From Acidobacteriota bacterium (GTDB lineage: Bacteria; Acidobacteriota; Thermoanaerobaculia; Multivoradales; UBA5704), in the NCBI GenBank assembly GCA_040005235.1, contig JBDTZG010000021.1:25668-89667 (forward strand): DNA of 64,000 bases. The letters are read 5' to 3'. A program made the translations under genes and the position numbers. Below the pieces are notes generated by a model that worked only from the letters and a program-made list of their open reading frames with translations, was not told the DNA's origin and searched no databases. Positions 1 through 64,000 of this stretch are shown here, one piece after another. Every line of letters begins with the position of its first letter. Positions within the stretch are counted from its first letter, which is position 1.

Positions 1-420
1 GCCGAAGCTGATTACCGCCGCGTGGAAGAAGAAATCCTCGCCGAGCTCAAGCGGACGTTTTCCCCCGAGCTGATCAACCGGCTCGATGAGGTGATCGTGT
101 TCAACCCGCTGGGCGAAAAAGAGCTGCATGCGATCGTCGACATCCTGCTCGACGACGTCAATCGAACCCTCTCCAGCCGCGGTTTCACCGTCGCGGTGAC
201 CCCGGAGGTCAAGCTCTGGCTGCTGGAACGGGCGGGGCTCGATCCGTCGACCGGTGCGCGGCCGCTGCGGCGCACGATTCAGCGACACATTCAGGATGCG
301 GTGTCGGAAATACTGATCCATCAGCTCGGCGGTACGATTGAACGGATCGACGTCGAGATCGACGGAAGCGAGCTGCGCTTCCATACCCGCGCGCAGGAGA
401 TCTTGGCGCCGCAGTTGTAG
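1..420 (+). CDS. Clp AAA+ ATPase (ClpC/ClpA-like), C-terminal fragment; 5' end lies outside the window
   Basis: FSPELINRLDEVIVFNPL and GARPLRRTIQ match the ClpB D2-small domain; the frame is open from base 1. Confidence 0.88.
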   Translation, partial: AEADYRRVEEEILAELKRTFSPELINRLDEVIVFNPLGEKELHAIVDILLDDVNRTLSSRGFTVAVTPEVKLWLLERAGLDPSTGARPLRRTIQRHIQDAVSEILIHQLGGTIERIDVEIDGSELRFHTRAQEILAPQL

Positions 421-453
421 CCCGCGGGCTGCCGATTTGCCGCGGCCCCGGCT

Positions 454-2937
454 ATGCTCGGGGCCGTTTCCACTGACGAACTTGGGAGAAGCCTGGTGAC
501 CGAGACGCCCCTTCGTAAGCAGCGCCCGTTTGGCCCCGGGGCCCTCGCGGCCCAAGCCGCTCTCTGGCGCCGTTGCCTCGCGCTTCTGATGTTGCCGCTC
601 CTGCTCTCCGCCGGACGGCCGATGGGCGCGCAGGACGCCGCTCCCAGAACCATTGAGGCAATCGAGACGAAAGGCCTTGCAACCCTGTCGGAAGAGACGC
701 TGCTCTTCTATCTCGGCCTCGAAGTCGGCCAGCCGCTTTCCGAGCGCGATCTCGACGAGCGGATCAAGCAGCTGTGGGAACGGCGCCTGGTGGACGACAT
801 CCAGGTCGATGCCGAGCCGGGAAGCGCCGGCGGGTCGATCAAGCTGGTGATCACCGTAGTCGAACGGCCGATTCTGCGGTCGATCGACTTCCAGGGGCTG
901 AAGCGGGTGTCGAAAACCGACGTCCAGGACAAGATCGCGACCCAGCGCATCCAGGTGCGCGAGAACGATCCGGTCTCTCTGGGCGAGCTGCAGCGGGTGA
1001 AGACCTTGATCGAAGAGCTGTACAAGGAAAAAGGCTACCGCTTCGCTCAGGCCCGCTACACGATCGACGACGTCGGCCCGAACGAAAAGCGGGTGACCTT
1101 CTCGGTCGACGAAGGCAACCGGGTGCGGATCGCCGATCTCAACTTCGAAGGCAACACGGTCTTCAACGACCTCCGCCTGCGCCTGGTGATGAAGAAGACC
1201 AAGCAGACGAACCTAATTTCCCGGCTGTCGAAGCACGACATCTACAGCCCGGCGACGCTCCAGGAAGATCTCGACAAGGTCCGCGACCTCTACCGCGGCG
1301 ACGGCTACAAGAACGTGGTTTTGGGAGAGCCGAAGATCGAGGTCAAGGCGAAGCATCCGAACGCCCCGACCGCAAAGCAAAAGCGCCAGATGTACGTGAC
1401 CATCCCGATCGACGAAGGGGAGCGCTGGAAGTTCGGCGAGGTGAAGATCGAAGGCAACAAGGTCTACACCGAGGCCGGCCTGCTCCGCCTGCTCCATCAG
1501 CGGCCAAACTCCTGGCTGCGGAGCAAGCTCTTGGACGACGGGGTCAAAGCGATCGACGACGTCTACCGCAACAACGGCTACATCTTCGCGCGCATCGAGC
1601 CGGAGGTGATCGAAAAGCCCAACAACGTCGCGGACGTGGTGATCCGGGTCACCGAGGGCGATCAGTTCAAGGTCGGCCGGATCGAGTTCGACGGCAACGA
1701 AAAAACCCGCGACCGGGTGCTGCGCCGCGAGCTTCGCCTCCAAGAGGGGAGCGTCATCTCGATCGCCGGGGTGAAAAATACGGTGACCAAGGTCAACCAG
1801 CTCGGCTACTTCAAGCTGAACGAGGAAGATCCGGTCGACATCGACTACGACAGCGCGAACAAGAAGGTGAACCTGGTGTTCAAGGGGCGCGAATCCGAGC
1901 GCACCGAGTTGCAGTTCGGCGGCGGCTGGAGCGAGGTCGACAAGTTCTTCGGCCAATTTTCGGTCAACACCAAGAACTTCCTCGGCCGCGGCGAGCAGGT
2001 CGGCCTGTCGGTGCAGACCGGCGGCACGCGCCAAGCGTTCGACCTGTCGTACTACGTCCCCTGGCTGCGCGACAAGCCGCAGAGCTTGGGGCTGCGCCTG
2101 TTCAACCAGGATCTCGATTACGAGGTGTTCACCGATCAGCGCCTGCAGCGCAAGTCGAAAGGCGCCGTGCTCACCTACGGCCGTTCTTTCGGCCTGTTCC
2201 ACCAGGCGAGCATCGCCTACAGCCGCGGCAAGTACGACGACCAGCAGAGCTTCACCGACGCGATGGGACTGCCTCAGACGGTGCGGTTGAAGATCGACAA
2301 CTCGTCGCTCAAGCCGTTCTACCTCTACGACAGCCGCGACAATCCGTTCGAGCCGGTGCGCGGCAAGAAAATCAGCTTGAGCCTAGAGTACGCCGGCGGC
2401 TTCCTGGGCGGCGATAACTATTTCTTGCGCCCCGAGGCGGGAATCAGCTATTTCCATCCGATTTTCCGCGGCTCGGCCAAGACGATCTTCGCCACCAACG
2501 TCGAAGCGGGCCTGATCCACAACCTGGACAAGTTTGCCCTCCCGTTCAACGAGCTCTACCGGCTGGGCGGCGACAACAGCATCCGCGGCCACTCGTTCGG
2601 CTCGATCCTGGCCTTGGGCAAGAACGGCGGGCCGCTGGTGTCCTCCGACGGCATCGTGCTCGGCGGCGATCGGTATTTCCAGGCAAACGTGGAATACCAG
2701 TGGCTGCTCGGCGGACCGTTCCGGGTTCTGGCGTTCGTCGACGCGGGCAACACCTGGAACACCGAGTTCGGCGCCGGGGTCGATTTCAGCACTCTGCGCT
2801 ACACCACCGGCTTGGAGCTGCGGGTATTGCTGCCGGTCTTCGGCGCGCCGCTGCGCTTCATTTACGCTTTCAACCTCAACGAGAAGCCGAACGATCGCTT
2901 CCAGCGGTTCCAATTCAGCGTCGGCACCAGCTTCTAG
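454..2937 (+). CDS. bamA: Outer membrane protein assembly factor BamA (true start may be slightly downstream)
   Basis: Signal peptide, five POTRA-like repeats, IRGH loop motif, C-terminal FQFSVGTSF; upstream of skp-lpxD. Confidence 0.95.
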   Translation: MLGAVSTDELGRSLVTETPLRKQRPFGPGALAAQAALWRRCLALLMLPLLLSAGRPMGAQDAAPRTIEAIETKGLATLSEETLLFYLGLEVGQPLSERDLDERIKQLWERRLVDDIQVDAEPGSAGGSIKLVITVVERPILRSIDFQGLKRVSKTDVQDKIATQRIQVRENDPVSLGELQRVKTLIEELYKEKGYRFAQARYTIDDVGPNEKRVTFSVDEGNRVRIADLNFEGNTVFNDLRLRLVMKKTKQTNLISRLSKHDIYSPATLQEDLDKVRDLYRGDGYKNVVLGEPKIEVKAKHPNAPTAKQKRQMYVTIPIDEGERWKFGEVKIEGNKVYTEAGLLRLLHQRPNSWLRSKLLDDGVKAIDDVYRNNGYIFARIEPEVIEKPNNVADVVIRVTEGDQFKVGRIEFDGNEKTRDRVLRRELRLQEGSVISIAGVKNTVTKVNQLGYFKLNEEDPVDIDYDSANKKVNLVFKGRESERTELQFGGGWSEVDKFFGQFSVNTKNFLGRGEQVGLSVQTGGTRQAFDLSYYVPWLRDKPQSLGLRLFNQDLDYEVFTDQRLQRKSKGAVLTYGRSFGLFHQASIAYSRGKYDDQQSFTDAMGLPQTVRLKIDNSSLKPFYLYDSRDNPFEPVRGKKISLSLEYAGGFLGGDNYFLRPEAGISYFHPIFRGSAKTIFATNVEAGLIHNLDKFALPFNELYRLGGDNSIRGHSFGSILALGKNGGPLVSSDGIVLGGDRYFQANVEYQWLLGGPFRVLAFVDAGNTWNTEFGAGVDFSTLRYTTGLELRVLLPVFGAPLRFIYAFNLNEKPNDRFQRFQFSVGTSF

Positions 2938-2958
2938 AAAATCAGGAGATCGAACCGT

Positions 2959-3513
2959 ATGTCGCATGCCACTCGCACCGCCCTCCGTCGCGCCGCTCTG
3001 GCGTCGGCGCTCGTCCTACTCGCCGGTCCGGCCCTCCGGGCGCAGGCCACGTCGCCGAAGTTCGGGGTGATCGACGTGCAGGAGATCGTCACCGAATCGG
3101 AGACCGGTAAAAAAGTCTTCGCGCAGCTCGAAACGTTCGGCAAGGACAAACAGACCGAGCTGGACGGCAAGAGGAAAGAGATCGAAGATCTGCGCGCGAA
3201 GCTCGAAGCCGGCAAGAACACGCTCGCCGAGGCGAAGGTCAAGGAAATGGCCGACCAGATCGAGCAGAAGGGGATCGCGCTCGATCGCGCGCTCGACGAC
3301 GCGAAGCGCGAGTTCAACCGCCGCCAGCAGGAGCTGCTCGGCCAGATCGAGCAGAAGGTCTTGCCGATCATCACCCAGATCGGCAAAGAGGGCGCCTACA
3401 CCTTCATCTTCCGGAAGTTCGACAGCGGACTGATCTATGCGGAAGACACCGCGGACATCACCAAGACGGTGATCCAGAAGCTCGACGCCGCGCAGGCCGC
3501 GGCCGGCAAATAA
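2959..3513 (+). CDS. skp: Periplasmic chaperone Skp/OmpH
   Basis: Signal peptide, GVIDVQEI, coiled coil, DITKTVIQKL; canonical position after bamA; SD AGGAG. Confidence 0.93.
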   Translation: MSHATRTALRRAALASALVLLAGPALRAQATSPKFGVIDVQEIVTESETGKKVFAQLETFGKDKQTELDGKRKEIEDLRAKLEAGKNTLAEAKVKEMADQIEQKGIALDRALDDAKREFNRRQQELLGQIEQKVLPIITQIGKEGAYTFIFRKFDSGLIYAEDTADITKTVIQKLDAAQAAAGK

Positions 3514-3517
3514 CCGG

Positions 3518-4618
3518 GTGGCGATCCGTCTCCGCGATCTCGCCGCCCAAGTCGGAGGGCGCGTCGAAGGCGACGGGGAGCTCACCGTGTCCGGAGTCCG
3601 GCCGCTCGCCGAGGCGGCGGCCGAGCACCTTTCCCTCTGGAACCATCCGCGCTACCGAGCCGACGCCGAAGCGAGCGGGGCGGGCGCGCTATTGACCACG
3701 CCCGCTCTGGCTGCGCAACTGGCTGAGCAGCCGCCCGAGCAGTTGCCCGAAAGATCGGGGCGAAACCTGTTGCTGGTGGACGACGTGTCTTTCGCTTTGG
3801 CCCGGGTGCTCGCACTGCTCCATCCGGAGCGGTCGCGTCCGCCGGGTATCGCCCTTACGGCGATCGTCGATCCGAGTGCCGAGGTCGATCCTTCGGCGTG
3901 GGTCGGCCCCTATGTGGTGATCGAGGCGGGAAGCCGGATCGGCGCGGGCGCCGCGGTGCATCCGTTCGTCGCGATCGGCCGGGATTGCACGGTGGGCGAG
4001 GGAGCGATCCTCTATCCGCACGCGGTGCTTTACGACGGCACCGAGATCGGCGCGGCGTCGATCGTCCATGCGGGAGCGGTGATCGGAAGCGACGGCTTCG
4101 GCTACGCCACCCATGGCGGCGTGCACCACAAAGTGCCGCAGGTCGGGCGCGCGGTGATCGAGGCGGAGGTCGAGGTCGGAGCGAACAGCACGATCGACCG
4201 GGCGACGCTCGGCGAGACCCGGATCGGCCGCGGCACGAAGGTGGACAATCTGGTCCAGGTGGGGCACAACGTGAAGGTGGGGGACCGGTCGATCCTCTGC
4301 GGCCAGGCCGGCATCGCCGGCTCGACCGAGCTCGGCCGATACGTCGTGCTCGCGGGCCAGGTGGGGGTCTCCGGCCACCTCGAAGTGGCGGAAGGCACCC
4401 AGGTGGCGGCAAAATCCGCGGTGCTCCGCTCGGCGGAGGTGAAAGGACAGCAGATCGGCGGCATCCCGGCCGTGCCGATCGGCGAGTGGCGCCGCCAGGC
4501 GGCCGCGACCGCCCGGCTGCCGGAGGCGATCCGGCGCCAGAATGATCTAGCGCGCCGGGTGGCGCGGATCGAGGAACGGCTCGACGCGTTCGGCCGCACA
4601 GAGGAGGGGGAGGAATGA
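3518..4618 (+). CDS. lpxD: UDP-3-O-acyl-glucosamine N-acyltransferase LpxD
   Basis: Hexapeptide repeats, GSDGFGY, IDRAT, KVDNLVQVGHN. Confidence 0.96.
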   Translation: MAIRLRDLAAQVGGRVEGDGELTVSGVRPLAEAAAEHLSLWNHPRYRADAEASGAGALLTTPALAAQLAEQPPEQLPERSGRNLLLVDDVSFALARVLALLHPERSRPPGIALTAIVDPSAEVDPSAWVGPYVVIEAGSRIGAGAAVHPFVAIGRDCTVGEGAILYPHAVLYDGTEIGAASIVHAGAVIGSDGFGYATHGGVHHKVPQVGRAVIEAEVEVGANSTIDRATLGETRIGRGTKVDNLVQVGHNVKVGDRSILCGQAGIAGSTELGRYVVLAGQVGVSGHLEVAEGTQVAAKSAVLRSAEVKGQQIGGIPAVPIGEWRRQAAATARLPEAIRRQNDLARRVARIEERLDAFGRTEEGEE

Positions 4619-5085
4619 GCAACCAAGTCCCGGACGCCGAAACGGAGGCGCCGAAGCGCGACATCGACTGGATTCTCTCGATCCTGCCGCACCGGTATCC
4701 GATCCTGCTGGTCGATCGGGTGCTGGAGCTCGAACCCAAGCAGCGGATCGTGGCGATCAAGAACGTGACGATCAACGAGCCGGTCTTCCTCGGCCATTTC
4801 CCGCAGAAGCCGGTGATGCCGGGCGTGTTTCTGATCGAGGGTCTCGCCCAGGCGGGCGGCCTGCTACTGCTCTCCGAGATGCCCGACCGCGACCGCAAGC
4901 TTTTGTTCTTCGCCGGGATCGAGGAGGCGAAGTTCCGCCGTCCGGTCGTTCCCGGCGATCAGATCCGCTACGAGGTGGAGGTCCTGCGCCTGCGCTCGAC
5001 CTTCTGCCGCTTCTCCGGCAAAGTCCTGGTCGACGGCCAGATCGCGGCCCAGGCGATCCTCTCCTCGGCGATGGTGGATCGCTGA
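4615..5085 (+). CDS. fabZ: 3-hydroxyacyl-ACP dehydratase FabZ
   Basis: LPHRYPILLVDRV, GHFPQKPVMPGV. Confidence 0.97.
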   Translation: MSNQVPDAETEAPKRDIDWILSILPHRYPILLVDRVLELEPKQRIVAIKNVTINEPVFLGHFPQKPVMPGVFLIEGLAQAGGLLLLSEMPDRDRKLLFFAGIEEAKFRRPVVPGDQIRYEVEVLRLRSTFCRFSGKVLVDGQIAAQAILSSAMVDR

Positions 5086-5939
5086 TGACGGCGCCAACCC
5101 CCAAGGCTTCGGGCATCCACCCTCAGGCGATCGTCGATCCTTCCGCCAAGCTCGCGGACAGCGTGATCGTCGGGCCGTTCGCGGTGATCGGTCCGGAGGT
5201 CGAGATCGGCGAAGGAACCGAAATCGGCGCGAGCGCCCAGGTCTACGGCCCCACCAAGATCGGCCGCGAGAACAAGATCTATCCGCATGCCGCGATCGGC
5301 TTCGATCCGCAGGATCTGTCGTTCAAAGGCGAGACGGTGTCGCTCCAGATGGGCGATCGCAACGTGGTGCGTGAGTTTTCGACGATCCACCGCGGCACCA
5401 CCAAAGGGGGCGGCCTCACCCGGGTGGGCAGCGACAACCTGTTCATGGCCTACACCCACATCGCCCACGACTGCACGGTTGGCGACCGGACGATCTTCGC
5501 CAACAACGCGACTCTCGCCGGCCACGTCGAGGTCCATGACGACGCGACGATCAGCGCGTTTTCCGCGGTACACCAGTTCTGCCGGGTCGGGCGCCATGCC
5601 TACATCGGCGGCTTCTCCGTGATCGTGATGGACGCCCTGCCGTTCGCCAAGAGCGTCGGCCAGAAGCCGGCTTTTTACGGCTTGAACGCGATCGGCCTGC
5701 GGCGCAAAGGCTTCGACCGCGAGGCGATCAAAAACCTCGACCGGGCGATGAAAATCCTGGTCGAATCGAAGCTGAACACGACCCAGGCGCTGGTGCGGCT
5801 GCGCGCCGAGCTGGCCGGCGACCCGAACGTCGACTACCTGATCGATTACGTCGAGACCGCGAAACGCGGCTATTACCGGAGCCTGCCCGGCCGCCGGTCG
5901 GGCCGCGGAGGGGGGACTTCTGAATCCGCAACGGAGTAG
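5085..5939 (+). CDS. lpxA: UDP-N-acetylglucosamine acyltransferase LpxA
   Basis: Hexapeptide repeats, PQDL, TIHRGT, HIAHDC, LAGHV, VHQF. Confidence 0.96.
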   Translation: MTAPTPKASGIHPQAIVDPSAKLADSVIVGPFAVIGPEVEIGEGTEIGASAQVYGPTKIGRENKIYPHAAIGFDPQDLSFKGETVSLQMGDRNVVREFSTIHRGTTKGGGLTRVGSDNLFMAYTHIAHDCTVGDRTIFANNATLAGHVEVHDDATISAFSAVHQFCRVGRHAYIGGFSVIVMDALPFAKSVGQKPAFYGLNAIGLRRKGFDREAIKNLDRAMKILVESKLNTTQALVRLRAELAGDPNVDYLIDYVETAKRGYYRSLPGRRSGRGGGTSESATE

Positions 5940-6894
5940 CGCCCTCTCTGGGTCAGCCGCGCCCCGACTGAAGATTGGCGTAGTCGGCACCGGCTCGCTC
6001 GGCCGGCACCACGTGCGTATTCTGGCCTCGTTGCCGGGTGTGGAGCTGGTGGGGATCGTCGACAGCCGCTCCGAGGTGGCCGAAGCGCTCGCCGCCGAGC
6101 ATGGCACGGTGGTTCTGCCGTCGATCGAGGCGCTCGCGGATCTTGCGGAAGCGGCGGTGGTGGCGGTACCCACCGTGGCGCATGCCGAGATCGGCTGCTT
6201 CCTCGCCCGACGCGGGCTGCATTTGATGGTCGAAAAGCCGATCGCCGGCTCGCTCGCCGAAGCCGACGAGCTGATCGCGGCGGCGGAGGCTGCGGGAAAA
6301 GTCCTCGCGGTCGGCCATGTCGAATTCCACAATCCGGCGGTGCAAGCTCTCTCCGGCATCGGCGTGCCGCCGCGCTTCGTCGAAATCGAACGGCTGGGAG
6401 TCTTTTCGCCGCGCAGCTTGGACGTCGACGTAGTGCTCGACCTGATGATTCATGATCTTCAGATCCTCCACTCTCTCGACCCCTCCCCGGTGGCCGAAGT
6501 CCGGGCGACGGGAATCTCGGTGCTCTCGCCGAAGATCGACATCGCGAACGCCCGGATCGAGCTTAAGTCCGGATGCGTCGCGAACCTGACCGCCTCGCGC
6601 GTCTCGGCGGAGCGGGCGCGGAAGCTGCGTGCCTTCCTTCCCAGCCGCTATTACTCGCTCGATTACCAGGCGCAGGAGATCAAAGGCTACCGCCTGATCG
6701 ACGAGGGCGGCAAGCGGCGCATCCAGAAAGATGATCTGCCGGTCGAGAAGGCCGAGCCGCTCAAATGCGAGCTGCAGGCGTTCGTCGCCGACTGCGCAGG
6801 CCACTCAGGCGACAGCCCGGCCCGCTCGGTCTCGGGCCGCCAGGGGCGCCGGGCGCTCGAATCGGCGCTCGCGGTGGTGGCGGCGATCGGCTGA
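5920..6894 (+). CDS. Gfo/Idh/MocA oxidoreductase (GnnA-like); start extended upstream of the ORF-track GTG at 6013
   Basis: EKP and DLMIHD motifs; Rossmann motif KIGVVGTGSLG lies in frame upstream of 6013; in-frame CTG at 5920 follows GGAGGGG. Confidence 0.8.
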   Translation: MNPQRSSALSGSAAPRLKIGVVGTGSLGRHHVRILASLPGVELVGIVDSRSEVAEALAAEHGTVVLPSIEALADLAEAAVVAVPTVAHAEIGCFLARRGLHLMVEKPIAGSLAEADELIAAAEAAGKVLAVGHVEFHNPAVQALSGIGVPPRFVEIERLGVFSPRSLDVDVVLDLMIHDLQILHSLDPSPVAEVRATGISVLSPKIDIANARIELKSGCVANLTASRVSAERARKLRAFLPSRYYSLDYQAQEIKGYRLIDEGGKRRIQKDDLPVEKAEPLKCELQAFVADCAGHSGDSPARSVSGRQGRRALESALAVVAAIG

Positions 6895-6996
6895 CCCATG
6901 GGCGCACTGCCGTAACTTTATTTCACTCCCCGCGTACAATTCGCAGCGCCGGATCGTATGGGCGGCGCCCTTCCCCACTTTCCCGATAGGTGACCC

Positions 6997-8235
6997 GTGA
7001 AGAAGAAACTGATCTGGGCGTTCGTGATCCTGGTGGTGGTAGCGGTCGTTGCGGGCATCGCGATCAAGAATAAGGGGCCGAAGCCGACCGAAGTGCAGGT
7101 CGCAAAGGTCGGCCGCGAAGATCTACAGGCCAAAGTGAGCGCCAACGGCAAGATCCAGGCGCAGAAGAAAGTCGACGTCTCGGCGACCGTCGCCGGCCAG
7201 ATCACCCATATTGCGGTCGAAGAGGGCGACTCGGTCAAGAAGGGCCAGTTGCTCGCCCAGATCGACCCGGTTTCGACGCGCGCCCAGGTGCGCGGCAGCG
7301 AAGCCTCGATCGATGCGCTACGGCGCGACGTCGATTCGGCGCGCGCGAGCGTCGCGCAGGCGCAGGCCGATTTCCGCCGTTCCGAGGCCAATTTCAAGGC
7401 CGGTATCGTCCCTGCCGCCGACATGGAGCGGACCAAGACGGTGGTCGCGACGGCCGAGGCGACGGTCAAGGCCGCGGAGCGCCGGGTGGTCCAGGCGAGC
7501 GCCGGCCTCGAAGGGACGCGCGACCTGCTGGCGAAGACGACCATTCGCTCGACCATGGACGGCATCGTCACCGCCCGGCGCGTGGAAGAGGGTGAGGTCG
7601 CGGTGGTCGGCATCCAGAACAGCCCGGGGACGGTGCTATTCCAGATCTCCGACATGTCGGTGGTCGAGGCCGAGCTGGAGGTCGACGAAACCTCGATCCC
7701 CAACGTCGTGCTCGGCCAGGAGGCGCGCGTCCGGCTCGACGCCTATCCGAACAAAACCTTCCGCGGCACGGTGACCGAGGTCGGGTCGAGCCCGATCCTC
7801 TCGGGTTCCAACCTGGCGATCAAGTTCAGGGTCAAAGTCCGCCTCGACGAGCCGCCGAAGGGGATCAAGCCCGGCCTTTCGGCCCGCGCCGACATCCTCA
7901 CCGGTTTCCGCGGCGATGCCCTGGTGGTGCCGCTCCAGGCGCTGGTGGTGCGCGAGATCGAACGCAAGCCGGGCGTCAAGGCCGATCCGAACGCACCGCG
8001 CGACCAGGAGGGGGTCTACCTGATGGAGAACGGCAAGACCCGCTTCCAGCCGATCACCACCGGCATGATCGGCGAGCTGTCGATCGAGGTCGTTTCCGGG
8101 CTCAAAGGGGGCGAGACGCTGATTACCGGACCGTTCAAGGCGCTGCGCGAGCTCGAACCCGGAGGGGCCGTGAAAGTCGAGGACCCGAAGAAGAAAAAGC
8201 TGGGCGAGGGCTCAGTCGGGAACGGCAAAGGCTAG
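6997..8235 (+). CDS. Efflux periplasmic adaptor (MacA/HlyD family)
   Basis: N-terminal TM, lipoyl halves (VEEGDSVKKGQLL, TIRSTMDGIV), coiled hairpin, VSGLKGGE. Confidence 0.92.
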   Translation: MKKKLIWAFVILVVVAVVAGIAIKNKGPKPTEVQVAKVGREDLQAKVSANGKIQAQKKVDVSATVAGQITHIAVEEGDSVKKGQLLAQIDPVSTRAQVRGSEASIDALRRDVDSARASVAQAQADFRRSEANFKAGIVPAADMERTKTVVATAEATVKAAERRVVQASAGLEGTRDLLAKTTIRSTMDGIVTARRVEEGEVAVVGIQNSPGTVLFQISDMSVVEAELEVDETSIPNVVLGQEARVRLDAYPNKTFRGTVTEVGSSPILSGSNLAIKFRVKVRLDEPPKGIKPGLSARADILTGFRGDALVVPLQALVVREIERKPGVKADPNAPRDQEGVYLMENGKTRFQPITTGMIGELSIEVVSGLKGGETLITGPFKALRELEPGGAVKVEDPKKKKLGEGSVGNGKG

Positions 8236-8248
8236 AGGGCGAAAAAGA

Positions 8249-9469
8249 ATGAGCCTTTCCGAGCTGCTCGCCGAAGCGTTCGCCGCGATGCGCAGAAACA
8301 AGCTGCGCAGCTTTCTCACGTTGCTCGGCATCGTGATCGGGGTGGCGACGCTCGTGGGCGTGGTCTCGGTGATCTCCGGCCTCAACGCCTACGTCCGCGA
8401 CAAGTTGTTCGCCCTGTCGCCGGACGTCTACATCGTCACCAAATTCGGCATCATCCAGGGGCACGACGAGTTCCTCGAAGCGCTCAAGCGGCCGGACATC
8501 ACCCAGGATGATTTCGATCGCCTCAAGAGCGTGCTCAATCGGGCCGAGCGGATCGGCGCATCGATCGAAACCCGCGCGCCGGTCACGTTCGGCAGCCTGC
8601 GCCTGGGCAACGCGCGGATCGATGGCACCAGCGCCACCTATTCCGATCTGATCAACTTGGACCTCGCTGCCGGCCGGTTCTTCCTGGACAGCGAGGCGCG
8701 CGCCGCGCAGCAGGTGGCGGTGATCGGCTGGGACGTCAAAGACGAATTGTTCCCGCATCTCGATCCGATCGGCCGGACCATCGCGATCGGCGGACTGCCG
8801 TTCCGAGTGATCGGCCTGATCGCCCAGCAGGGAAAGACCCTCGGTCAGAGCCGGGACAATTACGTCTACGTGCCGATCGACGCCTATCGCCAGATGTTCG
8901 GTTCGCGCGATTCGCTCGACATCTTCATCAAGGCCAGCGGCGGGGTGGCAGGGGTAGACGACTCGGCCGACGAGGCGCGCTCGGTGCTTCGCGCGCTGCG
9001 CCATACCGATTTTCGAGCCGGCGATCCCTTCGGCATCGTCACTGCCGAAGCGCTCCAGGACATCTGGAAGCAGGTTTCGGCGGCGGCTTTCCTGCTCATG
9101 ATCCTGATCGCCTCGGTCTCGCTCGGCGTTGGCGGCATCGTGATCACCAACATCATGCTCGTCGCGGTGGCGGAGCGGACCCAGGAGATCGGCCTTCGCC
9201 GCGCGCTCGGCGCCCGCCAGGCGGACGTTCGCCGCCAGTTCCTGCTCGAAGCGGCGCTGCTCGCTCTGGTCGGCGGAGTGATCGGCGTCGCCGGAGGCGG
9301 CCTGATCGCGCTAGGAGTCGATCGGATCGCCCATTTCCCGGCGCAGCTCACCCCCCCGATCGTCGCCGCCGGGCTCGCGCTGTCGGTGGTCGTCGGGGTG
9401 ACGGCCGGCTACTGGCCGGCGGTCTCGGCTTCGCGCCTCGAAGTGGTCGACGCGCTGCGTTCGGAATGA
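8249..9469 (+). CDS. MacB/FtsX-family ABC permease
   Basis: RSFLTLLGIVIG, GGIVITNIMLVAVAERTQEIGLRRALGA. Confidence 0.93.
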   Translation: MSLSELLAEAFAAMRRNKLRSFLTLLGIVIGVATLVGVVSVISGLNAYVRDKLFALSPDVYIVTKFGIIQGHDEFLEALKRPDITQDDFDRLKSVLNRAERIGASIETRAPVTFGSLRLGNARIDGTSATYSDLINLDLAAGRFFLDSEARAAQQVAVIGWDVKDELFPHLDPIGRTIAIGGLPFRVIGLIAQQGKTLGQSRDNYVYVPIDAYRQMFGSRDSLDIFIKASGGVAGVDDSADEARSVLRALRHTDFRAGDPFGIVTAEALQDIWKQVSAAAFLLMILIASVSLGVGGIVITNIMLVAVAERTQEIGLRRALGARQADVRRQFLLEAALLALVGGVIGVAGGGLIALGVDRIAHFPAQLTPPIVAAGLALSVVVGVTAGYWPAVSASRLEVVDALRSE

Positions 9470-9484
9470 GGACCTAGTCTCGCC

Positions 9485-10774
9485 ATGGCAATCTCTCCGA
9501 CCTCCAAGCCGCCGGTACCGCGATTCCGGCTCTCGTGGACCGAAAACGTCCGCTTCGCTCTAAATGCCATGAAGGCGCAGAAGCTGCGCACCTTTCTCAC
9601 GCTCCTTGGGGTCGTCGCCGGAGTCGCCACGGTGATCATGATGGTCTCGTTCGTAGTCGGCTTTGACCGCTCGATCACCGCGGCGTTTACCAGTTTCGGC
9701 ACCCATCTGGTCCAATTTCAGAAATGGGAGAACCGCTTCGGCGACGACTCCGACATGCCGGAAGAGGAGCGCCACCGGAAGAACCTGGAGATCGACGACG
9801 CCAAGGCGCTCAAGCGGCTCGCGCCGCTTGCCGCCGCGGTCTCTCCCGAACGCTATTACTTTCAGCCTCTCGAAGTGGGGTCCGGGCGAAGGCAGGCGAA
9901 CAATCCGATCGTGGTCGGCGTGACCCCGGATTACCTCACGGCGAACTCCTCGGTGATTGGAGACGGCCGATTCTTCACCGATGCCGACGTGCGCCACGCC
10001 GCGCGGCTCGCGGTCGTGGCCCCCGACGTCGTCGAAGCGCTGTTTCCCCAGCAGGACCCGATCGGCCGGACGATCCGGATCTCCGCCTGGAGCTACCAGG
10101 TGATCGGCGTACTGGAGAAGAAGGGCGCGTTCCTAGGCGGCGGCGCCAACAATTTGATCCTGATCCCGATCGCCGCGTTCGACGAGATGCTGCCGGACGT
10201 GAAGAACGGCGAGGGCGACACCCTCCACATCGCGACCGTGCCGCGCCGGCCGGAGGACGTGGACGCCCTGGTCGAGCAGGAAACGGCGATCCTGCGCGCC
10301 CGGCGCCAACTGCGCCCCAATCAGCCGAACGATTTCGCGGTCTTTACCAGCGTCGGCCAGCTCAAGAACTTTCAGCAGATCACCGGCGGCATCGCCGCGG
10401 TGATGATCCTGATCGCCGCGATCGCCCTGGTCGTAGGGGGCGTGGGCGTGATGAACATCATGCTGGTGAACGTCACCCAAAGAACGCGCGAAATCGGATT
10501 GAGAAAAGCCCTCGGCGGCACCCGCCGCGACATCGCGATCCAATTCCTTTCCGAAGCGATCACGCTCACCGGCATCGGAGGAGCGATCGGCATCGCGATC
10601 GGCCTGGGGGTGGCGCTACTCGCCCGAGTCGTCTTCGACTTCCAAGCCGCGGCGCCCCTCTGGTCGGTCTTTCTAGGCTTCGGAGTCTCGACCACAGTAG
10701 GCCTCGTCGCCGGCCTCTGGCCGGCGCTCAAGGCGGCGCGCCAGGATCCGATCGAGGCGTTGCGGTACGAGTAA
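9485..10774 (+). CDS. MacB/FtsX-family ABC permease
   Basis: RTFLTLLGVVAG, NIMLVNVTQRTREIGLRKALG, DPIEALRYE. Confidence 0.93.
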   Translation: MAISPTSKPPVPRFRLSWTENVRFALNAMKAQKLRTFLTLLGVVAGVATVIMMVSFVVGFDRSITAAFTSFGTHLVQFQKWENRFGDDSDMPEEERHRKNLEIDDAKALKRLAPLAAAVSPERYYFQPLEVGSGRRQANNPIVVGVTPDYLTANSSVIGDGRFFTDADVRHAARLAVVAPDVVEALFPQQDPIGRTIRISAWSYQVIGVLEKKGAFLGGGANNLILIPIAAFDEMLPDVKNGEGDTLHIATVPRRPEDVDALVEQETAILRARRQLRPNQPNDFAVFTSVGQLKNFQQITGGIAAVMILIAAIALVVGGVGVMNIMLVNVTQRTREIGLRKALGGTRRDIAIQFLSEAITLTGIGGAIGIAIGLGVALLARVVFDFQAAAPLWSVFLGFGVSTTVGLVAGLWPALKAARQDPIEALRYE

Positions 10775-10782
10775 GGGCGCTT

Positions 10783-10885
10783 TTCCTGGGCGCGCCAGGC
10801 TCCAGCCTGGCTTTTTTCGCTGCGAGGCAGAGACTCGGTGGATCGAGTCCAAAAGCGCCACGCTGGAGCGTGGCGAGCCCGGGAA
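10783..10885. repeat. Inverted pair of REP-like palindromes between convergent genes; likely also terminates transcription
   Basis: CCTGGGCGCGCCAGGCTCCAGCCTGGC (10785-10811, followed by T6) resembles the reverse complement of 10857-10883; central hairpin GACTCG/CGAGTC. Confidence 0.7.
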
Positions 10886-10894
10886 GCTCTTCGA

Positions 10895-12694
10895 TCAGCG
10901 TTTGGCGCCGAGCGTCGCGTTGCCCTCCATCACCCGAAACACCGGCATCAATCCAATCGTCTCGTCCCAGTAGGGCGTCCGGCGATACCACCAGGTATAC
11001 CGGGCCTGCGGGTCGTTCGCGAGCTTCTCGTCGCGGAGGGCTGCTTCCCACTCTTTGGCGATCTGTGGATCTTTCAGGCGTTTCCGGATCATCGGTTCGA
11101 GCACTTTAGGGTCGATGTATTCCTTCCCTTCAAAGAGGGTCGAGAGCAGGCCCCAGGAGAGCAGCGAATCTGGGGCGTCGGGCTCCAGGAGCTGGGCGGC
11201 GACTTCGAAGTCGGGTTGATCGGCGGGGACCCAGAGCGCTCCGGCCGGGATTTTTCGGGTCTCTCGGCGGCGCTCGACTTTGATCTCCGTCACGCTGGTC
11301 AGCCCCTGATACGTGGATTCGGCGTATTTTGCTTCGGACAGGCGCGCCACTTCGACCTCGATTTCGAGCGGCGCGGCGACGCGAGAAAAACGTAGGCCCT
11401 GCGCCGCGAGGCGCTCTTCGATCTGCGGCCAGCCGGGCATCACGACGTAGGCGCGCGGACGAGGCACCGAGAGGGTGGATTTCGAGCCGTGAACCCAGGG
11501 CACCTCGATCGTCTCCGTTCGAGCTCGATCGAACAGCGTCACCGGTTTACCCGTGACGACCGACGCTTCGGAGTGCGAGGCATAGACCGGCCAGCGGTAA
11601 TGATCGCCCGTGTCGCTCTCTGCCCAATGCAGGGCGATCTCGGACGGCGGCGCGCCGGGGCGGCCGATCTCGATCTCGTGCGCTTCGGCCGCCGCGACCG
11701 CGTCGATCAAGCCGCGCGGATCTTTGTTCACCTCCGCGAGCAGTCCGGCGAGGAATGCGCGGACCGAAAGCACCCGGTCGCGATACGGCTTGTAGGAGTG
11801 GGTTTCGATCAAAATCGAAGGGCGGTTGCGCAGCGCGAAGTAGCCGGTGGAATACCGGGCGCCGCCGACCCAGGAGGTGAAGCCCTTGGTAACGTCGGTC
11901 CGATCGAGCAGATCGACGTACGGCCCGGCGGGATATCCCGCGCTCTCTACCGAGGCGACAGCGGCCGGAACGTGCGCCTTCATCCAGGCATCGACGGGGG
12001 CCGGCAGCTGAGGCGCTTCGACCGCCGTCCAGGTGAACACCGCCGGCATGTCGACCCCGTCGGTGACGTGGATGTCGACGTGAAGGTGCGGCCGCCAGGT
12101 ATTGACCAGGGCGACCAGGGCGCGCGCTTCGGGGCTCGCGAGCTTTACGTGGTCGCGGTTCAAATCGAACCCCTGTGCTGTGCTGCGGAAGCCCATGCCG
12201 TCGACCGGTCCGTTCTGGTTCGGCCGGTTGTAGGGAGAGATCCGCTCGTGGCCGTCGGCGTTGTAGATCGGCAGGAACAGGAAGGTGGCACCTTCCATCA
12301 GCTCGCGATTCTTTCCCGCTGCCCAGTCGGCGAGCAGCAGCATCGTCGCGTCCTTGCCGTCGATCTCTCCGGCGTGAATGCCGCTCTGGATTAAGAGGAT
12401 GGGCCGGGTCGGCTTCTCGCCGGGCTGCGGCGGATCGAACTTTCGATCCTTGGCCACGATCACCAGCGGAAGCTCGCGGCCGGCCGCCGAATGGCCGAAC
12501 GTGGTGACCTTCATTTCGGGGAAGTGCGCGGCGAGTTGATGCAGCCAGGCGATCGTCTCGTCGAACGTCGGCGTGCGCCGGAAATCCGACGCTTCGATCG
12601 GGGTCGCCGCGCGGTCTGAGGCGGCAGCCGGCACGGCGGGGAAAATCGCTGCGAGAAGCGTTGCGACGAGGGTCGAGCGGAGGTCGTGTCTCAT
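10895..12694 (-). CDS. Secreted M14 zinc carboxypeptidase
   Basis: IHAGEIDG, DLNRDH, VDIHVTDG; signal peptide begins MRHDLRS at 12694. Confidence 0.9.
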   Translation of the reverse strand: MRHDLRSTLVATLLAAIFPAVPAAASDRAATPIEASDFRRTPTFDETIAWLHQLAAHFPEMKVTTFGHSAAGRELPLVIVAKDRKFDPPQPGEKPTRPILLIQSGIHAGEIDGKDATMLLLADWAAGKNRELMEGATFLFLPIYNADGHERISPYNRPNQNGPVDGMGFRSTAQGFDLNRDHVKLASPEARALVALVNTWRPHLHVDIHVTDGVDMPAVFTWTAVEAPQLPAPVDAWMKAHVPAAVASVESAGYPAGPYVDLLDRTDVTKGFTSWVGGARYSTGYFALRNRPSILIETHSYKPYRDRVLSVRAFLAGLLAEVNKDPRGLIDAVAAAEAHEIEIGRPGAPPSEIALHWAESDTGDHYRWPVYASHSEASVVTGKPVTLFDRARTETIEVPWVHGSKSTLSVPRPRAYVVMPGWPQIEERLAAQGLRFSRVAAPLEIEVEVARLSEAKYAESTYQGLTSVTEIKVERRRETRKIPAGALWVPADQPDFEVAAQLLEPDAPDSLLSWGLLSTLFEGKEYIDPKVLEPMIRKRLKDPQIAKEWEAALRDEKLANDPQARYTWWYRRTPYWDETIGLMPVFRVMEGNATLGAKR

Positions 12695-12736
12695 AGGGGC
12701 CGATGCTAGCAGGTGCCCTCTTCTATACTGGCCGCC

Positions 12737-14734
12737 ATGACCTCCCCTCCGGAGTCTTTCCTTCGCCGGCTGGCCGCCCGGCTTCGGCCGCGCTTGCTCG
12801 CCCGGACTCTCCTCGCTCTGGGCGCGGTGGGCCTTCTGCCGCTCGGCATCGTCTCGTTCGGTCTTGCGGATCTGAACCGCGGGGCGATCGAAGATCAGGT
12901 GCTGCGCACCCACGCGCTCGCCGCCAACACGGCCGCGGAACGGGTGGCCTCGTTCCTGGCGGTCCGCCGATCGCTCGCCGAAGGGATGGCCGGAAACCCT
13001 GCTTTGGCCGAGCCGACCTCCCCCGAAGCGCAGGACCTGTTGCGCCAGAATCTCGGCGCTTGGGCGGACCTCGGGGTGCTGGCGATCGCGATCGTCGACC
13101 GCGAAGGGCGCGAGGGCTTGAGGGCGCAGATCAAGGGGGCCGACCGGGTACGGATCGATCGGGCGCTCGCGGCGGGAGGCGCCGGGGCCGCGGGAGGAAC
13201 GGGGGCGAGGGAGCCGATTCCGGTGATGAGCCCGCCCGGTGATTTGAGGGGGCTCACCGTGGTGCTGACCGCGCCGCTGCCCGGAGCGGTGGGCGCCGAG
13301 GGGCTCTCGGTTGGCGCCGTCCGGCTGGTCTGCGACGGGGAAGCGCTGGTCGACATCGCGCAGCCCAACGAAATCGGCGAAGAGGCCGATCTGTTGATCA
13401 TCGATCGGGCGCGGCAGCCGATCGTCGCCTCCGGCACGCCGCTCGCGGGGTTTCCGGAAGAGCTGGTCAGGAATGCCACCTCTGGCAAGCTCGGTGGCGC
13501 CCGTCGTTTCCGCGACGCTTCGGGCGAGACGATTCTCGGAGCCTACGCGCCCGTGCCGCGTTCGAGCTGGTCGGTCCTGTCGCGGCAGCCGGCGCGCGTG
13601 GCCGACGCGGTGGCGAATCGCCTGCGCCGTCGCGCTTTCCTTGCGATCGGTGCCGCCCTGGCGTTGATCGCGGCGCTCGGCGGCTTGGCGTACTGGACCG
13701 TCATCAAACCGCTGCGCGATCTGGTCCGCGCGCAGCGACGACTCGCGCGGGGGGGAGCCTTACGAAGCGGCGACGAGATCGCCGATCTCAAAAATGCGTT
13801 TTCGCTGCTCGAAAGAAGCGTTTCGGACCGCGAAGCGCTGGCCCAGATCTTCCTCGGCCGCTACCAGGTGATCGAGCTGCTCGGTTCGGGCGCTATGGGC
13901 TCGGTGTTCCGCGGCTGGGACCCCCGGCTCGAACGGGCGGTGGCGCTCAAGACCGTGCGCCTGGGCGACCTGCCCAGCTCGGAGTCGCGCTCCAAACAAC
14001 TGCAGACCTTGCGGCGCGAGGCGATCACCGTCGCGCGCCTGAACCATCCGAACATCGTCGCGGTTTACGACGTAGAGGACGCGGTCGAGGCGGCGTTCAT
14101 CGCGATGGAGCTGGTCGACGGCGCGAGCCTCGAAAGCCTGTTCTGGAACCGTGGCAAGCTCACGGCCGAAGAGGTGATTCCGCTCGGCGCGGCGATCGCC
14201 AGGGGGCTCGCGGCGGCGCACGAACGGGAGATCCTTCATCGCGACGTCAAGCCGGCGAACCTGCTGCTCGGCCGCGATGGGGCGATCAAGATCACCGATT
14301 TCGGAATTTCCGAGCTGGCCTCGGTCTCCGAGCGCGGCGGGGCTTCGATCTTCGGCACGCCCGGCTACATTCCGCCCGAGACGCTGCGCGGTGAAGGGTA
14401 TGGCCCGAAGGGGGATCTGTTCGCCTTGGGCGTCGTGCTCTACCACGCCCTCGTGGGTAAGCGGCCGTTCGCCGGAGGGACGGTGAGAGACGTGGTGCGG
14501 GCGACCCTCACCGATCAGCCCGTGCCGCCGAGCCAGCGGGTGCAGGGCCTGCCGGAGCCGCTCGACGCCCTGGTGCTCTCCCTGCTCGCCCGCGATCTGG
14601 ACGGTCGGCCGGAAAGCGCCGCAGCGGTTGCCGCGACGCTCGAAAGTCTGGCCGCCGAGCTGCGCCTACGGTGGCGCTGGCGGCCGGAATACGAATCGAC
14701 CCAGACGCAGGAGATCGTCAAGCTGGCGGCCTAA
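12737..14734 (+). CDS. Membrane Hanks-type Ser/Thr kinase with periplasmic Cache-like and HAMP-like regions
   Basis: Two TMs flanking a sensor domain; GSGAMG, VALK, HRDVKPAN, DFG, GTPGY. Confidence 0.9.
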   Translation: MTSPPESFLRRLAARLRPRLLARTLLALGAVGLLPLGIVSFGLADLNRGAIEDQVLRTHALAANTAAERVASFLAVRRSLAEGMAGNPALAEPTSPEAQDLLRQNLGAWADLGVLAIAIVDREGREGLRAQIKGADRVRIDRALAAGGAGAAGGTGAREPIPVMSPPGDLRGLTVVLTAPLPGAVGAEGLSVGAVRLVCDGEALVDIAQPNEIGEEADLLIIDRARQPIVASGTPLAGFPEELVRNATSGKLGGARRFRDASGETILGAYAPVPRSSWSVLSRQPARVADAVANRLRRRAFLAIGAALALIAALGGLAYWTVIKPLRDLVRAQRRLARGGALRSGDEIADLKNAFSLLERSVSDREALAQIFLGRYQVIELLGSGAMGSVFRGWDPRLERAVALKTVRLGDLPSSESRSKQLQTLRREAITVARLNHPNIVAVYDVEDAVEAAFIAMELVDGASLESLFWNRGKLTAEEVIPLGAAIARGLAAAHEREILHRDVKPANLLLGRDGAIKITDFGISELASVSERGGASIFGTPGYIPPETLRGEGYGPKGDLFALGVVLYHALVGKRPFAGGTVRDVVRATLTDQPVPPSQRVQGLPEPLDALVLSLLARDLDGRPESAAAVAATLESLAAELRLRWRWRPEYESTQTQEIVKLAA

Positions 14735-14737
14735 GCC

Positions 14738-16561
14738 TCAGCGCCGCACGATCTTCCAAGTTCTCGTGGCCGAGTTGCCGACCAGGTCCTGCGCCTCGAC
14801 TTCCAACAGAGCCGCGGCGTTCGAATCGGCGGGAGCCACCTTGGCCCGGTAGATCAGCTTGGCGATGCCACTGCCGAGATCGTCTCCGGTCACCCAGAGC
14901 AGACGATCACCGGTCAACGCATTGCCGTCGTCTCCGACGAGTTGCCAGCCCTGGCCGGCGAAGAAGACCTGTGGATGGTTCGCCGTGGCGGTGCTTTCCG
15001 ACCAGACGCCATTGCTGGGCGCGGTCCGATCGCCCCAGACGAGGGGGAGCCAGCGCCGGCCGTCGGCCGACCAGACGATTGCGCCGCCGCGCTCCGGCTT
15101 CCAGTTGCTCGGGGTCCGCCGACGCCCCCGGTCGGGCTCACCGTGGTCGTCGTAGACGTTGGCGTCGACCGCCTGCGTGCGCAGAGTCGGCGCCTCGGCG
15201 TCGATCGTGAAGGCGAACGGCCCGACGGTCGTCGATTGGCCGCAACCGTCGGTGATCACCACCTCGGCGACCCGGGCACCCGGCGAGGGGGCGGTCCATG
15301 CCGACTCGCTGACTTCCTGGCCGTCGAGCCGGTAGGTCCGCTGCGCGACGCTGCAGGAGGTGCTCTCGTCCCGGATCTCCAACTTCGTGGCGCCGCTGCC
15401 GAACAGGACCTCGGCGACCCCGACCTGGACTCCGGCCAGGCCCAGACGGGCAGATGGCGGCGGCCCGGCCGCCACGGCCGGCGTGACTTCGACCGCCGAC
15501 CCGGCGCTCGGATAGCCATCGAGCCCCGAGGCGCTACGCGCGGTCACCCGCCACATGAGCTTGCCGAGGGGCAACGCCGCGGCAGGCCGCCACGAGGCGA
15601 CCTGAATGCCGGTCGCGCGATCGATCATTTCGCCGCAGGCCTTGTCGCGGCAGACTTCGACGACGTAGGTCGCCGCCCCCGGGACCTCTTCCCATTGCAT
15701 CTTCGTTCGGTTGAGCGGCACTCTGGCATCGACCTTCGGGGCGGTGAGCGCCGGAGCGGGGAGAAGCTTCTCCGGCGGACCGGGCGCAGCGCCCTCTTCG
15801 ACCGACGTTCCCATTCCTTCCGCCACCGCGACCTGGGAGCCTCCCGAGGCGACCTCCCCCTGGCCGCCGTACATCATCACTTTGGCAGCCCCCTTTTCCG
15901 CCTTCCGTGCCCGCGCCTGGGAGACCCCTTTGGCGTTCGGCCGGGCCTTCGCGCTGGTGCCGCCGATCAGAATTTCGACCTCCGAGGCGCGCGAAGAGGC
16001 CGCCACGCCGCCGATTTCGAACTCCGCCTGCCCCTCGACGATCTCGACCGCCTTGCGCTCGACTCCGGAGAGGGCGCCTCCTGCCCGATGGAGGAAGACG
16101 AGCGAATCTTCGGTGACGCCGAGCCGTGTGCCGTCGGTGAAGCGCAGCTCCGCCGAGGACTTCGGGTAGGTCCGCATGCCGTCTTTTTCGACCAGCAAAT
16201 CGCCGAGCTGCGCCTCGCCCCAAGGGATCGGAGCCGGTCGTTCGTCCACTCGTCGCGACAGGAGGGCCACCTGCGCCGCGGGCTCCGCCCGGGCGCCCGC
16301 GACGGCGATCCGGATGCGCTGGCCGGGCTCGATCAGGTCGGGATTTGCGATGTTCTCGTTCAACTTGGCGAGCTGTTGCCAATAGCGGGCGTCGCCCAGG
16401 TAGCGCTGGGCCAAGTTATGCAGGGTCTCACCCGGCCGGACCACATGCCAACCCTTGCTCGATCCGGCTGGCAGAGCCGTTTGCCCGGCGGCCCATGTGG
16501 GGCCGACCAGGGCGAGCGAAGCGCCCACCAGTCCTCGAACCACGGCGCGTTGAAGAGTCAT
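14738..16561 (-). CDS. Secreted LysM + FecR-domain protein with Ig/FN3-like C-terminus
   Basis: Signal peptide; HVVRPGETLHNLAQRYLG...NPDLIEPGQRI (LysM); RTYPKSSAELRFTDGT (FecR-like). Confidence 0.8.
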   Translation of the reverse strand: MTLQRAVVRGLVGASLALVGPTWAAGQTALPAGSSKGWHVVRPGETLHNLAQRYLGDARYWQQLAKLNENIANPDLIEPGQRIRIAVAGARAEPAAQVALLSRRVDERPAPIPWGEAQLGDLLVEKDGMRTYPKSSAELRFTDGTRLGVTEDSLVFLHRAGGALSGVERKAVEIVEGQAEFEIGGVAASSRASEVEILIGGTSAKARPNAKGVSQARARKAEKGAAKVMMYGGQGEVASGGSQVAVAEGMGTSVEEGAAPGPPEKLLPAPALTAPKVDARVPLNRTKMQWEEVPGAATYVVEVCRDKACGEMIDRATGIQVASWRPAAALPLGKLMWRVTARSASGLDGYPSAGSAVEVTPAVAAGPPPSARLGLAGVQVGVAEVLFGSGATKLEIRDESTSCSVAQRTYRLDGQEVSESAWTAPSPGARVAEVVITDGCGQSTTVGPFAFTIDAEAPTLRTQAVDANVYDDHGEPDRGRRRTPSNWKPERGGAIVWSADGRRWLPLVWGDRTAPSNGVWSESTATANHPQVFFAGQGWQLVGDDGNALTGDRLLWVTGDDLGSGIAKLIYRAKVAPADSNAAALLEVEAQDLVGNSATRTWKIVRR

Positions 16562-16750
16562 GTAGCGTCCTCCATCCTGGAATCAGAATCGTCACCGCAA
16601 TGCTGCCGCGGATTGTTTGGATACCGGCGAGTCTATCCGGCATTTTGCCTTGCGCAATGCGTAGAACATGCCAGAAGAGCCAAGATGCCCGGGCGTTGTG
16701 ACCGGTGCCACGAATTCGGCCCCCGTGCGGTGTCCGCCCCCCTGGGTTAG

Positions 16751-18628
<1,878 letters not shown>

Positions 18629-18631
18629 CAC

Positions 18632-18690
18632 TTTGGAGTGCGGCGCCACGTCGCCGCGATCAAAGCGCCGACTCGTCGGCGCACTCCAAA
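18632..18690. repeat. REP-like palindromic element (TGGAGTGCG type)
   Basis: Perfect 11-bp terminal inverted repeat TTTGGAGTGCG...CGCACTCCAAA enclosing two GC hairpins. Confidence 0.75.
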
Positions 18691-19691
18691 CGGGAAGGCC
18701 CGGCTTTTACTTTTCTCCGCATCACCAGAGCGATCCCTATTCCAAGCATCGGAACCAGCACCCAGCTCCCCTCCGGGCCGTAACTGCCGCCGGTCCAGGC
18801 TTCCGGGCCGGTCAATCGGGCGTTGAACAGGCGAAAGATCTCGATTCCTGACACCGGCAGCGAGAGCAGGCCTCCGATCGCGAAGTTCCAGACTCCGTGG
18901 ACCCAGGTCGGCGCCCAAAGGCTGTCGGTTCGCTCGAACAGGGCGCAGAGCAGGACTCCGGCGAGAAAGGTGTTGAGGCCGCCCGCCAAGGTAAAGCCTG
19001 GATTTCCGGCATGGGCCAGCGCGAACAGACCGGAGCTGACGATCGCCGCGGCGGCGGGGGAGAGGGCGCGGCGGAGCAGGCCGTAGAAACCGCCGCGCAG
19101 GACCAGCTCTTCGAGCCCGCCTTGGATCAGGAAGGCGCCGAACAACAGGGCGAGCGCGCCTAAGTCGTGCGCCTCGAATCCGCCGGGGGCGACCGCGGGG
19201 CTCCAGCCGAGGATCGAAAAGCGCCCTTCGATCTCCGCGCCGCCGAGCCAGAGGGCAAGAAAGGCGAGGGTTGCGAGGCTCGACAGCACCGCTTGTCGGG
19301 CGATCGGGGGGCGGCCCGCGGCGGAGGTTTGGGGCCAGCCGAGCCCCAGAGCGGCCGGTGGGCGCCGATCGATCCAGCGGGAATAGAACAGCGCGTAACC
19401 GACGATGAACGGCAGGCAGGCCACGCGGCTGAGCAGCAGGCGGTCGCCCTCCATCGGGAAGAAGTCCGCCATGGCCTCCACCCAGCGGCGGAAGGTGTAC
19501 CAGAGGAGAATCTCGACCGCGATGTAGCCCAGCAGGAAGAGCGCGGCGAGGCCGATCGCTTGAATTCGCGGATGCCCTTGCCAGAACGGGAGCTGTGGGG
19601 CGACCGGTTCAGGGGAAAACGGAACGAGCGAAAGCCTTTCGACGACGAGCGCCGGTTCGTCGGAAGCCGGCGGCGAGGGCATGTCTTCCAT
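18660..19691 (-). CDS. CPBP/Abi-family intramembrane glutamic protease
   Basis: EELVLRG, FALAH, HGVWN; multiple TMs; start approximate. Confidence 0.88.
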   Translation of the reverse strand: MEDMPSPPASDEPALVVERLSLVPFSPEPVAPQLPFWQGHPRIQAIGLAALFLLGYIAVEILLWYTFRRWVEAMADFFPMEGDRLLLSRVACLPFIVGYALFYSRWIDRRPPAALGLGWPQTSAAGRPPIARQAVLSSLATLAFLALWLGGAEIEGRFSILGWSPAVAPGGFEAHDLGALALLFGAFLIQGGLEELVLRGGFYGLLRRALSPAAAAIVSSGLFALAHAGNPGFTLAGGLNTFLAGVLLCALFERTDSLWAPTWVHGVWNFAIGGLLSLPVSGIEIFRLFNARLTGPEAWTGGSYGPEGSWVLVPMLGIGIALVMRRKVKAGPSRLECADESAL

Positions 19692-19823
19692 TGCGGGCGA
19701 TTCTCTCCCGGATTGCCTCGCTCCGGCGTTCGGGGTCTCGTCTGGACGGTTTTCCGACACTCTAGGAGGGTGTCGGCGGTATCTTGGCCGGCAGGATCTT
19801 CCGTTTCTTCTTCGAGGTGCCGC

Positions 19824-20696
19824 ATGGAAATCAAAACGGTCGGCGTGGTCGGTGCCGGCGTGATGGGGGTTGGGGTCGCCCAAAATCTCGCCCAGACGGG
19901 GCATCGGGCACTCCTGGTCGACGTGAGCGACGAGATTCTGGACCGGGCGCGCGGTGCGATCCGCCAGGGGCTCCGTTTCGGCCAGATGTTCGACAAGAGC
20001 GGCGCCGCGGCGCCGCGGGAGAAAGCGGCCGACGTGCTGGCGCGGATTTCGTTCTCGACCGATCTCGACACCCTGGCCGAGGCCGATTTCGTGGTCGAGA
20101 ACGTGATCGAGAAGTGGCCGATCAAAGAGCCGATCTACCGCCGGTTGGACCAGATCTGCCGCCCAGAGATCTGTTTTGCAGCGAACACCTCGGTCATCTC
20201 GATCACCAAGATCGGTGGCGCCACGAACCGGCCGGACAAAGTGCTCGGGATGCACTTCATGAATCCGGTGCCGCAGAAAGATACGGTCGAGGTGATCCGC
20301 GGCCACCATACGAGCGAGGAGACGCTCGGCGTCGCTCGTAAGTTCCTCGCCCAGATGGGCAAAGAGGGGATCGTGGTCAACGACGCCCCGGGTTTCGTCT
20401 CCAACCGGGTTCTGATGCTCACCGTGAACGAGGCGATCTTCCTGGTGCAGGACGGGGTGGCTCCCGTCGAAGACGTCGACCGGCTGTTCAAGAGCTGCTT
20501 CGGCCACAAGATGGGGCCGCTCGAAACCGCGGACCTGATCGGATTGGATACCATCCTCTACTCAATCGAGGGGCTCTACGAGCAGTTCGCCGACAGCAAG
20601 TTCCGTCCCTGCCCGCTGCTGCGCAAAATGGTCGACGCGGGGCTCCACGGCAGGAAGAGCGGCAAGGGTTTCTACGACTACGGCACGGGGAGCTAG
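19824..20696 (+). CDS. 3-hydroxyacyl-CoA dehydrogenase family protein (FkbK/ZmaG-like)
   Basis: GVVGAGVMG, ANTS, GMHFMNP, MGPLETADLIGLD; operonic with ACP, acyl-ACP dehydrogenase and FkbH. Confidence 0.9.
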   Translation: MEIKTVGVVGAGVMGVGVAQNLAQTGHRALLVDVSDEILDRARGAIRQGLRFGQMFDKSGAAAPREKAADVLARISFSTDLDTLAEADFVVENVIEKWPIKEPIYRRLDQICRPEICFAANTSVISITKIGGATNRPDKVLGMHFMNPVPQKDTVEVIRGHHTSEETLGVARKFLAQMGKEGIVVNDAPGFVSNRVLMLTVNEAIFLVQDGVAPVEDVDRLFKSCFGHKMGPLETADLIGLDTILYSIEGLYEQFADSKFRPCPLLRKMVDAGLHGRKSGKGFYDYGTGS

Positions 20697-20703
20697 AGGC
20701 GAG

Positions 20704-20943
20704 ATGGACGAGACGCAAACCAAAATCAAAGAATTCCTGTCGCGGTTCTTCAAGAACCACGATCTTCAACCGGGCGAAGACATCTTCTCGCTCGGGTTCG
20801 TCAACTCGCTGCTCGCGATGCAGCTGGTTGCCTTCGTCGAGAAAGAGTTCGGATGTACGGTCGAGGACGAAGATTTGGATCTCGACAACTTCCGTTCGAT
20901 CGATGCGATTTCCGCGCTGATCGCAAAGAAGCGCGGCGCGTGA
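20704..20943 (+). CDS. Acyl carrier protein (FkbJ/ZmaD-like)
   Basis: 79 aa, acidic, GFVNSL phosphopantetheine Ser, DLDLDNFRSI. Confidence 0.9.
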   Translation: MDETQTKIKEFLSRFFKNHDLQPGEDIFSLGFVNSLLAMQLVAFVEKEFGCTVEDEDLDLDNFRSIDAISALIAKKRGA

Positions 20944-22073
20944 ATCTCGATCTCACCCCCGAGCAGCGGGCGGCGCGCGAACGGTTCCGGGCTTTCGCGA
21001 ACGAACGGATCGTGCCGTTCGCCGACGCTTGGGACCGGCAAGAGGCGATTCCGCGCGAGCTGATCGCGGCGCTCGCGGCACAAGGCTGGCTCGGCTCCCT
21101 GCTTCCGCCGGAAGTCGGCGGCGCGGGGCTCGATCGAATCACCTACGGCCTGTTGATCGAAGAGATCGGCCGTGCCTGCTCGTCCACCCGATCGCTCCTC
21201 ACGGTCCACGACATGGTCGGTCATGCCGTTCGCCGATGGGGAAAGCCTGAGGTCAAAGAGCGTCACCTTTCAGCTCTTGCTAAGGGTGAGCGGATCGGCG
21301 CGCTCGCGCTGTCGGAACCGAACGTCGGCAGCGACGCGGCCTCGATCGAGACCCGGGCGGTCGAAGACGGCGAAGGTTTCGTGCTTTTCGGCCGCAAGAA
21401 GTGGACGACGTTCGGCCAGATCGCCGATCTGTTCCTGGTCTTCGCCAAAGTCGCCGGCCAGCCCGCGGCTTTCCTGGTCGAGCGGAACGCGCCGGGTCTT
21501 TCCGTCGTGCCGATCCATGGCATGCACGGCACCCGCGCCGCAATGCTCGCGGAGCTTCATTTGGACGGTTGTCGCGTTCCGCGCGCCGCGATGCTCGGCC
21601 GGCCCGGATTCGGCATTTCGCACGTGGCGGCGACCGCCCTGGAGCTGGGCCGCTACAGCGTCGCCTGGGGCTCCGTCGGCATTCTCCAAGCGTGCCTGGA
21701 GGCGTCGCAAAAATACGCCGCGGAGCGGGTGCAATTCGGCGCGTCTCTGATCGAGCATCCGCTGATCCGCTCGATGCTCGCCGAGATGATCGCCAACGTC
21801 CGTGCGGGCCGGCTGCTCTGCCTGCGGGCTGGATTCCTTCAAGAGCGGAGCGATCCGGCGGCGTTTGCCGAGACGATGCTCGCCAAGTACTTCTGTTCGG
21901 TCGCGGCAGCCAAAGCGGCGAGCGACGCGGTGCAGATCCAAGGGGCGAATGGCTGCGCCCCGGATTCTCCCGTCGCCCGCTATCTGCGCGACTCGAAAGT
22001 GATGGAAATCATCGAAGGCTCGACCCAGATTCAACAGCTCGCGATTCCCCGATTCGACTTCCCGGAGCTTTGA
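20940..22073 (+). CDS. Acyl-CoA/ACP dehydrogenase (FkbI/ZmaE-like)
   Basis: ALSEPNVGSD, RVQFG, DAVQIQGANG, EIIEGSTQI; GTG overlaps the ACP stop. Confidence 0.9.
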   Translation: MNLDLTPEQRAARERFRAFANERIVPFADAWDRQEAIPRELIAALAAQGWLGSLLPPEVGGAGLDRITYGLLIEEIGRACSSTRSLLTVHDMVGHAVRRWGKPEVKERHLSALAKGERIGALALSEPNVGSDAASIETRAVEDGEGFVLFGRKKWTTFGQIADLFLVFAKVAGQPAAFLVERNAPGLSVVPIHGMHGTRAAMLAELHLDGCRVPRAAMLGRPGFGISHVAATALELGRYSVAWGSVGILQACLEASQKYAAERVQFGASLIEHPLIRSMLAEMIANVRAGRLLCLRAGFLQERSDPAAFAETMLAKYFCSVAAAKAASDAVQIQGANGCAPDSPVARYLRDSKVMEIIEGSTQIQQLAIPRFDFPEL

Positions 22074-22075
22074 GC

Positions 22076-23122
22076 ATGGGCAAACCAGGCTCGATTAAGT
22101 GCGTGATCTGGGATCTCGACCATACGGTCTGGGACGGCATTCTGCTTGAAGATGCAGACGTCCAGGTCAGGCCCGGAGTGCGAGAAGCGATCGAGACGCT
22201 CGACGGGCGCGGCATCCTTCATTCGATCGCCAGCCGCAACGATCGCGCGACGGCGCTCAGAAAGCTTCGCGAGGTGGGCCTCGAAGAGTACTTTCTCTAT
22301 CCGCAGATCCACTGGAATCCGAAAAGCGGCTCGGTCGAGCAGATCGCCAAGGATCTGAACCTGGCGCTCGACGCCTTCGCCTTCATCGACGATCAGCCCC
22401 ACGAGCGCGACGAGGTGGCGTTTTCGCTGCCGCAGGTGCTCTGCGTCGACGCCGCGGACGTTCTCCGCTTGGCAGACATGCCGGAGCTGACCCCCCGGTT
22501 CATCACCGAGGATTCCCGCCAGCGCCGCCGGATGTATCAGGCCGACATCGAGCGGAACCAGGCGGAAGGGGAGTACGTCGGAGCCAAAGAGGAATTCCTC
22601 GCCACCCTGGGGATGAAGTTCGGAATAGTCCCCGCGCGCGAGGAAGACTTGAAGCGTGCCGAAGAGCTAACCGTCCGCACCCATCAGCTCAATACCACGG
22701 GCTATACCTACAACTACGACGAGCTGGACGCCTTTCGCCGCTCGCCCGATCACCTGCTGCTGGTCGCGAGCCTGGTGGACAAATACGGCACCTACGGCAA
22801 AATCGGCCTCGCCCTCCTGGAGCTGGGCACGGAAGCCGACCGCAGCTTCTGGACCGTCAAGCTGCTCTTGATGTCCTGCCGCGTCATGTCCAAAGGCGTG
22901 GGCACCATCCTGGTCCACCACATCCTCGATCGAGCCCGCCGCTCCGGGGTTCGCCTGCGCGCCGAATTCGTCAGCAACGACCGCAACCGGATGATGCTCG
23001 TCACCTACAAATTCGCCGGCTTCAAGCAGATTGAGCGCCGCGGCGAGGTAGCCGTCCTCGAAAACGACCTCTCGAGCATCCAGCCGTTTCCGCCCTACGT
23101 CGAGGTCGAGATCGAGGGGTAG
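22076..23122 (+). CDS. fkbH: FkbH-like glyceryl transferase/phosphatase (HAD-IIIC)
   Basis: CVIWDLDHTVWDG, FIDDQPHER, RTHQLN, LMSCRV. Confidence 0.92.
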   Translation: MGKPGSIKCVIWDLDHTVWDGILLEDADVQVRPGVREAIETLDGRGILHSIASRNDRATALRKLREVGLEEYFLYPQIHWNPKSGSVEQIAKDLNLALDAFAFIDDQPHERDEVAFSLPQVLCVDAADVLRLADMPELTPRFITEDSRQRRRMYQADIERNQAEGEYVGAKEEFLATLGMKFGIVPAREEDLKRAEELTVRTHQLNTTGYTYNYDELDAFRRSPDHLLLVASLVDKYGTYGKIGLALLELGTEADRSFWTVKLLLMSCRVMSKGVGTILVHHILDRARRSGVRLRAEFVSNDRNRMMLVTYKFAGFKQIERRGEVAVLENDLSSIQPFPPYVEVEIEG

Positions 23123-23213
23123 AGAGAGGAGCGGCCGGCTTCGGGATCGGATATCCTGTTTTTCCCCAGACTAAGTCGTTGCCGGGCTGTGGGATCGCGT
23201 TCGGAGAGCATGG

Positions 23214-24503
23214 ATGTTCGATTCGAAAGAAGAGCTTCTGGAAAAGATCCGGTTGGGTGAGGACAACCTCCTCGAGCTTAAATCGGTTCGGTTCGCGGGC
23301 AACAAGGTCAAGGGACCGGCGCGCGACGATCTCGCCGACGAGATTGCGGCGATTGCCAACACACGAGACGGCGTTCTAGTGCTAGGTGTCGATGACAAGA
23401 GCCGGGAGATCGAAGGAATTCCGATCGAGAAGCTCGACTCTGTCGAGGCATTGGTGCGGGACGTGGTCCGCGACAGCATCACGCCGCCGGTCAATGCGTT
23501 CATCATCCGCATGACCTTGCCGGATACCGCAGGTACCGAGCAAGCGATCCTTAGAGTCGACATTCCGAGGAGTCTTTTCGTTCACCAGAGCCCTGGCGGT
23601 TACTGCCATCGCGTGGGGAGCTCAAAGCGGCCCCTCCGCCCGGAAGTCTTGGCGCGGCTATTCCAGCAGCGGAGCCAGACCCGGATCATCCGTTTCGATG
23701 AACAGGCGGTTTCGGGAGCGACGCTCGATGATCTCGACGCTGCGCTCTGGGAGCGATTCCGGACCTCGCGGACACAGGGGGATCGAGAGGAATTCCTTGA
23801 GAAGCAGGGCATGGCGCGACGCGATGAAGATGGTGTTTGGAGGCCGACGGTGGCGGGAGTCCTTCTTGCGAGTCGCGCGCCTCGCCAATTCCTCCCGAAC
23901 GCCTTCGTTCAAGCGGTTGCGTACGCGGGAACCACTTCCGTGCCCGTCAGCGCCGGAAGCCCTTATCAAATCGACGCCAAAGACTTTGCGGGACCGCTCG
24001 ACGAGCAGATTATTGAGGCCTGCCGGTTCGTCGCGCGGAATTCACGGGTCGCGGCGCGCAAGGACGGCGGACGGATCGACCTGCCCGCCTTCGATTCTTC
24101 GAGCGTGCTTGAGGCCGTGGTCAATGCGGTTGCACATCGCGACTATTCGATCTACGGCTCCAAGATCCGCTTGCGCCTCTACGAAAATCGAATGGTTCTC
24201 TACTCGCCGGGAAGTCTACCGAACACCATGGCCGTCGAAGGCATGCGCTATCGGCAGTCGGCGCGCAATGAAGTGATCACCAGTCTTCTCGCTCGGTGCC
24301 CGGTTCCAGACGATCCCTGGTTCCAAACCGATCGTAAGACCTTGATGGATCGCCGTGGCGAGGGCGTACCGATCATCCTCGACCGCAGCGAGGCGATCTC
24401 GGGTCGACGGCCCGAGTATCGCCTGATCGACGATGCAGAGCTGGAGCTGACTATCTACGCGGCCAATCCCTTTGCGGCACCTTCTCCGGCCATGAAGGTC
24501 TGA
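23214..24503 (+). CDS. Schlafen/AlbA_2-domain protein with RecG-C/HATPase_c_4-like region
   Basis: GEDNLLELKS, IAAIANTRDGVLVLGVDD, EAVVNAVAHRDY, SPGSLP, RGEG. Confidence 0.85.
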   Translation: MFDSKEELLEKIRLGEDNLLELKSVRFAGNKVKGPARDDLADEIAAIANTRDGVLVLGVDDKSREIEGIPIEKLDSVEALVRDVVRDSITPPVNAFIIRMTLPDTAGTEQAILRVDIPRSLFVHQSPGGYCHRVGSSKRPLRPEVLARLFQQRSQTRIIRFDEQAVSGATLDDLDAALWERFRTSRTQGDREEFLEKQGMARRDEDGVWRPTVAGVLLASRAPRQFLPNAFVQAVAYAGTTSVPVSAGSPYQIDAKDFAGPLDEQIIEACRFVARNSRVAARKDGGRIDLPAFDSSSVLEAVVNAVAHRDYSIYGSKIRLRLYENRMVLYSPGSLPNTMAVEGMRYRQSARNEVITSLLARCPVPDDPWFQTDRKTLMDRRGEGVPIILDRSEAISGRRPEYRLIDDAELELTIYAANPFAAPSPAMKV

Positions 24504-24511
24504 GGAAGCTT

Positions 24512-26419
24512 CTAGTCCGCCCGCACCACCAGCACCGGGATCTTCACCCGGTGGCGAACCGGTTCGACCGTCGAGCCGAAGAAGATGTCGCCGATCAGGC
24601 GGTGGCCGTGGGAGCCCATGATGAGCAGATTTACGCCTTCTTCTTCCACCGCTTTCGGGATCTGGACTACCGGATCGCCGTAGAGCAGCCGAACGCGGGC
24701 CGGGACGCCGAGCTTTTCGACCGCCAGGCGCGCCCGTTCAAGGTACTTGGCGTCGTCGCGGGTCTCTTCATCGGTCGATTCGCCGCCGAAATAGCGCGGG
24801 CCAAAACCTTCGGCGACGTGGAGCAGCAGCAGCTCCGCCTTTTGCGCCCGGGCGAGCGAGAGACCATGGTCGAGGATCCCTTGATCGTGGCTGTCGACCG
24901 CGAGGGCGACCGCGATGCTCTTGTAGCCGAGGTTTTCACGCAGCACTGGCGCTTGGGGCACGATCGCCTCGGCGCGGCCGATGCGCCGGAGCTTCTTTAA
25001 GGAAGGATGGAGCGCGACGTAGAGCAGCAGCAGTCCGATCGCGACGAGGCCGGCGATCACAACGATCCGGACCAGGGGATTGACTCCGGCGCCGAGCCAT
25101 TCACCGGTCACTCCGATCACCAGCTGGATGTTCAGGCCGATGATGATCAGCGCGGTCAGCCAGGCGAGGATCTTCATCCAGACCTTGTTGGCGAACTCGC
25201 CCATCCGGCGTTTGTCGCTGGTCAGCTGAACCAGCGGAATCACCGCGAACGGCAGCTGCATCGACAAGATCACCTGGGAGAAGATCAACAGCTTGTAGGT
25301 GGCGTGGTCGCCGAGCACCGCGATGGTGATCACCGCCGGGATCAGCGCGAGGCCGCGGGTGAGCAGGCGGCGCAGCCAGGGGCGCATGCGGAAGTCGAGG
25401 AATCCTTCCATCACGACCTGGCCGGCGAGCGTGCCGGTGAGCGTCGAGCTCTGGCCCGCGACCAGCAGGGCGATGGCGAACGCGGTGCTCGCGACCGCAG
25501 TGCCGAGGAGCGGCGCCAGCAGCTTGTGGGCTTGGCCCAACTCGGTCACCACGACGCCGTTCCGGTGGAAGGCGGAGGCGGCGAGGACGAGAATCGCGGC
25601 GTTGACGAAGAACGCGCAATTGAGCGCCACGGCCGAATCGATGAAGTTGTAACGGTTCGCCTGGCGTTTGCCTTCCACGGTACGCGGCACCTGGCGGGTC
25701 TGCACCAGCGCGGAATGGAGATAAAGATTGTGCGGCATGACGGTTGCGCCGAGCATGCCGATCGCGATGTAGAGCGCCTCGGTCGACTGGAGATGCGGCC
25801 GGAAGCCGGCAAACAGCGGCGCCCAATCAGGTCTAGCAAGGAAGATCTCGAGGATGTAGCAGCCGCCGATCGTGGCGACGAGGATCAGGATGAACGCCTC
25901 CATCTTGCGAATGCCGAGCCGCTGCATGGCGAGCAGCAGGAAGACGTCGAAAGCGGTGATCAGCACGCCGGTCATCAGGTCGATGCCGAACAGCAGCTGA
26001 AGTCCGATCGCCGTGCCGAGCACCTCGGCGAGATCGCAGGCGCCGATCGCAAGCTCGCAGAGTAGCCAAAGTGCCAAGGCCACCGGTTTGGGATAGGCGT
26101 CGCGGCAGCCCTGGGCGAGGTCGCGGCCGGTGACGATGCCGAGACGGGCCGAGAGCGTCTGGAGCAGGACCGCCATCAGATTCGACATCAACAATACCCA
26201 GATCAGTTGATAGGCGAATCGCGATCCCCCTTCGATGTCGGTCGCCCAGTTGCCCGGGTCCATGTAGCCGACGCTCACCATGTAGGCCGGGCCGGAGAAC
26301 GCCAGGAGGCGCCGCCAGAAACCGGGGCTCTTGGGAAGGCTCACGCTCCGATGGACTTCCTGCAGCGATTGAGAGCCCCCAGGAGGCGGGGCGGTGGGCA
26401 GCGGATCTCGGAAAGTCAT
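24512..26419 (-). CDS. mntH: NRAMP Mn2+/Fe2+ transporter MntH fused to a C-terminal USP domain
   Basis: YMDPGNW, VMPHNLYLHS; USP signature MGSHGH...FGSTVEPV. Confidence 0.95.
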   Translation of the reverse strand: MTFRDPLPTAPPPGGSQSLQEVHRSVSLPKSPGFWRRLLAFSGPAYMVSVGYMDPGNWATDIEGGSRFAYQLIWVLLMSNLMAVLLQTLSARLGIVTGRDLAQGCRDAYPKPVALALWLLCELAIGACDLAEVLGTAIGLQLLFGIDLMTGVLITAFDVFLLLAMQRLGIRKMEAFILILVATIGGCYILEIFLARPDWAPLFAGFRPHLQSTEALYIAIGMLGATVMPHNLYLHSALVQTRQVPRTVEGKRQANRYNFIDSAVALNCAFFVNAAILVLAASAFHRNGVVVTELGQAHKLLAPLLGTAVASTAFAIALLVAGQSSTLTGTLAGQVVMEGFLDFRMRPWLRRLLTRGLALIPAVITIAVLGDHATYKLLIFSQVILSMQLPFAVIPLVQLTSDKRRMGEFANKVWMKILAWLTALIIIGLNIQLVIGVTGEWLGAGVNPLVRIVVIAGLVAIGLLLLYVALHPSLKKLRRIGRAEAIVPQAPVLRENLGYKSIAVALAVDSHDQGILDHGLSLARAQKAELLLLHVAEGFGPRYFGGESTDEETRDDAKYLERARLAVEKLGVPARVRLLYGDPVVQIPKAVEEEGVNLLIMGSHGHRLIGDIFFGSTVEPVRHRVKIPVLVVRAD

Positions 26420-26435
26420 GAAAATCCCTCGGAGT

Positions 26436-26478
26436 TTTTGAGTGCCCAAAATTTACTCTACGAACGACCCAATGTCCA
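26436..26478 (-). promoter_or_regulatory. Putative mntH promoter with overlapping palindromic operator
   Basis: TGGACA-N17-TAAATT on the minus strand; TTTTG-N6-CAAAA inverted repeat at 26436-26451. Confidence 0.5.
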
Positions 26479-26593
26479 GAGGGGGTGTTGTGACAGCCGG
26501 CGCGTGGGGCTTGTCAGCGGGCGCCAAACCGTGGATCATCGAATGCACTTTGGCCCCGGAGGTCCGGGGCCTTTCGATTCGGAGGGCGGTCCC

Positions 26594-27919
26594 TTGCCGG
26601 AGATTGATCATCAGCTATCGGCCGAAGAGCTCGAAGAGGCGTGGCAAATCCTCGCCACCGAAGACCGCGTCGAGGGCTTCGAGCTCCTGACGCGGGAAGA
26701 CGCCGAGGAGTTCCTGCTCAATCTCTCACCCTACGAGCAGGCAATGCTGCTCGCCTCGCTGCCGCTGGTCGAGCGGCGGCTGTGGATGCGCTCCTACGAG
26801 CCAGACGACGCGGCCGACCTGTTGCAGGAAGCGCCGGCCGAGCTGCGCGATGAGCTGATCTCCCTGCTCGATGAGGTCGCCCGGCGCGAGGTCCGCGCGC
26901 TGCTTGCCTACGCCGAGGACGAGGCGGGCGGCCTGATGAGCCCGCGCTACTCCCGCGTGCGTCCCGACATGACGGTCGAAGAGGCGCTGCGCTACCTGCG
27001 CCGCCAGTCGCGAGATCGGACCGCCCTGATCTATTACGCCTACGTGCTCGACGCCGAACAGCGCCTACTGGGCGTGGTGTCGTTCCGCTCCCTGTTCGCC
27101 GCCACCGGCGAGGTGCTGGTCCGCGACCTGATGGTGCCGGCGGACGACCTGGTGACGATTCCGGAGGAGACGGATCAGGAAGAGGTCTCCCAGATGTTCT
27201 CGCGCTACGACCTGATCGCGATTCCGGTCGTCGACAGCGAGCAGCGGATGAAAGGCATCGTCACCTTCGACGATGTCGCCGACGTCGCCGAGGAAGAGGC
27301 GACCGAGGACATCCAGAAGTTGGGCGGCCAGGCCGCGCTCGACGAGCCGTACCTGCAGATCGGCTTCTGGGCGATGGTGAAAAAGCGCGCCGGCTGGCTC
27401 TCTGCGCTGTTTCTGGGCGAGATGCTGACGGCGACCGCGATGGCGTTCTACGAAAAAGAGATTGACAAGGCGGTTGTGCTCGCGGTTTTCCTGCCTCTGA
27501 TCATTTCGAGCGGCGGCAATTCGGGCTCGCAGGCTTCGACGTTGGTCGTCCGCGCGATGGCGCTCGGCGAAGTGCGCCTGCGCGACTGGTGGCGGGTCGT
27601 CCGCCGCGAGCTCTCGGCCGGTCTGGTGCTTGGCACCGTGCTCGCGGTGATCGGCTTTACCCGCATCCTCGCTTGGCAGAAGATCTTCGGCAGTTATGGC
27701 CCGCACTACCTGCTGATCGCGGCGACCGTTGCTTTCAGCCTGGTGGGCGTCGTTCTGTTCGGCACGATCTGCGGCTCGATGCTGCCTCTGGTCCTCAGAC
27801 GCTTGGGCTTCGACCCCGCCAGCGCCTCGGCTCCGTTCGTCGCCACCCTGGTGGACGTGACGGGCCTGGTCATCTATTTCACGATGGCGAGCCTGCTGCT
27901 GCGCGGTACGCTGCTGTAG
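26594..27919 (+). CDS. mgtE: Magnesium transporter MgtE
   Basis: AGGLM, tandem CBS domains, GGNSGSQ, PFVATLVD; TTG start after GGAGGG (alternative ATG at 26543). Confidence 0.95.
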   Translation: MPEIDHQLSAEELEEAWQILATEDRVEGFELLTREDAEEFLLNLSPYEQAMLLASLPLVERRLWMRSYEPDDAADLLQEAPAELRDELISLLDEVARREVRALLAYAEDEAGGLMSPRYSRVRPDMTVEEALRYLRRQSRDRTALIYYAYVLDAEQRLLGVVSFRSLFAATGEVLVRDLMVPADDLVTIPEETDQEEVSQMFSRYDLIAIPVVDSEQRMKGIVTFDDVADVAEEEATEDIQKLGGQAALDEPYLQIGFWAMVKKRAGWLSALFLGEMLTATAMAFYEKEIDKAVVLAVFLPLIISSGGNSGSQASTLVVRAMALGEVRLRDWWRVVRRELSAGLVLGTVLAVIGFTRILAWQKIFGSYGPHYLLIAATVAFSLVGVVLFGTICGSMLPLVLRRLGFDPASASAPFVATLVDVTGLVIYFTMASLLLRGTLL

Positions 27920-28592
27920 CGGCCAGAACCTCCGCCGGGATGCCGTGGGCGACGATCCGTCCCCGCTCCAAGCGTAACGCCTCGTCGCACAGCGCCAGGA
28001 TCTCCTCCGGCTCGTGGCTGACGTAGAGCATCGGCACCCGCAGCTCGTCGCGGATGCGGGCGAGGACCGGCAGGATTCGACCGCGCAAAGGGCGATCGAC
28101 CCCGGCGAACGGCTCGTCGAGCAGCAGCAGCTCCGGCGCGGCGAGCAGTGCGCGTCCGAGTGCCACCCTCTGGCGCTCGCCGCCGGAGAGTCCGGCGATG
28201 CCACGATCGAGCAACGACTCGATCTCCAGCACCGCGGCGATCTCGGCGAGCCGGTTCTTTCCATCGCCCGTCGGATCGCCATAGGGCGCGCCATAGAGAA
28301 GGTTTCTGCGCACCGAAAGATGGGGGAACAGCGCGCCGTCCTGCGGTACGTAGCCGATTCTCCGCCGCTCGGGCGGCACGAAGCTGCGCTCCGCCGCATC
28401 GGCGAGCCGTCTTCCTGCAAGGTGCACGCTCCCCGCGGTCGGCCGCCGGAGGCCGACGATCAGCTCCAAGAGCGAAGTCTTGCCCGCCCCCGAGGCTCCG
28501 AACAGACCGGCGACGCGGCCGTGCAGCTCCAGGTCCACCTCCAGGGTGAAGCGGGGGAGCGGCAGACGGAGGCCGCGGAGCGCGAGCTTCAC
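27879..28592 (-). CDS. modC: Molybdate ABC ATPase (no TOBE domain)
   Basis: GASGAGKT, LSGGERQ, LLLLDEP; overlaps the 3' end of convergent mgtE. Confidence 0.92.
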   Translation of the reverse strand: MKLALRGLRLPLPRFTLEVDLELHGRVAGLFGASGAGKTSLLELIVGLRRPTAGSVHLAGRRLADAAERSFVPPERRRIGYVPQDGALFPHLSVRRNLLYGAPYGDPTGDGKNRLAEIAAVLEIESLLDRGIAGLSGGERQRVALGRALLAAPELLLLDEPFAGVDRPLRGRILPVLARIRDELRVPMLYVSHEPEEILALCDEALRLERGRIVAHGIPAEVLAATAAYRAAAGSPS

Positions 28593-29257
28593 GAGGTCCT
28601 CCGGCGGAACAGGCGCTCGCTGGTAAACAACGCGACGAAAGCGAGAATCGCCGCGGCCAGGCAGAACCGGAGCGCGGCGTCGTCGCGGCCTAGTTGGATC
28701 AGCTGATAGATCGCAAGCGCGAGGGTCTGGGTGCGCCCCGGGATGTTGCCCGCGACGACGATCGTCGCGCCGAATTCGCCGAGCGCCCGGGCGAACGCGA
28801 GCAGCAGGCCGGCCGTGAGCCCTCGGGCTGCGAGCGGCAGGGTGATCGTGACGAAAACCCGGGCGGGCGAGGCGCCGAGCGTGCGGGCGATCTGTTCGAG
28901 CCGATGGGGAACCTCTTCGAACGCCACCCGCGCACTGCGCACGAAAAGCGGCAGCGACATCACCGCCATCGCGAGCAGCACGCCGCGCCAGGTGAAGATC
29001 ACGTCGAGATCCAACCGGTCGTGGACGAACCGCCCGAGCGCGCTCCGGCGGCCGAACAGGCGGAGTAGAAACAAACCGGTCGCAACCGGCGGCATCACCA
29101 GCGGCAGGGCGACGAGCGTTTCGACCGCCGCCTTGCCCGGAAAATTACGCCGGGCGAGCAGCCACGCGAGCGCCAGGCCGGGCGGCAGGATGGCGACCAT
29201 GGCGAGCGCCGCCATGCCGAGGGTGAAGCCGAGGATCTGGAGCTCTTCGCCGGACAA
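28589..29257 (-). CDS. modB: Molybdate ABC permease
   Basis: LPLVMPPVATG, FARALGEFGAT. Confidence 0.95.
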   Translation of the reverse strand: MSGEELQILGFTLGMAALAMVAILPPGLALAWLLARRNFPGKAAVETLVALPLVMPPVATGLFLLRLFGRRSALGRFVHDRLDLDVIFTWRGVLLAMAVMSLPLFVRSARVAFEEVPHRLEQIARTLGASPARVFVTITLPLAARGLTAGLLLAFARALGEFGATIVVAGNIPGRTQTLALAIYQLIQLGRDDAALRFCLAAAILAFVALFTSERLFRRRTS

Positions 29258-29276
29258 ATTGCCTCTCGCGCCGGAG

Positions 29277-30053
29277 TCAGGGATGAGTGGCCGGGCCGGA
29301 GATCACCAGGAAACCGAAGCGGCGGAAGACGTCGAGCGCGGGCGGGGAAGCGAGGTAGGCCAGGAACCTGCGCGCCTCCTGCGGATGTCGGCTCGCCGCG
29401 AGGGCGGCGAACGGGTAGGAGATCTTCGGTCCTTCGGCTTCAGACACGGCGTACGCCACTTTGACCTTATCCGAGATCTCGGCGTCGGTCTTATAGACGA
29501 TTCCCGCGTCGGCGTTACCCGATTCGACCGCGGCGAGCGCCGCGCGAACGTTCTCGGTCGGCACCACGCGATCGATCACCTTGCGCCAAAGCCCCAGCTT
29601 TTGCAGGTACTCCTTGGCATAGATCCCCGCCGGCACGGTCTGCGGCTCGGCAAGGGCGAGCGCGCGAATCGACGACGAGGCAAGGTCCGCGGGTGCGCCG
29701 ATCTTCAGCTTCGAATCGAGCGGAACCACGACCACTAGCGTATTGCCGAGCACGCTTTTCCGGGTCCCGGCGAGCACCAGACCCATCTTCGCCAAGGAAT
29801 CCATTTTCGCCTCGTCGGCCGAGAGGAACAGGTCCGCCGGGGCGCCCTCCTCGATCTGGCGGGCGAGCAGGCTCGACGCGCCGAGATTGAGCAGGATGTG
29901 ATCTCCGGAAGACGCCTCGTAGGTGTGGGCGATCTCCTGAAGCGCATCGGTCAGGCTGGCCGCAGCGGAGACGTTGAGCTCAACGGCGGCGGTCGGAACT
30001 GCGGGGAGAACGAACCACGCGCCGAGAGCAAGAGGGAGAAGAAGTCGCTTCAT
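29277..30053 (-). CDS. modA: Molybdate ABC substrate-binding protein
   Basis: Signal peptide, SAAASL, GASSLLARQI, VPAGIYA, GIVYKTD. Confidence 0.95.
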   Translation of the reverse strand: MKRLLLPLALGAWFVLPAVPTAAVELNVSAAASLTDALQEIAHTYEASSGDHILLNLGASSLLARQIEEGAPADLFLSADEAKMDSLAKMGLVLAGTRKSVLGNTLVVVVPLDSKLKIGAPADLASSSIRALALAEPQTVPAGIYAKEYLQKLGLWRKVIDRVVPTENVRAALAAVESGNADAGIVYKTDAEISDKVKVAYAVSEAEGPKISYPFAALAASRHPQEARRFLAYLASPPALDVFRRFGFLVISGPATHP

Positions 30054-30079
30054 GGTTACGCTCCCTTCGGCCGATCGGC

Positions 30080-31195
30080 TCAGAAGATGACCTGCAATCG
30101 GGCCAGCGCCTTGTCCTGGTCCGGCTCGCGATTGGCCTGGACGCGCAGGTAGTCGACCATCAGCTTGAGGTCATGTCCCTTGAAGTACCAATTGACCCCC
30201 GCGGTGTCGGTCGTCGTGGTGTCGCCGGAATGGTCGGTGCGGGGATCGAACGTCTCGGATTTGAGCACCACCTGGAGTCGGTCCGGAACGACGAAGTATC
30301 CCGCCTGAGCGTACCAACCGGTCGATTCGACCACCGCGCCCGGCCGGCGGGAAGTAGGTTCCCACCGGCTACTCAGGTACTCTCCCCAGAGCTCGAACCG
30401 GCCGGCCGAAAATTGGCTGTCGAGGCCCCAGCCGCGGCGGTCGCCGGAGAAGATGGCGTCCCGGTCGGGGGTGGCGGGCGTGGAATCGAAACCGAATTCC
30501 GACCCTTGCGGCACGTTCGTGTCGGTCGACCGGTAACCGTTCGCGCCGACCGTCCAAGCGGCCGAGGTCCCCCACAGCTTGCCGCGCCAAGGAACGCCGG
30601 AGCCGCGAGCGGAGACCAGAAATCGGTCGTCATCATTGAAGTTGTTGTTCGTGCCGTTGCCGTTGAAGGCGCCCACCGCGTAACTGACTCGCTTGTCCAG
30701 CAGATCGCCGCCCACCTGAACGCCGATCTGGCGGCCTAGGGTGAGCCGGTCGTTCACCAGGCTGCGCTCCAGAGTCAGCAGCTTGGGATCGCCGTAGAGT
30801 TGCTCGAAGCCGAACGGCGTCTTGAATTGGCCGAATCTTACGTTCGCTTCCGGGTGGCGATTCCAGGTGATGAAGGCATCGGTCGCCTGCGCGCGCAGCG
30901 CCGAGGTGTTGGTCAAGCTGCCGGCGAGATCAATCTCCAATCGGAAGTCGAACTCCTCCAGAAACTTACCCGTCGCGTTCAAACGTGCCCGCCGCAGGTA
31001 GAAGCGGTCGTTGTCGTTGGTGAAGCGCGAGTCGCCGCGATCGCCGAAATCGGCCTGGGCCTGAATCAGCCCGCCGATCGCGAGCGTCGGCTCCCGCCCG
31101 CCCGGCTTGACCACCGCGTTCGGGCTTGGTTGGGCGAAGGACGGAGTCATACCTGTCAGCACCGCAAGGGTGAAGCCGAGAAGGGGCAGCCGCAC
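30080..31195 (-). CDS. OprO/OprP-like anion-selective porin
   Basis: Signal peptide, LRRARL, GQFKTPFG, ERSL, terminal Phe; GTG start with SD AAGGAGG. Confidence 0.8.
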   Translation of the reverse strand: MRLPLLGFTLAVLTGMTPSFAQPSPNAVVKPGGREPTLAIGGLIQAQADFGDRGDSRFTNDNDRFYLRRARLNATGKFLEEFDFRLEIDLAGSLTNTSALRAQATDAFITWNRHPEANVRFGQFKTPFGFEQLYGDPKLLTLERSLVNDRLTLGRQIGVQVGGDLLDKRVSYAVGAFNGNGTNNNFNDDDRFLVSARGSGVPWRGKLWGTSAAWTVGANGYRSTDTNVPQGSEFGFDSTPATPDRDAIFSGDRRGWGLDSQFSAGRFELWGEYLSSRWEPTSRRPGAVVESTGWYAQAGYFVVPDRLQVVLKSETFDPRTDHSGDTTTTDTAGVNWYFKGHDLKLMVDYLRVQANREPDQDKALARLQVIF

Positions 31196-31226
31196 TCGAA
31201 CCTCCTTGATCGAAAAGAGCAGGCGG

Positions 31227-31263
31227 ACCCTAGCAACCCCGATATATCCCGTCAAGTAGTTCG
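31227..31263 (-). promoter_or_regulatory. Sigma70-like promoter overlapped by an imperfect ModE-like box
   Basis: TTGACG-N17-TAGGGT on the minus strand; CGATATAT...TAGTTCG at 31240-31263. Confidence 0.55.
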
Positions 31264-31277
31264 GGGGCTGCTCCGGA

Positions 31278-31640
31278 CTACTCCGCGAGCAGTTCGACCA
31301 ACTCGCGCCAAGCCGGCTCCGCCGCCTGCCGGCAGGCGGCATCCATCTCTTGGTAGAGCGCGAGCACCCGCCGGCCGGTTTCGGTGAGCTGGACCCGGCC
31401 GTGCTCCGCCCCGCCCCGCGAGGCGACCGCGAGCGGAGCGCGAAAGCTCGCGTTCATGGTCTGGAGCAGCTTCCAGGCGCGCATGTACGACATGCCGAGC
31501 TGGCGCGCCGCCTCGGCGAGCGTGCCGGCCTCCGCGACCGCGGCGAGGAGCTCGGCCTTGCCTGGGCCGAATGCGATCTCGGCACCCTTCATCACCCGGA
31601 GGCGGGGATGAAGGCTCGCCGTGTCAGCTTGCTTCGACAT
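31278..31640 (-). CDS. modE: Short ModE-family regulator (HTH only)
   Basis: FGPGKAELLAAV, LGMSYMRAW, RGG; no Mo-binding TOBE domains. Confidence 0.88.
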   Translation of the reverse strand: MSKQADTASLHPRLRVMKGAEIAFGPGKAELLAAVAEAGTLAEAARQLGMSYMRAWKLLQTMNASFRAPLAVASRGGAEHGRVQLTETGRRVLALYQEMDAACRQAAEPAWRELVELLAE

Positions 31641-31736
31641 TGGGGTTTCTCTTGCGGCCATTATCCTACGCCGCCCCCGGCCAGAAAAAAGTGGCTCTCA
31701 CTGCTCATCCGGATCACTTTCCGCTGCCTGCCAGTC

Positions 31737-32519
31737 TCACCCCCGCAACCGAGACCGCCCGGTGGGCGCCAGCCGAAAAACCTCCGGCGACCGCTTTACC
31801 CACCGTCCCAACCCACTCTCAACCTCCACCTGCCACCGTTCCGACCGGCCCAGTGCCGCAACGCACTCCGCATACTCTGCCGCACCTCGATACATCGCAA
31901 ACCAGACGAACACCTGCTCGCCCTCCCGAACCGGCAATTGCGGATAAGTGTTCGGGCTCCCCTCGGTCACGAATGACGCCAGAGCTTGAACGCCGCATTC
32001 AGCCGCCACCGGCGTCGCGGTGTTCTCGAAGAAATCGATCAGCTCCGGGCCGGCCGGTGCTTCCAAGGGGTAGATCGTCGCCACCAGCAGGCCCTCGGCC
32101 GACTCGAAGGAGTCGATCGAAAGTCGCTCGCGCACTTCGGTGGGGAATCCAGATCCCGGCGGTGCGGGGTGGAGAAGCAGCACGTCGTCGGAGTCGATCA
32201 TCGTGGCGTTCGCGGCTTCGCGATGGGTTTTCCATGCCGGTCCGGAGTAGAAGGCGGTGAGCGCCTCAAGCCGGGACTCCATGTCCGAGAAGCCACGAAG
32301 CCAGACGAAGTAGTCCGGTCGGTCGAGATCTCGGAACTGACCGATGACCCGAATGCCAAGGGCTTCCTGAGGCTCGATGAATTCTCGATCGAAGAGGTCG
32401 ATCAAAACGTCGCGTTGGCCCGGGTGGAGGGTGTATTGGCGAAGCTCAACGATGGGGCAGCAGGAGGATGTCGGGTCCGTGGCGGGGGACTCCGAGGGTT
32501 CGGTCGGGGGTGGGGTCAT
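31737..32519 (-). CDS. NIPSNAP-family protein (two domains)
   Basis: IVELRQYTLHPG, FVWLRGF, RLAPTGRS. Confidence 0.85.
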   Translation of the reverse strand: MTPPPTEPSESPATDPTSSCCPIVELRQYTLHPGQRDVLIDLFDREFIEPQEALGIRVIGQFRDLDRPDYFVWLRGFSDMESRLEALTAFYSGPAWKTHREAANATMIDSDDVLLLHPAPPGSGFPTEVRERLSIDSFESAEGLLVATIYPLEAPAGPELIDFFENTATPVAAECGVQALASFVTEGSPNTYPQLPVREGEQVFVWFAMYRGAAEYAECVAALGRSERWQVEVESGLGRWVKRSPEVFRLAPTGRSRLRG

Positions 32520-32687
32520 GTTCAGTTCTCCGTAGGGGAAGCGCCGAGGGGATGGAGGACTGTAGCGGGCGATTAGGTCGAAAGCGGTCCTAAAGAGGGT
32601 CGGGGTCAATAGGGGATGACCGAGCTTGACGCCGCCGTTCGCACCGGCCACGATAGTCGGGATGCCACTCAACCAAGGAGGCTCCCC

Positions 32688-33455
32688 ATGGAGACACGTC
32701 TTCGGAAACCGGGCGAATTCTGTTGGATCAACATGTTGACGCCGGAGCCGGAGGTGGCGCGGGAGTTCTTCGCCAGGCTGCTGCGTTGGGAGTATGCCGA
32801 AATGCCGGGGATGGGCCATGTGGTGAAGGTCGGAGGACGGCCGATTGGCGGACTGTTCGATTTGGCATCGCCGCAAACCCCTCCGGGGACTCCGCCGCTG
32901 ATCGGCGTGATGGTGAAGGTCGAAAGCGCCGAGGCGACCTGCGAGAAGGCCGTGGGGCTCGGCGGCACGGCGAAGCCGGGGTTCGACATCGCCGAGCAGG
33001 GGCGGATGGCGGAGTGCTTCGATCCGAACGGCGCGGAATTCGACCTATGGGAGCCGAAAAAGGGCCAAGGCACGGATGTCGACGTCACCCTGCACGGTGC
33101 GCCGAGCTGGTTTGAGACCATCACGTCCGATCCGGCCCGCGCCAAGAGGTTCTACTGCGATCTGTTCGGGTGGACCGCCGAAGACAACGTGAGGCCGGAG
33201 CTCACCTATACGAGCTTCCAGCTCGACGGCGAATACGTCGGGGGGATGATGCCGTTCCTGCCGAAGATGGGGGGCGTCCATCCCCATTGGGGGGTGTATT
33301 TCACCGTTGAGGACGTCGACGAGACCGCGCGTTTGGCTGGCGAGTTGGGTGCGAAGGTGTTCATTCCGGCGCAGGACATCCCCAGAGTCGGCCGGTTCTG
33401 CGGCATCTATTCGCCGCAGGGCGTGATGTTCTACGCCATTCGATACAACGCCTGA
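32688..33455 (+). CDS. VOC/glyoxalase-family protein (two domains)
   Basis: GEFCW...FFARLLRW...DPNGAEF pattern repeated twice; SD AAGGAGG. Confidence 0.88.
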   Translation: METRLRKPGEFCWINMLTPEPEVAREFFARLLRWEYAEMPGMGHVVKVGGRPIGGLFDLASPQTPPGTPPLIGVMVKVESAEATCEKAVGLGGTAKPGFDIAEQGRMAECFDPNGAEFDLWEPKKGQGTDVDVTLHGAPSWFETITSDPARAKRFYCDLFGWTAEDNVRPELTYTSFQLDGEYVGGMMPFLPKMGGVHPHWGVYFTVEDVDETARLAGELGAKVFIPAQDIPRVGRFCGIYSPQGVMFYAIRYNA

Positions 33456-33591
33456 GGCGTTCCAGACGGCCGTTTAGAACGGAGACGCGCATTCAGTTCT
33501 CCAGCGCACTATAGGTGGCAGAGGCCACCTTGCACGCCGGGACTCCGCTCGGTGTTCTTTGGAGGCCCTCTTCCAACGATCAGGAGATGAA

Positions 33592-33759
33592 ATGAAGAAG
33601 AAAAACCAGAAAATCATGCTCCACAAAGAGACGCTACGCGCCCTCGATATGCGGGCTCTGGATCCCGCGGCGGCTGGCGTCTAGACCCTTCGCTGTCAGT
33701 ACAGCGGCTACGGTACCTGTGGCACCTGTGCTGAGACCTGCACCACGAATTACTGCTAG
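33592..33759 (+). other. RiPP (lanthipeptide-like) precursor ORF with in-frame TAG at codon 31; pseudogene or recoded
   Basis: SD AGGAG; MKKKNQKIMLHKETLRALDMRALDPAAAGV*TLRCQYSGYGTCGTCAETCTTNYC*; absent from the ORF track. Confidence 0.75.
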
Positions 33760-33771
33760 ACATTGACTCGT

Positions 33772-33797
33772 GACCGGCCCACTGCGGCGGGCCGGTC
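33772..33797. terminator. Hairpin between convergent genes
   Basis: 9-bp perfect stem GACCGGCCC/GGGCCGGTC. Confidence 0.55.
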
Positions 33798-33809
33798 GTC
33801 CTTCTCGCC

Positions 33810-34970
33810 CTAGAACGACTTCTGGCCGAAGTTCATCGCCAGCGCCGCGAGGTCGAGGCCGTCGACGATGTCGTTGCCGTCGAAGTCCGCGGCTCGGAGG
33901 AATCGCGTCTCGCCGCGGCGGGCGCCAAAGGAGAGTGCGAGCGAGATCAGATCCAAACCGTCGACACGGCCATCCTGGTTCAAGTCGCCGGTGAGGAACT
34001 TGGTGCCGGCGATGATGAAACGGGTGACTTCGCGATCGACGGTGTTGGCCGGGCTCGCGAGATCGCGGGAGCGGAAAGCGACTGTGACCACGCCGGTGAA
34101 AGGATTCGTCGGACGGTAACTGATCTCCGCCCGCTGGGCGTCGCCGGAGACGAGTGCGCCCACCTCTTGGCCGTTCACCACCAGGCGGGTCGAGGCGAGG
34201 TCGATCCCCTTGCCGAAGTCGAGCAGCGCAAGGCGGACCGTCACGTCGGCCGGGACGTCCCGGGATTGATCGGCGGGCGCGATCGAACCGACGACCGGCG
34301 GGACCTTGTCGGTGGCGGTCAGCTGGTCTGCCCAAACCTCCGCCATCTTGTCGTAGCCCGCAGCATTCGGATGGAGCTTGTCCAGGCCGCCGCCGTAGAG
34401 CGTGGTGAAGGCGTTCGGGGTTTGCCAGAAGAAGACTTCGAATTGATCGGCGAGCGAGCGCTTCTCGCTCCAGGCGAGGTTACGCAGCGAAGCGGCGAGT
34501 TGGGCGGCCACCTTGTTGTCGGCGTCCCGATTCGCGCTCGGCAGGCGTGGAATGACCGAGGCGTGCACGACTTTGAGCCCGAAGGCCTCGGCCTTGGTGG
34601 CGATGCGCTGCAAATTGAACGTGATGGTTTCAATCGACACCTGGGCGTTGATGTCGTTCGTCCCTTCCATCAGCAGCAGCTTGTCGGCCGGGTTGTTGCG
34701 CAGCACCTGGTCGATGCGGGTGACCCCCTCCGTGGTCGCCTCGTTGCTCAATCCGGCGTTGATCACCTTTGCGTCGGTCTGGCCGCGCGCGATCAGCAGG
34801 TCGTCCAGCCGGCCGGGATAGCCCAGCTCGGACAGCGGGCGGGTCGAGGCGTCGCCCACCCCGAAAGTGATGCTGTCGCCGAACGCGATGTAGCGGTTCT
34901 GCGCCTGCGCCGCGGCCGGAAGCAGCAGCGCGGTGGCGATCAGGCCGAGAGAGAGCCCGCGGGCGCGCAT
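33810..34970 (-). CDS. Secreted SGNH/GDSL hydrolase with Ig-like and dockerin-like domains
   Basis: FGDSIT, GTND, DKLHP; C-terminal GDLNQDGRVDGLD...DFDGNDIVDGLD. Confidence 0.88.
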   Translation of the reverse strand: MRARGLSLGLIATALLLPAAAQAQNRYIAFGDSITFGVGDASTRPLSELGYPGRLDDLLIARGQTDAKVINAGLSNEATTEGVTRIDQVLRNNPADKLLLMEGTNDINAQVSIETITFNLQRIATKAEAFGLKVVHASVIPRLPSANRDADNKVAAQLAASLRNLAWSEKRSLADQFEVFFWQTPNAFTTLYGGGLDKLHPNAAGYDKMAEVWADQLTATDKVPPVVGSIAPADQSRDVPADVTVRLALLDFGKGIDLASTRLVVNGQEVGALVSGDAQRAEISYRPTNPFTGVVTVAFRSRDLASPANTVDREVTRFIIAGTKFLTGDLNQDGRVDGLDLISLALSFGARRGETRFLRAADFDGNDIVDGLDLAALAMNFGQKSF

Positions 34971-36004
34971 CACGGCTCCTGCCTCCAGCGCGCGGAGAGC
35001 TCTGACGGCACGCTTTTTCCTTCGGAGAGCCAACGAAACGTGAGAGCGCCCGACGCGGTGGGCATCAGTCGCGGTCGGTCCGCGCGATCGGCGGCGGGGG
35101 AGTCGGCGGTCAAGATCGCCGCGCGGCGGAGCGGTTTGCCCGTGGCATCCGTGTCGATCGCCTCCCAACCGCGCGGCGCGGCGGTGCGGAAGAGAAGTCG
35201 AATGCCGTCGGCGGTCTTATCCAGCGTTGGGAAGACGGATCCCTTCGGTCCCACCGTGCGCGGCGCGGACCAGCGGTTGGCTTGCTCGGTGGATAGCACG
35301 GCGGTCATCACCCGGTAGTCGTTGCCGTCGAAGCTCGCCCAGGAGAGCAGCGCCCCGGAGTCGGTCGAAACGAGCGCGGGCGTGATGTCGGGCACCCTGT
35401 TGCCGGGGGCCACGGGATGCGGAGGAGTCCAGGCGCCGCCCGGCCGGCCGCGGCTCCAGAGGATCTCGTCGTCCTCGCCGTCGAAGGCGCTCCAGGCAAG
35501 GACGTAGGAGCCATCGGCGAGGCGCGCCGCAGCGAGCGCGAGCTGGCTGCCCGAACCGGGAGGCGAAATCGTCCGCGATGCCGACCATCGGCCGTTTTGG
35601 AACCGCGCGGCTTTGACCGCTAGCGACCGTTCGTCCGTCCCTTCAAGCCAGGCGAGCCCGGCGAACCGTGCACCGGCGAGGAGGGCGATCGCGTGCTCCT
35701 GAACCGGGGCCGAGGCGGGAGGACCAGAGAGGAAGCGACGGGGACCGGCGGTGCCCTGGCCGAGAAGGACGAACAGCTCCCGCAGGTCGCCGTGCGGGCG
35801 CGTGCCGAGCGCGATCCAGGAGGCATCGGTTCCCGCGACCGATTCGAGCGCCGCGCCGGCCGGAAGCCGCGGATCGACGATTACGCCGGAATCGAGTGCC
35901 AGCCGCTGACCGTCGCGGCCGGCAACCAACGTCGGCGCGGCGTACGCGGTCGCGGCACTGGCCGCGAGGAGGCAGAAAATCCGGAGCGATTTGGCCTGGA
36001 GCAT
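34970..36004 (-). CDS. Secreted hypothetical protein (beta-rich repeats)
   Basis: Signal peptide; repeated W..FDG.D motif; TGATG coupling to the SGNH gene. Confidence 0.7.
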   Translation of the reverse strand: MLQAKSLRIFCLLAASAATAYAAPTLVAGRDGQRLALDSGVIVDPRLPAGAALESVAGTDASWIALGTRPHGDLRELFVLLGQGTAGPRRFLSGPPASAPVQEHAIALLAGARFAGLAWLEGTDERSLAVKAARFQNGRWSASRTISPPGSGSQLALAAARLADGSYVLAWSAFDGEDDEILWSRGRPGGAWTPPHPVAPGNRVPDITPALVSTDSGALLSWASFDGNDYRVMTAVLSTEQANRWSAPRTVGPKGSVFPTLDKTADGIRLLFRTAAPRGWEAIDTDATGKPLRRAAILTADSPAADRADRPRLMPTASGALTFRWLSEGKSVPSELSARWRQEP

Positions 36005-36086
36005 GGAAGCGCGATCCTATGAGGCGCTAGAGTTCCCGTCAACGCGTTCGGCCCCCGGGGAAAGGGCTATGGTAACTTTCGCCGCC

Positions 36087-36365
36087 ATGAGCGATTTGAC
36101 CCTGGAGACGCCGACCGCCAAGGCGTCCATTTCGGAGCTGCGCCCGGCCCTCGAGGCGGCGCTCAAAGCCCAGTTTCCCGGCGGGATGCTCAAGTGGAGC
36201 TGGGACGGCGATGTCTGCAACCTCACTGGCCCCGGGGCGAAGGGGACGATCGTGCTCGAAGAGGGCAAACTGGTCGGCCGTGCCCACCTGGGGCCTCCCG
36301 CGAGCATGATGCGCGGCGTGATCGAGCAGAAGATCACCGCGGCGATGAAAAAGGCCGGCGGGTAA
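36087..36365 (+). CDS. Small protein similar to the polyhydroxyalkanoate-system (PHA_gran_rgn) family
   Basis: WSWDGD...GAKGTI...MMRGVIEQKI pattern. Confidence 0.6.
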   Translation: MSDLTLETPTAKASISELRPALEAALKAQFPGGMLKWSWDGDVCNLTGPGAKGTIVLEEGKLVGRAHLGPPASMMRGVIEQKITAAMKKAGG

Positions 36366-36380
36366 GCCCGTCCCCCCCCG

Positions 36381-37223
36381 ATGCTCCCGCCATCCGGGCC
36401 GCTCGGAGCGCTCGCGCACCGGGCGGTCGAAACGCCGGAGCGGCCCTTTCTCTTCTTCGTTCGCGGGCTCGATTGGCGTTGGCTCTCCTATAAGGAAGCG
36501 GTCGAGCGGATCGGCGGCGTCGCCGCGCGCTTCGATCGCCTTCCCGCGGGGGCGCGCAACGCTTTTCCTTCGACCGCCGGGCTTTCGTCCCTTCTTCTCG
36601 ACCTCGCGATCCGCTCGACGGATCGAATCGCAGTGCCGATCGGCCCGCTCTATGCCGAAGCCGAGCGCGACCCGGAGCTGGCGCGGCTCGGGGCCGAGGC
36701 CTTCGCCTCCCTGCCCGGATTTGCGCCGAGCCGGACGCTGCCGACCGTCGAGATTCCCGATCCGTTCATTCTCTCCGGCGCGTGGCCCGGAGGAGAGGGG
36801 GGCGTTTTGATCGAAGTGGCCGGAGTCCCCCGGATCGTCCTCCCGGACGAGATCGCCGCGGCAAGCGAGCGCTTCAATTCGAAGCGGCCCGCTCGCGAGA
36901 TCGTCCTGGTCGGCCCTCCATCGCGGATTTTGATCGAGCGGGCGTTCGCGGATGTGGCGTTTCGTACCGGCGCCGCCTGTCTGTTCGAACCCGACCCGTC
37001 GGCCCGCGCGGCGAGCGCCGCCTGGGGCCGGGTGACGATGCACGCGGGAAGCGCCTCGGAGCTGGCGGAGCTTCTTGGCCGGGCGAAGCGCGCGCAGCGG
37101 GTGCCGCTCTCCCGGGCGCGGTTGCCGTTCGGCCGGCTGCACACCGTTTTTTGCACCGACGGGCAAGGGCTCGCCTCGGCCGCGGCCGAGGCGTGGCGCG
37201 CGTTAGGGGTAGCGGTCGGATGA
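36381..37223 (+). CDS. Degenerate AMP-binding-like protein (N-terminal adenylation-fold fragment)
   Basis: PERPFLFF...WRWLSYKE resembles acyl-CoA ligase N-terminus; no TSGTTG loop; ATGA coupling to queG. Confidence 0.5.
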   Translation: MLPPSGPLGALAHRAVETPERPFLFFVRGLDWRWLSYKEAVERIGGVAARFDRLPAGARNAFPSTAGLSSLLLDLAIRSTDRIAVPIGPLYAEAERDPELARLGAEAFASLPGFAPSRTLPTVEIPDPFILSGAWPGGEGGVLIEVAGVPRIVLPDEIAAASERFNSKRPAREIVLVGPPSRILIERAFADVAFRTGAACLFEPDPSARAASAAWGRVTMHAGSASELAELLGRAKRAQRVPLSRARLPFGRLHTVFCTDGQGLASAAAEAWRALGVAVG

Positions 37224-38146
37224 CGCCGCGCGAGATCGCCGAACGGTTGAAGGCCTGGGCGCTCGAAGCCGGCTTCGACCGCGCAGGGGTGGCGAGCCTC
37301 GAACCGCTGGAGCATGGACCGGCGTTGGTCCGTTGGCTCGAACGGGGCGAGCAGGCGGGGATGGCCTGGATGGCCAACAAGCTGGAGGCGCGGCTCGATC
37401 CCTCGCAGTTCTTTCCTGGGGCGAAAAGCGCGCTCTGCGTCGCGCTCCACTATTGGCCGCTCGCCGGTCAAGACGATCCGGAAGGGGACCTCTGGCCGCG
37501 CGTGGCCCGCTACGCCCGCGGGGTGGACTACCACGACCTGATGGCGCGGTGGATGAAGCCGCTGTGCGACCGGATCGAGGCGGAGCTCCCGGGCTCGAAG
37601 GCCCGCTACACGATGGACACCGGGCCGGTCTTGGAACGCGAGTTGGCGGCCCGCGCGGGTCTTGGAGCGGTGGGGAAGAACACTCTGCTGCTCCACCCGG
37701 AGGCCGGTTCTTGGTTTCTGCTCGGCGAGATCTTCACCACGCTCGATCTGGCCCCCGACCAGCCGCTCGCGGATCTCTGCGGCAGCTGCACCCGCTGCCT
37801 CGAAGCCTGCCCCACGGGCGCTCTGGTCGAGCCCTACCGGTTGGACGCGAACCGCTGCATCAGCTACTGGACGATCGAGCACCGCGGGGAGTTTCCGCCG
37901 GGGGTGCCTGAGTCCCTCGACGGCTGGGTGTTCGGCTGCGACGCCTGCCAGGACGCCTGCCCGTGGAACGCGGCGCCGCCGCCGGCCGACCATCCGGAGT
38001 TTCAACTACCGTCCGAGCGCGCCGCGCTCGATCTCGCCGGGCTGCTCGGGCTCGATCGGGAAACGTACGTCGCCCGCTTTCGCGGCAGTCCGCTCAAAAG
38101 GGCGAAACTGGAAGGTTTACAGCGAAACGCGCGAGCGATTTCTTGA
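37220..38146 (+). CDS. queG: Epoxyqueuosine reductase QueG
   Basis: YARGVDYH, DTGPVLER, CGSCTRCLEACP, CISYWTIE, FGCDACQDACPWN. Confidence 0.96.
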   Translation: MTPREIAERLKAWALEAGFDRAGVASLEPLEHGPALVRWLERGEQAGMAWMANKLEARLDPSQFFPGAKSALCVALHYWPLAGQDDPEGDLWPRVARYARGVDYHDLMARWMKPLCDRIEAELPGSKARYTMDTGPVLERELAARAGLGAVGKNTLLLHPEAGSWFLLGEIFTTLDLAPDQPLADLCGSCTRCLEACPTGALVEPYRLDANRCISYWTIEHRGEFPPGVPESLDGWVFGCDACQDACPWNAAPPPADHPEFQLPSERAALDLAGLLGLDRETYVARFRGSPLKRAKLEGLQRNARAIS

Positions 38147-38150
38147 GGCC

Positions 38151-38555
38151 CTACGCGAACCGCGAACCGATCACCGGCAGCTCGCGGCGGTGCAGCCAGG
38201 TGATGATTGCGCCGCCGACGAAGCAGGTGATCGCGAGACCGAACAACAAGCCGCCGTCTCCTTGGACTTCGATGCCGAGCTTCGTCAGGTGGGAGAAAAT
38301 CGCTCCGGCGAGGACGCCCATCGTGATCACCCCGCCGTACACGGCGAGACCCGGAATGAGCAGGCAGGCCGCCGCGATCAGCTCCGCGATGCCGGAACCG
38401 ATGCGGCCGGCCGGTTCGAGCCCCAGCTTCGTGAAGATGTAGACCGACTCCGGCGCGGCGGTGAATTTGAAGTAGAGCGTCTGGATCAGGATCGCTGCCA
38501 CCACGATCTGCAAAAGCCAGCTCACGCGGTTCTGGGTCTTGGTCAAAGAGGTCAT
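38151..38555 (-). CDS. DoxX-family membrane protein
   Basis: QTLYFKF, GAIFSHL; four TMs. Confidence 0.85.
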   Translation of the reverse strand: MTSLTKTQNRVSWLLQIVVAAILIQTLYFKFTAAPESVYIFTKLGLEPAGRIGSGIAELIAAACLLIPGLAVYGGVITMGVLAGAIFSHLTKLGIEVQGDGGLLFGLAITCFVGGAIITWLHRRELPVIGSRFA

Positions 38556-38567
38556 GGAAAAGTCCTT

Positions 38568-39587
38568 TCAGGGTTCGACGATCTCGAAGGCGTGGCCATC
38601 GGGATCGAGCACCTGGAATCCGCGATGGAAGGCGAGCTCGGCCTCGGGGAGTGTAACGATACCGGGGGAAACGAAGGGGACGTGTCCCTCGCGCAGACGC
38701 GTTGCAAGTCCGTCCAGCGCTTTCGGTTCCTCGACCGATAGGGTCGTCTGCCAATGCGCCAGGTCGTTCGCCGCCAGATCGCTCGGTGCCGGCCGGCCAC
38801 CTTGCGGCGTCAGGTATTCGAGGAACTCGATCCCCGGTCCGGAGGAACCTTTAAGTGCCGTGATCCGCAAATGCGCGCCGAACACCTGGTTCAGATGCTC
38901 CTGCTCCATGCCGTAGTTGTCGCTCGCCCCGGCGACGGTAAGGCCGAGCAGATCGCGATAAAACGCCAGGCTTGCGTCCGTATCGGAAACCACGATCGCG
39001 GTGTGGTCGATGCCCAGGAACAGCTTGTCCGACGAATGCTCCTGCCAGCGGGTATTTCCCTTGCCGGCCGGGTACCAGATCGCCTCCAGGTTGTGGCCGT
39101 CCGGGTCTTGGAAATAGAACGCGCGAATGCCTCCCGCGTTGGGATTCCAATCCGGCAGTGTTTGCGGTCCGGTCGAGACGTGGCGGACCTTCGCGGCGCG
39201 CAGTTTGGTGTACGCCGCATCCATGTCGGAGACGACCAGCGCGAGGTGTTGAAACCAGCGGTCGTTGCTCTTCGCATCGACCGGGATCGGCCGGCCGCGC
39301 GGGGTGAGGTATTCGGTTAGCTCCACCTGCTCGGTGCCGAGCTTCAAACGTGCCACCCGCTCGCGCAGACCGAACACCCCTTCGAACTGTTCGTAGGGCT
39401 CTCCCCAGACCTCGTGCTCGGAGAGCTTTTCAAAGCCGAGCGTGCCGGTGAAGAACGCGACCTCTGCATCGAGATCCGAGACCGTGAAGCCGACCGCCGC
39501 GACTTTCGGAGCGCTCGCGGCGAACAGGTCAAGGGGCAGCAGGAAGACGGCGAGGGCCAGAGGTACTGCTTTCGAAAGAGTTTTCAT
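38568..39587 (-). CDS. Secreted two-domain VOC/glyoxalase protein
   Basis: Signal peptide; FQHLALVVSD, DPDGHNLE, IDHTAIVVSD, DPDGHAFE. Confidence 0.85.
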   Translation of the reverse strand: MKTLSKAVPLALAVFLLPLDLFAASAPKVAAVGFTVSDLDAEVAFFTGTLGFEKLSEHEVWGEPYEQFEGVFGLRERVARLKLGTEQVELTEYLTPRGRPIPVDAKSNDRWFQHLALVVSDMDAAYTKLRAAKVRHVSTGPQTLPDWNPNAGGIRAFYFQDPDGHNLEAIWYPAGKGNTRWQEHSSDKLFLGIDHTAIVVSDTDASLAFYRDLLGLTVAGASDNYGMEQEHLNQVFGAHLRITALKGSSGPGIEFLEYLTPQGGRPAPSDLAANDLAHWQTTLSVEEPKALDGLATRLREGHVPFVSPGIVTLPEAELAFHRGFQVLDPDGHAFEIVEP

Positions 39588-39598
39588 CGCCGTAGACC

Positions 39599-41176
39599 TC
39601 ACGCGCCGAGCCGTTCTCTCAGGTGGGCGCCCACACGCAGGGCGTTCGCCATGATCGTGAGAGCCGGGTTCACCGCCGCGCTCGACGGGAAAAAGCTGCC
39701 GTCGACGACGTAGAGGTTGTCCACCTCGTGGGAGCGGCAGTTGGGATCGAGCGCCGAGGTCTTAGGATCGTGGCCGAAGCGGATCGTGCCGTTCTGGTGC
39801 GCGACGCCCGCGAGCGGAATCCGCTGCCCGGCGTAGAGGCTGCGCGCGAAAATCCCCTCGTGGCACTCGTGGCCGTGAATTCCGCAATGGGTCGAACCCT
39901 TCATTAGCTGTTTGAGCTTCGCGGTCAGCCGCTCATGTCCCTTCTCGTTGTTCGGCTTGTAGGAGAGGACGATGTTGCCTTGCGCGTCGAGCGTCACTCG
40001 GTTGTCCGGGTCGGGCAGGTCTTCCGATGTGAGCCAGAAGTCGAGCGAGTGGCGGGCCATCAGGTCGAGCGTCCAGCCGGGGGCGAACGGCGGAGCGCCG
40101 GCTGAAAGCGTCACCGCGTCGAGCTTGCCGACGAAGGAAATGTGACCCATCGGATAGTCCCAATCCGGCGTGCCGAAATAGAAGTCATTAAGCGCCAGCG
40201 TCTTTTGGAACACCGTCGGGTTCGGGCACTTGGAAATCGCCATCAGAACCGAATTGACGTGCCCCATGTAATGGCGCCCGACCACGTCGGAGCCGTTGCC
40301 GAGCCCTTGAGGATGACGGTCGGAGGCCGAGCGCAGCAGCAGCGCCGCCGAATTGATCGCGCCGGCCGAGACGACCACGAGATCGCCCGAGTAGCTCTCC
40401 TTCACCGTGCCGTTCGGACCCTGGCGCTCCACGTGGACCGCCGAGATCGCGCGGCCGGACGGATCGGTCTCCAGACGGGAGACGAAGGCGTGGGTGAGCA
40501 GCGTGACGTTTTCATGCGCCAGCGCGGGATCGACGCAGATCGTCTGCGCGTCGGACTTGGCGCCCACCAGGCAGGGGTGGCCATCGCAAGTCTCGCAGCG
40601 GATGCAGGCGGAAGTCCGGGGGCTCTTCTCGTCCAACCGGACGCCGAGCGGCACCGAAAACGGCCGATGCCCCAGCTTCACCCAGTCGTCGTGGAGCTGT
40701 TGAATCCGCGGCTCGTGGCTCACCGCCGGATAGAGATAGGGGGCCGAAGCGGAAGGCTCGGTCGGATCGACGCCCCGCTCTCCATGCACCTGGTAGAGGT
40801 GTTCGGCCTGGGTGTACCAGGGCTCCAGCTCGTCATAGCTGATCGGCCAGGCGGGCGAGATGCCGCCGTGATGACGCAGCTCGCCGAAATCCTCGCGCCG
40901 CAGACGAAACAGCGCCGCGCCGTAGAACTTCGTGTTGCCGCCCACGAAATAGTTGGTGTGCGGATGGAGCGGCTCGCCTTTCCCGTCCTTCCACGTTTCC
41001 TTGGCGTTGTAGCGCGCCTCGACGTTGACCGCCTTGGTGCTCCAGTTTTCCTTCTCGCGCGGCACGTAGTCGCCGCGCTCCAGGATCAAAATCTTCTTTC
41101 CCGTAGTTGCCAGCGACCAGGCGAGCGTGCCGCCCCCCGCGCCCGATCCGATGATGATGACGTCGTAGTGCTCCAT
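39599..41176 (-). CDS. GMC-family FAD oxidoreductase
   Basis: IGSGAGGG, GGNTKFYG, CIRCETCDGHPC, HQNGT, NPALT. Confidence 0.92.
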   Translation of the reverse strand: MEHYDVIIIGSGAGGGTLAWSLATTGKKILILERGDYVPREKENWSTKAVNVEARYNAKETWKDGKGEPLHPHTNYFVGGNTKFYGAALFRLRREDFGELRHHGGISPAWPISYDELEPWYTQAEHLYQVHGERGVDPTEPSASAPYLYPAVSHEPRIQQLHDDWVKLGHRPFSVPLGVRLDEKSPRTSACIRCETCDGHPCLVGAKSDAQTICVDPALAHENVTLLTHAFVSRLETDPSGRAISAVHVERQGPNGTVKESYSGDLVVVSAGAINSAALLLRSASDRHPQGLGNGSDVVGRHYMGHVNSVLMAISKCPNPTVFQKTLALNDFYFGTPDWDYPMGHISFVGKLDAVTLSAGAPPFAPGWTLDLMARHSLDFWLTSEDLPDPDNRVTLDAQGNIVLSYKPNNEKGHERLTAKLKQLMKGSTHCGIHGHECHEGIFARSLYAGQRIPLAGVAHQNGTIRFGHDPKTSALDPNCRSHEVDNLYVVDGSFFPSSAAVNPALTIMANALRVGAHLRERLGA

Positions 41177-41213
41177 GGCTGTTTGGGCCTCCCGACCTTA
41201 TGTATGCCGAGGA

Positions 41214-42026
41214 TCAGGAAGGGTTACCGGCGGCGGGCGATTCACAGTACCGACAGCGAAAGATGCATCGATGTTCATCCGGATGGTGGAGCTTTGCGCA
41301 ATAGACCCGAGAGAGTCCCCGAACCGCGCGATATCCCTCGGCCGCGAGAAGCATGCCGAGCGGGGGGGCGAGGAGGTAGATCCAGAAGCCGGTCCAAATT
41401 CCGGAGGGCAGCGCTGAGGCGAAGCTCCGCGCCGGGTTCATGCTCATGCCCGAAAGTGGTGCCTCGAACGTGATGTAGAACGCGACCAGAGTTCCCGCGA
41501 CGAGGCCGGTGATCCGCGCGAAGCGGCTGTTCGAAATCCAGAGTACCGCGGTCATCAAGAGGGCGGAGATCGCGACCTCGGCGACGAATGCGACGCCGAT
41601 TCCCGGCGCCCCCGGAACGGTTGCGACGAAGCGAACGGGCGGCGCGGAAAAAGCATCACCGAAGAAAGCGCGAACCAGGACGACCCCGAGAGTTCCGCCC
41701 ACGACCTGCGCACCGACGTAGAGCAGCGCGTCGGCCGGATCGATCTTCCCCAGGCGAAGAAACGTGAGAGTCACCGAGGGATTGAAATGCGCGCCCGAAC
41801 GCTGTCCCCAGGGCGAATAGATGAGCCCGATTGCGGTCCCGCCCATCGCGAGCCCCATCAGCGCGTCGCGTAGGAGACCCTTGGGAAGGTGACCCCCAAG
41901 GGGCGAGAGAGGCGAGTAGAGGAGGGTGGCGAATACCCCGGCGGAGATCATGAAAAGCCCCAGCCCGCCGGCTTCGATCAGCACCTCCGGCCAGTGGGCG
42001 CGGAGGGTTCGGGCGAGCGTGTTCAT
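41214..42026 (-). CDS. Aquaporin/MIP channel with NPS/NPA motifs and a Cys/His tail
   Basis: SGAHFNPSVT, SMNPARS; C-terminal YCAKLHHPDEHRCIFRCRYC. Confidence 0.9.
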   Translation of the reverse strand: MNTLARTLRAHWPEVLIEAGGLGLFMISAGVFATLLYSPLSPLGGHLPKGLLRDALMGLAMGGTAIGLIYSPWGQRSGAHFNPSVTLTFLRLGKIDPADALLYVGAQVVGGTLGVVLVRAFFGDAFSAPPVRFVATVPGAPGIGVAFVAEVAISALLMTAVLWISNSRFARITGLVAGTLVAFYITFEAPLSGMSMNPARSFASALPSGIWTGFWIYLLAPPLGMLLAAEGYRAVRGLSRVYCAKLHHPDEHRCIFRCRYCESPAAGNPS

Positions 42027-43989
42027 GAGGCGATCTCAACCGCGGCGCGCAACAGCTCCGCGACGCTCCACGCCTGCGCCGGGCAGCCGCGCGGCGCATG
42101 GGGCGGATCGGCGTCGAAGATCTCGGAGACGGTGCCGATGCCGGCTTCGGCCAGATGCGGCGCAAACTCTTCGAGGATCTTCCTTCCCTGGCGCTTTCCC
42201 ACTTCTCCCCGCACCCGCACCAGCGCTGTGATGTACGGTCCGAGCAGCCAGGGCCAGACGGTCCCCTGGTGATAGGCGCCGTCCCGTTCGAGCGGTCCGC
42301 CGAGGTAGATCGGCCGGTAGCGCGGATCATCGGCGGAGAGCGTCCGCAGGCCGCGCGGGGTGAGCAGCTTCGATTCGACCAGAGAGAGCAGCCGCGCCGC
42401 GCGGTCACCTTCGATCAACGGAAATGGGAGAGACAGCGCGAAAATCTGATTCGGCCGTACTCTCCCGTCCCGTCCGTCGCCATCGCTGCCTCCCACCACG
42501 TCGAACAGGCCACCGGTCTCCTCGTTCCAGAACCGATCGACGAAGGTTTTCCGCACCTGCTCGGTGCGCGCGCGGAGTTTGTCGGCTTCGTCCACCCGGC
42601 CGAACCGATCGTGCAGCTCGGCCGAGATCGCAAGCGCATTCGCCCAGAGCGCCTGGATCTCAACCGGCAGTCCGGTGCGCGGGGTCACCACCCAATCGCC
42701 CACCTTGGCGTCCATCCATGTGAGCTGGACCCCCGACTCTCCGGCGTGGAGCAGGCCGTCCGAGCCGACTCGAATGCCGTGGCGGGTACCGCGCTCGTGC
42801 CAGGCCAGGACGTCGCCAAACACTGGCATCAGCTCGTCGCGTAAGAACGCGCCGTCGCCCGTCGCTTCCAGGTAGTCCCAGGCTGCGACGAAGAACCAGA
42901 GTGTGGCATCGACCGTGTTGTATTCCGGCGCCTCGTCCGCGGAATCCGGAAAGCGGTTCGGCAACATGCCTTCGCTCGCGGCTCCGGCGAATGCGCGGAG
43001 GATGCCTTTCGCCTCGTCGAAGCGTTGCGTCGTGAGGCACAGTCCCGGCAGGGCGATCATCGAATCGCGGCCCCAATCGGAAAACCAGGGGTAGCCGGCG
43101 ATCACGGTGGATAGCCCCGTACCCCGGCGCACCAAGAAAGCATCGGCCGCGAGCGCCAGGGCGCGAGTGAACGGTTTGGCCTTGGCGAACGGGGCGAGCC
43201 ATTTTTCGCGCCGCTCGCGTTCGGCATCGAACAGCGCCCAGGCATCCCGCCCCTCCGGGGGAGCGGTTGAAATCAAGATCCCGAGCCGCGCGCCAGGCGC
43301 GAGCGTGACGGTGATCGCCCCCGGCGTGAACAGGTCCTCCTCGAAATCGAGACCCCGCTCGCGCTCCAGGTCGTATTCGAACCGACGCCACCAATCGGGG
43401 CTTGCCGAGTACGTGCCGTCTGGAACGTGGACGAATACTGCGGGCAGTCCGTCGTAGCTTTGATAGCGAAGCGTGCCGTTCTCGAACGATCCCTCGCGGT
43501 GAACGGAATCGTTTGCGTGGGAGAGTGAATGGAAGTCGCGGCCGGCGAAGAACGGGCGGAGGGTCAGGCCGATCGGAGCGTTTCCCCCCTCCAGCTCGTA
43601 GAGCACGAGCATGGCGTTTTCGTCGCTTTCCAGATGCACCGCGGCGATCGTTTTCCCGAGTCTTGATTCGCCGATCTCGTACTCCCAAGAAGGGAACAGC
43701 CCCTGGCGGAACTCCGCCAGATGCTCGAAACCGCGCGGATGGATCGCGCCGGGAAAGCGGTTCGCGCCGAGATCGACGCTCGCGCCGTTTGCCTCGACCG
43801 TTTCGTCGAGCCGCGACAACAACACCTTCCGTCCTACCGGCGGCTCGGTCGCCGCGACCAGCAGGCCGTGGTACCGCCGGGTATGCGCGCCCGAAACGGT
43901 CGAAGACGCCCAGCCGCCGAGGCCGTTGCCCTCCAACCATTCGAGCGCGGAGGAGCGGGCGAAATCGGTGCAGACGTCGCGGTCGAAGG

Positions 43990-43993
<4 letters not shown>
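42023..43993 (-). CDS. Amylo-alpha-1,6-glucosidase (archaeal-type glycogen debranching enzyme)
   Basis: EWLEGNGLGG, AGYPWFSDWGRD, TWMDAK, YHQGTVWPW, QAWSVAE. Confidence 0.92.
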
Positions 43994-46650
<2,657 letters not shown>

Positions 46651-46670
46651 GGCGTAGATTCTCTCTCGCT

Positions 46671-47771
46671 TCAGTTTGCGATGTTGACGTAAACCTTGAT
46701 CGCGCCCTGGCCGTGCGTCAAGGTCTCGATCATCCGGTCGTAGTGGGCGAGACCGTCGATCGGATGGGTGAGCAGCTTAGAGAGCCAGCCGGGCCAGGAA
46801 AGCTCAGCCGAGGCCAAGTCCTCCGCGCCCCGCTCGAAGTCCTCGCGGCTCGCGTTGACGCTCCCGAAAGCGACTTTGTTGCCGAGCACGAAGCCCTGGT
46901 TGATCTTGTCGGACGGGATCTCGACATGGCGGTCGCCGCCGCTGATCGAAACCATAGCGAGCACGCCGTTCTTGCCCAGAGCGTTCATCGCCTCAAACAC
47001 CAAAGGCGAGAAGCCGGTCCCTTCGAGGATGAAATCGAACGGCCCGTATTTCGCGGACGCGTCGGTCAAGCTGATGTCCTCGGTCGAAAGGTAGGTGGCG
47101 CCGATCGCTTCGAGCAGGTCGGCGTTCAAGTAAGGTCGCGGGGTGCGGCCGAGGGCCACCACTTCCAACCCGCGAAGGCGAAGGAAAAGTGCAGCGAGCA
47201 GGCCGAGCGTGCCGGTACCGAGCACCGCGGCGCGGCGCGGGCGCCAGACCTTCAATCGGCGCTGAATCTCCCATGCCTGGCCGATCGCCTTCTCAGCGAC
47301 GCTCGACGGCTCCATCAGCACGCCGACCTCTTTCAAGCCTCCGGGAATCCGGATCATGTAGTCGGCCGAATCCGCGTAGTACTCCGCGAGGTAGCCGTGG
47401 CGCAGGTTGATCCCGCGCTCGAAATAGACGTCGTCGGTGGTCATGTCCTGCAAACCGATCGTGTCGTACAGGCTCGACCCCGGCCGGCGGACTGTCGCGA
47501 CCACGTAATCGCCGACTTTGAATTCATGAACCGCCGGGCCGACCTCGACCACCCGGCCGAAGCTCTCGTGGCCGATAATCAGAAAGTCGTCACCCACGGG
47601 GGCGGCGCCGTACTCCGCCGCGTTGATTTCCTTGTCGGTCCCATCGACTCCGACGCGCAGGACTTGGACCAGAACGCCCCGGCCCTCGGGGATGTCTTCA
47701 ACGCGCGGCGTCGGAACGTCGCGCAGGTGGATGCTGTTGGCGGTACCGGGAATGACGGCGATCGCTTTCAT
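46671..47771 (-). CDS. Zn-dependent (MDR) glucose 1-dehydrogenase
   Basis: GVDGTDKEI, GHES, VATVRRP, ERGI, FGSVNA. Confidence 0.85.
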   Translation of the reverse strand: MKAIAVIPGTANSIHLRDVPTPRVEDIPEGRGVLVQVLRVGVDGTDKEINAAEYGAAPVGDDFLIIGHESFGRVVEVGPAVHEFKVGDYVVATVRRPGSSLYDTIGLQDMTTDDVYFERGINLRHGYLAEYYADSADYMIRIPGGLKEVGVLMEPSSVAEKAIGQAWEIQRRLKVWRPRRAAVLGTGTLGLLAALFLRLRGLEVVALGRTPRPYLNADLLEAIGATYLSTEDISLTDASAKYGPFDFILEGTGFSPLVFEAMNALGKNGVLAMVSISGGDRHVEIPSDKINQGFVLGNKVAFGSVNASREDFERGAEDLASAELSWPGWLSKLLTHPIDGLAHYDRMIETLTHGQGAIKVYVNIAN

Positions 47772-47836
47772 GGGGTGCGGCTCCTGAGTTGGGTTTGAGT
47801 CGTTCGCTGAGATCTATGCCGGAAGGGGGAGACCGG

Positions 47837-49321
47837 TTACGGCCGAATCCCCTCCACATTCAACCGAATTCGATACAGCCCGGTCCTCGCCGTCAGGTAG
47901 AGCGCCTTCCCGTCCTCGTCGCCGAAGGCGAAGTTGGCGGCCAGCTCAGGGCCTTTGATGATCCCGAGCGTCTTGCCTTCGGTCGAGAAGATCCACAGCC
48001 CGCCCGGTCCGGAGAGGTAGACGTTGCCTTTCGTGTCCACCTTAAAGCCATCGAGGGCTTCCTCGCCCGGTTCGGGAGTAAGGTCGATGAACACGGTGCC
48101 GGCGCCTAGGGTGCCGCCGGCGGCGACGGGGTAACGCAGGACCACTTTCTTCTTCTCGTCCCAATTCGAGACGTAGAGGAACTTCTCGTCGGGCGAGAAC
48201 GCGAGGCCGTTCGGGCCTTTCAGCTCGTCGGCGACTCTCTTGAGGCGCCCTTCATGCAGAAGGAAGACGCCGCTGGTCGGCAGCTCCTTGCCCGGGTCGT
48301 CGTAGACCTTCGGCAGGCCGAAGGGGGGATCGGTGAAGTAGAGCGCGTCGTCGGATCGATAGACGAGGTCGTTCGGGCTGTTCAGGCGCTTGCCTTCGAA
48401 CCGGTCGGCGAGCACGGTGAGCGTGCCGTTCTTCTCCAGGCGGGTGACCCGGCGGTTGCCGTGCTCGTCGATCGTCAGGCGCCCTTCGCGGTCGATCGTG
48501 AGGCCGTTCGAGCCGGGCTGGTGGTAGACCCCGAGATCGACGCCGGTGTAGCCGCTGTGGGTCCGGTAGATCGAAACCTGGCCGTCTCCCGAGTAGCGGT
48601 AGATCGTGTTCTCGTTCGGATCAGAGAACAAGAGATACCCGCCGTCCCGAACCCAGACCGGCCCCTCGGTGAACGAGAAGCCGGTGGCGAGCAGCTCGAT
48701 CTTCGTGCCGGGGGAAACGATCGTGTCGAGCGCGGGATCGCGGCGGACGATTTCGGTCGCCACCTCGCGGCCGTGGCCGAGCCGTCCCGGGCGGTAGAGG
48801 TCGAGCGTTGCCGCGCGCATCCAGATGAAGTTGCCGGGCGGGGCCGAGAGCGGGCCGTTGGCGGCAAACACCGCGATGTGAATCGTCTGGCCGGGCTGGG
48901 CGTCGCGGGCGATCACCACCCGGTTCGGCGCGTTGAAGCCATGGACGAGGTTGCCCCCCGCCTGGCCGAGCACGAGCGGCAGCTTGCCGTCCACCCATAT
49001 CTCGGCGTAGTCGTCGACCACTGTTTCGAACACCACCGCGGCGCCCGTCAGGTCGAGAGAGCCGACTTTCTCGGGCAGGGTGAGGTCGAGCCGATACCAG
49101 CCGAAGCTGTGCCGGCCGTTGCCGCGCCGGGCGGTCAGCTCCTGCGGCGCGACGGGTGCCCATGCCGCGTTCTCGAAGTCAGGCGTGCCCACCTGCGGTG
49201 TCACGTCCAGCGTGCGAACGGGCGCACCTGAGGCCTTGAGGTCCGGCCCGGCCGCGCGGTGATCGACCTCGACCAGTTTGGCGTCGGTGTAGCGCCAGGT
49301 GCCCTGAACCAGCGCGGCGCC
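47837..49321 (-). pseudogene. SMP-30/gluconolactonase with N-terminal sugar-binding domain; 5' end lost
   Basis: FTEGPVW, SNGL, NSPND, GPNGLAFSPD; coding frame continues upstream of 49204 (GAALVQGTWRYTD) and closes at a TGA near 49328. Confidence 0.75.
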
Positions 49322-49529
49322 AGGCGATCAGGTTGCCGCTCCGGTCGACCACCGCGATGGCGCCGGTTTTGGCGTCGTCGTTCTTCGCCACCACCGTGGC
49401 GGCGGCGAGCACGGTGCGCGCGCCGTCGAGCGTCAGCTCCTTCTGGTCGGAGGTTGGGGCCGCGCCGGTTTGGCCGAGCGCGGGCAGGCTCGCGAGAGCG
49501 AGGGTGAGAGTCAAGAGTGTCATTCGCAT
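49322..49529 (-). pseudogene. 5' fragment of a secreted GlcG/HbpS heme-binding protein
   Basis: Signal peptide, then LTLDGARTVLAAA...IAVVDRSGNLIA, after which family-like sequence stops abruptly. Confidence 0.7.
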
Positions 49530-49554
49530 GGGAGTCTCTCCTCGATCCGGTGAG

Positions 49555-50451
49555 TTAGTGACCGTTCTTTTCGGTCAGGCCCGGCCAGTTCTGGTCGGCT
49601 TTCCCGAGGTTCGCTTGCGGGTCTTCGTTGAACAGGTTGTAGGCCTTCTGCGTGTGTTGCAGCACCAGGCGGTCGTTGATGATCTGGAAGAGGTTGATGT
49701 TGACTGGCGAGACCTTGTTGATCGAAGCCGCGTAGCCGCAGTAGCCGCCGAACTGAGGGGCATAGTGGGCGGGGGCTCGCTCGAACGTCTCGCGATTCTC
49801 TTTGGAGGAGAAGTAGTAACGCGCGCCGTTATAGACCGCGTCGATCTCCGGGTCGCCCGCGACCGGTTTGCCGACCGTGAAGTAAGCGACCAGGTCGTGC
49901 CCTTCGAGCGCCACGCCGTTCTTGTCCAGGTTGATCAGCACCTTGCCGCCGGTGCCGTTACGCTCCACCAGGCCGGGCCAATGGGTGTCGGCTTTCGCAA
50001 GGTTCGCTTTGACATCTTCGTTCCACAGGCTCCACGCCCTCTGGTTGTGCTGAAGTACCAGCCGGCCGTCGAGCACTTGGAAGATCGTCGGATCGATGGG
50101 AGAGAGCCGGTCGATCGACGCGGCATAACCGCAGTATCCGCCGAACTGCGGCTCGTATTTCGCGGGAGCGGCATCGAACATCGCCTTGTGATCGGCAGAG
50201 TGGAACTGGTAGATCGCCCCTTTGTAGCGCGAACGAAACTTCGGGGCGCCCTTGACCGGTTTGTTGTCGGTGAAGTAGGCGACCGCGTCATACCCTTGAA
50301 GCGCCACGCCGTCCTTGGTCTTGTTGACCACCACGCGGGTGGTCGCCAAGGCATCGCCGTAAAGATCCTTCTCGTCAGCGCGAACGCCGAGCGGAGCGAG
50401 GAACAAAGCCAAGGCCGAAGCCGAAAGGGCGAGACGAACGAAATTTTTCAC
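49555..50451 (-). CDS. Secreted protein with two tandem YHS-like domains
   Basis: Signal peptide; two copies of GVAL.G.D.VAYFT...PQFGGYCGYAASI. Confidence 0.88.
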   Translation of the reverse strand: MKNFVRLALSASALALFLAPLGVRADEKDLYGDALATTRVVVNKTKDGVALQGYDAVAYFTDNKPVKGAPKFRSRYKGAIYQFHSADHKAMFDAAPAKYEPQFGGYCGYAASIDRLSPIDPTIFQVLDGRLVLQHNQRAWSLWNEDVKANLAKADTHWPGLVERNGTGGKVLINLDKNGVALEGHDLVAYFTVGKPVAGDPEIDAVYNGARYYFSSKENRETFERAPAHYAPQFGGYCGYAASINKVSPVNINLFQIINDRLVLQHTQKAYNLFNEDPQANLGKADQNWPGLTEKNGH

Positions 50452-50615
50452 AGAAGTCTCCTAGAGGGTGCCAAGGCACCCAAGTCGAAACCGCCGAGCT
50501 GTTGTGTCCATGGATCGCGGCGGGCGCCGCGGATGTCATCGTTCGGGGAGGGATATGCCGGGAGCCTCTCGGTGGTTACCGATCGATTCGAAACCGCGGA
50601 TCGAGGAGTCGCTCT

Positions 50616-50812
50616 CCCGGCACCGGGAAGGCCCTTCCCGTGTCCCCAGAACCCCCTTCCCTGAACCGGGAAGGCCCTGCCCGGTCATCGGGAACCCCCT
50701 TCCCTGAACCGGGAAGGCCCTGCCCGGTCATCGGGAACCTCCTTCCCAGGCGTCGGGTAGGCCCTTCCCGGTCGCCGGAAACCCCTTCCTCGGGCCGGGG
50801 ATGGCCCTTCCC
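50616..50812. repeat. Intergenic tandem array of about 4.5-5 copies of a 43-bp unit
   Basis: CCGGGAAGGCCC-like cores at 50623, 50666, 50709, 50753 and 50796; two central units identical. Confidence 0.85.
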
Positions 50813-50974
50813 TGCGATCTGGCAGCTCGAGCGCCTTGGGCCGGCAGCACCCGCCATTTACGCATCAGCCCCTTTCGCCCGGTGTACACTTGCCGCCAAG
50901 GCAAAAAGTCAGGCGGCCTTACCGCCGCCGCTCTTCAAGAACAGGCAGAAAGAATGGAAATCCGAGGTGCTGCG

Positions 50975-52894
50975 ATGCTGCCGAAGCGCAACTCCCGTCT
51001 CACGACTCCGTTCGTCCGCGAGGGCGGGGTGCTCCGCGAGGCGACTTGGAATGAGGCCCTGGAGCGGGTTGCCGCGGGCTTTGCCCGGGCGATCGAGAAG
51101 GGCCGGGCGACGGGTCAATCGCCGTTCGGTTTGTTCTCCTGCTCTAAGACCACCAACGAGATGAACTACACGGCGCAAAAGTTCACCCGTTCGGTGATGG
51201 GCAGCAACAATATCGACAGCTGCAACCGAACGTGACACGCCCCTAGCGTCGTCGGTCTGGCGACGGTCTTCGGAGCAGGGGGCAGCACCAGTTCCTACCG
51301 CGAGGTGGAGGAAACGGATCTGATCATCTTGTGGGGTAGCAACGCCCGCGAGACGCATCCGATCTTCTTCCATCACGTCTTGAAGGCGCTCCACAAGGGG
51401 GCGAAGCTGATTGTGGTCGATCCGCGTCGGACGACGTCCGCCCAATGGGCCGATACCTGGCTCGGGATCGACGTCGGCACCGACATCGCGCTCGCCAATG
51501 CTGTCGGCCGGGAGATCATCGCGAACGGCTGGCACCATGCCGATTTCGTCGAGAGCTCGACCAGCGGCTTTGAGGCCTACAAGGCGCACGTCGAGCGCTA
51601 CACCCTGGAGTACGCGGAGAAGACGACCGGCGTGCCGGCCGCGCTGATCCGTCGGACGGCCGAGATCTACGCCAAGGCCGAGAAGGCCGAGCTGTGCTGG
51701 ACGCTCGGCATCACCGAGCACATGCACGGGGTGGACAACGTGGTCGCCCTGATCAACCTCGCGTTGCTCACCGGTCACGTCGGGCGCTACGGCTCGGGTT
51801 TGAATCCCCTGCGGGGCCAAAACAACGTCCAGGGCGGGGGCGACATGGGCGCGCTTCCCGATCGCCTGCCGGGGATTCAGCATGTCGAAAACGACGCTCT
51901 GCGCGCGAAGTTCGAGACCGCCTGGGGGACGCCGATTCCGCCCAAGAAAGGGTGGCACCTCTCCGAGATGTTCGAAGCGATGGAGCACGGCCAGCTCGAC
52001 ACGCTCTATGTGATCGGCGAAAACCCGGCCGACTCCGAAGCGGATCGCCATCGGGCGCTCAAGCTGCTTTCCGGGCTCGAACTGCTGGTGGTCCAAGACA
52101 TCCTGTTCACCAAGACCGCCGAGATGGCCGACGTGGTGCTCCCCGCCGCGGCCGGCTGGTGCGAGTCCGAAGGGACGGTCACCAGCAGCGAGCGAAAAGT
52201 ACAGCGGGTGCGCCGCGCCGTGGCGCCTCCGGAAGGGGTGCGCGACGATCTGGCGGTGATGTTCGATCTCGCCCGGCGGTTGGGCCACGAGTGGGGCGAG
52301 CCGGTGGCGGAGAAGGTCTGGGACGAGCTGCGCCGCCTAAGCCCCGTTCATGCCGGGATGAGCTATCCCCGGTTGGAAGAAATGGGCGGCATCCCCTGGC
52401 CCTGCTATGACGAGTCGCACCCCGGCGAACTTTTCCTTCATTCGCGGCTGTGGGAACGGCCGGTGCTCGGGCCGCGGGCGCCGTTCAGTTGCGTCGAGCA
52501 GATCGCCCCGGCCGATCCGTTGGACGAGACGTTCCCGTTGCGCCTGACCACCGGACGGCATCTCGACTCCTACAACACCGGCGTCCAGAGCGGCGGCTAC
52601 AACTATCCGCGGCGGCTTGGGCCCACGATCGATCTGGCCCCGGAAGACGGCGAACGCTGGGGGGTGGAAGAGGGCGAGACCGTGAAGATCAGCTCGCGGC
52701 GCGGCTCGGTGCTCGCGCCGGTGCGGTTCGACCAGGGGCTGCGCCCCGGGCTCGCCTTCATGACGCTCCATTTTCCGGACCAGATGGCGACCAACGACCT
52801 GACGCTCGACGCGGTCGATCCGCGTTCCGGCACGGCAGAGTTCAAGGCCACGGCCATCCGATTGGATCGGGTGCCGGAAGAAGTACTCGCGTAG
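50975..52894 (+). CDS. fdhF: Formate dehydrogenase catalytic Mo/W subunit, selenoprotein (Sec TGA at 51233-51235)
   Basis: NNIDSCNRT-U-HAPS joins the two track ORFs in one frame; LRGQNNVQG; downstream SECIS. Confidence 0.92.
51233..51265 (+). promoter_or_regulatory. Bacterial SECIS element
   Basis: TGA, 11 nt, then stem CGTCGTC / loop GGTCT / GGCGACG; similar to the E. coli fdhF SECIS. Confidence 0.88.
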
Positions 52895-52910
52895 ACGGAG
52901 GGAGAACCGC

Positions 52911-54761
52911 TTGGACCTGCATTTCACCTCAGATCAGCCGAACGCGGACGAGCGGGCCGCCGTCGATTCCGAGCTTGGCGCCCCTTCCACCGCCTGGAGC
53001 GGCGGCACGCGGGGAAGCGATCTCGACGGCCGCACGTCCGGCGGCGGAATTTCGGCCCAGGCTCGCCATCGCCTGCTGCCGACGCTCCATGCGATCCAAG
53101 CTCGGATCGGCTGGATCAGTCCCGGGGCGCTCAACTACGCGAGCTTGCGGCTAGGTCTGCCGCCCGCCGAAACGTATGGCGTCGCCTCGTTCTACGGCCT
53201 GTTTTCGACCATTCCTCGGCCGCCGGTGGTGGTTCACATCTGCGACGACATCGCCTGTCGCGCCCGGGGCGCGGAGGAGATGCTGGAGGTCTTGGGCTCG
53301 ACCGGGGTGATCCCCTCTTCCGCCACCTGGCTGCGCAGCCCCTGCCTTGGCCTGTGCGAGCGGGCGCCCGCCGCTCTGCTGACGGCGGCGGGAGTGGGGC
53401 ATGGCGAAAAGGTGCTGGCTCCCGCGACGGTCCAATCGATTCGCAGCGCCCTGATCGATCCGGACGTCTCGGGCGCGCCGGACGTCCTCTCGGCTGAGCG
53501 GTCGGTTCCCCAAGCTGTTCGATCGGATCAACCGGGCGCGCCGCAGCTGCGGCTTCTCTCCCGGATCAACCGGCCGGATGCCGGGACGCTCGGCGGATAC
53601 CTCACGACCGACGGCTATCTGGGCCTCGCCAAAGCGATCGAGATCGGTCCCGAGCGGGTGGTGGAAGAGGTGCTCACAAGCAAGCTGCTCGGCCGCGGCG
53701 GCGCGGCGTTTCCCGCCGGGCGGAAGTGGCAGAGCGCGCGGGATTCGGGCCGGCAGCCGCTGCTGGTCTGCAACGCCGACGAGTCGGAGCCGGGGACGTT
53801 CAAAGACCGGGTGCTGATCGAAGGGGACCCGTTCGCGTTGATCGAGGCGATGACGATCGCGGGCTTCGCGATCGGCGCGGAGTTGGGCTACCTCTACCTG
53901 CGCGGCGAATACCCTCTCGCCTGGGAGCGGATGGAGCACGCTCTTTCGGCGGCGCGGAAGAGCGGCCATCTCGGCGGCGACATCCTGGGTAAGGGCGTCA
54001 AATTCGACATCCAGCTGTTCCGCGGTGCGGGGGCCTACATCTGCGGCGAGGAGACGGCGCTGTTCAACTCGATCGAGGGGTACCGCGGCGAGCCGAGGAA
54101 CAAGCCGCCGTTCCCCACCCAATCGGGTCTGTTCGGCCGGCCGACGGTGGTCAACAACGTCGAAACCCTGGTGAACGTGCCTTGGATTCTGCGCGACGGG
54201 GCAGCGGCGTTCGCGGCGCTCGGCACGGCGGGATCGACCGGCACGAAGCTCTTCTGCCTCTCCGGCGCGGTGGCGCGGCCGGGCGTCTATGAGGTGACGT
54301 TCGGCGCTACGCTACGCGAGCTGCTCGACCTCGCCGGAGGAACCACCGGCGAGCTGCGCGCGATCCTGATGGGTGGGGCGGCCGGCGGCTTCCTCGGACC
54401 CGCGGATCTCGACGTGCCGCTCACCTTCGAAGGTCTGCGCGCGGCGAGCGCGGCGCTGGGCTCGGGCGTCGTTCTGGTGTTCGACGAGACGGTCGATCTG
54501 GCCGACATCCTGGTGCGCATCGCCGCCTTCTTCCGCGACGAATCGTGCGGTCAGTGCGTCCCCTGCCGGGTGGGCACGGAGCGGCAGGAAGAAATTCTGG
54601 AGCGCCTGGTGAGGAAGCGGCCGATCGGCTCGGTGGATCAAGAAATCGCGCTGCTCAAAGAGATGGGCCAGGCGATGCGCGACGCGTCGATCTGCGGCCT
54701 CGGCCACACGGCGTCCTCGGCGATCGAATCGGCGCTCTCCCGGTGGAGGATCTTTACGTGA
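52911..54761 (+). CDS. NuoE-NuoF-like fused diaphorase subunit of an NAD-linked FDH
   Basis: CDDIAC...CLGLC, GRGGAAFP, NADESEPG, GAGAYICGEE, CGQCVPCR. Confidence 0.9.
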   Translation: MDLHFTSDQPNADERAAVDSELGAPSTAWSGGTRGSDLDGRTSGGGISAQARHRLLPTLHAIQARIGWISPGALNYASLRLGLPPAETYGVASFYGLFSTIPRPPVVVHICDDIACRARGAEEMLEVLGSTGVIPSSATWLRSPCLGLCERAPAALLTAAGVGHGEKVLAPATVQSIRSALIDPDVSGAPDVLSAERSVPQAVRSDQPGAPQLRLLSRINRPDAGTLGGYLTTDGYLGLAKAIEIGPERVVEEVLTSKLLGRGGAAFPAGRKWQSARDSGRQPLLVCNADESEPGTFKDRVLIEGDPFALIEAMTIAGFAIGAELGYLYLRGEYPLAWERMEHALSAARKSGHLGGDILGKGVKFDIQLFRGAGAYICGEETALFNSIEGYRGEPRNKPPFPTQSGLFGRPTVVNNVETLVNVPWILRDGAAAFAALGTAGSTGTKLFCLSGAVARPGVYEVTFGATLRELLDLAGGTTGELRAILMGGAAGGFLGPADLDVPLTFEGLRAASAALGSGVVLVFDETVDLADILVRIAAFFRDESCGQCVPCRVGTERQEEILERLVRKRPIGSVDQEIALLKEMGQAMRDASICGLGHTASSAIESALSRWRIFT

Positions 54762-55765
54762 TCGAACAGCCGCACCAGAAGAGCCCGGTCGATGCGCCCG
54801 ATCTGCGCATTCCGGTCCCGCGCGGACCGCTGCCGATCCTGCCCGACCGGCCGTCCAAGAAAACCGTCGAAATTGTGATCGACGGCAAGACGGTCGCGGT
54901 CGAGGAGGGTAAGACCATCCTCCAAGCGGGGCGCGAGATCGGCATCGACACGCCGACGCTCTGCTATTTGGAAACGCTCGAACCGGTGAACGTCTGCCGT
55001 ATCTGCGTGGTCGAGCTCGAAGGCTCGCGCACGCTGGTGCCGGCCTGCTCGCGGAAGGTCGAGCCGGGGATGAAGATCCAGACCGATTCTGAGCGTGTCC
55101 GCCTTTCGCGCCGGATGGTGCTCGAATTCCTCGCCTCCTCGGTCGACGTTTCTACCGCTCCCGCGATCCAGGAGTACATGGTCCGGTACGGCGCGAAGCC
55201 CGAGCGTTTCGGCCCCCCCAGCCCGAGAGCGTCGGAGGGAGAGCGCGACGCGGCGCGCGCCGGAGCGCACGAAACGGCCGACGGATCGACCGCCGGCACG
55301 GTGCGCCAACCGGTGAAGGTCGACAACGACCTCTACGTCCGCGACTACAGCAAGTGCATCCTCTGCTACAAATGCGTCGAAGCGTGCGGCGAGGACGCGC
55401 AGAACACCTTCGCCATCGCGGTCGCCGGCCGCGGCTTCGACGCGCGGATCTCGACCGAATACGCCGTGCCGCTGCCCGAATCCGCCTGCGTCTACTGTGG
55501 CAACTGCATCGCGGTATGCCCGACCGGAGCCCTGATGGGCAAAGCCGAGCACGACCTCCGCGAGGCGGGGACTTGGGACGAATCGAAACAGACCGCGACC
55601 GACACCATCTGCCCCTACTGCGGAGTCGGCTGCACGCTCACTCTCCACGCCCAGGACGAGCAGATCGTCAAGGTGACGTCACCGCTCGATCAGTTCGTGA
55701 CGTCGGGAAACCTGTGCGTCAAGGGGCGGTTCGGGTATGGCTTCGTGCGCGGGGAGCGGCGGTAG
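54758..55765 (+). CDS. Fe-S subunit corresponding to the FdsA/NuoG N-terminus, ending with the molybdopterin Fe4S4 domain
   Basis: PTLC...CRIC...C, CILCYKC, CVYCGNC, terminal CPYCGVGC...LCVKGRFG. Confidence 0.9.
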   Translation: MIEQPHQKSPVDAPDLRIPVPRGPLPILPDRPSKKTVEIVIDGKTVAVEEGKTILQAGREIGIDTPTLCYLETLEPVNVCRICVVELEGSRTLVPACSRKVEPGMKIQTDSERVRLSRRMVLEFLASSVDVSTAPAIQEYMVRYGAKPERFGPPSPRASEGERDAARAGAHETADGSTAGTVRQPVKVDNDLYVRDYSKCILCYKCVEACGEDAQNTFAIAVAGRGFDARISTEYAVPLPESACVYCGNCIAVCPTGALMGKAEHDLREAGTWDESKQTATDTICPYCGVGCTLTLHAQDEQIVKVTSPLDQFVTSGNLCVKGRFGYGFVRGERR

Positions 55766-55841
55766 AACGCCGCCTTGACGCAACCGTTCCGGTCGCCTCC
55801 GCTTGTAGGGCCGCGCCCGCCCCACCCTGTAGGATCGATTG

Positions 55842-55991
55842 ATGACGACTCGAACCCAGGAAGGTGCGGCCGCCGCAGCGAAGGCGGAGGACGTCGAGCG
55901 GGATATCGCGGCGCGGCGAGAGATCGATGCGGAGGAATACGAGCAGCTGCGGCGGGGCAGTCAACGTCCCGGCAGGGACGTCGTAACGTAG
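55842..55991 (+). CDS. Possible 49-aa leaderless small protein running into the palindromic element
   Basis: MTTRTQEGAAAAAKAEDVERDIAARREIDAEEYEQLRRGSQRPGRDVVT; TAGGAT ends 6 nt upstream. Confidence 0.3.
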   Translation: MTTRTQEGAAAAAKAEDVERDIAARREIDAEEYEQLRRGSQRPGRDVVT

Positions 55992-56095
55992 CGAGCGGTT
56001 TCAACCGCTCGCGGGGCTGCGGGCAGCGAAGCCGCCGAAGCCGCCCGTAGCGAGGGAATGAATTCCCTCGCTACGTTAGTCGTCCCTCCGGGACG
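55965..56095. repeat. GTAG-type REP/MITE-like element with about 30-bp imperfect terminal inverted repeats
   Basis: CGTCCCGGCAGGGACGTCGTAACGTAGCGAG versus the reverse complement of CTCGCTACGTTAGTCGTCCCTCCGGGACG; two internal GTAG-started hairpins. Confidence 0.75.
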
Positions 56096-56102
56096 ATTGC
56101 CC

Positions 56103-56531
56103 CTACCCGACCAGCTTCGCGTCGAGCGAAATCTGTACGCCGGCCAGCGCCGCGGAGACCGGACAGCCTTCCTTGGCGCCTTTAGCCTGCTCCTGGAAGG
56201 CCGCGTCGTCGATGCCGGGGATCTCTGCCTCGGTGGTGAGTTCGATGCGGGTGATCCGGAATGCGTCGCCCACTTTTTCGAGATGGACTTTGGCCGAGGT
56301 GGCGATCCGCTTGGGGGAGAAGCCGGCCCGGCCGAGGGCGGCGGAGAGGGCCATCGAGAAGCAGCCGGCGTGGGCGGCGCCGATCAGCTCTTCGGGGTTC
56401 GTGCCGCCTGCCTCTTCGAAGCGGGAGCCGAACGAATAGCGCCCTTCGAAGGCGCCGCTGCCGAGCGCGAGGTGCCCCGCGCCATCCTTCAATCCACCTT
56501 CCCAAACCGCTTTCGCGCTGCGTACGGGCAT
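56103..56531 (-). CDS. osmC: OsmC peroxiredoxin
   Basis: TNPEELIGAAHAGCFSMA, CPVS. Confidence 0.95.
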   Translation of the reverse strand: MPVRSAKAVWEGGLKDGAGHLALGSGAFEGRYSFGSRFEEAGGTNPEELIGAAHAGCFSMALSAALGRAGFSPKRIATSAKVHLEKVGDAFRITRIELTTEAEIPGIDDAAFQEQAKGAKEGCPVSAALAGVQISLDAKLVG

Positions 56532-56589
56532 GACGTGTCTCCTGATCGTGATCGTGAATTTAGGGTTCGCGCGCCGCGCGACCGTGGCC

Positions 56590-56997
56590 TCAAGGGTGCG
56601 CCGCGCGAAACGTGAGCTTCGTTCCGGCCGGGAGCTTTTCGATCGCGGCAATCTTCACCGGCGACCTTTGCTGCCAATCGACCTCCAACGTGCACCGGAT
56701 GACGTCTCCGGGGGCAAACCCCGCGAGCGAGAGCCCTTCCGCGACCGGAAACGGCATCGACATCGGATCCATTCCCATCCTCTTGCCGTCGCGGTCGAGG
56801 AAGCCGTCGATCGCCTCGTGGCGGATCAATAGATCTCCGTTCGGTCCTTCAGGCAGTTGCATCACCTCGGCCCGTACCTGATAGCGCTGGACCGGGCCGG
56901 ACTTTTGCGCACAAGCCGTGGCGAGGAGCGGAGCGAGCAGTACGAGCGAGAGGAGGGCGAGAGAGAGGAAGGCGAAGCGAGGAAAAGACGGGCGCAT
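56590..56997 (-). CDS. CusF-like copper-binding lipoprotein
   Basis: Lipobox LATAC; IRHEAI...MDPMSMPF. Confidence 0.75.
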   Translation of the reverse strand: MRPSFPRFAFLSLALLSLVLLAPLLATACAQKSGPVQRYQVRAEVMQLPEGPNGDLLIRHEAIDGFLDRDGKRMGMDPMSMPFPVAEGLSLAGFAPGDVIRCTLEVDWQQRSPVKIAAIEKLPAGTKLTFRAAHP

Positions 56998-57083
56998 GGC
57001 GAAACGAAATGCTAACACGCGCCCCGCGGACGGTTCCGCGACTCGGGATAGAGTTCTAGGCCAGCCGACGAGGAGAATCTCCG

Positions 57084-58754
57084 ATGAGCACGACGGAAGT
57101 GAGCTTCAATCTGGGTGCGGGGGCCGGGCCGGTGGCGGCGCGGTTGGAACAGTGGCAAGGCGAGGATCTCGGCCGGCGGATCTGGGCGAAAGATCCGACG
57201 GTCTGGGCGGATCGAAATACGCCGGAGCTGGCCGACCGATTAGGCTGGCTCACCCTGCCGGTCGAGATGCGCGCCCGTTTGCCGGAGCTCGAATCGTTCG
57301 GTGCGACGCTCGCGGCCGATGAATTCCGCCACGCCCTGGTGCTGGGGATGGGCGGATCGAGCCTCGCGCCCGAGGTGTTCCAAGAGACCTTGGGCAACCG
57401 CGAGGGGTATCCGACATTACGGGTGCTCGACAGCACGCATCCCGCGGCGGTGCTCACTCTGGCCCGGCAGATCGACGTGTCCCGGAGCGCTTTCCTCGTC
57501 TCGTCGAAGTCCGGCGGCACGACCGAGACGATGAGCTACTTCCGGTATTTCTGGCAGCGGGTGAATTCTTTGGGGGACGCCGAAAAAGAACGGCTCGGCG
57601 GGCCGGGCAACGCCTTCGCCGCGGTGACCGACCCAGGGACTTCGCTCGAAAAGCTGTCGCGCGACCGAGGATTCCGATGGCTGTTTTCGGCACAGAGCGA
57701 CGTCGGCGGGCGCTATAGCGCGCTCACCCCGTTTGGTCTCGCGCCCGCGGCCGCGATCGGCGCCGATCTTTCCGGCCTGCTCACCCGCGCCGAGGTGCTC
57801 GCCGGAGCCTGCGGCGCGGAGGTGCCGGTGGCCGAAAATCCAGGTTTCGCGCTCGGCGCGGCGCTCGGCGAGCTGGCCAAGGCCGGGCGCGACAAGGTGA
57901 CCTTTCTCACCTCGCCCGGGTTCGCCTCGTTTCCCGATTGGCTGGAGCAGTTGATCGCTGAGAGCACCGGCAAGCACGGCCAAGGGATCGTGCCGGTCGC
58001 GGGAGAGGCGCCCGCCGAGCCTGCCGCCTATGGCGCCGATCGGTTCTTCGTCGGCCTGGCGCTCGCGGGAGAAGAGGGCGAGCTGGCCCAGCGCCTGGCG
58101 GATCTCGCCGCGGCGGGGCATCCGACCGCGTCGTTCGTGCTCGGCGACCGGCTCGACCTGACTGCCGAGATGTTCCGCTGGGAGTTCGCGGTCGCGGCGG
58201 CTGGCGCGGTGCTCGGCATCCAGCCGTTCGACCAGCCGGACGTGCAGTTGGCCAAGGATCTCTCCAGCCGGGCGATGAAGGGCGAGCTGACCCTCGACGC
58301 CGCAGGCGAAGAGGTGACGGCGGATTCTCCCGATCTCGCCGCGGTGCTCGGCCGCTTCCTCGACGGTGCCGCGGCCGGCGACTATCTGGGCCTCCACGCC
58401 TACCTGGCGCCTTCCCCTTCGGCGACCGCGACGCTTCGGGCGCTTCAGGCGGGGCTGCGCGACCGGACGCACCTCGCCACGACGTTCGGCTATGGGCCGC
58501 GGTTCCTCCATTCGACCGGTCAATTGCACAAGGGGGGGCCGGCCGGTTGCCGCTTCCTCCAACTGGTCGATCGGCCGGGCGATCCGGTGCCGGTGCCGGA
58601 GACCGATTTCACCTTTGCCAAGCTAATCCGCGCCCAGGCCGACGGCGATCGGCAGGCTTTGATCGGCCGCGGGCGGACGGTGCTGCGGATCGATCTTGGG
58701 GCCGATGCGGCGGCCGGGCTCGAACGGCTGGCCGCGGCTCTGGGTCAGGGCTAG
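57084..58754 (+). CDS. pgi: Glucose-6-phosphate isomerase (Tal-Pgi-type Pgi moiety, stand-alone)
   Basis: GMGGSSL, SKSGGTTET, GGRYS, EQLIAESTGK, PFDQPDV, HSTGQLHKGG. Confidence 0.9.
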   Translation: MSTTEVSFNLGAGAGPVAARLEQWQGEDLGRRIWAKDPTVWADRNTPELADRLGWLTLPVEMRARLPELESFGATLAADEFRHALVLGMGGSSLAPEVFQETLGNREGYPTLRVLDSTHPAAVLTLARQIDVSRSAFLVSSKSGGTTETMSYFRYFWQRVNSLGDAEKERLGGPGNAFAAVTDPGTSLEKLSRDRGFRWLFSAQSDVGGRYSALTPFGLAPAAAIGADLSGLLTRAEVLAGACGAEVPVAENPGFALGAALGELAKAGRDKVTFLTSPGFASFPDWLEQLIAESTGKHGQGIVPVAGEAPAEPAAYGADRFFVGLALAGEEGELAQRLADLAAAGHPTASFVLGDRLDLTAEMFRWEFAVAAAGAVLGIQPFDQPDVQLAKDLSSRAMKGELTLDAAGEEVTADSPDLAAVLGRFLDGAAAGDYLGLHAYLAPSPSATATLRALQAGLRDRTHLATTFGYGPRFLHSTGQLHKGGPAGCRFLQLVDRPGDPVPVPETDFTFAKLIRAQADGDRQALIGRGRTVLRIDLGADAAAGLERLAAALGQG

Positions 58755-58758
58755 GCCG

Positions 58759-59802
58759 ATGCTGCTCGCCGGGGATGTCGGCGGAACCCATATCCGGCTG
58801 GGCCGTTTTCGTCTCGGCGCGGGCGGCCGGCTCGAAGCGGCCGGCGAGATGGCGAACTACCGCAGCCTGGATTTCCCCGATCTCGCCACCGCCGCCGTCG
58901 AATTTATGGCCGGCGAGCGCTTGGACGCCGCCTGCTTCGGGATTCCGGGTCCGGTCCGGAACAACCAGGCGACCACGCCGAACCTCCCTTGGCCGGAGCT
59001 GGACGGCGACGCGATCGGCGCCCAGCTGGGGCTCGCGGCCGGCCGCGCCCTATTGATGAACGACCTGGCGGCGGCGGCGGCGGGCCTCGACGATCTGGGA
59101 CCGCATCAGCTGATGGTGCTTCAGGAAGGGGAGAGCGGGGCGGCCGGCGCCCACGGCAATCGCGCCCTGGTCTCCGCCGGGACGGGCTTGGGCATCGCGC
59201 TCCAGACCCGGACGGGCGACCGCTGGGCGACGCTCGCGACCGAGGGCGGCCACATGGATTTCTCCCCTCGGGACGACGAGGAATGGGCGCTCCTCGGTTA
59301 TCTCTCGCAGCGGCTGGCAGCAGAGAGCGGCGGCCATGTGAGCGCCGAGCGGCTGGTCTCCGGCCCCGGCCTGGTGAATCTCTACGAATTCCTGCGCGAC
59401 CGGCGCGGCTTGGCGCCCCACCTCAAAGTGGAGCAGGCGCTGGCCGACAAGGCCGCCGGGGTGGCGAATGCCGACCCTTCCGCGGCGATCGCCCAGGTGA
59501 GCGCGGCGGAGGATTCCCCCCTCTGCGATCGGACTCTCGCGATGTTCTGTTCGATCTATGGCGCGGTGGCCGGCAACGTCGCGCTGGTCGGCGGTGCTAC
59601 GGGCGGGGTATTCCTGGGGGGCGGGGTGGCGCCCAAGGTGCGCGACCGGCTGGTGGAGGGAGAGTTTCTCCGTTCCTTCCGCGCCAAGGGCCGGTTCGCC
59701 GGCTATCTGTCGAGGATACCGGTACGGATCGTCCTCGAACCGCACGCCGGCCTGCTCGGAGCCGCGAAGCTCGCCGCCGAGGCGGCTGGATCGAATTCCT
59801 AG
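58759..59802 (+). CDS. glk: Glucokinase
   Basis: AGDVGGT, GTGLG, EGGH, ERLVSGPG. Confidence 0.93.
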   Translation: MLLAGDVGGTHIRLGRFRLGAGGRLEAAGEMANYRSLDFPDLATAAVEFMAGERLDAACFGIPGPVRNNQATTPNLPWPELDGDAIGAQLGLAAGRALLMNDLAAAAAGLDDLGPHQLMVLQEGESGAAGAHGNRALVSAGTGLGIALQTRTGDRWATLATEGGHMDFSPRDDEEWALLGYLSQRLAAESGGHVSAERLVSGPGLVNLYEFLRDRRGLAPHLKVEQALADKAAGVANADPSAAIAQVSAAEDSPLCDRTLAMFCSIYGAVAGNVALVGGATGGVFLGGGVAPKVRDRLVEGEFLRSFRAKGRFAGYLSRIPVRIVLEPHAGLLGAAKLAAEAAGSNS

Positions 59803-59985
59803 CAAACGCCGTAGGTTCCTGATTCTAAGAAGAATTGTCCCTCTCAAGGAAGATTCTGTGTGGATTTTTCTCCGGTTTGGTCGAAATTCTTTGTCACGGT
59901 TACCGATTCAGGACAAACAATGCCTTGTAGAGGCGACATCGCGCGGCATGGCGCCGCCGGAGAGTCGTCGAGCAAGGAGAACGTC

Positions 59986-60324
59986 ATGCGTACCTATTTC
60001 TTCCCCCGTCTGGTTGTAGCCACCCTGGCCGCCGCGATCCTGATCACACCGCTTCCGGCTTCAGCCGTCCGTCTGGATTTCGGAGCTTTCGGCTCGATGT
60101 TCGAATCGAGCTGGGGATCGATCGCCGGCTGGACCGGAGAGCTCTTGCAGCATTTGTGGGCCAGAGAAGGAATTTCGATCGATCCTCTCGGCCGGCCGGA
60201 AGCGGTGCCGGGCATGGCTCCGGAGGGCGTCCGGCACCTTTGGGCCGATGAAGGGATCTCGATCGATCCTCTCGGTCGGCAGGCCCCTGCCCCGGCGGCG
60301 ACCACCGGGGACGATCGTCAGTAG
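59986..60324 (+). CDS. Secreted 112-aa peptide with duplicated HLWAxEGISIDPLGR motif
   Basis: SD AAGGAG; Sec signal ending ASA; repeats at 60151-60195 and 60235-60279. Confidence 0.85.
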   Translation: MRTYFFPRLVVATLAAAILITPLPASAVRLDFGAFGSMFESSWGSIAGWTGELLQHLWAREGISIDPLGRPEAVPGMAPEGVRHLWADEGISIDPLGRQAPAPAATTGDDRQ

Positions 60325-60458
60325 CTCGTAAAATCATCGGGTTCGGCATTCCGATTCGCAGAGAAGTAACTTTGTCGGAGATTTTTGTCTCAAAATAACC
60401 TCTTGCGGCAACCAAGGTATGTAGAGAGAGAATTCTCGAACCTTGGGAGGAATGCCGG

Positions 60459-61733
60459 ATGGAGAGGGAAGCAGGACATCTGACGATCGAAACGTTGGCC
60501 CGGTGGCTCGCGGGGGATCTTCCGCACGAAGTGGTCGTGGGGGAGATCGCCCCGCATCTCGAAGCGAGCTGTCCGACCTGCCGCGAGCGCTTCGTCGAGT
60601 TGCGCGAGCTTCAGGGGGAGGTGGGTCATTGGAACGAAACGGTAGTGCTTTTTGAAGGACGGGAAGCGCCGAGCCAACTCGCACAGTTGGAGCGACTGCC
60701 GCTTCCCGAGCAGTTGGTCCAGGTTCAGGAGGACGGCAACCTTCGGACATGGGCACTCTGTGCGCTATTGATTCGCGAGAGCCAAGGCGCCGTTTCTGAC
60801 CAGCCTTTGCGCGCGGTGGAGCGCGCCGAGGTAGCTGTTCGGATTGCCGAGCAGCTGTCGGGAGAGGTATATGACTCGGTGTGGGTCCACGACCTGTGTG
60901 CTCGTGCCTGGGCTCACCTAGCAAATTCGCGACGGGTTTTGGGAGAGCTCCTCGGTGCGGACCAGGCATTGCGCACCGCGCAGGCCCTGCTCGAACGGGG
61001 CGGTACCGGTGCGCCCGAAGTGCTGGCCGAACTGCTTCACATTCAGGCGGCTCTCCGCCGGGCTCAACGCCGCCTGCCCGAAGCGCTCGTGGCGGCCGAC
61101 GACGCCATGGCCTTGTTCCTAGGGGCAAATCATCCCGCGGCAATGCACCGGGTGCGACTGACACGAGCGAAGATCCGCGAGGAGCTCGGCGACTTACCCG
61201 GGACCATCGCCGATCTCGAAAGTGTGATCGAAGAGGTCGACGCGGAGGGAGAAACGGTGCTGCGCGCCTATGCGCACCATAATCTTCTCACCGCGCTGAT
61301 GTTTGCCGGCCGCTTCGAGGAGGCATCCCAAAGGCTAGAAGAAGTTCGAGGCATGTTCCTCCTCGCCAACCCTCTCGACCGGCTCCGTTTGCGCTGGCTC
61401 GAAGCGCGGATTGCCGCGGGGCTAGGCCGGCAGGACGAGGCTGAGAGCATCCTTCGAGAGGTGCGGAAAGAGTTCTTCGAGCGACAGATGGGCTACGACG
61501 CGGCGCTCGCGGCGCTCGATCTTGCGACCTTGTTCGCCGAGCAGGGACGGACGCAGGAGATCAAGCAGCTCGCGATCGAGGTACTACCTCTGTTCGAATC
61601 GCGCGAGGTCCATCGCGAGGCGATGGGGGCTTTGATCCTGTTCCAGCGGGCCGCGGAGCAGGAGAACCTGACCGTCGAGCTGGCTCGGCAGGTGGCGGCG
61701 TTCCTCTCCCGGGAGAGATCGCTCGGCTTCTGA
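60459..61733 (+). CDS. TPR-like helical protein with N-terminal zf-HC2 (anti-sigma-type) zinc finger
   Basis: HLTIETLARWLAG...HLEASCPTC; TPR-like helices (AWAHLAN, AHHNLL, ARIAAGLG, LDLA); SD GGGAGG. Confidence 0.8.
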   Translation: MEREAGHLTIETLARWLAGDLPHEVVVGEIAPHLEASCPTCRERFVELRELQGEVGHWNETVVLFEGREAPSQLAQLERLPLPEQLVQVQEDGNLRTWALCALLIRESQGAVSDQPLRAVERAEVAVRIAEQLSGEVYDSVWVHDLCARAWAHLANSRRVLGELLGADQALRTAQALLERGGTGAPEVLAELLHIQAALRRAQRRLPEALVAADDAMALFLGANHPAAMHRVRLTRAKIREELGDLPGTIADLESVIEEVDAEGETVLRAYAHHNLLTALMFAGRFEEASQRLEEVRGMFLLANPLDRLRLRWLEARIAAGLGRQDEAESILREVRKEFFERQMGYDAALAALDLATLFAEQGRTQEIKQLAIEVLPLFESREVHREAMGALILFQRAAEQENLTVELARQVAAFLSRERSLGF

Positions 61734-61743
61734 TTGGCCGAGG

Positions 61744-61771
61744 CGAGGGCGGCCCTCCGTGGCCGCCCTCG
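61744..61771 (+). terminator. GC hairpin after the TPR gene
   Basis: 11-bp perfect stem CGAGGGCGGCC/GGCCGCCCTCG; no U-tract. Confidence 0.5.
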
Positions 61772-61898
61772 AAGGATCGCTAAAACTGCGATTAAAGCGC
61801 TCGGGGATTCCCCTTGCCCTGCTATGATCCTCGCCGTTTACCAGCGTTCCCGAAAGCGTCCGGACGGCTCGGCCGCCCGGCAGTGAGGTACGGCGGCG

Positions 61899-63449
61899 AT
61901 GACCGATCTATCGGTTCCTCGCGATTCTCGGCGCGTTCCGCTCGAGACGCGGGTCCAGCTCAAGTTCGAGAAGTTCAGCGGATTCATCAACGAATTCTCC
62001 GCCAACATCTCGCCCGGGGGGATCTTCATCCGCTCCGATCGGCCCGAACCGGTGGGAACCCTGGTCGATTTCGAATTCCGGCTGGGCGACGGCTTTGAGC
62101 TGATTAAAGGCCGTGGTGAAGTCGCCTGGGCGCGGGAATCGAGCGACGACCCGGCCCATCCCGCCGGCATGGGGCTCAGTTTTCTGGAGATTTCACCGCA
62201 GGGCAAAGAGCTGATCTACAAAGTGGTGGACCGCCACGTTCAGTCGGGCGGCGTGCCGTTCGATCCGACCCCGCCCCCGCCGGTCCCGGCGCCTGCGGTC
62301 ACCGCGCCTCGAGTTGCGATTACGCCTCTCGGTCGGCCGGCGCCGCAGGAGCCGCCGATTCGCAACGCCGATCGGCTGCTCCAACTCTTCGAAGAGGCGA
62401 CCGCGAGCGTCGAAGCGACCGAGAACAAGCACGCCGAGCAGGCCCCTTCGGCTCCGGCGCTTCCGGTCTCCGCGATGCAGGCGGTCCCCGCGCCTGTCCC
62501 TGCAGCCCCCGCGCCCGCCGAAGCTCCGCCGCCGCTCGAACGAACCTGGACCGGCCGGGCGCCGATTCTCGCGCCGCCTCCTGAGGTGCCGCTGCGCCAG
62601 GTGCCGTCGCCGCTCGACGACACGCAATCCGGTGGCATTCTTGTTCCCCCGGAACCCGGGGCGGCCAAGGGGAAGGCGCGGCGATCCTTGCAGGTGGTTC
62701 TCGGAGTTTTCCTGCTCGCACTGGTCCTCGCCGGCATCGCCGCTTGGCGGGTCAAGGACATCTGGTGGGACGATTTCTTTGGCGAGCCCGATCCCGAGCC
62801 GCTCCCCGCGGCGTTTGCCAACCCGGAACGTAAGCCCATGTACCGTAGCCTGCCCGGCAAGCGGGCTTTGGGTACCGGTTCGCCGACCCCCACCGTCCAG
62901 GGGACCGGGGGCGCTCCGGCGACCGCGCCGCCGCCGAACCCCGCACCGGTCCAGATCGCGACCGCGCCGGTAGCCCCTCCGGTAGCTATAGCTCCCCCGG
63001 GGCCTCCCATTTCCGTTCAAAGCCCCGCTCCCGGCCCGCCTGCGGCGCCTATTACCCCTCCGCCGGCGGCTGCTTCCGCCCTGCAAGTCGCGCCGGCCGA
63101 AGCGCCGCGCCCGGTGCTCGCCGCCCTGCGCTCGATCTCCGTGCGCGCCCTGCCGAACGAGACCGAGGTGGTGCTCGAAGGAGACGGCATCATCCGCTCC
63201 TCGAACTTCGCGCAGTTTCGGATCGATTCCGGAACCCCCCGGGAGCTGATTCGATTCAAGGGGATCCGTCATGCCTACCCGGCCACCAAGGTCGCGGGGG
63301 GAACACCCGAGCTGGCGCAGATCCGCATCGGCTATCACAGCCCGGACGAGTTGCACGTCGTGTTCGACCTCACCGGGCCGGAGATCGTGGTGAAGAGTCT
63401 CGACGTCTCGGTCTCCCGCCTGACGGTCCGGCTCGGGCGAAAGCGCTGA
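61899..63449 (+). CDS. PilZ (TIGR02266-like) protein with Pro-rich linkers, one TM and a C-terminal AMIN-like domain
   Basis: RDSRR and NISPGG c-di-GMP motifs, GEVAW, GMGLSF; TM LGVFLLALVLAGIAAW; PRELIRF...QIRIGYH...LHVVFDL. Confidence 0.8.
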   Translation: MTDLSVPRDSRRVPLETRVQLKFEKFSGFINEFSANISPGGIFIRSDRPEPVGTLVDFEFRLGDGFELIKGRGEVAWARESSDDPAHPAGMGLSFLEISPQGKELIYKVVDRHVQSGGVPFDPTPPPPVPAPAVTAPRVAITPLGRPAPQEPPIRNADRLLQLFEEATASVEATENKHAEQAPSAPALPVSAMQAVPAPVPAAPAPAEAPPPLERTWTGRAPILAPPPEVPLRQVPSPLDDTQSGGILVPPEPGAAKGKARRSLQVVLGVFLLALVLAGIAAWRVKDIWWDDFFGEPDPEPLPAAFANPERKPMYRSLPGKRALGTGSPTPTVQGTGGAPATAPPPNPAPVQIATAPVAPPVAIAPPGPPISVQSPAPGPPAAPITPPPAAASALQVAPAEAPRPVLAALRSISVRALPNETEVVLEGDGIIRSSNFAQFRIDSGTPRELIRFKGIRHAYPATKVAGGTPELAQIRIGYHSPDELHVVFDLTGPEIVVKSLDVSVSRLTVRLGRKR

Positions 63450-63577
63450 GCGAGGGGCGGCTGAGGTAAGATCCTCCCTCTTTTCCCGCTTCGACCGAGC
63501 CGGCCGCGTTTTCGCTCATTTCGCCGTTTCGACGTTCGGGAGCTAACCGGGAGACGCCGAGGCAGGGAATCCGTCGT

Positions 63578-64000
63578 ATGGCCCGCGTCGATCGCCTGAA
63601 ACAGCGGCTGCTGCGCGAGCTCGTCGACCAGAACGTCGAGCTCGTCCAGGGAATGCCGCGAAAAACGCTTAAACGGAGGCGACGCCTCCGGCTGGGCAGC
63701 TCTCTGCTCGGCCTGTCGCTTCTGCCTGTGGCGTTGTTGGCATCATCGCGCCTGTTTGCGCCGGATCTCTCCTCGATCGCAACTTCTGCTCCGGTCCGCT
63801 CCGGCCCCTCACCTCCAGCGAGCTCTCCAAGCGCCGAAGAGCTGCGGCTGGCGGCGCCGCGGCCGATCGACCCGTCGGTGTTCCCGCTCGCGGTGCGCCG
63901 GATCGCGATCGATCCCGGGCACGGCGGGTTCTCGGTCGGAACCCGGGCCGCTTCGGGCCTGTATGAGAAGGACGTCACGCTCGACATCGCGCGGCGCGTC
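63578..64000 (+). CDS. N-acetylmuramoyl-L-alanine amidase (Amidase_3), runs off the window
   Basis: Manual translation: MARVDRLK...TM...RIAIDPGHGG...GLYEKDVTLDIARRV. Confidence 0.88.
   Translation, partial: MARVDRLKQRLLRELVDQNVELVQGMPRKTLKRRRRLRLGSSLLGLSLLPVALLASSRLFAPDLSSIATSAPVRSGPSPPASSPSAEELRLAAPRPIDPSVFPLAVRRIAIDPGHGGFSVGTRAASGLYEKDVTLDIARRV

What the first reader, a model, noticed from the sequence alone, without database searches (positions are those of the whole stretch)
33592..33797. Hidden RiPP precursor with an amber codon at the leader/core junction
Seen: an ORF missed by the track reads MKKKNQKIMLHKETLRALDMRALDPAAAGV-TAG-TLRCQYSGYGTCGTCAETCTTNYC-TAG, with a good SD and a downstream hairpin. 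The TAG (33682-33684) falls two codons after an AG double-glycine-like site. The core behind it is intact and in frame, with 5 Cys and 7 Ser/Thr. Known: basic LxKET-type leaders with Cys/Thr-rich cores typify lanthipeptide-like precursors. No modifying enzyme or transporter is adjacent, so maturation would be in trans. Inference: either a recent nonsense change (for example TCG to TAG) or sequencing error, or programmed readthrough/pyrrolysine insertion, or a leader-only peptide acting on the synthetase. Many genes here end in TAG, so global recoding is unlikely and nonsense mutation is the simplest explanation.
Basis: partly seen in the sequence, partly recalled or inferred. Interest (0 to 1): 0.78.

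Follow-up and report, generated by a model that had tools for sequence, protein, structure and literature searches.

The report
Lanthipeptide-type precursor gene broken by amber
A small gene for a Cys/Thr-rich peptide of a type that databases label class I lanthipeptide precursor, common in Acidobacteriota, carries a stop codon where its relatives have tyrosine, so it is most likely an ordinary recently broken copy.

Summary
An ORF with a strong Shine-Dalgarno site starts at 33592, meets TAG at 33682-33684 (codon 31), and continues in frame for 24 intact codons to a second TAG (33757-33759).

Read through, it belongs to a large family of ~55-aa peptides: 513 cluster representatives at E<=1e-3. 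Members are found in Acidobacteriota/Thermoanaerobaculia MAGs. 85 of 104 scanned members match NCBIfam NF038153, the "class I lanthipeptide" leader L1a.

- **The amber replaces Tyr.** The closest intact relative (P0211, 69% identical, ungapped) has Tyr opposite the amber. The two relatives with DNA in hand read TAT and TAC. So the change is TAY->TAG, not TCG->TAG.
- **TAG is a normal stop here.** It ends 12 Pfam-supported genes in the window.
- **No supporting machinery in view.** The 64 kb hold no tRNA, pyl, LanB/LanC, radical-SAM maturase or C39 transporter. The relatives' loci (±10 kb) also lack maturases.
- **No other decay.** The core keeps all invariant residues.

Verdict: a recent nonsense allele (pseudogene) of a known kind of precursor. 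Sequencing error is the main rival; programmed readthrough is unsupported. Interest is low to moderate.

The parts
33582..33586 (+). Shine-Dalgarno AGGAG, 5 nt upstream of the ATG
   Evidence: Read directly.
33592..33681 (+). Leader, 30 codons (MKKKNQKIMLHKETLRALDMRALDPAAAGV). It has the I-x-L-x-K-x5-L form of the LxLxKx5L motif.
   Evidence: NF038153 matches residues 1-23 at 19.1 bits. The motif is described for class I LanAs in PMC7268733 (passages read). The identical 30-aa ORF product is a database entry, P0007.
33682..33684 (+). In-frame amber codon (codon 31), inside the palindrome GTCTAGAC. Tyr stands here in the closest relatives.
   Evidence: Tyr31 of P0211 aligns to it without gaps. 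L001 reads TAT and L002 reads TAC. In the CQ[YF]S subfamily the position is Y in 31 of 51.
33685..33756 (+). Untranslated remnant of the core peptide, 24 intact in-frame codons (TLRCQYSGYGTCGTCAETCTTNYC)
   Evidence: all residues that are invariant in the 7-sequence alignment are retained. Non-synonymous difference pN is 0.14-0.16 against synonymous pS 0.73-1.0 versus L001 and L002.
33757..33759 (+). Family-typical stop directly after the C-terminal Cys
   Evidence: Relatives also stop straight after ...TN(Y/F)C.
33772..33797 (.). G+C-rich hairpin between the precursor and the convergent GDSL-lipase/dockerin gene (33810-35168, minus strand)
   Evidence: -22.7 kcal/mol, z = -1.68. Not called a terminator. 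The neighbouring gene is identified.

Best explanation
**What it is.** This is a single, unlinked copy of a widespread Acidobacteriota family of ~55-aa precursor-type peptides. Members combine a basic MKK...LxLx(K/R)ETLxxL leader of the NF038153 'class I lanthipeptide L1a' type with a Cys/Thr-rich core that ends ...TCxTCxxTC(T/G)TNxC.

**What happened.** In this copy the first residue of the conserved core, a tyrosine codon (TAC or TAT), has changed by one third-position base to the amber stop TAG. Ribosomes should therefore release a 30-residue leader-only peptide and never make the core. The gene is a recent null allele (pseudogene).

**How intact relatives would work (inferred from family knowledge, not shown here).**
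- The leader would dock on a LanB-type dehydratase and a LanC cyclase encoded elsewhere in the genome.
- Five Ser/Thr that are invariant in the 7-sequence alignment (T32, S38, T42, T45, T52) would be dehydrated.
- They would be linked to the five invariant Cys (C35, C43, C46, C50, C55).
- The leader would be removed on export.
For: **Shown by the calls**
1. The ORF, the TAG and the intact in-frame core are there.
2. Intact relatives exist. Four proteins match at E 3e-15 to 9e-14. Two Acidobacteriota MAG loci match. A profile search finds 513 representatives at E<=1e-3 and 19 at <=1e-10. A word-indexed search finds 229 proteins at E<=1e-5, two of them named 'class I lanthipeptide [Thermoanaerobaculia bacterium]' and two 'natural product precursor'.
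3. Tyr aligns with the amber:
   - all 6 homologues of the 7-sequence alignment A2;
   - 11 of the 24 other sequences in a wider alignment, namely every one whose core has the same spacing;
   - P0211, the closest at 69% identity with no gaps;
   - the codons TAT in L001 and TAC in L002.
4. The leader family is NF038153. It matches 85 of 104 members. The window's sub-threshold 19.1 bits is shared by its nearest intact relatives, which score 0-16 bits. It is therefore a subclade trait, not decay.
5. TAG is an ordinary stop. It ends 18 of 52 rough calls, including 12 Pfam-supported genes. One is BamA, whose Omp85 match runs to the last residue and the last profile position.
6. There is no tRNA in the window and no Rfam hit.
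7. Selection on the family core is strong: pS 0.73-1.0 against pN 0.14-0.16. The window core keeps every invariant residue, so the break is young.
8. The window's other genes show full-length Pfam matches. L001, by contrast, has split genes. This argues for good sequence quality in the window.
9. The 30-aa truncated product is recorded on 2 contigs, the longest 19,034 bp, which is shorter than the window. By inference, another assembly carries the same stop.
Against: - The reads could not be inspected, so a base-call or consensus error at 33684 is not excluded.
- The core shows no second lesion. That is what one expects of a very recent break, but equally of an intact gene with one wrong base, or of a gene that is still translated through the TAG.
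- Only 64 kb of the genome is visible. A suppressor tRNA, pyl genes or the maturation enzymes may lie elsewhere.
- The lanthipeptide mechanism is inferred from the leader family only. No LanB, LanC or C39 transporter is in the window or within ±10 kb of the precursors in L001 and L002.
Their independence from the window is not proven.
- In the wider CQ[YF]S subfamily the position is not always Tyr: Y 31, I 11, A 6, V 2, M 1 of 51.
Confidence: 0.65

Rival explanations
1. Sequencing, consensus or minority-variant artefact. The organism really has TAC or TAT (Tyr) at codon 31 and the gene is an intact, functional precursor.
For: - The lesion is a single base.
- Everything else in the gene is intact and conserved.
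- A related MAG locus (L001) shows that assemblies of such organisms can carry errors, including a frame break in its own leader.
Against: - The window's other genes look full-length, with no split genes seen.
- The errors seen in L001 are indels, not substitutions.
- The same 30-aa truncated ORF product is recorded on 2 contigs of at most 19 kb.
- No intact protein with this leader was found among 5.8 billion clusters. The search returned only 5 candidates, and the best intact one is 67% identical.
Confidence: 0.15
2. The amber is decoded by a suppressor tRNA, by pyrrolysine, or by near-cognate readthrough. The full prepeptide would then still be made, perhaps at a throttled level.
For: - The core behind the TAG is intact and keeps all invariant residues.
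- The organism does appear to use one recoding system: a TGA lies inside a formate-dehydrogenase-like gene at the SCNRT-U-HAPS position.
- From general knowledge, not tested here: near-cognate readthrough of UAG can insert Tyr or Gln.
Against: - TAG terminates 12 Pfam-supported genes at their expected ends.
- The window has no tRNA and no pyl gene among the scanned ORFs.
- No relative has TAG at this position. Both DNA-level relatives have TAY, and all protein-level relatives are uninterrupted ORFs.
- A scan for other in-frame TAGs flanked by coding-like sequence returned 6 sites. Two are boundaries between adjacent genes. The other four are short minus-strand segments that I did not follow up.
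Confidence: 0.05
3. The family is not a lanthipeptide at all. This is independent of the stop-codon question. It could be a leader-bearing, disulfide-rich secreted peptide or bacteriocin, or the substrate of another maturase such as a radical-SAM enzyme.
For: - No LanB or LanC lies near the precursor in 3 of 3 loci examined.
- 27 of 104 members also hit TIGR04149 (rSAM-modified RiPP with GG leader) at E<=0.01.
- No experimental paper on this family was found.
Against: - The TIGR04149 scores seen individually are below that model's cut-off of 25 bits.
- NF038153 is the better match, with 85 of 104 members.
- Five invariant Cys is an odd number for a disulfide-only peptide.
- Each invariant Cys has an invariant Ser/Thr 3-5 residues upstream, which fits thioether rings. 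This is inference.
- Precursors encoded far from their synthetase have a precedent in the prochlorosins (PMC7268733, passage read).
Confidence: 0.25
4. The 30-residue leader-only peptide is itself the functional product, for example as a modulator of the maturation enzymes.
For: The truncated ORF has a good ribosome-binding site and is recorded as a predicted protein.
Against: - No other leader-only member surfaced in the searches.
- Conservation in the family is concentrated in the core.
- No enzyme partner is in view.
Confidence: 0.02

Closest known systems
Class I lanthipeptide precursors (LanA) with the LxLxKx5L / Gly-Gly leader, NCBIfam NF038153 lant_leader_L1a, first noted in Bacteroidetes (PMC7268733)
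   Same: - Same leader type: basic N-terminus and an (I/L)xLx(K/R)ETLxxL motif.
- Most relatives end the leader in GG.
- The core is rich in Thr/Ser and Cys.
- Family members are named 'class I lanthipeptide' by NCBI.
   Different: - The window copy scores below the model cut-off, as do its nearest intact relatives.
- It has an amber at core residue 1.
- It lacks a canonical GG.
- It has no LanB, LanC or C39 transporter nearby.
- The host lineage is Acidobacteriota rather than Bacteroidetes.
Prochlorosin-type arrangement (precursors scattered far from their lanthipeptide synthetase)
   Same: Precursor genes stand alone or in small tandem sets without an adjacent enzyme. This is so in the window and in L001 and L002. 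The paper states that many prochlorosin precursors are encoded distantly from their LanM (PMC7268733).
   Different: - Prochlorosins are class II (LanM) with Nif11-type leaders in cyanobacteria.
- Here the leader is of the class I L1a type.
- The existence of a distant enzyme is not shown.
TIGR04149 GG-leader radical-SAM-modified RiPP precursors (Cytophaga-Flavobacteria-Bacteroides group)
   Same: Similar MKK...L.L.KE.I..L...GG leader. 27 of 104 family members hit at E<=0.01.
   Different: - The scores seen individually are under the 25-bit cut-off, and the window peptide itself does not hit.
- No radical-SAM maturase is in the window. The only radical-SAM protein is ThiC.
Pyrrolysine-containing genes (in-frame UAG decoded by pylT/pylS)
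   Same: An in-frame UAG followed by conserved coding sequence.
   Different: - Relatives have Tyr codons, not UAG, at the site.
- TAG is a frequent true stop here.
- No pyl gene or tRNA is in the window.

Membership tests
Class I lanthipeptide precursor (NF038153 L1a-leader type) | Leader matches the NF038153 HMM at or above its 22-bit cut-off | tested here: not met
   - Window: 19.1 bits, E 0.0011.
- Nearest intact relatives are also below cut-off at 0-16 bits.
- 3 of 4 first homologues are above cut-off.
- 85 of 104 family members match at E<=0.01.
Class I lanthipeptide precursor (NF038153 L1a-leader type) | LxLxKx5L leader motif (PMC7268733) | tested here: met
   I8-x-L10-x-K12-x5-L18 in the window peptide, with Ile in place of the first Leu. 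The motif is quoted from passages read.
Class I lanthipeptide precursor (NF038153 L1a-leader type) | Core with Cys, and Ser/Thr placed N-terminal of them, for thioether rings | tested here: met
   Five invariant Cys, and five invariant Ser/Thr each lying 3-5 residues upstream of a Cys. Ring formation itself is not testable here.
Class I lanthipeptide precursor (NF038153 L1a-leader type) | LanB dehydratase and LanC cyclase in the gene neighbourhood | tested here: not met
   No Lant_dehydr or LANC_like hit among the ORFs scanned across the 64-kb window. None within ±10 kb in L001 or L002. The rest of each genome was not seen.
Class I lanthipeptide precursor (NF038153 L1a-leader type) | Uninterrupted reading frame through leader and core | tested here: not met
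   TAG at codon 31.
Double-glycine (C39/PCAT-processed) leader peptides | GG, GA or GS at positions -2/-1 of the cleavage site, and a C39-peptidase ABC transporter nearby | tested here: inconclusive
   - The window has A-G-V before the amber.
- The closest relatives have VG(M/L)(V/A). Most of the family has GG (58 of the 71 sequences that match the core pattern).
- No Peptidase_C39 was found in the window.
Pyrrolysine / amber-recoded gene | UAG conserved at the site in relatives; pylT/pylS present; UAG rarely used as a stop | tested here: not met
   - Relatives read TAT or TAC.
- There is no tRNA in the window.
- TAG ends 18 of 52 rough gene calls.
- The whole genome is not available.
TIGR04149 rSAM-modified RiPP | HMM at or above the 25-bit cut-off, and an adjacent radical-SAM/SPASM maturase | tested here: not met
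   The window peptide has no hit. Relatives score 11.9-19.1 bits. No such maturase is in the window.

The most novel reading that the evidence does not exclude
The amber is not a dead end. The cell would decode UAG at codon 31 at a low or conditional rate, through a suppressor tRNA elsewhere in the genome or through near-cognate tRNA-Tyr/Gln. In the Tyr case this would restore the ancestral residue. The stop would then act as a throttle on production of a potent modified peptide that distant, promiscuous enzymes mature in trans. The evidence does not exclude this: the core is fully intact, and only 64 kb of the genome was visible.
Probability: 0.04. Interest if true: 0.7.

Novelty: new member of a known kind. 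Interest (0 to 1): 0.27.

Why it matters
As a broken gene it matters little. It is a reminder that gene callers hide small RiPP-type precursors, and that a single in-frame stop should first be checked against relatives.

The family behind it is of some wider interest:
- It has hundreds of distinct members in Acidobacteriota/Thermoanaerobaculia metagenomes.
- Its C-terminal TCxTCxxTC(T/G)TNxC core is strongly conserved.
- No maturase lies next to it in 3 of 3 loci examined.
- My literature searches found no experimental study.

If these peptides are matured in trans by distant LanBC enzymes, they would be a soil-bacterial counterpart of the prochlorosin system.

Tried and rejected
- **Pfam on the peptide:** no hit. 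The newer PF28317 Lant_leader_dom appears only as a precomputed label on a few relatives and in Atlas clusters.
- **ESM Atlas with the intact homologue P0004:** best score 0.87, to 'class I lanthipeptide' clusters. That is below the tool's 0.9 level, so it is a lead only.
- **Paralogues in the window:** none. The best other tblastn hits have E >= 0.03, which is noise.
- **Locus L003** from the genome scan is a ferredoxin-like CxxCxxC protein and not a relative. I dropped it.
- **Plasmid collection (tblastn with P0004):** no match.
- **Rfam:** only a sub-threshold chance hit on the hairpin (STnc450, 18.9 against 37 bits). There is nothing at gathering score in the whole window.
- **Promoter and terminator consensus scans:** 0 sites.
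- **Upstream regions of the window, L001 and L002:** no conserved element across all three.
- **Scan for other coding-flanked in-frame TAGs:** 6 sites passed. Two are boundaries between adjacent genes. Four are short minus-strand segments that I did not follow up. The precursor's own TAG did not pass this filter, because the short core has a second-position G+C of 0.71. The scan is therefore weak for small genes.
- **The listing of cluster members was switched off.** The provenance of the 2 contigs bearing the truncated ORF stayed unchecked.
- **Closed or spent resources.** As a result the window's own genome, the contigs of P0211 and P0010, and any distant LanB/LanC/pyl genes stayed unchecked.
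- **Not attempted:** structure prediction and complex prediction, which are uninformative for a 55-aa modified peptide with no partner in view.

Full report
**1. What is in the sequence**

The + strand reads AGGAG (33582-33586), then 5 nt, then ATG (33592). Thirty sense codons follow, then TAG (33682-33684), then 24 further sense codons in the same frame, then TAG (33757-33759).

With TAG shown as X, the product is MKKKNQKIMLHKETLRALDMRALDPAAAGV-X-TLRCQYSGYGTCGTCAETCTTNYC.

- It contains no in-frame ATG, GTG or TTG (codon list), so it cannot be translated separately.
- A 9-bp G+C stem lies at 33772-33797. Its centroid energy is -22.7 kcal/mol, its z-score is only -1.68, and 13 of 200 shuffles fold as well. 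It has no T-run, and the consensus scan calls neither a terminator nor a sigma-70 promoter.
- The gene sits between a two-domain glyoxalase/VOC gene (32616-33455, +) and a convergent GDSL-lipase/dockerin gene (33810-35168, -).

**2. The part behind the stop is a real, conserved core**

A word-indexed search with the read-through peptide returned four intact metagenomic proteins of 54-63 aa (E 3e-15 to 9e-14). It also returned the window's own 30-aa leader-only ORF product, P0007.

A scan of species-representative genomes found two true relatives, both in Acidobacteriota MAGs: L001 and L002. A third locus was a ferredoxin-like false positive, which I dropped.

A profile of the seven sequences then gave:
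- 513 cluster representatives at E<=1e-3 and 19 at <=1e-10 among 1.84 billion proteins;
- 229 proteins at E<=1e-5 in the word-indexed collection.

Where a source names them, they are:
- 'class I lanthipeptide [Thermoanaerobaculia bacterium]' (P0219, P0269);
- 'natural product precursor' (P0168, P0180);
- hypothetical proteins of Thermoanaerobaculia or Acidobacteriota MAGs (P0215, P0236).

By inference, the window's organism is probably an acidobacterium. Its genome was not in the scanned collection.

**3. What the amber replaces**

- In the seven-sequence alignment, all six homologues have Tyr opposite X31.
- In a 25-sequence alignment, 11 of the 24 other sequences have Tyr there. These are all the sequences with the same core spacing.
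- Among the 120 proteins listed, 51 carry the x-T-x-x-C-Q-(Y/F)-S core. In those, position x is Y 31, I 11, A 6, V 2, M 1.
- The closest relative, P0211, is 69% identical over 55 of 55 residues without a gap, and it has Tyr31. The next closest, P0010, also has Tyr.
- At the DNA level L001 reads TAT and L002 reads TAC.

The parsimonious event is therefore TAY->TAG, a single third-position change.

**4. Is TAG a stop in this organism?**

- A rough GC3-based gene call gives 52 ORFs, ending in TGA 26 times, TAG 18 times and TAA 8 times.
- Twelve of the TAG-terminated ORFs have Pfam support: BamA, LpxA-like, HlyD, ThiC, 3-hydroxyacyl-CoA dehydrogenase, Nramp-Usp, GDSL-dockerin, DoxX, the molybdopterin oxidoreductase, OsmC, PGI-like and glucokinase.
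- BamA's Omp85 match ends on the final residue and the final profile position, so TAG terminates it exactly where expected.
- The window has no tRNA and no Rfam family at gathering score.
- A scan for other in-frame TAGs flanked by coding-like sequence returned 6 sites. Two are junctions of adjacent genes in the same frame. Four are short minus-strand stretches that I did not pursue. This filter is weak for small genes; the precursor itself does not pass it.

Nothing points to amber recoding. However, 64 kb cannot exclude a suppressor or pyl locus elsewhere.

**5. Decay or not?**

Against L001 and L002, the core shows saturated synonymous difference (pS 0.73-1.0) but pN of only 0.14-0.16. The family core is thus under strong purifying selection. 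The window copy retains every residue that is invariant in the alignment.

Its leader scores 19.1 bits on NF038153, under the 22-bit cut-off. Its nearest intact relatives score 0-16 bits. The low score is therefore a subclade trait rather than erosion.

The single lesion is consistent with three readings:
- a very recent break;
- one wrong base;
- continued translation through the stop.

Two points favour a real allele:
- The window's other genes give full-length domain matches. L001, by contrast, has split genes and a frame break in its own leader.
- The truncated 30-aa product is recorded on 2 contigs, the longest 19,034 bp. That is shorter than the window, so by inference it comes from another assembly. 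I could not verify the provenance, because the listing of cluster members was off.

No intact protein with this particular leader turned up.

**6. What kind of peptide is it?**

- The leader has the (I/L)xLx(K/R)x5L motif. Walker et al. describe this motif for class I LanAs of Bacteroidetes. They say it often ends in Gly-Gly and is often accompanied by a C39 protease (PMC7268733; passages read).
- 85 of 104 family members match NF038153 at E<=0.01. 27 also touch TIGR04149, and 4 touch NF038158. In the hits I saw individually, TIGR04149 stayed below its 25-bit cut-off.
- The Atlas neighbours are 'class I lanthipeptide' clusters at 0.87, which is a lead only.
- The 7-sequence alignment shows five invariant Cys (C35, C43, C46, C50, C55). 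Five invariant Ser/Thr (T32, S38, T42, T45, T52) each lie 3-5 residues upstream of a Cys. This fits a five-ring (methyl)lanthionine peptide. That reading is my inference; nothing here tests it.

**7. Where are the enzymes?**

- No LanB, LanC, LanM, C39 transporter or RiPP-type radical-SAM enzyme is among the ORFs I scanned across the window (8, 48). The only radical-SAM protein is ThiC. A HlyD/MacB-type set lies 23 kb away.
- In L001 and L002 the ±10 kb flanks likewise hold none.
- Those loci do carry further peptides with the same leader type and different Cys-rich cores: L001 8091-8288 and 8486-8671, and L002 9733-9927. The window has no paralogue.

So the defining neighbourhood feature of a class I cluster is not met in 3 of 3 loci. 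The family works like a lanthipeptide precursor by leader and core logic. Membership stays unproven, and trans maturation is the working assumption. The prochlorosins are a precedent (PMC7268733).

**8. Literature**

- Searches for Acidobacteria(ota) with class I lanthipeptide, LanB or LanC terms listed only general mining papers. I saw these as listings and abstract starts only.
- 'NF038153' occurs in no held paper.
- I found no experimental study of this family in these searches. Subscription journals are not covered.

**9. Verdict**

The locus is most likely a recently inactivated, unlinked member of a known kind of precursor family (confidence about 0.65). A sequence error is the main rival (about 0.15). 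Programmed readthrough is unsupported (about 0.05). Whether the family is truly lanthipeptide is a separate open point.

Interest is low to moderate. The broken gene itself is ordinary. The large family, uncharacterised in the literature I could search and not linked to enzymes, is the more useful lead.

Noticed in passing
window 51233-51235 (gene about 50801-52894, +): An in-frame TGA lies inside a formate-dehydrogenase-like molybdopterin gene, at the motif SCNRT-U-HAPS. This is very likely selenocysteine. The ORF list splits the gene at this point. No SECIS search was done.
   Followed up: partly
window 50801-55765: Unusual order of formate-dehydrogenase parts. The catalytic molybdopterin part comes first (to 52894). 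A NuoF-like gene follows (52911-54761). A separate ORF (54545-55765) then carries the 2Fe-2S, 4Fe-4S and Molybdop_Fe4S4 N-terminal modules and ends in a non-TGA stop.
   Followed up: no
L001 8091-8288 and 8486-8671; L002 9733-9927: Further small ORFs with the same MKK...LxLxRETL leader but different Cys-rich cores lie in tandem just upstream of the family member. No maturase lies within ±10 kb.
   Followed up: partly
L001 10000-10021, 10231-11725 and about 11776-13270: This MAG locus shows apparent indel errors. There is a 1-nt frame break in the precursor's leader after ATGAAGAAGACCGTAAAGAAA. Glycerol kinase is split, with FGGY_N in ORF 10231-13023 and FGGY_C in ORF 11003-11725, and a DAO oxidoreductase is also split.
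   Followed up: partly
L002 1707-8084 (-): A 2125-aa polymorphic-toxin-like protein lies about 2 kb from the precursor genes. It carries SpvB, FG-GAP, TcdB middle/N, RHS repeats and a C-terminal GH-E HNH nuclease.
   Followed up: no
L001 8944-9159 (-): A HicA toxin gene (toxin-antitoxin system) lies between the tandem precursors.
   Followed up: no
window 33679-33686 and the whole window: The amber lies in the 8-bp palindrome GTCTAGAC, the only copy in 64 kb. CTAG is strongly depleted: 37 observed against about 202 expected from base composition.
   Followed up: partly
window 16600-16760: No TPP riboswitch, nor any other Rfam family at gathering score, precedes thiC (16760-18628) or lies anywhere in the 64 kb.
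   Followed up: no
window 33810-35168 (-): A GDSL lipase/acylhydrolase with a C-terminal type I dockerin domain is convergent with the precursor.
   Followed up: no

Follow-up and report, generated by a model that had tools for sequence, protein, structure and literature searches.

A gene for a putative exported peptide and its zinc-finger/TPR neighbour in a soil acidobacterium look like an undescribed peptide-controlled gene switch outside Gram-positive bacteria

The reading of genetically encoded peptide signals by cytoplasmic TPR receptors is regarded, in the sections of PMC10075063 available to us, as a trait of Bacillota and their phages, and soluble zinc anti-sigma factors are known, according to the sections available from PMC8999054, mainly as redox sensors. 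A soil acidobacterium (Thermoanaerobaculia) with a 6.2-Mb genome encodes a peptide gene directly followed by a zinc-finger/TPR gene, which raises the question of whether an exported peptide could control a soluble anti-sigma factor in this lineage. The pair lies in a 64,000-nt stretch of DNA (the window, meaning the whole stretch that was analysed), and a sequence-only reading of it had proposed an undescribed peptide-signalling module. The features of the pair are as follows.

59986..60324, + strand: gene for a 112-aa pre-pro-peptide (P0001) with putative export, an ORF from a family of 33 ORFs in the genome
59986..60066, + strand: predicted Sec-type signal peptide, residues 1-27, with a basic N-terminus, a hydrophobic core and an A-x-A site
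60151..60195, + strand: repeat unit 1, HLWAREGISIDPLGR, from the repeat comparison
60235..60279, + strand: repeat unit 2, HLWADEGISIDPLGR, from the repeat comparison
60459..61733, + strand: gene for a 424-aa soluble zinc-finger/TPR protein (P0002), an ORF with dN/dS 0.09-0.15
60459..60743, + strand: N-terminal zinc domain of anti-sigma-like type, residues 1-95 (H7, H33, C38 and C41 as candidate ligands), from homologue conservation and a ChrR profile match
60732..61730, + strand: TPR superhelix, residues ~92-424, the proposed peptide sensor, from the AF2 model and VIA-align
61744..61771, + strand: GC-rich hairpin ending the pair, with an 11-bp stem and no T tail

The two ORFs are separated by a 134 bp gap. 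The pair had been placed between housekeeping genes, which holds on the 5' side, where the Pfam scan identified a PGI-like gene and a glucokinase, but not on the 3' side, where the neighbour is a PilZ/AMIN protein and thus a signalling protein. The AT-rich spacers that had been described were recovered, with a GC content of 0.425 (59820-59939) and 0.46-0.48 (60300-60479) compared with 0.60-0.75 in the genes, as was the closing hairpin (-30.6 kcal/mol, z -2.8), which was not called by the terminator scan. A sigma-70 promoter scan returned 0 sites, and Rfam gave nothing relevant, either for this module or at two paralogous loci.

The 112-aa ORF has the features of a precursor for export. Its predicted Sec-type signal begins with MRTYFFPR and runs through a hydrophobic stretch (peak hydrophobicity of 2.45 at residues 9-23, Kyte-Doolittle, 15-residue window) to A-S-A at residues 25-27, and the -3/-1 rule would place cleavage after A27; the same layout was found in 21 of 21 rows of peptide alignment A2. 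Just 3' of the signal peptide lies an amphipathic W..L..LWA segment, and W58 is kept in >90% of the 21 peptide sequences. The two copies of HLWA(R/D)EGISIDPLGR differ in 9 nt, through five synonymous codon pairs (cat/cac, ttg/ctt, gga/ggg, att/atc and ggc/ggt) and a sole replacement (aga/gat, R/D), and a comparison of unit 1 with unit 2 gave a dN of 0.12, a dS of 0.74 (NG86) and a dN/dS of 0.17. When 9 substitutions were placed at random 20,000 times, no trial left the change at one residue or fewer. Among six genus-level orthologues, the core scaffold G-x-S-x-D-P-x-G-R is invariant and three core positions vary (I/V/A/G, I/F/C and L/F/W), with VSIDPWG, GSFDPLG and ASCDPLG among the orthologue variants. 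The earlier proposal that selection acts on the peptide sequence is supported by the dN/dS between the units together with the constancy of this scaffold. The unit duplication is old, since the inter-unit spacer is homologous in genome G209. A tract of 17 nt is identical between the units, and short-tract gene conversion could account for part of the core identity. The gene pair is under purifying selection, with the peptide gene evolving faster (dN/dS 0.37-0.48 against orthologues) than the TPR gene (0.09-0.15). No NCBIfam or Pfam family matches P0001.

Across the wider peptide family, which comprises 2377 clusters in public data, the last core ends no more than six residues from the C-terminus in 126 of 144 representatives, small precursors carry one to five core copies, and 415 of 471 motifs are Cys-flanked, with Cys-closed nine-residue loops dominating. 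Two secreted proteins of 731 and 783 aa hold many tandem DPxG units. Repeated cores, the invariant D-P and the flanking Cys in most relatives would also suit a multi-core RiPP precursor or an Asp-Pro self-cleaving protein, with the TPR protein as a pathway scaffold or regulator, and a prolyl-oligopeptidase-family gene lies 3' of one cassette (C63). The RiPP form of this explanation, which the sequence-only reading had offered, went unsupported: the 59 flanking ORFs of 20 module loci include no recognised modifying enzyme other than one partial radical-SAM ORF, which lies ~1.2 kb away from the sigma gene that opens the C103 array, and the window pair's own neighbours include none. In addition, the N-terminus is a predicted Sec signal rather than a RiPP leader, and the Pfam/NCBIfam precursor families do not match. 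Self-cleavage is opposed by the acid conditions that Asp-Pro hydrolysis requires. We regard this whole explanation as very improbable.

The 424-aa protein carries the HxxxxCxxC finger ascribed to it (H33-x4-C38-x2-C41) and is TPR-like, and it lacks a membrane-type segment (KD peaks at 0.99 in 19-residue windows). Across 48 homologues, H33, C38 and C41 never change and H7 is present in >90%. When the N-terminal profile was compared with PDB sequences, ChrR ranked first (2q1z_B and 2z2s_B, E 5e-4), followed by DdvA (0.04) and RslA (0.82), and H7, H33, C38 and C41 align with the ChrR zinc ligands across a 1-residue gap in the profile match. The P0002 N-terminus therefore looks, from its profile, like an anti-sigma domain, with Hx4Cx2C spacing compared with the canonical Hx3Cx2C. 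Pfam zf-HC2 gave no match to the zinc domain even at E values up to 5 on isolated N-terminal parts, Foldseek with the isolated N-domain returned nothing at E <=0.001 (best DdvA, E 3.2), and seven of the 33 best VIA matches to the isolated N-domain were anti-sigma N-domains, all at Z <=4.

The remainder of the protein forms a TPR superhelix. Its Pfam TPR matches fall short of the threshold (TPR_12 at E 1.2e-4), which those of its paralogues attain, and the AlphaFold2 model is an all-helical repeat with a pLDDT of 90. The VIA-align matches to this fold included LGN (Z 22.7), RapI (19.9), a phage Rap with peptide (19.7), NprR with NprX (18.8), RapH (18.6) and PlcR (16.7). As LGN outscores Rap, NprR and PlcR, the likeness is to peptide-binding TPRs in general; such fold similarity is generic, which counts against a peptide-gated reading. 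NCBIfam holds no family for P0002, Pfam/NCBIfam matches are limited to generic TPR and to weak MalT-like, NsdA or AfsR-type matches, and the ESM Atlas returned only unnamed Acidobacteriota clusters, all <0.9.

The association of peptide and TPR genes extends far beyond this locus. The genome holds 42 P0002 TPR paralogues and 33 small-ORF peptide relatives, and the genome-wide adjacency check set by the sequence-only reading came out in its favour, as 35 of the 42 TPR paralogues adjoin a peptide-family ORF; conversely, a TPR paralogue is found no more than about 830 bp away (1954 bp in one case) for 30 of the 33 peptide ORFs. All 13 complete P0002-like orthologous loci in other genomes have a peptide gene alongside, and the order of peptide gene followed by zinc-finger/TPR gene also occurs in two other genera. 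On the same strand and upstream, a peptide match accompanies 7-8 of 17 zinc-domain matches in G061 (at 100-470 bp) and 13 of 36 in G533. A phylum-wide peptide-profile search of 301 genomes matched this genome only; it covered 15 candidates per genome, in a sample where this genome was the sole member of the window's family.

Two classes of TPR protein share this linkage. In one, which has the RRNPP architecture, an XRE-type HTH (HTH_3/HTH_31 in Pfam) precedes the TPR region and the peptide gene runs convergently, in many cases with a second regulator at its side; in the other, to which P0002 belongs, the zinc finger takes this place and the peptide gene is upstream on the same strand. Both classes keep the peptide neighbour. 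The suggestion that output runs through a sigma factor rather than an HTH thus describes a real dichotomy, as the HTH form is present in the other class of these TPR proteins. The expected co-variation of paired peptides and receptors was not detectable in the zinc-finger class (15 pairs, Mantel r -0.07, p 0.70, nearest neighbours agreeing in 1 of 15). In the HTH class, 14 pairs gave a Mantel r of 0.61 and nearest neighbours agreed in 11 of 14.

That no co-divergence was found in the zinc-finger class also bears on an explanation in which the ZF/TPR or HTH/TPR protein simply controls its neighbour, the peptide is an effector (antimicrobial, adhesive or protective) and the TPR region senses something else. 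Adjacency and the upstream element common to both genes (described below) fit that explanation equally well, the dominant Cys-closed nine-residue loops (415 of 471 motifs) and the faster evolution of the peptide gene (dN/dS 0.37-0.48, compared with 0.09-0.15 for the TPR gene) agree with it, and the tandem-DPxG secreted proteins of 731 and 783 aa look like bulk product. However, ~35 private pairs per genome, with up to 47 peptide genes in one relative, would be unusual for effectors and are what signal-receptor repertoires typically show; the TPR domain keeps its peptide partner despite the change of output domain; and no immunity, export or modification genes recur across the 20 module loci. 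On this evidence, a regulator with effector cargo is an unlikely explanation, if one of some weight. Cys-flanked cores would be as fitting for a stable extracellular effector as for a signal, which counts against the signalling reading.

Evidence for a sigma-factor output comes from the paralogues. The C103 array runs in the order sigma, ZF-TPR (with a 4-nt overlap), sigma, peptide, sigma, ZF-TPR, with translational coupling between the paralogues and the ECF sigma genes, sigma genes also adjoin TPR paralogues on C12 and C124, and at L044, a distant P0002-like locus, the order is peptide, sigma-region-2 remnant, Hx3Cx2C-TPR. Neither the window pair nor its genus-level orthologues have a sigma gene alongside. 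The claim that the finger acts through a sigma factor gains support from the top ChrR match and the coupling of close paralogues to ECF sigma genes, but it has no adjacent sigma gene here. The C103 subfamily numbers eight ECF sigma factors, three of them on C103 itself and one each on C116, C17, C25, C12 and C124. Three C103-subfamily sigma genes lie on contigs without a TPR-family paralogue (C116, C17 and C25) and are candidate partners of P0002; no recognised anti-sigma gene was found in the flanks of those on C116 and C17. An Acidobacteria bacterium ECF group, ECF270, is stated in the available sections of PMC8999054 to be regulated by a soluble ZAS-domain protein of unknown mechanism. The sigma/ZF-TPR arrays may belong to this group, which differs in that the available sections of PMC8999054 and PMC7826278 mention no TPR sensor or linked peptide for it.

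[quoted passage not shown] The small gene would yield a pre-pro-peptide exported by the Sec system, and signal peptidase and other proteases would free short peptides built on the G-x-S-x-D-P-x-G-R core, two copies per precursor. The peptide would re-enter the cytoplasm, possibly through an Opp-type importer (one SBP_bac_5 gene and two permease genes are present in the genome; no dedicated transporter was found in the cassettes of the 20 module loci), and would sit in the groove on the concave side of the P0002 TPR superhelix. The zinc anti-sigma domain of P0002 would hold an ECF sigma factor, encoded elsewhere in the case of the window pair and adjacently in sister cassettes, and peptide binding would alter this hold and so switch a small regulon. 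Counting against the cassette is its topology: as the peptide would be exported, the receptor is cytoplasmic and the cell has an outer membrane, the signal must recross two membranes.

This topology problem would vanish if the TPR protein bound the unexported cytoplasmic precursor, with export freeing or occupying the protein and thereby changing its hold on the sigma factor, without re-import. Class II TPR chaperones of type III secretion bind their substrates in a comparable way, as in IpgC-MxiE and SicA-InvF. The conserved W..L..LWA segment belongs to the repeated unit in the window, which means that more than the short core is constrained and is in keeping with precursor binding. However, quick export is normal for Sec substrates, we know of no precedent for such a switch with a Sec signal, and C-terminal, multi-copy cores fit released peptides better. 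Partner switching coupled to secretion is accordingly judged improbable.

The proposed peptide-gated anti-sigma factor combines traits of several known systems. Like the Rap proteins of Bacillus and phages, P0002 is a TPR protein without a DNA-binding domain that is proposed to sequester a regulator, it would by analogy be controlled by a small peptide from an adjacent gene that is exported, processed and re-imported, and its genome carries many paralogous cassettes; the fold scores of RapI, the phage Rap and RapH belong to this likeness. Unlike Rap-Phr, there is no sequence-level relationship and no RRNPP-specific Pfam family among the matches, the N-terminus is a zinc anti-sigma-like domain where Rap has a three-helix bundle, an ECF sigma factor takes the place of Spo0F or ComA as the proposed target, the peptide gene is upstream, and the host is an acidobacterium with an outer membrane. 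NprR-NprX and PlcR-PapR resemble the sister class of this genome, XRE-type HTH plus TPR with an adjacent putative exported peptide, and also the P0002 fold, but P0002 lacks an HTH, the HTH-class peptide gene is convergent, and the cores are DPxG loops, mostly Cys-closed. RRNPP(A) receptors have an N-terminal HTH in all but Rap. With this superfamily, P0002 would share a cytoplasmic-type protein with a TPR-type superhelix sensor, as modelled, and a small adjacent putative propeptide gene with cores near the C-terminus, a position also characteristic of RRNPP propeptides; it has neither an N-terminal HTH or Rap-type bundle nor the sequence of a known receptor family. RRNPPA propeptides can hold tandem pheromone copies (available sections of PMC11343458); those tandem Phr-type propeptides are from Bacillota, in contrast to the precursors with one to five cores and the two large many-copy proteins found here.

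Class I ZAS anti-sigma factors (ChrR-sigmaE, RslA-SigL and DdvA) resemble P0002 in the profile match to ChrR with its four aligned zinc ligands, in the predicted solubility that P0002 has in common with ChrR and in the coupling of paralogues to ECF sigma genes. P0002 departs from them in its sensor, where a TPR superhelix of 330 residues replaces the cupin or membrane/periplasmic domain, and in its Hx4Cx2C motif, the missing zf-HC2 match and the missing sigma gene alongside; joint encoding with an ECF sigma, a feature of ZAS proteins, was found for the C103 and C12 paralogues and L044 and not for the window pair. Literature searches yielded no RRNPP system in Acidobacteria and none among the listed matches for TPR/peptide quorum sensing in Gram-negative bacteria, no peptide quorum sensing in Thermoanaerobaculia, and no Acidobacteriota secreted-peptide system with TPR/HTH among the matches listed; in the sections available from papers on anti-sigma, TPR and ECF proteins in Acidobacteria and on ECF270, the system is not described. 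With no Pfam/NCBIfam family and no paper found, the module looks, as had been proposed, like an undescribed one, and like a peptide-controlled gene switch outside Gram-positive bacteria.

On a larger scale, cells of one Thermoanaerobaculia family could run dozens of private channels, each an exported DPxG peptide with its own cytoplasmic TPR receptor, in which the HTH class would act on DNA, the zinc class would gate ECF sigma factors, and many anti-sigma factors would converge on a few shared sigmas; we put this somewhat short of an even chance. Rap phosphatases converge in this way on Spo0F. If this proves right, a diderm phylum would gain its first peptide pheromone-receptor superfamily, and an anti-sigma factor would for the first time be seen to be gated by a ligand peptide, adding a new input class to ECF sigma regulation, extending peptide communication to an abundant, hard-to-culture soil phylum and providing a large natural library of orthogonal peptide-sensor pairs (2377 peptide clusters). 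Synthetic peptides and recombinant protein would allow a direct test of the idea.

Finally, both genes of the pair are preceded by copies of one conserved element.

59890..59932, + strand: TTTGTC-N30-TGTAGAG, 5' of the peptide gene, from DNA alignment A5
60384..60426, + strand: second copy of TTTGTC-N30-TGTAGAG, 5' of the TPR gene, conserved in four genomes

The first copy sits in a ~100-nt block (about 59887-59985) and the second in a ~80-nt block, both almost invariant across four genomes, and these are the only two exact sites in the 6.2-Mb genome. As this unique upstream element is common to both genes, the regulon of the proposed switch probably takes in both, which would amount to autoregulation. 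When the module upstream blocks were compared with the upstream regions of eight sigma genes, only 7- to 9-mers were in common, approximately the level of chance, although GGACAAA..ATGCC.TG, found 5' of the second sigma gene in the C103 array, is similar to the peptide promoter and is recorded as a lead only. A looser version of the element has 10 more matches in the genome. A hairpin predicted for the peptide-gene leader (-29.9 kcal/mol, z -2.1) has the GCAAGG of the ribosome-binding site base-paired to CCUUGU, and the spacer 5' of the TPR gene has a predicted fold of -46 kcal/mol (z -3.2).

The putative 112-aa pre-pro-peptide (P0001) and the 424-aa zinc-finger/TPR (ZF-TPR) protein (P0002) are encoded by adjoining genes, with the following features in the window:

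59986..60324, + strand: peptide gene (P0001), ORF of 112 aa
60151-60195, + strand: unit 1 of the P0001 repeat, HLWAREGISIDPLGR
60235-60279, + strand: unit 2 of the P0001 repeat, HLWADEGISIDPLGR
60459..61733, + strand: ZF-TPR gene (P0002), ORF of 424 aa, starting after a 134-bp spacer
61744-61771: closing hairpin, 11-bp GC stem without a T tail

The sequence-only reading had described a tandem secreted peptide ORF next to a zinc-finger/TPR ORF, and upon re-examination this observation was confirmed in full, as the ORFs, the repeat differences, the AT-rich spacers (GC of 0.43-0.48 in both, compared to 0.60-0.75) and the hairpin were all recovered. By inspection, the P0001 N-terminus, with a basic start, a hydrophobic core (KD maximum 2.45) and A-S-A at residues 25-27, appears to be a Sec-type signal. 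The two units differ at 9 nt, comprising five synonymous codons and one replacement (dN 0.12, dS 0.74, NG86), and randomisation of these nine substitutions changed one residue or fewer in 0 of 20,000 placements. A PGI-like gene and a glucokinase lie 5' of the pair, and a PilZ/AMIN protein lies 3'. The latter (61899-63449) has a PilZ domain, then a long linker rich in Pro and Ala that includes a hydrophobic segment, and a weak AMIN domain, and would be a c-di-GMP-type receptor of unusual build.

The association of peptide and TPR protein is real and family-wide. P0002 has 42 paralogues in the genome that contains the window (6.2 Mb on 140 contigs), and a peptide HMM made from 15 small ORFs retrieves 33 members of the peptide family there at E<0.1. 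Genome-wide adjacency of TPR homologues and DPxG peptides, as had been proposed, was found for 30 of the 33 peptide ORFs and 35 of the 42 TPR paralogues, with three and seven standing alone, respectively. An XRE-type HTH (HTH_3/HTH_31) is present in nineteen paralogues; here the peptide gene lies 3' on the other strand, often with a second regulator after it. A His/Cys finger is found in twenty others, spaced Hx4Cx2C in 18 and Hx3Cx2C in two (the two read by eye from the sequences), and 14 members of this class have a co-directional peptide gene 5' of the TPR gene, the arrangement of the window pair. As both classes have peptide neighbours, the peptide and TPR domain are kept together while the output domain changes. 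All peptide relatives share a signal peptide, an amphipathic W..L..LWA segment and one to five cores near the C-terminus, with the pattern G-(C)-x-Φ-D-P-x-G-(R/K)-(C/P). That such a core marks a RiPP or a self-cleavage site is the least probable of the explanations considered, and we regard it as very unlikely.

A Peptidase_S9 (prolyl-oligopeptidase-family) gene lies directly 3' of one peptide/ZF-TPR pair (L020, G000:C63:4500-10500, 3-2165, - strand), the only such case in 20 loci, and is of interest because Asp-Pro is invariant in every core. The genome has a single SBP_bac_5 (Opp/Dpp-type) gene for a binding protein (L066, G000:C8:59800-72000, 4397-8108), which is accompanied by two permease genes and has no ATPase genes next to it; an HTH-class cassette is located on this contig ~4.6 kb away.

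The domain assignments of P0002 are reasonably secure, and its finger is probably an anti-sigma domain. H33, C38, C41 and H57 do not vary among 48 homologues, over 90% of which also have H7. When a profile covering the N-terminal 95 residues of 18 proteins was run against every PDB sequence, the best match was the anti-sigma factor ChrR (2q1z_B, 2z2s_B; E 5e-4), followed by DdvA (0.04) and RslA (0.82), and in the profile alignment H7, H33, C38 and C41 line up with ChrR ligand positions with a one-residue gap between. Pfam zf-HC2 gave no match to this domain. Structural searches with a model of the isolated domain (pLDDT 88) gave only weak matches (best Foldseek E 3.2, VIA Z <=4), and anti-sigma N-domains make up 7 of the top 33 VIA rows (MucA, RsiW, RseA, SigK partner, RslA, PupR and DdvA).

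Gene context supports the anti-sigma assignment, as paralogues adjoin ECF sigma genes. The array on contig C103 (L018, G000:C103:10000-19000, 1797-6842) reads ECF sigma, ZF-TPR, ECF sigma, peptide, ECF sigma, ZF-TPR; its three sigma genes are paralogues, and the start of the first ZF-TPR overlaps the stop of the preceding sigma gene. On C12 and C124, too, TPR paralogues have sigma genes next to them. The most distant P0002-like locus, in another family (L044, G237:C1:516851-520906, 468-2592), has a peptide, a short ORF with sigma region 2 only and an Hx3Cx2C-TPR in order; this sigma may be a decaying remnant, since it overlaps the peptide ORF in a different frame. A further three sigma genes of the C103 subfamily are on contigs that lack a TPR-family paralogue; around two of them (C116, C17), a scan of the flanks showed housekeeping genes and nothing recognised as an anti-sigma gene. 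No sigma neighbour was found for the window pair or its genus-level orthologues. ECF270 of Acidobacteria, listed as having a soluble ZAS anti-sigma factor of unknown mechanism (PMC8999054), may be the same group as the sigma factors here.

Sigma-54 activators also occur beside cassettes. Sigma54_activat + HTH_8 genes adjoin those at L017 (350-1942) and L018 (629-1675), whose TPR proteins are the closest paralogues of P0002. The L018 activator is upstream of the array, and downstream of it is a Schlafen/AlbA_2 + HATPase_c_4 protein.

In the AlphaFold2 model of P0002 (pLDDT 90, pTM 0.85), helical repeats form a superhelix that starts near residue 92. VIA-align placed LGN (Z 22.7) and Pins (21.6) at the top, with RapI at 19.9, a phage Rap with its peptide at 19.7, NprR with NprX at 18.8, RapH at 18.6, PlcR with PapR at 16.7 and MalT at 16.5, and Foldseek agrees. 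The modelled domain would belong to the class that holds extended peptides in a concave groove, a likeness that is generic for TPR repeats and no proof of function. No membrane-type segment was found in P0002 by hydropathy. The most economical mechanism, held with middling confidence, is that P0002 would act as a peptide-gated soluble anti-sigma factor, by analogy with Rap-Phr logic. A secretion-coupled partner switch is a reading that we consider improbable.

Co-variation of paralogous pairs, also proposed as a test, held for one class only. For 29 pairs in the genome, peptide distances rise with TPR distances (r 0.57, p 2e-4). The HTH class accounts for this signal (r 0.61, with nearest neighbours in agreement for 11/14), whereas the zinc-finger class, whose peptides are short and hard to align, shows no correlation (r -0.07, p 0.70; neighbours 1/15). 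This result speaks against co-evolution within the zinc-finger class, to which the window pair belongs, or at the least lends it no support. The main rival to a peptide-gated anti-sigma factor, that the TPR regulator merely controls a secreted effector peptide, is a possibility we rate as rather unlikely.

Comparison with orthologues shows strong purifying selection on the P0002 gene (dN/dS 0.09-0.15) and a weaker constraint on the peptide gene (0.37-0.48). Set against an orthologue dS of 0.8-1.3, the inter-unit dS of 0.74 points to an old duplication of the P0001 units. The spacer between units is homologous in G209, and G528 also has two units. The G-x-S-x-D-P-x-G-R scaffold is fixed in genus-level cores, and three positions vary:

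Window: unit 1 ISIDPLG, unit 2 ISIDPLG
G528: unit 1 VSIDPFG, unit 2 ASCDPLG
G209: unit 1 ASFDPLG, unit 2 ASCDPLG
L037, G526: unit 1 VSIDPWG, unit 2 none
L038, G149: unit 1 GSFDPLG, unit 2 none

The peptide profile matched 24 of 24 other genomes of the window's family (3-47 matches each) and 2/2, 1/2 and 1/1 genomes in three sister families, with none in 11 genomes from other sampled families of the order and none outside the window's genome in a phylum-wide sample (15 candidates scored per genome). Of 251 genomes of the class, 6 have P0002-like genes (E <=1e-70). Database records point by title to Thermoanaerobaculia and Holophagales MAGs, and P0002 relatives bear only the public names "TPR repeat protein", "hypothetical" and "MalT-like region". 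Among 1.84 billion representative proteins, 2377 peptide clusters were found at E <=1e-3 and 553 at <=1e-10; of the best 150, 148 are <=210 aa, with an N-terminal hydrophobic run in 143 of these. These best relatives mostly contain 3-4 cores each, and Cys flanks 415 of the 471 cores. Two large secreted proteins of this library, P0131 (731 aa) and P0165 (783 aa), have a middle of many tandem DPNG-type units of nine to ten residues (G-x-x-Φ-D-P-N-G-(R/K)), some without spacer between, and resemble polyprotein precursors that would yield this unit. Neither P0001 nor P0002 is covered by a Pfam or NCBIfam family, and a literature search found no description of a peptide + TPR/anti-sigma system; peptide quorum sensing is placed in Bacillota in one account (PMC10075063).

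Two non-coding blocks at the window pair are nearly invariant in four genomes, more so than the peptide coding sequence, and each contains one TTTGTC-N30-TGTAGAG:

59890-59932: TTTGTC-N30-TGTAGAG, first conserved block
60384-60426: TTTGTC-N30-TGTAGAG, second conserved block

The genome has no other site, and since the pattern was drawn from these two, only this absence elsewhere tests it. Both leaders are predicted to fold with the ribosome-binding region partly paired. GGACAAA..ATGCC.TG is common to the region upstream of the second C103 sigma gene (G000:C103, 13774-14352) and the conserved block 5' of the peptide gene (window 59910-59930). As the shared words are within chance length, this gives no more than a lead towards a promoter used by both. 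A conserved double-hairpin element, GCAACGC-loop-GCGTTGC then CCCCCGCGGGCGCGGGGGCC, without a match in Rfam, has exactly five copies in the genome (<=3 mismatches; loci L035, L034 and others):

C20:15313-15336
C52:6493-6516
C81:20623-20646
C126:66790-66813
C139:21690-21713

Each copy is 60-75 nt 5' of a zinc-finger-class peptide gene, and the variable length of its first loop (4-10 nt) suggests an RNA or DNA structure, not a fixed-spacing operator.
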